A DNA stretch of 64,000 bases, taken from Chrysomallon squamiferum. Taxonomy: Eukaryota; Animalia; Mollusca. The DNA is taken from positions 16,492,001-16,556,000 of the forward strand of contig CM022666.1 in the NCBI GenBank assembly GCA_012295275.1, written 5' to 3'. Positions within the stretch are counted from its first letter, which is position 1, and each line of letters starts with the position of its first letter. The notes beneath the pieces were generated by a model, which ran no database searches, was not told the origin of the DNA, and was given only the letters and a program-made list of their open reading frames with translations. A program made the position numbers and the translations under genes. Positions 1-64,000 of this stretch are shown here, piece after piece.

Positions 1-431
1 ACAACATTCTGGTTGTCATGGCAATCTAATCCAAATTTTGTTGTGTGTGAATCTTATTTTATAATTAATTTTCAAATTTATTATAATTAAAGCTAAAAAA
101 GAAATAAAATAAAATAATATTATATATATATCTGTATTTGAGACTCACAGATGAACACACACACACAAAATGATTTACTACATTATGCACCATTCTAATG
201 AGTATGGATTTTGTAAATGATTTTACTAAGCTTCTCTAAGCAAAATTAAATATTTTAAGCACCACAGTCATTTTATGTTGATCTTTATTCTAACTGAAAT
301 CTATGTACAAGATCCATAATAGAATACTGAATGGATACAATTTTTTATTTTTTGTTTTTAAGCATTGAACTCTTACAACTGAATAAAAATTGATTACAAA
401 AAACAGAAAGTCTTTATTTCAAGGTTTATCA

Positions 432-471
<40 letters not shown>

Positions 472-2776
472 ACATACACACACACTTATTATATTTAGTT
501 TTTTTTCCCTTCAGGTCGAAAATTCTAAACACATGAATACACATACAAGGCAATGAACACCGAAAAATAGTAAATATATAAATTAATAAATTGAATTTTT
601 TTTCTTTTACCTGTTTATAAACAATGAAAAACTAAAAACAAATGTTTATAACTAAATTATCATATTTCTAAACAACAATTAACAAGAACAGATAAAGCTT
701 ACAACCAATAGATTTAAATTCGTTGTAAATAGATTTAATTTGATAACAACATGTCTATAACTGTCAAATAAACTTTGGTTTTGTTAAAAATTCAGTATAT
801 AATTTATAAATATAAAAAAGCTAAAAGAACAAATTAGTTTGTTTAATTCAAAGCACAAATAAGTAAGTAAATGAATGAAAGAATTAATTACCAATCAGTC
901 AATTATTTGTATCATTATGCTTAATACTCCGATAAATTTTCATGAACATATCCAACAAATAATATAAAAAAGATGAAAAAATTTAAGGGAATTACAAAAT
1001 TGTAAACACAATGTAAAATAAAAAAATATTTAAAATGACAAATAAAAATCTTTCAGAAACTGAGTAATGTACTACAGCAGTTTTGCAGTTGAGAATATTT
1101 TATTAAAGTCTTTGATTAACAAAGTTTTGTAACAGCTTTGCACAATTTGATCATTACTAACTCAGTAACTGTGACTTTCATCTTTTTCTTTTTTAAATTT
1201 AAAATATTTTAATTTACAAAATCTCAACTTTTAACAAATCAGTATCAATTATATAGATTATTTAAACATAACAATATTTTTCATACCATTTCAAATCAAA
1301 TTAAAACCAATATGTAACTGTAAATAAATAAATTACTGATAGAAAAAAATCACTGCATAAAGAAACAAATAGAATTTTGAATTTGTAAATTGTTTTATAA
1401 ATACTTATTTCAGCTGATATATAACAATATTAAATACTCAAAGTACAAAACAACTGTACATCAGTTGTATAAAATTAATATTTTGATTTTTCTACTGAAT
1501 TATAAATACAATTCTGTTTTGTCATACTTTCTACATATAACAAATAAAATAATCTAAAACGTTTATACATGTGTATAATATTAATAACAATTATCCACAA
1601 TCAAGAGAAACAAACCTTGAATGTGAGACTATTTGATTTGATGAAAATAATACAAAATGTCTAGAAATGATTAAAAAATTTCAAAATCTCCAAAACAACC
1701 ACAAAATCCCCTCAAAATAACATTCTATCAAAAATTTCAAAAACAGATAATTAATGAAAAAAAAAAATAAATAAATAAATAAAAATAAAAATAATAATAA
1801 TAATAATTTGACATGAGTGATAAAAAAGTTATTTAACTAATTAATTATGGGAAAAACTATGGCTTCTGAACGCAAGATCAATGAGATCAACATGAAATAT
1901 TTAGTGAAATTACAATCTTCATTTCCTTTATTTTTTTCAAACTATAATATGACTGAATTTAAAATTTACCAATAGTAAAATTAATTTATTTTATTATTAC
2001 TATTAATATTATATATATATATATATATCTTTTAAGATACATTTTAAATGCAAGAACTTTTTTTAAAATCAACAATTTCAAAATAAAATAGTTGTATAAT
2101 TTTTTTATGTAAAAAATTTAACTACACAAACAAATATATTTAAATGGTTCAACAACTACAGTTCAGACAAAAGTTTCTTGACATGAAACTGACCTTTTAT
2201 GGGCACGTCTTGTTATATAAAATCTATAAATAAATATACAAAAGTAATATAAAGTAATTTGTGAATATACCATGCAGTATAGATTACATCTTAAATATCC
2301 CTGTAGTATGTCTGTCCATCATATCAGTGCTTTGTCTAAATTCACAGCAACAAGTCTTAATTTTTGACTTCAGTTATTCAAATCAAAAATACACTAACTT
2401 ATGTAAACACATGTCTGTTTGTCTTGATCTTGTCTCTGGCATCTCATGTTTATTACAGACTTCATCAATGTCCTATTTGTCTGTAGTATTAACTAGCTAC
2501 CATTAACATGATGTTTAACTTCAAGCTTAGGACTAATAGCTTTATGGATCATGAATGCCATATTTAAACCTCTAACATAAATGCTTTATTTATTTATATG
2601 ACATAAATGCCTTTTTAAAATCTATACCTTAGTGCTTTTAAGGCATCGAAGTCTTGATAAATTAATACCATCAAAACATTGCTTAAGTTGGTTGCAATGC
2701 CATAATTATGTCTATCAACAACGGGTGAGATAAAAAAAAGAAATTTGCTGTGACAGAGAAACACATGTCACTGTTT

Positions 2777-3187
2777 CTATGTGAGAAGAGTCATTGCTGT
2801 CATTGTGAACAGTATGAAGAAAACAAAAAACAGGATGCGATCGAGGATGCAAGCAAACTCTGCCCACTGTTCATTGACACTGTCGTATGACACGTCAGCT
2901 GACATTTTACCCACAATGTACTGAAGACATTTGTTAGTTTCTGACAGCTGCTGTTCCAGTCTGTTCTCAGTCTGTTCCGGGTGGAGACTTGTCTGTTCTG
3001 TGTCTTCCAGTCCTCGCAGGCTCGTTAGAAACAGACTGTCCACCGGAGAGTAGCGGTCAACACACAGCAGACGACGAAGTCCGTTACGTCCAAGAAACAT
3101 CTGTAACATTAAACTTTATTACTATTGTTGTATTATTATTATTATTATTATTATTTACATAAATTATTTTTTAAATTATTATTAATA

Positions 3188-3225
<38 letters not shown>

Positions 3226-3657
3226 TATTATTATTTACATATATTTTTATTATCATCATCATCATCATTAATATTGCTAAACTGTGACTTGTTTTAACTG
3301 CTACTATTACAAACTCAACTATAACCAAAACAACACTATCAGAACTATTACTACTACTTCTACTATCACTACCATGATAATTACTGTAAACAGCCAATCT
3401 AAGAGATCTCATATTAATAAACATCAAATTTAAGACACCATCAAGTGACGTCCATGCATTCCTTAGCATACAAGTTTACATCTGTTGAACATTTTGTATT
3501 TCTGTAATTGTTCAGTGCCTGTATTAACTTTCTTAAATCAATAATAATAATAATAATAAGTAAAACATATTATAATAGGAATAAAATTAGAATGTTATCA
3601 TCTTAAAACATCTGCAATTTAAAACATTTTCCATTCATATTATTATTATTGTTACTA

Positions 3658-3697
<40 letters not shown>

Positions 3698-5547
3698 TAT
3701 TATTATTATTATTATAATAACTGAAGTCTGAAGTGATCTTACACTTTGAATCCATGCTGGTAGGGGTCTGTGTCTTGAACCCCGGACACTGAGATTGCTA
3801 ACCAGAGCTGAGAGTATAATACTAAAACTTGTCAGAATCAGAGTTGACAGATAGAAAACCCCTGTAAAATAAACAAATTTAAAAATGAAATAGAAGGTAA
3901 AACATAAAATACAGGTAACCTTTATTTCATTAAACCAAAAAAAAATAATAGAAAAATAAATAAATAAATACTTCAGTGAATGGGAAAGTCTCCATTTTTT
4001 CTATTTCATATTTCCCAAACATTTTTTTATTTTTTAATTTTTGTTTTTATTACTTTTTTAAAACATATCTGCATTGCAAATGGATCGACATGTCTGAAAA
4101 TAAAATATTTTTGTTTCTCTGGATATGTGTTATGTAAGTCATTATTAAAACAAGAACATAATAACAAAAGAAACAAAAGGAATACAGTTACTGAAGGAAA
4201 CCTTATGGTTTATGTTTCTGTTTTGATCTTAACATACTAGACATAAATACACAGATAAGAATTATTTACCTGTATACTCTTTATTAAGTTTGTGTTTAGA
4301 AAGTAGCTTTCATCTTACCTATTCGTGGGACTGATCCATGACTGAATGGAATTGCCTCTTGTAAGACAACAATAAGCACAATAATACACAGCATGATAAA
4401 CAAACCTGAAAATAAAAAAATAAAAAAATTAATAAAAATAAAATAAAATAAAATAAAATAAAGTAAAATAATTATATGTTTTGATTGATTTTTTTACATT
4501 ATCTAAATATTTAAACTATTTAAATGTATCCAAATCTAAAATGTATCACAGAATGAAAACTTGTGTACCAAATGTATGTTGTATTACTGGCATTTCAACT
4601 TTTTAAATGCAGGGTCATTTTAATTTCATGTGGTGATAATTTTGAAAATTATAAATCTCATACACACCAAAAAAGCTACTATACAGTGAATGTTAAACTG
4701 ATCACCAAAGGTGGACCAGATATTAAAATCACGAATAGTTTCAAAAAAAAAAATATAAACATATACTTTAGCTTTATTAAATAATTTTTCAAATTTACAT
4801 TTATATTTATTAATTATATTCTTGTGATGACAATACAATCTGAAAAATTAGTTTAACAGTCATTCAGCACAGAGTTTATTTATAACAGAATTATCATATT
4901 CTCAGTGGTCCCACGTGTCACAAACATGAAAGTAGAACATAGTAAAAATCATACACTTTTTTAATTTAAGAAGAAATAATTTTCAAACTTACCATATTTA
5001 GTTTTATCATGGGACTGGGATGGAAGCAGAAAGAGGACTGGGACCAGAAGACCAAGCAGGGCTGAAGGACCAACGACGAGGTATCGATAAAATGATGCTC
5101 GTCTCTTTAACCTGCACAGTATACTCAGAGTAGTGATTCCATCGTTGCAGCAGTCATAATGTATCTGATTCAACGTTGCTGTTGCCTGGCCACCGATGAG
5201 CTCCCACTGAGAATGTTCTGCAAGGTAGCGCGACCTCTCCTCCATGGGAACATCAATGTGCCTTGACATTCTCACCTTTTATAAAGGTGATGTCCATCTC
5301 TGCTGATGAGTGTGACCATGATCCAAGGTCGATGTTACATCTCTGGATGTCATAGGGAAATTTTAACATGTTCATGGCACAGTTCACTGACACAGTCATC
5401 AGAGGAATCCAGAAAATTGTCCCATCATGCCTCACTGACACAACATCCGCATTCTGGTAAATAGTAGATTTCAACGCTGCACTGTTTAAATATATGATTA
5501 ATAAAAACTGTAATTATACAGATGTATGCTAAGTTACATCATTTAAA

Positions 5548-5579
<32 letters not shown>

Positions 5580-7248
5580 ATATATACAAATTTAAATACC
5601 TATTCTTAAATTAAAAAATACAGAGACAATTTTTTATTTATTATTATTTAAGACAATTATAAAATGGCAACTTACGCATTATAAGGAATGATGTCTGGGG
5701 TCCACAGAGATTTTGCAGGAAGTTTGACTGTTTGTAACCCACCAAACTCTGATGTGTTCCATATTAAACGTGGATCCTTCCAGCTCTGAAAAACATCACA
5801 CAGTGAGATCATGTTACTACAGTGACATCAAATGTGTCTAACTACAGTGAGATTACCAACAGATCTACAAAACTGAGATGCTAACAATTGTAATAGTGAG
5901 ATTACCAACACATTTACAACAGTGAGATGGGTAATGAAGTGCTACTAATCATAACAGTGAGAGTATTAACACAACTACAGTGGTGAGGTCTGAACATCTA
6001 CAATGGTGAGATTTGTAATGAAGTGCTGCTAATTGTAACAGTGAGAGTATTTAAACATCTACAATGGTGATATTTTTAATGAAGTGCTGCTAATTGTAAC
6101 AGTGAGACTGCCTTCACTGACTTGAGATTAACAACACATTAAAAATAGTGAGATTGTGTTATTGTAGAATTGTAACAGTGAGAGTATTTACACATCTACA
6201 ATAGTGAGATGTATTTGTGTTGTTATAGAAGTTACCTGTATTAACAGAATTGTTGCTGTAAAAATATTTTCCCTCTCATTCTGAAAAGTAAAAATATTGA
6301 ACTGTTGATAATAAAAAATTATTAAAAGGTATCAGAATATACAATCATATATTAAAAACACATTTAACTGAGTATAAAAAACAGGACTAATGAAAATGTC
6401 ACTGTAAAATAGAAGTAAAATTAGTAATGGAAAAACAAAATATAAAATTATGATGTCAAAAGAAAAAAAAATTAAATTCTCTCCTATGATTAGTTTTTCA
6501 TTTATGATAATTTTAGTATTCAGTAGTTATTTTTAAAAAGTTAAAAACTATTTTATAAGGTAAAATAAATACCAAGGATTATAACCACTATAAATAATTA
6601 TGTTTGTTTAACAACTATTTCAAAAATTAAATTATTTACCAAGTCTTCAAAGTTTTCAATTTCTATTGAAACAGAAACATTCACTTTATCTGTGGGAAGG
6701 AAAACAGGTCGAGCCTGTTTGATGTAGTTTGATTGCAGAAGACGTTTTATCAGCTTGGATTCATGCACAAACACAGAATCACTTGTAGAAAAACCTGCAA
6801 GTTAATAAATTACTTTACAAAGATTACAACATGTTTAATCAAATATCATTTAATTCTAAAAAAGAGAGTGCCTATACTGACATAATTATTTGCATGGCAT
6901 TTTTTCCCATTTCCATTTATTATTATTATTTTTTTTTTAATGAAATAAAATAAAACCACCATAATAAAGAAATAAAGAAAGAATGAAAAAGCCATCCCAT
7001 ATCAGTTTATTATTAACATTGGTAACAGAAACAAAATAATCTGTCTGTTATAGAATGCTTTCAGATGTCATTAATATACATGTGCTTTCTGTGCTTGATT
7101 TATTGCAGGGTCCCTAATGTTATTATTCAAATTCTTAAAATTTGCTACATCAGAATTACATACAACTGCAGATCAAACCTACTGGCCTGATGGGAAAAAT
7201 ATTTGTAGTGTATTATAATTTATATTGTTTTATGTATTCTCATGTTTC

Positions 7249-7279
<31 letters not shown>

Positions 7280-7593
7280 ATTTATTTTTTAAGAAAAAAT
7301 CATTCCCTTTAAGATGTAGAAAAATACGTCATGTATTTTATTTTTCTTGATTTTGAACAATTTGCTATAAATTATTATTGAAATATATATATTATTTATT
7401 AGTTTATTTATTTATATTTTAATTTTCATGTATTAAATTAACTTTAAATGGGTTTTGTTTGAAAGTTAAAACACTGCTGATCAGCAATGCATTTTAACTT
7501 ACTTTGTCTGTTTGCGTTGCTGCTGGAAATTACAATAATTACAACAATCACGAAAACTTGATAAAATGTTTGTTTTACACAACTTGGAAGCAT
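2777..7593 (-). CDS. Divergent nicotinic acetylcholine receptor alpha-type subunit (Cys-loop ligand-gated ion channel), 8 coding exons, one internal frameshift near 5253-5280
   Basis: Exons (GT-AG, phases consistent): 7503-7593 (signal peptide MLPSCVKQTFYQVFVIVVIIVISSS), 6640-6794 (ESKLIKRLL..ARPV), 6236-6280 (45 nt), 5676-5785 (110 nt, WKDPRLIWN..WTPDIIPYN), 4993-5481 (Cys-loop CAMNMLKFPYDIQRC, GSW, loop C YDCC, M1), 4319-4405 (M2), 3743-3861 (M3), 2777-3100 (EQWAEFACILDR + M4, TAG). The 45- and 110-nt exons are typical of nAChR genes. Confidence 0.93.
5795..6230. repeat. Degenerate short-period tandem repeat (core ACAGTGAGA / AATGAAGTGCT) filling an nAChR intron
   Basis: acagtgaga(t/g), tgtaacagtgaga and catctacaa recur many times between the 110-nt and 45-nt exons. 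Confidence 0.7.
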
Positions 7594-8039
7594 TTTAAAA
7601 GTTTGTAATTAAGTTTGTATCACTTCAAGCATCAGTAAAAAAAAAAACGTTCCTCCCAATGGAGATTTACATTGCTTGGGCCAGTTATCTCCCTTCAGTC
7701 ACAGAACCACAAATGAACTGGAAAATAATTTTCTGAAAGAAATATCAGCTTCGTAAACAAATCAAGATAACATTAAAAATAAATAATAAATCCAACAAGT
7801 TGATTATCAGCAAAATTTATCAGACAAAAAAACATTAAATAGTTATTTATTTAGTACTTTCTTCTTCGTCTTCTAATTATTATTAAATATATTGTTTTGC
7901 AAAATTTCACATTAAATTTACAATTATTAACCCCCCAACCAGATAACATGGAATAAAATAAAGCATCTTTGGAAAAGTGTGTGATTGAAGCAAGAATAAA
8001 AAAAAAAAAAAAAAAAAAATATTTAAAAAATTTAATCAT

Positions 8040-8200
8040 CGTGCTCATGCACGCCAGCGTCAATCACGCGCTCTGATAGGTGACAGAGGTCGCGACTGTC
8101 TCAGCCCTAGGAAAGTTTGCAGTATATATTCCACTCGTACTTCGGACGATTACATTTCTGTCTACAGCACGAACAGCAGATAAGCTGCAGAGAGAGAGAG
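8040..8200. promoter_or_regulatory. CpG-rich divergent promoter between nAChR and ALDH; TATA-like TATATATT at 8123-8130
   Basis: Local CpG cluster in an otherwise CpG-poor region. The two start codons (7593 minus, 8263 plus) are ~670 bp apart. The TATA-like element lies ~28 nt before an initiator-like TTACATTT. Confidence 0.55.
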
Positions 8201-8262
8201 AGGGAAGCTAATTCTTAACTTCAGTCTAGTTTTCAGAAAATAATAATAATAATACATTTAAA

Positions 8263-11200
8263 ATGTCTGACCCAGTACCGGACAGAACTCCAGAGATAAA
8301 ATACAAAAAGGTAAATGCATGCTGTTGTCTATAATTAAAATTTATATCAGTGGTGCTTTTCACATCTCAGACATCTGCCGCGTAAAGCCACACGTCAGTT
8401 ATCAATGTCAAGGTCGAAGTTTATTACTAAATAATATTTATAAAAGATAAAAGAATAAGTTAATTATTGTTGTAATCTCATTTGAACAATTACTTTTCTC
8501 AGTAATTGAGAACAATAATAAACAGTTTTTGATATGGATATTAAAACTGAAGAAAACTGTTGTCACTTTATTTTCTTTGGTTTTCGACAATAATAATCGC
8601 CAAAAGCAAACCGAAACCGGCTGAGTTATTATAATTATTATCTTCATTGTGAATGTTGGTATTTGCAGGCGGGAGGGCTGAGGGAGAAAATAAAGAAAGA
8701 AAGAAAGAAAAAAAAAATATGCCGCATAATTTTGGTTTTGCTTCAAGCTCAGGAATTAAATAAAAACAAATAATTAAAAAATCGTTCTGTATAAATTATA
8801 GATACGATTTTACAGATACAGATAATTTTGTTACGTTTTAAGAATCAGTGAAAAAAGAGAAAGAAAAGGTAATTTTGTTACGTTTTAAGAATCAGTGAAA
8901 AAAAAAAAAAGAAATGCAGCATAATTTACGTTTTTGCTTGTAGCTCAGGAATTAAATAAAAATAAATAATAAGAAAATCATTGTGTATTATTATAGTTAC
9001 GATGTTACAGATATAGGTTAAGGTAATTTTGTTACGTTTTAAGAAAAATTGTGTATTATTATAGTTCAGTGTAAAAAAAAAAAAAAGATGCAGCATAATT
9101 TACGTTTTTGCTTGTAGCTCAGGAATTAAATAAAAATAAATAATAAGAAAATCATTGTGTATTATTATAAATACAATACAGGTCAAGGTAATTTTAATGT
9201 TTTAAGAATCACTGCATTTTGCAGCTTCAGTGGTGAAATGAAAGAAATTGTCCAAATAAATTTTGCTTACTTAATTTTTTATTTTTATATTTTAAATATT
9301 TCAAGTTTATTTACTACTACTATTGTTATTATTATTGGTTATGGTGGTTGTCGTAGTAGTAGTGCAAATCTGATTATAATAATCAATCAAATGCATGAAA
9401 CATATTTATTTTCTAATTATTAATTTAATTTTTTCCACTGTTTTTGACAAGATTTTTATCAACAATGATTGGCATGACTCAGTCAGTGGTAGAGTTTTTC
9501 CAGTTATCAACCCATGTACTGGCGAGAAGATCTGTGATGTACAAGAAGGCGACAAGGTGAATGAGAGAATGAATAAATGAATGAATTTTATGAATGAATA
9601 AACGAATGAATGAATTTTGTGAATGAATTCGTGAATGAATAAAAATGAAAGAATAAAATGATTACTACAACATGATTAAATGAGTGAAGTGAAAGATTGA
9701 ATAAGTAAATAACTATATGAATGAAATAAATATTGAAATGAATGAATATTTATGTAATCTGGATACTTTAAAACTTAAATTTATGTGAGTCAGTCTCAGG
9801 TAAGTATATAATTGCAGTGATCATTATCAGGTAGATAAATGTAATTTACTGTTTAAAGTGTAAATTTTCCAGGTTGATGTGGACAAAGCTGTTGCTGCAG
9901 CACGAAATGCGTTCAAGACAAACGCCCCCTGGAGGACAATGGATGCATCCAAAAGAGGGAAACTCATAAACAAATTTGCTGATCTTCTTAATCGAGATAT
10001 TTCTTACATTGCTGTTAGAAACTTTATTTACGTATTCTTTATTTATTTTGTTAGTTAGTTAGTAAGTTAGTTATTTAATACAGTTTTAATGTTTCTGCAT
10101 ATCTCTTAAGCTACCCTATATTTATCACTGATTTTTTAAGTTACTCTAGCAGTTACTAAAACAATCTATATATTTTGATAATAAATGTATATAACACAGA
10201 TCTGGTTCTAAAAATATTTTTAATGTTCCAAATCCTAACTCTAATAATTGAAAAAGAGATGAAATTTACCATTCACATAAAATTATTTGACATAACTTGT
10301 TTAATCATCATTATTACTTAAGCATTATAATATTACAGAATTTGGAAACTTTAGACAATGGAAAACCCTTCTTCGATGCAGTTGATGATGTTCGTGCTAC
10401 AGTTGATGTCTTCAGATATTTTGCTGGTTGGTGTGACAAGATAACAGGAAAAACTATCCCCGTCGGTAAGTTACAAAGCTTGATTATAATAGATATAGGT
10501 ATGTATTTATGTCTGTCTGTCTGTCTAACACACACACACATGTATATCTATTTTTGATTTTTAATTTTATATTTATTTATTTAACAGATGGAGACTACAT
10601 GACTTTCACTAGACATGAACCTGTAGGAGTGTGTGCCCAGATCATTCCTGTAAGTAAGAATTTAAAAAAAAAAAATTGTTTTATTATTATTTCTTAATAA
10701 CCTCACCTTAGGAAGAAAGAAGGAAGGAGTGAAGGAAAGCAATGATTTATTTAATTGTTGAACTTATTTATAATTTTACAGCAATGGTCTATTGTATTTT
10801 TAATTTAGTTAAGTGGAACATAAAAGAATGAGTAAGTTCCCAACACTGTTTGATGATCCTACTGATGATAATCATCAGAGGTTCTTTTATTTGCTGCTTC
10901 CTACTGACAACAGAGCACATAGCATAACCTTCAAATACAGAGTATTGGCAAGAACAGGGAAATAGCTAAGAGGTCACTGAGTTAAACTACAGGTCATCAT
11001 GACCAACACAATAATGCTGAGAAAATATTTTAGTTGAAATGTTGAAATGTTGAAATTAACAGTGAACAAATAGAGATAAATATAGTTTATATTAATATAT
11101 ATTCATTCTTTTATATTCAATTTTTTATTATTTTATTTTGTATGGGTTGTATTTTTTTCTTTTGTTTTCTTTTTTTTTTTTAATTTTTCAGTATGTATTT

Positions 11201-12046
11201 GATTTCAGTGTTTGTGAGAGTAATCCTAACTATATTTAAACAAATCATTCCAGAGACAGGACAGTACACACCAAAACCTTTTTAACTGGCTGGAATGAGA
11301 AGTGCTCCAATAATGTTTTTTTCTTGCCGAGCTGAAATTTCAAACTAAATATTGAAAAATATATCTGTAAATATATTGTATATTTCAGTGGAACTATCCG
11401 GTTGCTATGTTGTCATGGAAATGGGCACCTGCTCTAGCGTGTGGTTGTACGGTTGTGTTAAAACCTGCAGAGCAGACTCCTCTGTCAGCTCTCTACTGCG
11501 GTTCTCTCATTAAAGAGGTAGCTTTTAATGATAATAATAATTATGGTTCATGCTGTTTCAAATTTCCGTTTTTAGGAATAAAAGAGTTGGAATTAACTTG
11601 GGTGTATAGAATTTTAAGACTTGGAAATTTAGATTTGGCACCTCCAATTTGTCACAGCATTTATTTATATTTGTATAGAGAATTTCTTGGGCTCTTAATG
11701 TTGGAGATTTCTATGGAACTGATAGCGTGTGAAGGTTATTATTCTATATGTGTCTGCGTTTGTTTGTCAACAGGCTGGATTTCCACCGGGAGTTGTCAAC
11801 ATTGTCCCTGGTTACGGACCTACAGCCGGAGCTGCCCTCAGTGAACACATGGATGTTGACAAGGTCGCATTCACTGGATCAACAGAGGTAACAGCATCGT
11901 CACTGTCAGTCTGTCCTAATTCATCAACACTGGCATTATTATTACTATTATTATGATTATTATTATTATTATTATTATTATGATCATTATTATTATGATT
12001 ATTATGATTATTATTATTATTATTATTATTATTATTGTAATCATCA

Positions 12047-12086
<40 letters not shown>

Positions 12087-15000
12087 CATTATTATTATTA
12101 TTATTATTGTAATCATCATTACTGTTAACATTATCATCATTATTATTGCTTAATTTCCAACATCATAATTGTATTAATTATTACGTTTTTTGATATTAGT
12201 AACTCCGTAGTGAAAGATTTTGTGTTCAATTTTAATAAAAATGTGAAGTTTTTGGAATAAATGTAACAAAGTTTTAATTAAATTCAGGTTGGCAAGTTGA
12301 TAATGCAGGCGGCTGGTAGAAGTAATTTGAAGAGAGTCAGTCTTGAACTTGGAGGGAAAAGTCCCCTTGTTATTTTCTCTGACTGTGACTGTGAGTAAAG
12401 ACATTTGACTCATGTTTTATTTGTGATTGTTTCTACTGGGTTGAAACTTCTGACATGTATTTCCATATTTGTACACAGATTCATTCAAACAATACATGCT
12501 GTTTTGTTCACATTTCAACTTTTGTTTAGATACAGTATTGTTTTTACTTGTTGCATTTCCCAACCCAGCTTTTTAACAGATTTATCTGATTTTCTGCTGT
12601 CTATGGGAAGGTGTACATGAAAGAAATCTTACTGCTAATCTGGCTGCTTTGCAGTGGATGCTGCTGTCACTTGGGCTCACGGAGCCATCATGAACAACCA
12701 AGGACAGAACTGCTGTGCCGGATCAAGAACCTTCGTTCAGGAGAGCATTTATGACCAGTTTGTGGAGAAAGCTCGCCTGATGAGTGAGATGAGGAGAGTA
12801 GGAGATCCATATGATGCACTCATCCAACAGGGCCCTCAGGTAGAGTGAAATTGTGTTTTTAGTGTGGTGTGTGTGGGTGCAGGTGTAGTATTTGTATTTT
12901 TTGAAGGAGAAAATTCTGGAGACTTTTAAGTAAAAAAAACATTTGTTTATTGTTATTGGTTGGGATGATCCAGTTGAACTTAAAGATACATTTACTTATA
13001 ATTTCAAAAAGTTTTTTTTTTTTTTTTTTTTTTTTGTAAGAGTAGATATTAAAAATAAAATAAAATGAAATATATCTTGATTGCTTTTTAAACCTTGTAT
13101 TTAAATATCACATGAGCATTTTTCATTACAGTAATAATAACAAAATCATTTTAAATTTTTATTTTTCTGAAAATTGTTTACAACTTGTGTTTTCAGATTG
13201 ATGATGCACAGTTTAAGAAGATTCTTGATCTGATTGACAGTGGCAAAAAGGAAGGAGCGAAGCTGGAGTGTGGGGAGAGCGTGCGGGGGACAAGGGGTAT
13301 TTCATTAAACCCACCGTGTTCTCTAATGTCTCTGATAAAATGAGGATTGCCAAAGAGGAGGTAAACAAAGACATTTTTGTTTATGTAAGGATGGAAGAAA
13401 CGACAGACAGAGGGAGGGAGGGAGGATTGAATGGACAGATGAACTATGGATGTAAATGGATGGAGTGACAGTTGAGTGGATGGATAGAAGGATGAATTGA
13501 CTGATTGATGGGATGAGTCAGAGAGAAATTTTAATTTATATTTGATTAGATTGAAGAGCTGGGTTGAGAGGGGTTAGATTGGGCTTCATATGACCACAGG
13601 TTCTGTTCTTCTCAGTGTAACATTTAAAACTGTTTGCTGCTGTTACCAGTGCTCTATAATTTATTTATCTTGTTATAGTGTTTTCCTGTCAGATATTTAC
13701 ACTGACTTTTAAATACATTTTTATTTACCTTAGAATGACACCCCGTAGCCAGTTATATTTTTGCTATGGTGATGTTAAAACAAACAATTTAATTCAATTC
13801 AATATAATTCCTGTCAGTGAGAATGTGTGTATGAAAAATGTGTTGCTGTTAATCAAGAGAGTAGCTGATGAAGTAGCTGCAGCAGGTTTTTCTGACAACG
13901 TTGTGTACAGTCATACATGAGGTCATGCATTCATAAATTATAAATGTGCATCAGTTAAAATGTTTCTTTCAAAAGTTTTTCTTTATGAATATAAATACTC
14001 TTAGATCTTATAAATTTGAAGAAAAAAAGAAAAAGAACAAAATTAGAAATTTGTAATTTCTTCTTCAGATATTTGGACCAGTTCAGAGTATTATCAAGTT
14101 CAAGGACATGGACGATGTGGTAGAGAGAGCTAACAACACCCACTATGGCCTGGCTGCAGGAATCATCACCAATGACATCAACAAAGCGATGACATTTGCA
14201 CAGAAGGTGCAGGCTGGCAGTGTCTGGTTAGTTTCAAATTATACACAGAACTGTTACAACAGAAATACTAGAAACAAAAAAAATTACACAGAACTTTACT
14301 GAAGAAATACTAGAAACAAAAAAAATTATACACAGAAGGGTTAATTTCACTGAAACAAAAAATTATATTCTGAGTTTTTAACCTAATATATTTACATATG
14401 GAAGGGTTAACAGGTTACTCTCACAAATTATATTCTGATTTTTAACCTAATATATTGTGTGTATGGTGTGTGTGTGTGTTGTGTCTGTGTCTGTGTCTGT
14501 GTCTGTGTCTGTGTCTGTGTCTGTGTGTGTGAAAATGTGAGTATATTAATATTATAAAATGTTATAAATATAGTTTCATCAATTAACAGATAATATTTAT
14601 ATGAAAACTTAAACAAAGCAGTTGTGAGGTATTATTTGTTATTGAGGATATTATCTGTTTAATTTTCAGGATTAACTGTTACGATATTATCACTCCTCAA
14701 ACAGCATTTGGAGGCTTCAAACAGTCAGGCCATGGAAGGGAATTGTAAGTTTTTCAATCAGCTTGTTTACAGTAGATCTACTTTTCATGCTGCAGTCTAA
14801 TTAAACATTCTTTCATTCAGTCTTGTCTGTAACATAATTACCTTTTTTTCTTAAGTAATGATGAATCATCAATATGCAGTAATATCTCAAATAAAAAATA
14901 AATTTCTGGGTTTTTTTTTTTTTTCTTTTTCCTGTTGATATAGATCAGAAATGTTGTGTGAGCTCAGTAAAATAAGAATAAATTTATTAAACCAAAAAAA

Positions 15001-15366
15001 CAAAAAAAAACAATTTAGTTACATACTTTTTTCACATTATGTTATATTTATATAACAATGATAGTGAAAATTAATGAAACATTAATAATTTACTCTAATT
15101 ACTCTATTTTATTTTTCAGAGGGGAATATGCACTGCAAGAATACACAGAAGTGAAAACAGTGAGCTTTTATTTTTTAGGTTTTTTCATACCGTCACATAT
15201 TTTTTTTATTTTTTATTATTGAATGTTATTTTGTTTTAATTTTTTAATTTTTAAATTTATTTATGTACATAAAATAATTTGATCTTCAGAATTCAATCAT
15301 TAAATACTTAAATGTATTTACTATATTTTTCAGATAACAATTAAAGTTCCAAAGAAGAACTCTTAA
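8263..15366 (+). CDS. ALDH1A: Cytosolic aldehyde dehydrogenase, ALDH1A/retinal dehydrogenase-like (ALDH1/2 family), 14 coding exons, apparent 1-nt deletion in exon 10
   Basis: Exons: 8263-8310, 9452-9556, 9873-10013, 10339-10465, 10588-10649, 11389-11517, 11774-11887, 12288-12390, 12655-12839, 13197-13360, 14069-14226, 14670-14744, 15120-15159, 15334-15366. Motifs: [30 protein letters not shown] (catalytic Glu), [11 protein letters not shown] (catalytic Cys), [16 protein letters not shown]-terminal KVPKKNS*. The short N-terminus ([16 protein letters not shown]) has no mitochondrial transit peptide. Confidence 0.95.
8715..9210. repeat. About three imperfect direct copies of a ~180-bp segment in ALDH intron 1
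   Basis: gcataattt..ttttgctt..agctcaggaattaaataaaaa occurs at ~8723, ~8919 and ~9093, and gtaattttgttacgttttaaga also repeats. Confidence 0.8.
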
Positions 15367-15887
15367 ACAAATCTACAGTTTCAATATGGCTGCCAGGAGA
15401 AAGAGAAGAGATAACAAAATATGGTGGATAGATGACTTTGAGACTTCACAATGTTAATCATTTCACTAAGATACTTATTTATTCTGGTCCCATATAATAT
15501 TTCTGTTTATCATGATGATCAGTTTTTTTTTTTTAAATCATCAGTGATGATATTAATAAAACATCTGTTTCGATTCAGAAAAAGTTTAGAAATGAAATTT
15601 TTTGCATGACATTTTGATCAGTTTTAAGGTCTTTTTATTTGTTTGTTGGCTGCTGTCTTTCTTCTGTTGCATGCTTCTTATACCAGTGTTGTCATTTTTT
15701 TTTTTTCAGTATTTCTGTTATGATTATGAAATGAATATATTTATAATATTAATGACTCCAAACATTTCAGTCATTGAAAAATAGATCTATCACGGAAATA
15801 TATTTCAACAGTAGTCATTTAACCTAGTTTAATTTATTTAAATTTTGTGGTATGTAATTTAGTTTGAAAAGATATTCATTATAAATG

Positions 15888-15948
<61 letters not shown>

Positions 15949-16226
15949 GTTGATTTTCATTATATTCATTATACTTACAGGCTCAAAAGAAATGTCATAT
16001 TATTTCAGTTGTGTATAATATCGTAGCTGGTATTATAATACTATGCATTTCAGTTGTTATATATTAAAATATACAAAGAATCTTTTCTTTCTTTTTTTCA
16101 TTAATTGAATAGGTGAAAACAAATGTAATATTGTTTTTATTTCTGACCTTTATTTGATTTTTGGGAATCATTCAAATGTGTTTTATCAGATTACAATGCA
16201 AATGTTTGATTTCATTTCTGGTGGTT

Positions 16227-16259
<33 letters not shown>

Positions 16260-17499
16260 CTTGGTTTATAACCATTTGATATATATATTTCTTTTTGTTA
16301 TTATATTTTAATCGAATTACTTCAGCATAAAGATATATTTTACAAACCAGTATTATATTTTGATAATAAAAAATGTTGAATTTGTATATTTTCCTTGTTT
16401 GTATTTTTTTGTTTTTTTTTTTTTTATTATTCCCATACTTCAAAAATATCAATGTAGGATATAAAGTTTGTAATCTCTTTACTAACTTAAAAGTGACAGT
16501 GATTTTTTTTCTTTTTCTCTTCATCAAATAATTCCTGGTTTACTGAGTTAGAACAGTCTCTGGTGTAGCGTTGTGTTTTCCTCCATCCACTAAAAGACGT
16601 ATTTATTGTTTGTTAAAACTGATCTCTTGATGGAGAGAAGCCCTGATCAATGGTTATGTCCATGTCTTGATACAGAAATTGTTGATTTGTTTATCATCTG
16701 AATCATGTCTTTTTTTTTTTTTTCTTTTCTTCATTACAAAAAGCAGTCTTGTATACATAAACATTTTCACTGGATTAGTTGGATTAGGAAACAGCACAAC
16801 AGAAGAAATGAGGAAATTTTTCTGATGTTCACAATGTTGTCTTTGTTTAAACTTAACACTAAATTCTGTTCTAAAATAAATAAAAAAAAATAGAGAAAAA
16901 TAAGTCAACTGAAATAATTAAAACAATTGCAAACAACAACAAAAAAAAAAAAAAAAAATTAATAATAATAAAAAATAAATAAATAAATATTTCCTGATAA
17001 TAATGCTTCAGAACAGTATGTTATATCAAAATATATTTTAATTTATATGTGAAATGAATATTTTTTTATGAGTGAATAAATATATGTAATGTTAAATGGT
17101 AAATAATATAACAGAAGGATAAAAGAAAACTGAGTATTCAACATGATCTAGAGCTATTCTTTATAGTCAGCATTAACAGTTACTTTTTAATGAAAACACA
17201 ACTGAAAGTTAGATTTAATGTTCTTTATATTTTTATATTCATCTGTTATTACATTTCATCATCTTCATCATTAACATCATTATTTATTTATTTATTTATT
17301 TATATATTTATTATTATTTATTTTTATTTTACTATAATTATATATATATTATAAAAATTGTTTGAATCATTATTAACACTTTCACTTCGGAGGGTATCTC
17401 ATGATTCAAACATTTTAATCATTTAGAAAAAAAATATATTTTGATAATATTTATATTAAAATAATTATCGGTAACAATTAATTAATTAATGATACAACT

Positions 17500-17651
17500 A
17501 CATTAATTTCGTTTCGTTTACATCATCGATACGTTTCGTTTCGCTAGCAATCCAATTTTTCATGAAACTAGAATTACCGGAAGACAAGTGCTGGTTGTAG
17601 AATGACGTTTAAAGTCTAAATTTATTTATTTTATGCACACCAGAATTTAGC
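17500..17651 (+). promoter_or_regulatory. Dynein intermediate chain promoter / 5' UTR
   Basis: CpG-retaining patch with TTTCG repeats, DRE-like CATCGATA and ETS-like ACCGGAAG (~17576) directly upstream of ATG 17652. Confidence 0.45.
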
Positions 17652-41852
<24,201 letters not shown>

Positions 41853-43567
41853 CCCAGTGATAATATTTATATATTTATAAAAACAACCACAGTCTGTGAG
41901 ACACACACACGAGTAAAACATTACAAGAACTGAACATCAAGAACACAGCTGTTTTCAGTCACATTATAAACATTACTTAGTGAATTTCTTTTACTACAGT
42001 TATTTCTTAATTTTCAGTGTAAGTATATAAATAAATCTGCTAGATGTAAATAAAGATAAAAATATTAACGTAAGGAGAACTAATGACAAACAGAAAAAAC
42101 AATGTTTCAACAACCAAAGTGAAAAACAAATAACACATGCATTTTCAAGATTCACATTTCAGATGAGTTTTTGATTGGTTTAGTTTCATTAAACACATTA
42201 CATGCTGTTTTCTTCACAAATGCAGATTTTTAAAATGAAACGTGGATCTCTCTAAAACAAATACTTTTTTCTTAATATCTGACATTTCATTTCTGTTAAC
42301 ATGTGCAATATAAACAAATTTTAAAAATTTAATAAAGTTGTAGAAGGATTAAAACTTGTTTTACTTAAGTACAACAGTAACTCGACAATGGACAAAATTG
42401 TTTCATAAATGTTTTCTGTTCATGTTTTACATAGTTATATGTAACACTGACAGTGATGTGGATATATAACTGATATTCCACAGAAATATACAGTTCATAC
42501 TTGAACAGCAGACAAGTACATCAGTTTATGTTTTGTACATAAAGTTAGCATGAGAAGAAATGTACAGTTCACATTATTTTTATTATTTACTTTTAAAACA
42601 AGTTAAACTTTTATCTTTCAAACTTGCCTTGTTTTGTCCTGTTTTCTGTTTCTATATTTTCAAAGCTTGTTGCATGACTTTTATTAAACTAGTTCAGCTT
42701 GAATTCAGGTTACGGTTTTTTCTTTCGTTTTGGTGCTACGTGTATCTGTATGCAGACTACAGATATCTGTGTACAGTCATCAGATCCAAGGCTTGTTGTA
42801 TGTCTGTTGAAGTTTAACATTTCAAGTTAAATAAACTTCGTCTCATGCAAACGTTTGTTATTTATTTTTTATTCAACACAGGTTTACTGTGTTTTTGTTC
42901 AGTATTTGAGTGTTTTAGACTGGAAATTGTTAACAAGGACCAAAAATACTCCATTTATCACACACAAATCAAAATAATGTTTTAATGTGAAAACATAATT
43001 ATAATATAGTTACTTGATGTCATGCATTGTCTTGGGTAATGATAGAAAAGATGAAGGGCACTTTGGGTTACTCTTACTGATAAATCAATCACTGGGAAGT
43101 GGTTAGAACAGGAATTAACCAAAAGCAGCTGTTTATATGTGTGCATGAGAGAGATGTGCTTCAAGTTCATTTTTGATCTAGTTACATAGCAGTTATTTAT
43201 TTATTAAGGATTGTATGAAAAGGGACCAAACAAAACGACCTTCATGAAACTTTTCTTTCTGTGACTAGCTGCAAGTGATTATTTACTGCAGCTTCTCAGT
43301 AACAGGAAAATAAAACTGATCTTCGACAAACAGGAAAGGAGCACTGGATGGTTAATAACACAGGTTTTATTATGTGACAAATTTCATCTAAACTCACTTC
43401 TCTTGTCAAAACTCTTCAGTTAAAGAAGGAAATTTTTATTGTTTTATTAATGATGTTTAAGATAATTTAATTCTACGAGATATAAAACTTCATTAAATAC
43501 GAAGCAAAAATAAAGTGATACTTTTCAATTTTTAGTTAGCCTTGTTTTGATTAGATAAACAAAAATA

Positions 43568-43581
43568 GTTACTATGGCAAC
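43568..43581. promoter_or_regulatory. RFX X-box-like motif GTTACTATGGCAAC
   Basis: Fits the X-box consensus GTTNCCATGGNAAC; function not shown. Confidence 0.35.
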
Positions 43582-44133
43582 AAATAACAAAACTACTTTT
43601 TCTCTATTCACATATTTATTACCATTTATCCAGACACTGGTACTGAGCTGTACAAACTGGAGAAATATTTAAAATCTGTTTACAGCAAGAACATATAAAA
43701 TGATTCTAAAACAGGTAAGTGAACACAAATGTTTGCTGTATTTTTATTTCTAAAAATGAAGTGACGTAGATATCTTTCAGTATTGCACAAATAAATCATG
43801 TATTCAGAATTGATGTTTCTAAGATAATTCTTAAAATATTCAAACAATTACTGTGTTGGTCTTGAATCTTATTACAGGGGGATGTCAGACTACAATTGAA
43901 AATAAAAAATTTTCATGTTACAATGTGTACTTGAAAAACATAAAAATATGTCAAGTATGAAGTTAAATTTAAATAATTTTTTTACATATTTATTAGCATA
44001 TTTTTCTAAGTAACAATGAAAAAATAAAATTTATATATATTTCATTATTATTATTTACATAAAATAATCTGACAATTAAAGTTGTTTTTCATGCTGATGC
44101 TGATGTTGATGTTGATGTTGAAGTGTGTAGTCG

Positions 44134-46126
44134 TCATCTCAGAAAGATGTCGGTGTTGCGGAAACTTGAATTATCTCTGAAACAAAATTTTTTTTTTTTA
44201 AATTTCACATGAGACAGAGGAGAAAGTTCTAAAGCTAAATAATATAACTTAACTTTTCAAAGACTTGATAGTTTATAACAGAAATATTGTCTTTGTAACA
44301 CAAAATAATATATTTGTAAAGAAGATTGATTTGAGCTGATTAAAAAAACTAAACAAGCCCTGGTTAATTAAAAACAAATCAAACGTATCTGAAAAGAAAG
44401 TTAACAAACAGAACAATAATTTTTACATTTATTTTAGTAATATAAAACTGAATTACTGTATTTGTCAGAAAACAGATAATTGTAAGATAAAGGTGGATTA
44501 ATATAAACTAGGATCATTTCAGGCTTGTGTAGACTGAAAACAAGTTATTTCTGTTCTGTTTCCAGAAACAAAGTAACTAACCAGACATAAAACATGTTTT
44601 AATATTTACAACTTAACAAAAATGGTGGCAGTTTTCAGAGATGGAAATGACTAAAAATATCAAACTACAAACATGGGCTCATTTAAAACACAATTAATTA
44701 TGTACATTGTCTATTGTAAAAGCAACTAAAAACAACACAAGATTACAAGTAAATAAAAACTAAATAAAAAGAAAGTTTCTCACTTGAGGCTGTCTGTGTG
44801 TGCTTTGTACTCCATTATTGTGTTTGGGGGAAGATTAAGAACACGTTTCAACGTGTCTCGAATCCGTGACGTTGTCACCTGATCACTGGCAGTGTGGTTC
44901 CATAGAGATATTATATCTTCCTAATAATACAATACAAATATATTAAATATAACACAAATATATTATATCTTCCTATAACATAACACAAATATATTATATC
45001 CTACTTAAATATAACACAAATATATTAAATCTTCCTAAAATATATCACAAATATATTATATCTTAAATATAACACAAATATATTATATCTTCCTAAAATA
45101 TAACACAAATATATTATATCTTCCTAAAATATAACACAAATATATTATGTCTTAAATATAACACAAATATATTATATCTTCCTAAAATATAACACAAATA
45201 TATTATATCTTCCTAAAATATAACACAAATATATTATATCTTCCTAAAATATATCACAAATATATTATATCTTAAATATAACACAAATATATTATATCTT
45301 CCTAAAATATAACACAAATATATTATATCTTCCTAAAATATGACACAAATATATTATATCTTCCTATAATAGAACACAAATATATTATATCTTCCTAAAA
45401 TATAACACAAGTATAAGTCTTTCTGGAAACAATACAGATCTATATTTTACTAGAATATAACAGAAATATATAACCTAGTACATCTTCATAGAATATATCT
45501 CAGAGACACATATCACAAGAACACAACACTCTGATAAAACACTGGTAAGTAATATTAAACACTGGTAAGTGATATTAAACACTGGTAAGTAATATTAAAC
45601 ACTGGTAAGTGATATTAAACACTGGTAAATGACATTAAACACTGGTAACTAATAATATACACTGGTATGTAATATTAAACACTGGTAAATGATATTAAAC
45701 ACTGGTAAATGATATTAAATGCTGATAAATGATATTAAACACTGGTAACTAACATTAAACACTGCTAAGTGATATTAAACACAGGTAAATGATATTAAAC
45801 ACTGGTAAATGATATTAAACACTAGTAACTAATAATATACACTGGTATGTATATTAAACACTGGTAAATGATATTAAACACTGGTAACTTATATTAAACA
45901 CTGATAAATGATATTAAACTGGTACCTGATATCGTATTGATACAACTGCGCCACAGATCTCCTCTCCTACCATGAACTGCTCACCTAACATGGCAAGAAT
46001 GAGATTTTCCCAGCACCGAGATGATAAACCTTTCTTCAGTCTGATAATCCATTTGCCTCCTGACTTGTTAGCACTGTCCTGTACAACACAATTATCTGTG
46101 TAGTAGAGACAGACAGACAGACAGAC

Positions 46127-46223
<97 letters not shown>

Positions 46224-46301
46224 ATATATATATATGTTTATGTGTTCATGATTTGTGTGTGTGTGTCTCTTTCTAAGTTTGAATCTGGGTCTGTTCCTCT
46301 G

Positions 46302-46332
<31 letters not shown>

Positions 46333-47891
46333 AAAAACACACATATACATACTTAGATAACAAAAATGCTTTCCAATTTAAAAGCATTTTTATATAGATG
46401 TAAGTATCTCTAAACTGTTTTTCCATCTATATGCCTGTCTGTGTGCATGCATGTTTTTGTTTGTGTGTATTAATCAGTCTTACTTCCCACATTGGTCTAA
46501 TTCCTTCTTTAAATAGATGATAGTCTGTGTGTCCAGAGAGATTTCCCGGCCGCACCAGGTGACTGTAGTACTGCCAGAACTGCTCCACCTATAACATCAT
46601 CACAGTAATAGTAATAAACATCTACATCATCATCACAGTAATAGTAATAAACATCTACATTAATAAAGTATTAATCTAAACAACATCATCACAGTAATAG
46701 TAATAAACATCTACATCATCATCACAGTAATAGTAATAAACATCTACATCATCATCACAGTATTAATAATAAATATCTACATCATCATCACAGTAATAGT
46801 AATAAATATCTACAACATCATCACAGTAATAGTAATAAATATCTACAACATCGTCACAGTATTAATATTAAACATCTACAACATCAACACAATGTTAATA
46901 ATAAACATCTACAACAGAACATTTTTAGTAATAAAAAAAACAACTGCAACATCAACACAATATTAAAAATTGACTTACTAATGAGAATAACAATACAAAC
47001 ATTTAAGATGTTTCTGCAGACAATTTTACTGAGTGAAACTAGCTCAACTTACTGATGCAAATGATCCGATAAACTTGAGATTCTGATCGTAACTTGTCAT
47101 CTGTTTGCCTGGAGTGCGGCGAGAAAACCAGTATGCGTAGTTGAAGTTGAGAGGATGTTCACCTGCTCCAGGTTTCTGTAAAAATAAAAATACAAGTTAG
47201 TATTCTCACATACTGGATCTACGGAAAAAGATTATAAATAGTTTATAGTGCTGGTTCATAAGAAAACATTCAGTAAAACTTGGAATATATATTAATATAC
47301 ATACCTGTCTGTACACTGTAAAAATAACTTAATCAGTAAGGTAAAATACAAGTTTATACAATAATACACCAGATCACTTTAACAAAAATAAATATTTAGT
47401 AATGAAGAATACTTTGAAGAATTTTAAACATGCGCACGAAAAATATATATATATTTATATTTTAATATTCATATTTTTATTAATTATTTAAAATATTTTA
47501 CCGGTGCTGGTCTGGGTGCCATATCACTGCTATTTGTATTATCTTCCTCGCCGCTATCTTCGGGTTTTAATCTATATAAATAGAATGTTTGAAAAGATGT
47601 TACTATGAAACTAAACAGCAACATACTGGGTACAACCTAGCAGAATTTGTTTTTAATCATTTCTAAAATAATCCTTTAAAAACGTGATTATTTCTGTGAT
47701 TAATTTAAAAAACGAAAAAGTAATACACACGGAAACACAAACGCAATTGCTGTAACTAATAGAATGTATTAAATATATGAAATAAGTATTCTATTTTAAC
47801 ATAACTGTAGTTACTTTGAACCAATTACAAATCTATATACTATTTTATAATAGACAAATAATATTACATACACATCAAATTTGTTATTCAT
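44134..47891 (-). CDS. EIF4E2: Eukaryotic translation initiation factor 4E type 2 (4EHP, class II eIF4E), 7 coding exons
   Basis: Exons: 47872-47891 (MNNKFD), 47502-47571, 47053-47175 (EHPLNFNYAYWFSRR..SYDQNLK, with the class II Tyr-for-Trp substitutions), 46484-46588 (VEQFW..LFKEGIRPMWE), 45926-46078 (GGKWIIRLKKGLSSRCWENLILAMLGEQFMVGEEICGAVVS), 44784-44920 (EDIISLWN..RIRDTLKRVLNLPPNTIMEYKAHTDSLK), 44134-44176 (DNSSFRNTDIFLR*). All introns GT-AG with consistent phases. The ORF track misses this gene because the exons are short. Confidence 0.96.
44909..45411 (-). repeat. ~31-bp tandem repeat copying the acceptor and first codons of EIF4E2 exon 6
   Basis: Minus-strand unit tatttgtgttatattttag|gaagatataata; about a dozen copies keep AG|GAAG. 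Confidence 0.92.
45535..45922. repeat. 20-bp tandem repeat (ACTGGTAA(G/A)T(G/A)ATATTAAAC), ~19 copies, abutting the EIF4E2 exon 5 donor
   Basis: Read directly from the sequence. Confidence 0.93.
46592..46915. repeat. ~33-bp tandem repeat (CATCATCACAGTAATAGTAATAAACATCTA) abutting the EIF4E2 exon 4 acceptor
   Basis: Read directly from the sequence. Confidence 0.9.
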
Positions 47892-48465
47892 TTCGTGAAT
47901 TTATATCTCTCGCTACAACGTTTGTATGTTATATTCTCCACCTATATCCGGAGATCCACCAACAATATGTCAGGACTCTGCTTGTCGTAATATCAGACGA
48001 AAATTTGCTCTTTTCTAAAATAGCCACTGAATACAGAAAACCAGACTATAATAGCTTCTAAACTTTCTGAGGCTTGGGACAATCGCATCAATATTTAAAA
48101 CTTCGAAAATCAACATATGCATGAAAGCAGAATACTGAATAGTTTGCTTAATTTAAAGGCAGTTTCTATTTTAACACTGATGTGTAATAGCACGTATTAA
48201 AAAATCATCTAAAAACTTACGGATTTCGGAATGAAAGGACATACATAGTTTTTGTATACTGTTTATATGCATAACCTGGGGAATATTTGTATACAGTTCT
48301 TCAAGCGAGGTAAGTTTCCGAATTATACCGATGATTGCCGTAATTTACCGAGGAGTTGTCACATACTATTCGTATCGGAACACAGTAAACGTCACGTGAC
48401 TATACCTGACTGTACAGGAGGTTGGTCAATGCAAACTACTGTGTTAAATATTGAACTTTCTGCTG

Positions 48466-48485
48466 GAGCTGGCTCTAGTCTAGTG
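48466..48485 (+). pseudogene. 5' fragment of a vault-RNA-like gene, truncated by a hAT insertion
   Basis: GAGCTGGCTCTAGTCTAGTG preceded by the same ~160-bp upstream region as the intact copies (tttccgaattataccgatga..tcacgtgactatacctgactgtacagg..gtgttaaatattga) and followed directly by CAGTGGTTCTCAACC. Confidence 0.8.
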
Positions 48486-48900
48486 CAGTGGTTCTCAACC
48501 TTTTTTTTTCTTTTTTTTTTTTTTTTTGGTCAATGGCACACTTTAGAACACATGAAACAATAGCGGCACACCTGGCTAAATATATACGAAAAATATTTGA
48601 ATTTTGTAAAGTCATAGACCCAGCCTAGTCATAGACACCTAGAATGACTCAAACTAAATAAAGAAAAACACAGCTATACTTCACTGCAGTGTTTCGAATT
48701 TCATCAGTCAAATAGCTGGCTTCTTTAGTGAGAAATTTGTGCCTGGCTTTTATTCATAATTTCCTCAATGTTTGGTCGAATATGAGACAGACACACCCTC
48801 ATTTCTGCTTTCGTTGTAGTAATCTCTCAGCTTCATGTTTTTGATGTTGCCTAATTCACATATATAAGGAGTTGAAAATTGTAATAAAATTTGTTGAGGA
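48486..48900 (-). mobile_element. hAT (Charlie/Buster-type) DNA transposon remnant: terminal inverted repeat plus degraded transposase C-terminus
   Basis: TIR-like CAGTGGTTCTCAACC at 48486-48500 with subterminal GGCACAC repeats. Minus strand 48725-~48895 reads ILLQFSTPYICELG..(frameshift)..EMRVCLSHIRPNIEEIMNKSQAQISH*, matching the Buster/ZBED5-like C-terminus (LLPFSTTYLCE.GFS..LR..LS.I.P.I......QAQ.SH*). The target GTCTAGTG resembles the NTCTAGAN preference. Confidence 0.88.
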
Positions 48901-49285
48901 TAGACATTTTTACACCTCGCCGTCTGAAATTCAAATGACCGTTGTTACAGCTGTCAAATTATTTAGTGAAGAAAATGACGTCGAATCCTTTTTTTATATA
49001 TATTTATTAAAATATACTAAAATATTTCTTTAAAAATTATTATTATTATTATTATTGTAGTAGTATTATTATTAGTAGTAGTGGTAGTACTAGTGGTAGT
49101 AGTAGTAGTAATAATAGTAGTAGTAGTAGTAGTAAATATTGTAAGAAATATGTTTATGTATTCAGCTAGTACTACAGATACACTATTGCAACAACAACAA
49201 TTTTATTATTAATTTTTTATTGTTTTTATTTTTATTTATCTTTATGAGTTTATCGTCAGCAAATGATTTTTATTTTAAATATTTA

Positions 49286-49324
<39 letters not shown>

Positions 49325-49466
49325 TTATCTATCCACTTACATTCTATTATTCATTTTAAAAAAAAGTAATAATTTAAAACGTAATAATATCAATAATATT
49401 TATTAAATAAATATAAATTTATAATAACAAATAAAATGTTGTTTTCAGTTGTCAGTCTGTGTACAT

Positions 49467-49554
<88 letters not shown>

Positions 49555-49784
49555 CTGTATTCAATGTATCGTGTGTGTTCTGTGTTTACGTGTATATGTG
49601 TGTTTCTGTGTTGATGCACGTGTACATGAGTGTCGTACTGTCAGTGTGACTGTATGTACTGTGTCTGTACGATTCGTTTAAGTCTAAACATAAACTCTTT
49701 TTATATTTTGTATGCAGTTTATGCACAGAGCCTGCCAGTGATTTTGATATAATATTTTTTTCTAACGGATGCTCAGCCTGTGGT

Positions 49785-49939
49785 AAGTTTCCGAATTACG
49801 CCGATGATTGACGTAATTTACCGAGTTGTGTCATTCAGAAACAGCGTTCATATCGGAAAATTGTAAACACCACGTGACTATACCTGACTGTACAGGTTGG
49901 TCAATACAAACTACTGTGTTAAATATTGAGTTCATACTT
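49785..49939 (+). promoter_or_regulatory. Conserved upstream Pol III promoter region of the vault-like genes (also at ~48312-48465, 51546-51678, 53171-53303)
   Basis: CACGTGAC at about -70, TATA-like GTTAAATAT at about -22, and a TTCCGA..TCGGAA inverted pair further upstream, present in all four copies. Confidence 0.6.
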
Positions 49940-50047
49940 GAGCTGGCTCTAGTCAAGTGGTTACTTCGTTTATACAAAAGATTCAACTGTCACTTGAGTC
50001 TAGTGGGTTCAAACCCACAGAGCCACTGACGCTGTCCAGTTCTTTTT
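49940..50047 (+). ncRNA. VTRNA: Vault RNA (vtRNA), copy 1
   Basis: GAGCTGGCTCTAGTCAAGTGGTTACTTCG..GGTTCAAACCC..CCACTGACGCTGTCCAGTTC-TTTTT. A box 49950-49960, B box 50006-50016, T5 terminator. Terminal stem GAGCTGG/CCAGTTC and inner stem GTCA-A-GTGG/CCAC-TGAC. Both ends resemble human vtRNA1-1 as recalled (GGCUGGCUUUAGCUCAGCGGUUACUUCG..CCGCGGGCGCUCUCCAGUCCUUUU). Confidence 0.87.
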
Positions 50048-50083
50048 AAATTATTTTTATTTTTATTTTTATTTTTATTTTTA

Positions 50084-50115
<32 letters not shown>

Positions 50116-50589
50116 TTTATTTTTATTTTTATTTTTATTTTTATTTTTATTTTTATTATTTTGTTTTGTTTGTTGAGAGGTTTCACGATGACTAGACTGG
50201 GTGGTATTAATACCTAAAATTTGGTTCGTCCCGTCTAAAGGGTAGCAGACTATAATAGCGTCACGTGACAAGGTGTTAATTATCTGAGACAGCTTAAACT
50301 ACTAAATAACTATTCTGTATCCACTAGAGAACAATAACTAAACAAGAATTCTATTTGGATAATTGTTTTATTATATATATAGATTTTATATAAATTAACC
50401 CTTAAGGGTAGCATGTAGTTAAATCGTATGATTCGACGATACACTGTAAAAGCAAATAGCTTTGATCAATAATACAAAAATAATTCAGCCCATATGTTTA
50501 CTTGATCTTTCTAAATAATCTTTTAATTATTGACATACGTTATCTTAGTTTTTAAGCGTAATAACACAATACAAATTCAACAGTAACAG

Positions 50590-50760
50590 ATTTAGCTATC
50601 TTCAATCATTCACTATGTATTTTAGGTTTAGATATCTTCAATCATTCACTATGTATTTTAGGTTTAGGTGTCTTCAATCATTCACTATGTATTTTAGGTT
50701 TAGCTTTCTTCAATCATTCACTATGTATTTTAGGTTTAGGTGTCTTCAGTCATTCACTGT
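50590..50760. repeat. 36-bp minisatellite (TCTTCAATCATTCACTATGTATTTTAGGTTTAG), ~5 copies; second array at ~52242-52412
   Basis: Read directly; present in both large repeat units. Confidence 0.9.
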
Positions 50761-51678
50761 GTATGTTACATATACAACACATTAAAACATATTTACCATT
50801 GTCTGTGTTTCCCTTTGTCTTGTGCAGGAGGCCTCAGACAACGTCTCTCAAGAAGGGCACCGATCAAAGAGATCTCGTTCAAAACGCGTGCTGCTACTGA
50901 TGTACATACCAATCGCACGGGTGTTCAATATACAGCTCTGCGAAAGCCTTTCTGAATTTACTTTGCAGCTTTTCATGCCAATTTTGAGTTTGTTAATCCC
51001 AGTGTTTCTTAGTTTATAAAATAACGGAACTTCCCCTAATTACATAATACAGCTTCTAAATAACCCATGTACGTCTGCATACGCTCTGCTGTTTAGTTTT
51101 TGTGTATTTTCAACCCATTCTCTGACATCAATTAGTTAAACATTTAAAAACTGTTAAAATATAAACTACAAGCATGATTATACAAGACAGCTAAATAAAT
51201 ATTACCGTAAAATAATAATATACTTAAGACAAAATGTAGCAGACATTCTGCTTTAAATGGGCATATAAAAATAAGTGTTTTGTGAATATTAGAAATTCAC
51301 TACATAGAAAACAAAATTACAATTAAAACCAAGTCTGGCAAAGAGGCACTAATGAGATTCCGTCACAAGAGGTTTGTGTTTTGTTTCAAGCAGGTGTATG
51401 TGTATTTAAATGTGCGTGTGTAATTGTTTGGGTATATAAGCTGATTATAAAAAAGTAAATGGATTTCGTGTTTACTGTTTGGTACAGTCAAGATATCTCA
51501 TCATAATCCTGTGTGTGTGCGTGCGTGTGTATTACCAGTGAGAGATTTCCGAATTATACCGATGAGTTCTTAATGACTATTAACGTTCGTATCGGAATAT
51601 TGTAAACATCACGTGACTATACCTGACTGTACAGGTTGATCAGTACAAACTACTGTGTTAAATATCGAGTTCATACTT

Positions 51679-51785
51679 GAGCTGGCTCTAGTCAAGTGGT
51701 TACTTCGTTTATACAAAACATTCAACTGTCACTTGAGTCTAGTGGGTTCAAACCCACAGAGCCACTGACGCTGTCCAGTTCTTTT
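51679..51785 (+). ncRNA. VTRNA: Vault RNA (vtRNA), copy 2
   Basis: Identical to copy 1 except for one base in the central loop (AAAACATTC vs AAAAGATTC); T4 terminator. Confidence 0.86.
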
Positions 51786-53303
51786 ATTATTATTATTATT
51801 ATTATTATTTTGTTTTTTTTTGTTGAGAGGTTTCACGGTGACTAGACTGGGTGGTATTACTACCTAAAATTTGGTTCGTCCCGTCTAAAGGGTAGCAGAC
51901 TATAATAGCGTCACGTGACAAGGTGTTAATTATCTGAGACAGCTTAAACTACTAAATAACTATTCTGTATCCACTAGAGAACAATAACTAATCAAGAATT
52001 CAATACGGATAATTGTTTTATTATATATAGAGATTTTATATAAATTAACCCTCAAGGGTAACACATAGTTAAATCGTATGATTCGACGATACACTGTAAA
52101 AGCAAATAGCTTTGATCAATAATACAAAAATAATTCAGTTGATTATGGTTACTTGATCTTTCTAAATAATGTTTTAATTATTGACATACGTTATCTTAAT
52201 TTTTAAGCCTAATAACACAATAAAAATTCAACAGTAACAGATTTAGCTATCTTCAGTCATTCACTATGTATTTTAGGTTTAGGTGTCTTCAATCATTCAC
52301 TATGTATTTTAGGTTTAGGTGTCTTCAATCATTCACTATGTATTTTAGGTTTAGCTTTCTTCAATCATTCACTATGTATTTTAGGTTTAGGTGTCTTCAA
52401 TCATTCACTGTGTATGTTACATATACAACACATTAAAACATATTTACCATTGTCTGCGTTTTCCTTTGTCTTGTGCAGGCGGTCCTCAGACAACGTCTCT
52501 CAAGATGGGCACCGATCAAAGAGATCTCGTTCAAAACGCGTGCTGCTACTGATGTACACGGGTGTTCAATATACAGCTCTTCAGACAGCCTTTCTGAATT
52601 TGCTTTGCAGCTTTTAATGCCAATTTTGAGTTTGTTAATCCCAGTTTTTCTTAGTTTATAAAATAACGGAACTTCCCCTAATTACATAATACAGCTTCTA
52701 AATAACCCATGTACGTCTGCATACGCTCTGCTATTTAGTTTTTATGTATTTTCCCCCATTCTCTGACATCAGTTAGTTAAACATTTAAGAACTGTAAAAA
52801 TATAAATTATAAGGATGATTATGCAAGACCGTAAAGTAATAAAATACTTAAGATAAAATGTTAGCAGACATTCTGCTTTAAATGGGCATATAAAAATAAG
52901 TGTTTTGTGAATATTAGAAATTCACTACATAGAAAACAAAATTACAATTAAAACCAAGTCTGGCAAAGAGGCACTAATAAGGTTCCGTCACAAGAGGTTT
53001 GTGTTTTGTTTCAAGCAGGTGTATGTGTATTTAAATGTGCGTGTGTAATTGTTTGGGTATATAAGCTGATTATAAAAAAGTAAATGGATTTCGTGTTTAC
53101 TGTTTGGTACAGTCAAGATATCTCATCATAATCCTGTGTGTGTGCGTGCGTGTGTATTACCAGTGAGAGATTTCCGAATTATACCGATGAGTTCTCAATC
53201 ACTATTAACGTTCGTATCGGAACATTGTACAGATCACGTGACTATACCGGGCTGTACAGATTGGTCAGTACAAACTACTGTGTTAAATATCGAGTTCATA
53301 CTT

Positions 53304-53411
53304 GAGCTGGCTCTAGTCAAGTGGTTACTTCGTTTATACAAAACATTCAACTGTCACTTGAGTCTAGTGGGTTCAAACCCACAGAGCCACTGACGCTGTC
53401 CAGTTCTTTTT
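53304..53411 (+). ncRNA. VTRNA: Vault RNA (vtRNA), copy 3
   Basis: Transcribed region identical to copy 2; T5 terminator. Confidence 0.87.
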
Positions 53412-53430
53412 AAATTATTTTTATTTGTAT

Positions 53431-53586
<156 letters not shown>

Positions 53587-53786
53587 TATTACCTGTATCT
53601 ACTTCTATTACCGAGTTTTAAAACAAAATCTAAAATCCAAAATATATATGAGTGTATAGAGGAGGGAATTAATAAAAAGAAGTAAAAAAATATTTCAGAT
53701 TTACGTCTGTTCATCTGTAAATATTTGTAGTCTCGTAAACTGCACGTGATAAACTTTCAGAACAGACATATCATACATTTCATTAA

Positions 53787-53824
<38 letters not shown>

Positions 53825-54126
53825 AAGACAAAAAAGAATAAAGGAAAAATGAATAAATGACACGCTTCATTTCATCACACGTACAAACGGTAGCCTGACA
53901 CTGAACTTTTAGTCGAGTGCATTTGATCTTCTGTCCTTGAAAGAAGCCAGGAAACTTCTTTACTTATTAATTCATAACCTTTCCAGACAGCGACTCGACT
54001 AATACTCAGATATGTGATGACGTATCCAGGATTTCCGCTGAAGCTCCTGTTGAAATCACTTTACGTCAACTTTTAAAATTAGAAAAGAGGGAATGGGCCC
54101 GGATCGAAGGATTATATAAATTACAG

Positions 54127-54677
54127 ATGGCTCGGATGAAAAATCAAAAGACAAATAATCCTCAAGGTGAAAAGAAGCAAAAGGGACCGAAAACTTCAGT
54201 TTATTATTTTTACGAGAACAAATCAGTAAATTTAAGTCAGTTTGCACAAAATATGTCTATTGTTTTACCAGCCAGTTTAAAGATGAGTATGGAAATGTTG
54301 ACAGACAGCTACAGCGACGTCAGTGACGTGATGACGACGACTGAAACAGGGTGGATAGATGTGGGTGTGAGTTGTGAAAAAGACTACACTGTTGAAAAAT
54401 TCCACAGAAATGCTGACCTGCTTCTGAACAAAACTCAGATGAAATAAAATTTGCCTGGACAGAGCGACACACGGACAAACGAGTTGAACGACAGCGAGGA
54501 ATATCAGACTGTCTGAATGTGTCGGTGACTGCTGTTTTAAACTACCAGTGTCTTACAGACTCACACAATGCTCCCAGAAGAATACCATTTCGTGATTTAG
54601 AAAAGATAAATGTAAAGATATTTTCACGGAGACTACGTCGACTGGAATTAGCAAGTGTTGAGAACTTTTTAGTTTAA
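54127..54677 (+). other. Orphan coding-like segment: 106-aa ORF overlapped by a second 86-codon open frame (possible frameshifted ~180-aa exon/gene)
   Basis: ORF 54127-54447 and stop-free frame 54417-54677 (..KFAWTERHTDKRVERQRG..RRIPFRDLEKINVKIFSRRLRRLELASVENFLV*). Non-repetitive and GC-richer than the flanks; ATG preceded by TTACAG. No family recognised. Confidence 0.35.
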
Positions 54678-55588
54678 AAAAAAAACAATCATTTCATTCT
54701 TCAAGAGACGCGAACAGAGAAGAAATTTGTGTAGTCATATTTATTATTATTATTAGAGATTTGTCTTAATATTATGTTCGTATGTATGTATGTATGAATG
54801 TATGCGTACATGTATGTATGTATGTATGTATGCGTGTATTCACTTATTTATTTATGTATTCATTCATTCATCTACTTTTCGTCTGGTAAACATTTCATCG
54901 GTTAATTTATTTTTCTTGGTGATTTTTAAAATTTTACTTATTTATATTTATTTTTCCATGTCATTTCATTCGTCTGTTCATTCATTAATATTATTTATTT
55001 GTGACATTTTGTCACTGAAATCCCAACAACGCACAATTATTTTTTTCAAAACTGTCTCAACATAAATCAACCATGAAAATGTGTTGTGAACTTATCTTGT
55101 CTCAAAACATAATTTATTTATTTATAACTGCATTTATTTATTATTTATATTTTGTTTTATGTATGTTTCTTTCTTTCTTTCTTTCTTTCTTTATTATTTA
55201 TATTTTCTTTTGTATGTTTTGTTCTTTCTTTCATTCTTTCTTTCTTCCTTCCTTTTTTTTTTTTCTTTCCCTCTTTATTTATTTATTTATTTAATCGATA
55301 GAAAATACCTAGGACGAAGAAAATGTGATTGTTGAAAACAAATTTAAAAGTGACGTTTAATTATGTTCAGTGTTATTGTATGCGCTATGTTGTATATTCT
55401 TCAGTTTATATATTTAACTGTTGCTGTTGTGACCTGCTTTTTATAGGTGGTTGATTATTGTATTAATTACTTATTTATTAAGGTGCAAAACTTTTTATTT
55501 TGTACCTTTTATATTTACACTGAAATTTATTGTTTTTACTTGTTTTGACAAATAAAATATTTTATATATATATAAAAAAAAAAAATCG

Positions 55589-55652
55589 TCGTTTTTATAA
55601 AACATTCAAAGATCACTTGAGCTTATAGGCTCAAATACACAGAACCATTGTC

Positions 55653-55653
<1 letters not shown>
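55589..55653 (+). pseudogene. Degenerate vault-RNA-like relic
   Basis: TCGTTTTTATAAAACATTCAAAGATCACTTGAGCTTATAGGCTCAAATACACAGAACCATTGTCC aligns by eye with the centre and 3' part of the intact copies. It is followed, as they are, by (TTA)n and then GTCACGTGA. Confidence 0.65.
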
Positions 55654-55700
<47 letters not shown>

Positions 55701-56586
55701 GTGCAGACGTCACGTGATTCCGTTTAATAATAGCTAACAATAGACGTTGCTATGGTTCAAATGCAAGTCACGATGTTCGTAAAATCAGTTTTATAAACAT
55801 CTGACGAGGCTAAACTTAGATTATTTACAAGTTAAGTAGGAATTAACTGTCTTTGTAAATACAGTTTTAATCATAGGCTGGTATTACTCATTTACTAATT
55901 CGTTGTAATTATGGCCGAAGAAGGCACCAGATAATATACTGCAAACAGTAGTTACAGTAACAAAAAATTCTTCTTCTTCTTTTATTATTTATTTATTTAT
56001 TTATTTGGTGTTGGTTTATTTGTAGTTAGCGGCAGTAAAGTTAGTGTTATTCCATTACATTAACAGACTGAGTCTCCAACAGTTAACTAGTTTGTATCGC
56101 AACACTGTACATAAATATATCAGTGCACTTATAAATACATATAAGTATATCGCAGATACACTAACTCGATCAATAAATAATAAATAATGTGAAATACATT
56201 ATCGTATTTAATCTTAGAACGCTTTAAAAATTTAAATGATATCATATTCGTTATAATTACGAAATAAAAATAATATTTAGTGATATATAAAATTAAACAA
56301 ACCCATAAAATATATAACTTTGTATTATGTTCCTTTTTTAAAAATTAAATTAATAAATTAATATTAATAGTATTTAGTAATGAATGTAACGTTCTAATAT
56401 AATATCACAAATAAATAAAATTGTTGTATTTGTTTGATCAATGTCACTTAATGTCTGTATGTATGAAAGAGACACGCACATACACAGAGACAGAGACAGA
56501 GACACAGAGAGAGAAAAAGGCAAAATATAGATACACAGAAAGATAGATGCAGAGAAACAAAGAGACAGACAAACAGACAAACAGAC

Positions 56587-56692
<106 letters not shown>

Positions 56693-57553
56693 GTTGAATG
56701 TATGTTCATAATATTATGTGTATGACTGTGTATATCTGTGTGTACATATTTGTTGATGTTTACGTGTTTATGTGCGTACATACATATTAGTATGTATCTA
56801 TATGACTGTATTTATGTACATGTATGTGTGTCTATGTTTGTCTGTCTGTGTGGCTGTTTGTACGTCTGTGTATTAGAACATTTTTAAAACTTGATAAAGT
56901 TTTCACTTCAAGTACTCAGTTGTGATATTCTTGCTATCCCTTTAACTCAACATGTGAAAAACATTCCATCCATCCTTTTAACATATCATGTCACTGTATC
57001 TTCATATAGAAAATAAAAACACTGAAAGTGAGTGTCAATCATAGATCTAAGAGACCGCCTCTGTAATTTTTGTCCAATCAAAAATAAGCATTTTCATCCT
57101 GTGTTTTATCATAATGTTTCAAACTCAGTAAAAAAAAAAAAAAAAAAAAAAAAAATTACAGCAAACTTTAATACTCTAGTAGAACCTTTAATAATGAATA
57201 AAATTTGCAACATGCATTTATCACTGTTTCTTTTTTTTTAATTTAATAAAATTACAAAACGATTTGGATATTTTAAATTTTGATTTTTATCACATGTAAG
57301 CAATTAGGAGATTGAATTGTGTAATTCTAAATTGTGGTATGAAAATTTTCTTTAAATGTGCCACAGTAAATAATAAAATTTTCAAATCTTCTCAATATAT
57401 ATTTATAATGAATGTATACTTATCTTTCTAAACTTAAAAACATTTAATCATTTATTTCTAAATTTGTATATATACCCAAATATATTTCCTTATTAACACA
57501 TTTTCATGTATTCTTCTTCTTCTCCTTCTTTTTTCTTCTTCTTCTTTCTTCTT

Positions 57554-57584
<31 letters not shown>

Positions 57585-57731
57585 TTCTTCTTATTCTTCT
57601 TATTATTATTATTATTATTATTATTACATATATTATTATTTTAATGTAGACAATATTGATTATTAAATTATATTAAATAAAAAACACAGTAATAAACAAA
57701 TTATATTTTATAAATGATTGGGGAATGTCAA

Positions 57732-57792
<61 letters not shown>

Positions 57793-58436
57793 AATAAAAT
57801 GAACGAATAAATAGATAGGAAAACGAATAAAAACATTTAAAAAAAAGTAAATTTAATTATTAAGTGAGAGAAAATTAAATAAGGAAATAAATATATAAAT
57901 CTGTATTATCTTTTTATTTCAATTCTTATAATTCATGACACCATCATAATCATCATGAACGTGAAAAATATTTTGTTTTTGTAAACTGAAGAAATTAAAA
58001 ATCTTATTCAGACATTTACGACCTTCTCTCTCCAACTCAGGTGTAATTAAACATCCCATAAACTAAACTGTTATTTTCAGCATGGTTAAAGTACGCCTAC
58101 CTGCCCTGACTGAGAATATTGATCTGAGGTAATTAATTTTATCATCCGTTCGTCCGTGAATAATATACAAAAGCTAAATAAAAAAAATACAATTAAATAA
58201 AATAATAATACTTTTAGAATTAAATATAAAGCGAAACGAAATAAAATAAAATAAAATCAACATACAAACAAACAAACGAACAAGCGAACAAATAAACAAG
58301 AAAAAAGTATAATAATATAATAAATTAATAAAATAAAAAAAATTAATTACAGTAACACATATTTCAATGAAACATAGCTCAGTTGATTTATAAAAGACAC
58401 TAAACAAATACTATCAAATTATTTTTTATTTGCTTC

Positions 58437-58496
<60 letters not shown>

Positions 58497-59364
58497 TTCG
58501 TAGTTTTTATTACTATTTTTTATAATTTCTTTTATTATTTTATTATTACTTTTTATTGTTATCGACAGAAATAACATTATTAGCAGTATAGTTGTAGTAG
58601 TAGTAATAGTAGTAGTAGCAGTAATAGTAGTATTAGTAGTAGTAGTAGTAGTAGTAGTAATAGTTGTAGCAATCATAGTAGTAACAGTAATATTTGAGGT
58701 AGTAGAAAAAATGAAAGAAGATATATAAAATATTTTTGTTATTATTTTTCTCTCGAAAGAGGTCTAGACACAAATATAATTTTTATTTAAAAAATATCTC
58801 GTAGTTGCATTGTCAACACAACAGGTGTTGTAAATAAAACGAAATGGAGTTATTTAAAATGTTTAACAAATTCCTCCATTCTGCCACTCCGCAAATTACA
58901 GCCCCGGGCTGTCAGCTCCGCGCAAACAGTCATTCTTCTCTCTCATTGGCTGTTAACTGCGAAAAGACGTAAGTTTAAAGCCAGCTGAGAAAAAAGTTAA
59001 TATTTCTTTTCATTAATGTATGAATAGATTTGTATTCAATGGGTTTTTTTTCATATTCATCTTCAGATGCGAGTATTCAAAGATTTTCAAACTTACCAAT
59101 GAAGGGATACAAATAATTGAAAATTTCACGACGATAGCGTGAAGATTGAAATGTTTATCTCTACCAGACAGACACAGAAATCTTAATTAAAAGTAAATAT
59201 CAAGTTCTTACAGTGTACGTAGAAATCAAAAAGTTTACAAACTGATAAAAAAAAAAAAAAAATGTGTCCTCAACGTGTCAAAACGATTTGCCTGATATAT
59301 TTCATTCAGTTAGAAAACTATACGGCCTACGCAATATAATTTTTATCCTAAAAAGAAGCTTCAC

Positions 59365-59418
<54 letters not shown>

Positions 59419-59446
59419 ATAAACAAACAACTGAAAAAATACAACA

Positions 59447-59552
<106 letters not shown>

Positions 59553-60066
59553 ATATATATAAACAAATTAATTTACTTTTCTAATCAGTTTTAGATGAAT
59601 TTATTGTAATATATAAATATATCAGTCTTTATTTCTGTGTTACTGTTGTTTTTTTTTTTGTTTCTCCGTCATGTCTGTCTATCTACATCTCGGATCATTG
59701 CTGCTGAAGAAGAAAGAGGATACTTTGTGTGATCGAATTTGAGCGAGAAGAAAATTACATTTGTTTAACGACACGAAGCTAATACAGCCGCCTTGTAGCA
59801 GACACAACGTTTACAGTAATTATTCATTTTACTTAAAATCACACTGGCATGGCTATCGTTTTCATGCTAGTCTTAAAAGAAAGAAAATTGAATCAAATTT
59901 GCGTTAAATGGTTTGTAAAAGAAGGTATCTTGTCTGCTGTCTTAAAAAAAAAAAAAAAAAAAAAAATACCCAGAAAAAAACAGAAAAGAAAATAAACGAA
60001 AAAAAGGAAAGAAAGTAAAAAAAGTCAGTTTAAGTAAAAATAACGGCAAACAAGTAATGATGGTAT

Positions 60067-60182
<116 letters not shown>

Positions 60183-60439
60183 AATATAACAATGTGAAAA
60201 AAGAAATCGTATTTTACTAAGGGAAAAGAAAAATAATAATAAAAGGAAGTAAGAAATAAAAAAACGAAGGAATGATCAACAAAGAAATGACTAATGAAAG
60301 AAAGAAGATTATGAATAATCTAAGCATGTTTAAACAAAACAAATGATGTTGAACATTCTAGAAATATTTTCAACATGATCTCAGCTTCAGACATGATGTA
60401 TGTGTACAATGTTAGTGACGAATAGTTATTAAAATACGT

Positions 60440-60655
60440 CACTGCACTGAAATGTTTTTAATTTTATAAACTGTTTCTGACGCGGTTGACGGAAACTGGT
60501 AAGATAAATGAAGGAAATAATTCGAAAAGACAACATCCAGTGAACTGTAGTTTTTATCAGTTTCTGATCTGTTAAAATTCCGAGAATTAATTTTTAAACA
60601 CGACAAAATGGCGAATATGTCGATCTCCATATCAAGTAATTCAGAGTCAAAACGT

Positions 60656-60705
<50 letters not shown>

Positions 60706-61300
60706 ATTTTTTATTATATTCTTGATTATATAATTACTTCTTGCTTATATAAACTTTTATCAGTGCAGTATTAGAAAAGTACAGAAATAATTATAAATTA
60801 CACTGTTTGCCAATCATCATCATCATTATTAATATTACTACAGTTGTTTTTGCTATTGTTATTTTATTGTTGATGTTAAGTTATCATTATTATTACATTG
60901 TTGTTGTTACTTTATCAAACGTGCGGTGTTACAGATAAGATCGGTGAAGCAACTATTACCAGTGTGTGATGACGTCACTACCACACACATGTGTTACTCC
61001 TTTTGTCTCGCAGAAGACGTCTCAACGCTGACTCGTTCCAGATGACGATTACGACATCGACGACGTTTTATTTTCACATACCTGTCGATTTATCGCCAGC
61101 GCATGCATTCCGCGTAACCAAAACCATCACGATGGAACGCGCACGTCACACAAACAGAAGCAGACGATCGACTCAGGGCGGGCATCGTGGTCACGTGCTG
61201 TGCACGCGAATGGCTCTACATTCCTGCTAGAATTCTCGCGACGTATGCCAGACTTAATTGTTGAAATGTGGGACTAGCAGAGGGAGGTATGCAGCACTCA
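60440..61300. promoter_or_regulatory. CpG-rich promoter/enhancer-like region with no gene assigned inside the window
   Basis: Perfect CRE TGACGTCA (60970-60977), E-box GTCACGTG (~61190), YY1-like AAAATGGCG (~60605), TCTCGCGA (~61235) and dense CpG. Confidence 0.4.
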
Positions 61301-61515
61301 GATGCTCTTACAGAAGTATGTTGTTGATTGGTGAAGTGCACAAACATGGCGACACTTAGAATAGAATGGATCTCACTCCAGATATTTTTTTTTTCTTTTT
61401 CCTCTTTGAACATTTGACAATTATATAATAATAGTGTGGTTTATCTGAATTTCTGTTCTTTTTTTCTTTCCCCCCCTTTCTTTCATTCTTTCTTTTCTTT
61501 TCTTTTCTTTTCTTT

Positions 61516-61547
<32 letters not shown>

Positions 61548-61983
61548 TATTTATTTTCTTGAATGATATAAATCTTTAAATTGTTGTCTGATAAACTGGA
61601 ATGTGTATAATAATTTACAAATTCACAGATTAAATTAGTTCCGTCATATAATTAAATCCAAAGCTTGCTTTCCACAAATAGCCCAAAAAGGGTAAGTGAT
61701 ATATATATGTTTATTTGTCCGGGGAAGTTATACAAAAGATTACTTGCTGGTGATGGTAAAAGTCAGTTCATTCTGACTGCCTGTTTTTAGTTATGTGTGT
61801 TTATCCTTAATTAGATTTAAATAAGAATTAAAAATGTTTTCAGGCTATTGTTAATTTATTTATATTTTCTTGTATATCTATTTATTTATTTATTATTATT
61901 ATGTTGTTGTTGTTGTTTTCCTCCTCCTCCTCCTTCTTCTTCTTTTTCTTCTTCGTCTTCTTCTTCTTCTTCTTCTTCTTCTT

Positions 61984-62014
<31 letters not shown>

Positions 62015-62393
62015 TTATTATTGTTGTTGTTATTATTGTTATTATTATGTATTTCAAATATAATTATCTGTAATGCAATTCGTATCAAGTAGCTGTAATT
62101 TCGGCAGACAAGAAAATCGCTCAGTTTAAACATTTACAAGAGTTTAGAGTCTGGTTTCATCGATCAGAGATTGTTTAAGTTGCGACTGCGGTGCAGAGAA
62201 TGATTGTGAAAAATGATTTTCCTAACTAGACATGACACGAGTCTGTTTCATGCTTTAACCAATAAACGAAGCGTCTCAGAAAGTTTAATGTGAAAGTGTG
62301 GTTTTATTAGTTTATTACAGGTTACTGATTTTCTTTGTAGACGTTCTAATAACCAGGAATTCTGAGAAACGATAACGACTGGTTGAGTTACTT

Positions 62394-62543
<150 letters not shown>

Positions 62544-63434
62544 GAGAGAGAGATGGGAGTTGCGTGTATTTCGAAAACAAAAACAGATAAAGAAATAAAT
62601 AAAAAGTTAAAAGAAATGCAATATAATTGAGTAAGGATATCCCACGTTCTGTATGAAATGTGTGTAGGATTAATGGTGTCTTGAAACTGACATCAGTGTT
62701 GTGTCTGTCTGTAACAGAACGAGTAAAATAGAATATTTTTGTACGTCTGTGCGCGAGCGAGATTTTTTTCAAGAAGATTTATGGTTGTTTGATCTGACCA
62801 AATTATTAAAGAAAAAAATCTAAATACTTGACACAGTTGAGCTTTAAAAAAAGTCTGTGGATGTTTCTAAGTAAATATTCACTGATAATTGGGTCAGCCT
62901 GTTTGATTAAACTGTTAATAAAACGCCCTCCATTAATAGAAATTGCCTGAGGGTACTCAGTCTGTGAAAACCGTGTACACACACCTCTTTATGGAACTAT
63001 TTTGAGTTTCGAAATATGTATCTACGTCCCCTCTCATCGCATCTTTAACTACTGACATCAGATCAGCCATGCATGACGAAATAAACGTCTACAACGACAC
63101 CATTTAACTATCTGCGTAGAAGTTGTTAAATTTTGTTTTTGTTCTATTGTGATGATGTTTGTGAAGAGGGCGGCGTGTCTCTGCTAGGCGGATTAATATT
63201 TTCTGAGTAAACAGTTCGTACAGAGCAGACGACGTTCTCGTGTTGGTACAGACTACACCACGTGCCGAGAACTTTATCACGAAATTAGACACCCACGAAC
63301 CAAAAATTCAACACCTAAAAGATCTCTCAGTTACAAGCAAAAAATGCAGCTTTATCATTTACTGTTAACGAATTTTTAATAAACGTATTTGTTACATATT
63401 TCTGTTGACGTTTGAAAATGATAATCCTTGTAAC

Positions 63435-63484
<50 letters not shown>

Positions 63485-63521
63485 GTAAAAAGTCTTGTCT
63501 TGAATAAAACTATTTTAGCAT

Positions 63522-63627
<106 letters not shown>

Positions 63628-64000
63628 CAGCCGTAGCAAACACCAAAAGATATACGTTTGTAATGCAGTACACATAGTTAATAATATATACAACACACAT
63701 TTGTACACACACTGCATACACATACACATTGTGTGTATCTGTGTTTGTGTGAGTATTTGTGTACATGTACATTATTTTTATTATTAAATTATTTATCGGA
63801 AATTTATTTTAAAACTGTTGTTATAATTAATATTACTTGTGGGTTTTTTAAAAACATGGTTAGTGAGAGGCTGTATGTATGAACAGACAACCTGTGTGAG
63901 CTGTGAACGGAAACCAAAAATTGATTGTCTGGTTCACGAGAATATTTACAAGCCCTGAGAAATTGTTTTATGTCAAAGAGTAACAATTATTAATTTGAGT

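Follow-up and report, generated by a model that had tools for sequence, protein, structure and literature searches.

The 64 kb stretch of DNA analysed here (the window) contains three vault RNA genes, recognised as such by sequence and structure, which lie in tandem on the forward strand. Our overall reading, to which we assign a probability of about 0.6, is that these genes come from what is likely a peltospirid snail, and that each encodes a predicted RNA polymerase III (Pol III) transcript of about 105 nt with panhandle ends and a tRNA-like middle.

Identity of the vault RNA genes

The three intact genes are:
49940..50047, + strand: vault RNA gene copy 1 (A box 49950-49960, B box 50006-50016, T5 terminator 50043-50047)
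51679..51785, + strand: vault RNA gene copy 2 (A box 51689-51699, B box 51745-51755, T4 terminator 51782-51785)
53304..53411, + strand: vault RNA gene copy 3 (B box 53370-53380, T5 terminator 53407-53411)

Specifically, the Rfam Vault model RF00006 (gathering score 34 bits) matches at 49940-50046 with 62.1 bits and at 51679-51785 and 53304-53410 with 62.2 bits each. All three matches span positions 1-99 of the 99 in the model with E of about 1e-11, lie about 28 bits over gathering and are the only ones above it in the 64 kb window. The first-pass annotation had described three near-identical units, called them true vault RNA genes and proposed a cmsearch with RF00006 as a check, which proves significant (62 bits versus 34). 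The full-length matches start exactly where it had placed the units (49940, 51679 and 53304), and the A box, the B box, the T5, T4 and T5 terminators and the inner-stem pairs with their bulged A read as it had them. The unit measures 107 nt, four T included; there is no difference between copies 2 and 3, and copy 1 deviates from them at a single base, 49980. The earlier figure of 22 of 27 5' positions shared with human vtRNA1-1 is reproduced by a hand count against the human string quoted there; against the Rfam Vault consensus, 21 of 28 positions of the 5' end are identical (hand count).

The predicted structure points the same way. The RNA folds with z values of -4.6 and -4.0, none of 200 shuffles being equally stable, and the panhandle pairs reach probabilities of 0.99-1.0 in the terminal and 0.79-1.0 in the inner part. 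Among 12 aligned homologs, both partners are replaced in 6 of the 13 panhandle pairs predicted. Model score, fold stability and panhandle changes thereby bear out the call of true vault RNA genes, which also have a length within the 80-150 nt range given for vault RNAs in PMC8824774, internal A and B boxes, an oligo-T terminator and a 5'/3' panhandle. With RF00006 vault RNAs they further share the conserved block after the A box, the bulged A in the panhandle and the clustering of copies. They differ from the model in a 7-nt insertion after box B and in the centre, most of which the model treats as unpaired, whereas three tRNA-like arms are predicted for it here.

The base that sets copy 1 apart, a G at 49980, disrupts one pair of the D-like stem, and contigs from three other runs have C there. 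Within the vault gene, this is the sole variable site in contigs (three runs, two studies), and the flank is variable. Contig depth of the gene is about 7-10 times that of the adjacent flank, a ratio of depths that is no copy number. Of two runs from a second organism, one yielded a 19-nt piece close to the gene and the other yielded nothing.

A mollusc vault RNA by itself is routine annotation. The earlier suggestion that this would widen the family to lophotrochozoans fails, as such RNAs were noted as early as 2009: according to Copeland 2009, homologs had by then been described in two lophotrochozoan lineages (PMC2770079), and Fontenla 2022 took vtRNAs of Lottia gigantea and Helobdella robusta from RF00006, listed Macrostomum and added five Fasciola vtRNAs (PMC8824774).

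Neighbouring genes and host

Two protein-coding genes precede the cluster:
17652..41849, + strand: cytoplasmic dynein intermediate chain gene (tblastn)
44100..47575, - strand: eIF4E-family gene, in head-to-head orientation to the vault cluster (exon translations; Pfam IF4E, E=1e-16 for one exon)

The Pfam match supports the second gene at family level only, EIF4E2 being the label of the first-pass annotation. The dynein intermediate chain exons are identical to Gigantopelta at 551 of 589 residues (93.5%), to Haliotis asinina at 477 (81%) and to 12 other mollusc proteins at 409-471 of 589, in line with the molluscan host proposed earlier. Judged by these exons, the host is a gastropod and likely a peltospirid snail; a ligand-gated channel exon gave one match, which is uninformative on taxon. 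MVP protein has been reported in the gill of a mussel, a mollusc other than the host (PMC5302490).

Like vertebrate vault genes (the human VTRNA1 cluster, rat vRNA), the window genes form a tandem cluster and combine internal boxes with upstream elements. The vertebrate genes, however, are diverged paralogues with ZMAT2 and protocadherin neighbours, whereas the window copies are near-identical and recent, and are neighboured by the eIF4E-family and dynein intermediate chain genes.

A repeat unit wider than the gene

The tandem repeat unit measures 1739 and 1625 bp and is thus wider than the gene alone. Its further components and the broken copies nearby are:
49845..49939, + strand: upstream region common to the copies, repeated at 51584-51678 and 53209-53303 (alignment)
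Within the upstream region: motifs CACGTGAC at -69 and TTAAATA at -21 (motif offsets)
50181..51367, strand unassigned: dispersed high-copy spacer element (contig depth; loose ends piled at 50183 and 51367)
51831..52992, strand unassigned: second copy of the spacer element (93% over 1191 columns, same flanks)
48333..48485, + strand: broken copy 0, comprising the upstream region and the gene's first 20 nt at 48466-48485 (blastn, alignment)
53537..53586, + strand: vault RNA fragment from the conserved block to the anticodon-like arm, with neither the 5' nor the 3' end (blastn, 90% over 50 nt)
55589..55660, + strand: 3' two-thirds of a degenerate vault RNA gene (blastn, 75% over 96 columns including a trailing ATT run)

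By analogy with vertebrate vault promoters, which are composites of internal boxes and conserved upstream elements (PMC7058938), the region 49845..49939 is likely an external promoter. The spacer element at 50181..51367 makes up, with its second copy, most of the repeat unit; it is flanked by a 5-bp direct repeat, AGAGG, holds a 36-bp tandem array and appears solo-LTR-like. Its depth rises to about 21,000, compared with 67-101 (one run). The element occupies the same site in both units, and its insertion therefore preceded the duplication. The 216-nt spacer past the element differs at only 2 sites, so that conservation between copies is not unique to the gene.

In total, the window holds three intact and three broken vault RNA copies. 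The sequence after 48485, 3' of broken copy 0, is unrelated and at its start resembles a hAT-type inverted repeat. The cluster probably arose when a mobile element inserted behind one gene that was then duplicated in tandem, the three other copies having decayed. The first-pass annotation, which spoke of a variable centre, had missed this mobile element and the broken copies, as well as the tRNA-like anatomy of that centre.

A predicted tRNA-like centre

The centre and its anticodon-like arm map as follows:
49959-50025, + strand: tRNA-like centre of copy 1, D stem weakened
51698..51764, + strand: tRNA-like centre of copy 2 (position map, pair probabilities, shuffles)
53323-53389, + strand: tRNA-like centre of copy 3 (Rfam tRNA model)
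51721..51737, + strand: anticodon-like arm of copy 2, with a 5-bp stem, the 7-nt loop CTGTCAC and the triplet GTC at 51728-51730

The inner stem, which is acceptor-like, is followed by a 4-bp D-like arm, the anticodon-like arm, a 4-nt variable stretch and a 5-bp T-like arm that carries box B. The Rfam tRNA model RF00005 aligns over positions 1-71 to the centre of copy 3 with 28.8 bits, just under its gathering score of 29, part of this score being derived from box B. In copy 2, pair probabilities are 0.69-0.76 for the D-like arm, 0.71-0.86 for the anticodon-like arm and 1.0 for the T-like arm, and when the 34-nt variable part is shuffled 20,000 times, D and anticodon arms arise together once. 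In the predicted fold of copy 1 the D arm is lost, with a probability of at most 0.01.

The closest likeness is to tRNA-Asp(GUC), with which the centre shares arm order, a 5-bp stem, a 7-nt loop with GUC, C at position 38 and equivalents of U8, A14, U33, A37 and G53-U54-U55-C56. Unlike that tRNA, it scores below gathering, and its acceptor-like stem of 6 pairs contains a bulge and runs on into the vault panhandle; the D loop has 5 nt and no GG, the T loop has 6 nt, and ARAGORN at default settings calls no tRNA gene in the window. A relaxed ARAGORN call of tRNA-Asp was discarded, 657 of 1000 shuffles being called as well, and a mitochondrial tRNA origin of the centre is unsupported, with 58 of 1000 shuffles called in mitochondrial mode.

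Homologs in other genomes

A relaxed pattern found 18 loci in metagenome contigs, of which 12 were kept and 6, having no Vault match, were dropped; the kept homologs fall into six lineages. Two of the loci (L017 and L018) gave only a weak match to YrlA, 30 bits versus 69. A strict 24-letter pattern gave no loci in metagenome and viral contigs, and the relaxed pattern gave none in viral contigs and four in prokaryote genomes. Two of these four were scanned with Rfam, and neither matched; another (L019) equals L009 over 639 nt, and L020 was judged by eye.

From a MAFFT alignment, RNAalifold left the centre without any predicted pair; MAFFT misaligns this part, and the arms were therefore compared by position. 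The anticodon-arm test, defined after the window had been seen, looks for a 5-bp stem, a 7-nt loop, Y32, U33 and R37, and 4-5 nt to the T stem, all of which the window has; shuffles of the window pass at 17 of 20,000 (5-bp rule) or 6 of 3000 (4-bp rule), and across the units tested 0-12 of 3000 shuffles pass. Seven of 15 units pass: the two window types, L010, L011, L012 and both units of L007. The loop CTGTCAC recurs in L010, L011 and L012 on a stem that has 0 of 8 letters in common with the window; between window and L011, the loop is identical at 7 of 7 positions and the stem keeps all four pairs. In the L011 group, the D-like stem pairs poorly in the canonical register (by eye). L007 has a canonical arm in both units, with differing triplets.

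The other eight units fail (L001, L015, L004, L016, L005, L006, L008 and L014). L001 and L015, of the same lineage as L011, have lost two loop bases; L014 fails the strict test because its loop begins with G, but it has the stem, and Rfam scores it as a whole tRNA at 45.5 bits, above gathering. A covariation count, in which five arms gave 24 of 25 paired cells (0 of 500 shuffles), was rejected as circular, the arms having been chosen for pairing. In the published Fasciola vtRNAs (Table S9), all five carry a 7-nt loop closed by a stem of 4-5 pairs, 11-12 nt past the conserved block and with A at loop position 6; these loops have no U at position 2, the T arm is degenerate, and the count was made by eye without a shuffle control.

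Other readings of the centre

These could be ordinary vault RNA genes with a centre free to vary, in which the tRNA look would come from a hairpin around box B and from further hairpins that arise by chance because the spacer is short and AT-rich. The anticodon-like arm is missing from three of the six outside lineages, and in a fourth the loop is incomplete at two loci; together with the sub-threshold tRNA score, the relaxed ARAGORN calls on most shuffles and a review that terms the central domain highly variable (PMC9179338), this speaks for such a view. We nevertheless consider it unlikely, given that a second lineage has the same 7-nt loop although its stem, which still pairs, has been replaced in full, that both L007 units form canonical arms around different triplets and that L014 contains a whole tRNA. 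Moreover, two of six outside lineages pass the arm test where about 0.4% or less is expected of each (binomial about 2e-4, a rough figure).

A precursor role, in which RNase P and RNase Z would excise a tRNA-Asp-like RNA that acts alone as a modified small RNA or decoy, appears quite improbable. The end-to-end alignment of the tRNA model within the vault frame and the tRNA in L014 would suit it, as would the RNase P cleavage reported for one YrlA, that of M. smegmatis (PMC4201824), and the ELAC1 cleavage of human vtRNA 3' ends (PMC13692180). Yet the YrlA cleavage is tied to a 7-bp acceptor stem (PMC4201824), which the bulged six-pair stem is not, the D and T loops deviate as described, and the ELAC1 cut is made at the terminal tail and is not internal (PMC13692180).

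That a tRNA-derived SINE or tRNA-Asp pseudogene scores on the Vault model by chance, as the tRNA-like core with its GUC triplet, the nearby broken copies and the mobile element beside each gene might suggest, is very improbable: the same bases score 62 on the Vault and 28.8 on the tRNA model, the motifs of both vault ends are there, as is a clean T terminator, the copies are in tandem and share at least 95 nt of upstream sequence, which is unexpected for retroposition, their depth is low beside a true high-copy element, and other genomes hold homologs in the same frame.

Proposed function and implications

The reading of tandem vault RNA genes with a tRNA-like middle is compatible with a model in which the internal A and B boxes would recruit TFIIIC, the shared upstream motifs would help and the T run would end transcription. 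Going by the family, the panhandle would bind TEP1, part of the RNA would enter vault particles, and most would remain free, as in mammals. In the fold predicted for the centre, which comparison supports, D-, anticodon- and T-like arms sit on the inner stem. The centre is unlikely to be charged, because the bulged acceptor-like stem continues as the panhandle, GG is missing from the D loop and the T loop is 6 nt long. It may be a remnant of the tRNA from which vault RNA arose, retained because tRNA-modifying enzymes and readers of tRNA shape would act on it, thereby stabilising or docking the RNA. Human vtRNA1-1 is methylated by NSUN2 in tRNA fashion (preprint 10.64898/2026.03.16.712100).

A working parallel comes from bacterial YrlA RNAs, which have TROVE protein partners, mimic tRNAs and are modified by tRNA enzymes (Chen 2014, PMC4201824). 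YrlA (RF02553) resembles the window RNAs, as a comparison of how they might work only, in being a small RNA that partners a family of TROVE-domain proteins and has a tRNA-like domain joined to a protein-binding stem. Its model has no match in the window at gathering, nor one in 40000-64000 at E up to 5. In YrlA the T arm comes ahead of the D arm, whereas the arms of the window centre stand in tRNA order and include an anticodon-like arm.

Where vault RNA comes from and what it does are questions of long standing, and kinship with tRNA has usually been argued from promoter boxes alone (PMC7916137, PMC7058938). The anticodon arm has no promoter role, and its retention therefore points to tRNA descent and selection on shape. 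We tentatively propose, at somewhat less than even odds, that vault RNA is a domesticated tRNA. Its centre, in snails as in other eukaryotes outside the vertebrates, would be a tRNA body that has been conserved, and distant lineages would have retained an Asp-type loop. Vault RNA would mimic a tRNA on a TROVE protein, as YrlA does, and serve as a substrate of anticodon-loop enzymes (queuine at G34, DNMT2 at C38). This proposal may not have been described so far, though the tRNA-like centre itself may already have been noticed in print. Such vault genes can be miscalled by tRNA finders, as illustrated by ARAGORN, which at default settings called 2 of the 12 homologs tRNAs, and the tRNA-like centre points to an improved model with which to search for missing vault RNAs.

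Vault RNA gene cluster

The first-pass annotation had proposed three vault RNA genes in a non-deuterostome, mollusc-type host, and all three units lie where it placed them. In an Rfam scan of the 64 kb window, each of the three matches the Vault model (RF00006) over its full length at 62.1-62.2 bits, against a gathering threshold of 34 (n = 3), and nothing else in the window exceeds gathering. The predicted folds are more stable than shuffles (z of -4.6 and -4.0), with 0 of 200 shuffles matching them. Upstream motifs stand at constant offsets in four copies, an arrangement that fits the composite promoter of vertebrate vault genes outlined in PMC7058938. The genes are almost certainly vault RNA genes. 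Copies 2 and 3 are identical, copy 1 differs from them only at 49980, and the repeated units measure 1739 and 1625 bp.

Features of the window
2777-5513 (-): ligand-gated ion channel subunit exons, an ordinary gene
10291-14302 (+): aldehyde dehydrogenase exons, an ordinary gene
48466-48485, 53537-53586 and 55589-55660: broken vault RNA copies
49940, 51679 and 53304 (starts): vault RNA genes, copies 1, 2 and 3
50181-51367 and 51831-52992: 1.2 kb element, the bulk of the tandem unit, occupying an identical position in each of the two units

Within 48466-48501, a broken upstream copy, copy 0, ends where a hAT-like inverted repeat starts, for which the window contains no matching reverse end. Copy 0 and the 53537-53586 fragment share the variant TCTAGTG at the end of the A box and look as if they were two halves of one split gene. 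Directly behind the cluster, a 158-codon stop-free frame (53971-54447, +) has no Pfam match and is possibly a mobile-element remnant.

Spacer element, variation and host

The 1.2 kb element is flanked by the 5-bp direct repeat AGAGG, a target-site duplication, has termini near TG...CA, which suggest a solo-LTR-like identity, and contains a 36-bp tandem array. The summed contig depth of one run peaks at about 21,000 over the element, versus 67-101 in the neighbouring spacer, and loose contig ends accumulate at the element's borders. This depth, the piled ends and the shared site in both units identify it as a dispersed repeat whose insertion predates the duplication.

Across three runs from two studies, a C at 49980 in all covering contigs is the sole difference within the gene, and the upstream flank varies in the same runs. 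Gene depth is about 7-10x that of the flank; this contig depth is no copy number, but it is a long way from the depth of the neighbouring repeat. When the copies in the window are compared, 0-1 of the 107 sites of the gene differ, as do 6-10 sites in the 95 nt upstream, 47 of about 1160 in the element and 2 in a 216-nt spacer, counts that suggest purifying selection on the gene.

A dynein intermediate chain gene bears out the proposed host. One of its exons has Gigantopelta aegis, a peltospirid gastropod, as the sole named match of three, and 14 exons (589 residues) are 93.5% identical to Gigantopelta, with a small bias because exon boundaries were set by that alignment. Identity falls to 80-81% for the two Haliotis proteins compared, 77% for the two from Patella and 69-74% for nine further mollusc proteins; with Gigantopelta these make 14 proteins, one per species, chosen from 120 matches listed, whose named rows are all molluscs. 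By these identities and the placement of Gigantopelta, the host is a gastropod and not a deuterostome, as judged against molluscan proteins throughout, and likely belongs to the same family. At 37892-38400, the end of one exon of this gene, splice donor included, recurs as several tandem copies in the next intron.

A predicted tRNA-like centre

The centre together with the vault inner stem (51698-51764 in copy 2) resembles a tRNA. In copy 3, it aligns to positions 1-71 of the Rfam tRNA model at 28.8 bits (gathering 29). The vault inner stem takes the place of the acceptor stem. Next come a D-like arm of 4 bp and an arm of 5 bp whose 7-nt loop CTGTCAC has GUC where an anticodon would sit, and then, after 4 nt, a T-like arm of 5 bp containing box B; the seven loop letters are presumably those of tRNA-Asp. 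In the predicted ensemble of copy 2, pair probabilities are 0.69-0.76 (D), 0.71-0.86 (anticodon) and 1.0 (T), and when the variable 34 nt were dinucleotide-shuffled 20,000 times, the D and anticodon arms occurred together once. The D arm is absent from the predicted fold of copy 1, and ARAGORN at default finds no tRNA in the window. A call by ARAGORN under relaxed settings carries no information, as 657 of 1000 shuffles were also called, and a five-arm pair count (96% paired, 0 of 500 shuffles) is circular, since the arms were selected for pairing.

A relaxed sequence pattern retrieved 18 metagenome and 4 prokaryote loci, 20 of which were scanned by Rfam; 12 of these 20 exceed Vault gathering (36.7-69.2 bits). 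They form six lineages: L001/L010/L011/L012/L015, L004/L016, L005/L006, L007, L008 and L014. A fixed arm test (four loop-side pairs, a 7-nt loop Y-U-N-N-N-R-N, 4-5 nt to the T stem) was applied to 15 units, namely two window types, the 12 loci and a second L007 unit truncated by the contig end. Seven passed (both window types, L010, L011, L012 and both L007 units), only the stem is present in L014, and L001, L015, L004, L016, L005, L006 and L008 failed; shuffles passed at 0-12 of 3000. Excluding the window, two of six lineages pass, a rough binomial of 2e-4 for lineages that are not independent and a test set post hoc. The best single datum for a tRNA-like centre is the comparison with L011, in which all seven loop letters are identical, none of eight stem letters is, and the four pairs are all preserved. 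Two loop bases are lost in L001 and L015, of the same lineage, which argues from sequence that the anticodon-like loop is dispensable. Overall, the probability that the centre is a real, selected tRNA-like body is put at about 0.6.

Several loci merit separate description. L007, a marginal Vault match (36.7 bits) with panhandle and T run, carries tandem vault-like units (391-539 and 645-712) with canonical anticodon-like arms (triplets GAA and CTT) and compensated T stems; the first has two extra hairpins past the T arm. At L014 (78-208), a vault frame (43.2 bits) surrounds a complete tRNA whose triplet is CAT; this tRNA lies in a different register, is itself above gathering at 45.5 bits and is called tRNA-Met by ARAGORN at default. 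The locus may represent tRNA capture in progress or else the precursor of a tRNA. L017/L018 (282-416) match the YrlA model weakly, at 30 bits versus 69, and carry a vault-type block behind an A-box-like stretch, with no Vault match in the Rfam scan. Upstream of the RNA in L001, L010-L012 and L015 lie a TATA-like element at about -30 and, at about -50, a TGACG motif, which recall the CRE-like elements upstream in the vault promoters of vertebrates.

In the Fasciola rows of PMC8824774 Table S9, read by eye with no control, 5 of 5 vault RNAs, with 4 distinct centres among them, place a stem of 4-5 pairs with a 7-nt loop 11-12 nt past the conserved block, and position 6 of the loop is A; these loops lack U at position 2, and the T arm is degenerate.

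Implications

The vault family, molluscs included, is already known, and the suggested extension to lophotrochozoans does not stand. Copeland 2009 refers to homologs described earlier in two lophotrochozoan lineages (PMC2770079), and Fontenla 2022 draws on Rfam for Lottia and Helobdella vault RNAs, also lists Macrostomum, and describes five vault RNAs expressed in Fasciola (PMC8824774). The tRNA-like centre is a structural variant without a description in the literature searched: titles and abstract openings mention no invertebrate vault RNA with a cloverleaf centre (prior notice would be likeliest in Stadler 2009, Kolev 2019 or Mosig 2009), and an ELAC1 preprint draws an acceptor-stem likeness for the terminal stem only (PMC13692180).

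By analogy with the vault family as covered in PMC9179338, PMC7916137 and PMC7058938, the RNA would be transcribed by Pol III and fold its ends into a panhandle; loading into vaults would proceed via TEP1. Charging of the centre with an amino acid is unlikely, because the acceptor-like stem is bulged and extended. Related cases are on record: NSUN2 methylates human vtRNA1-1 alongside tRNAs (preprint 10.64898/2026.03.16.712100), and bacterial YrlA RNAs, carried on the TROVE protein Ro60, are tRNA mimics that undergo tRNA modification (PMC4201824). The GUC loop with C38 would mark the centre as a candidate substrate of DNMT2 and of queuine insertion (PMC5699548). The preferred reading is that the centre is a tRNA-derived body retained for its shape.
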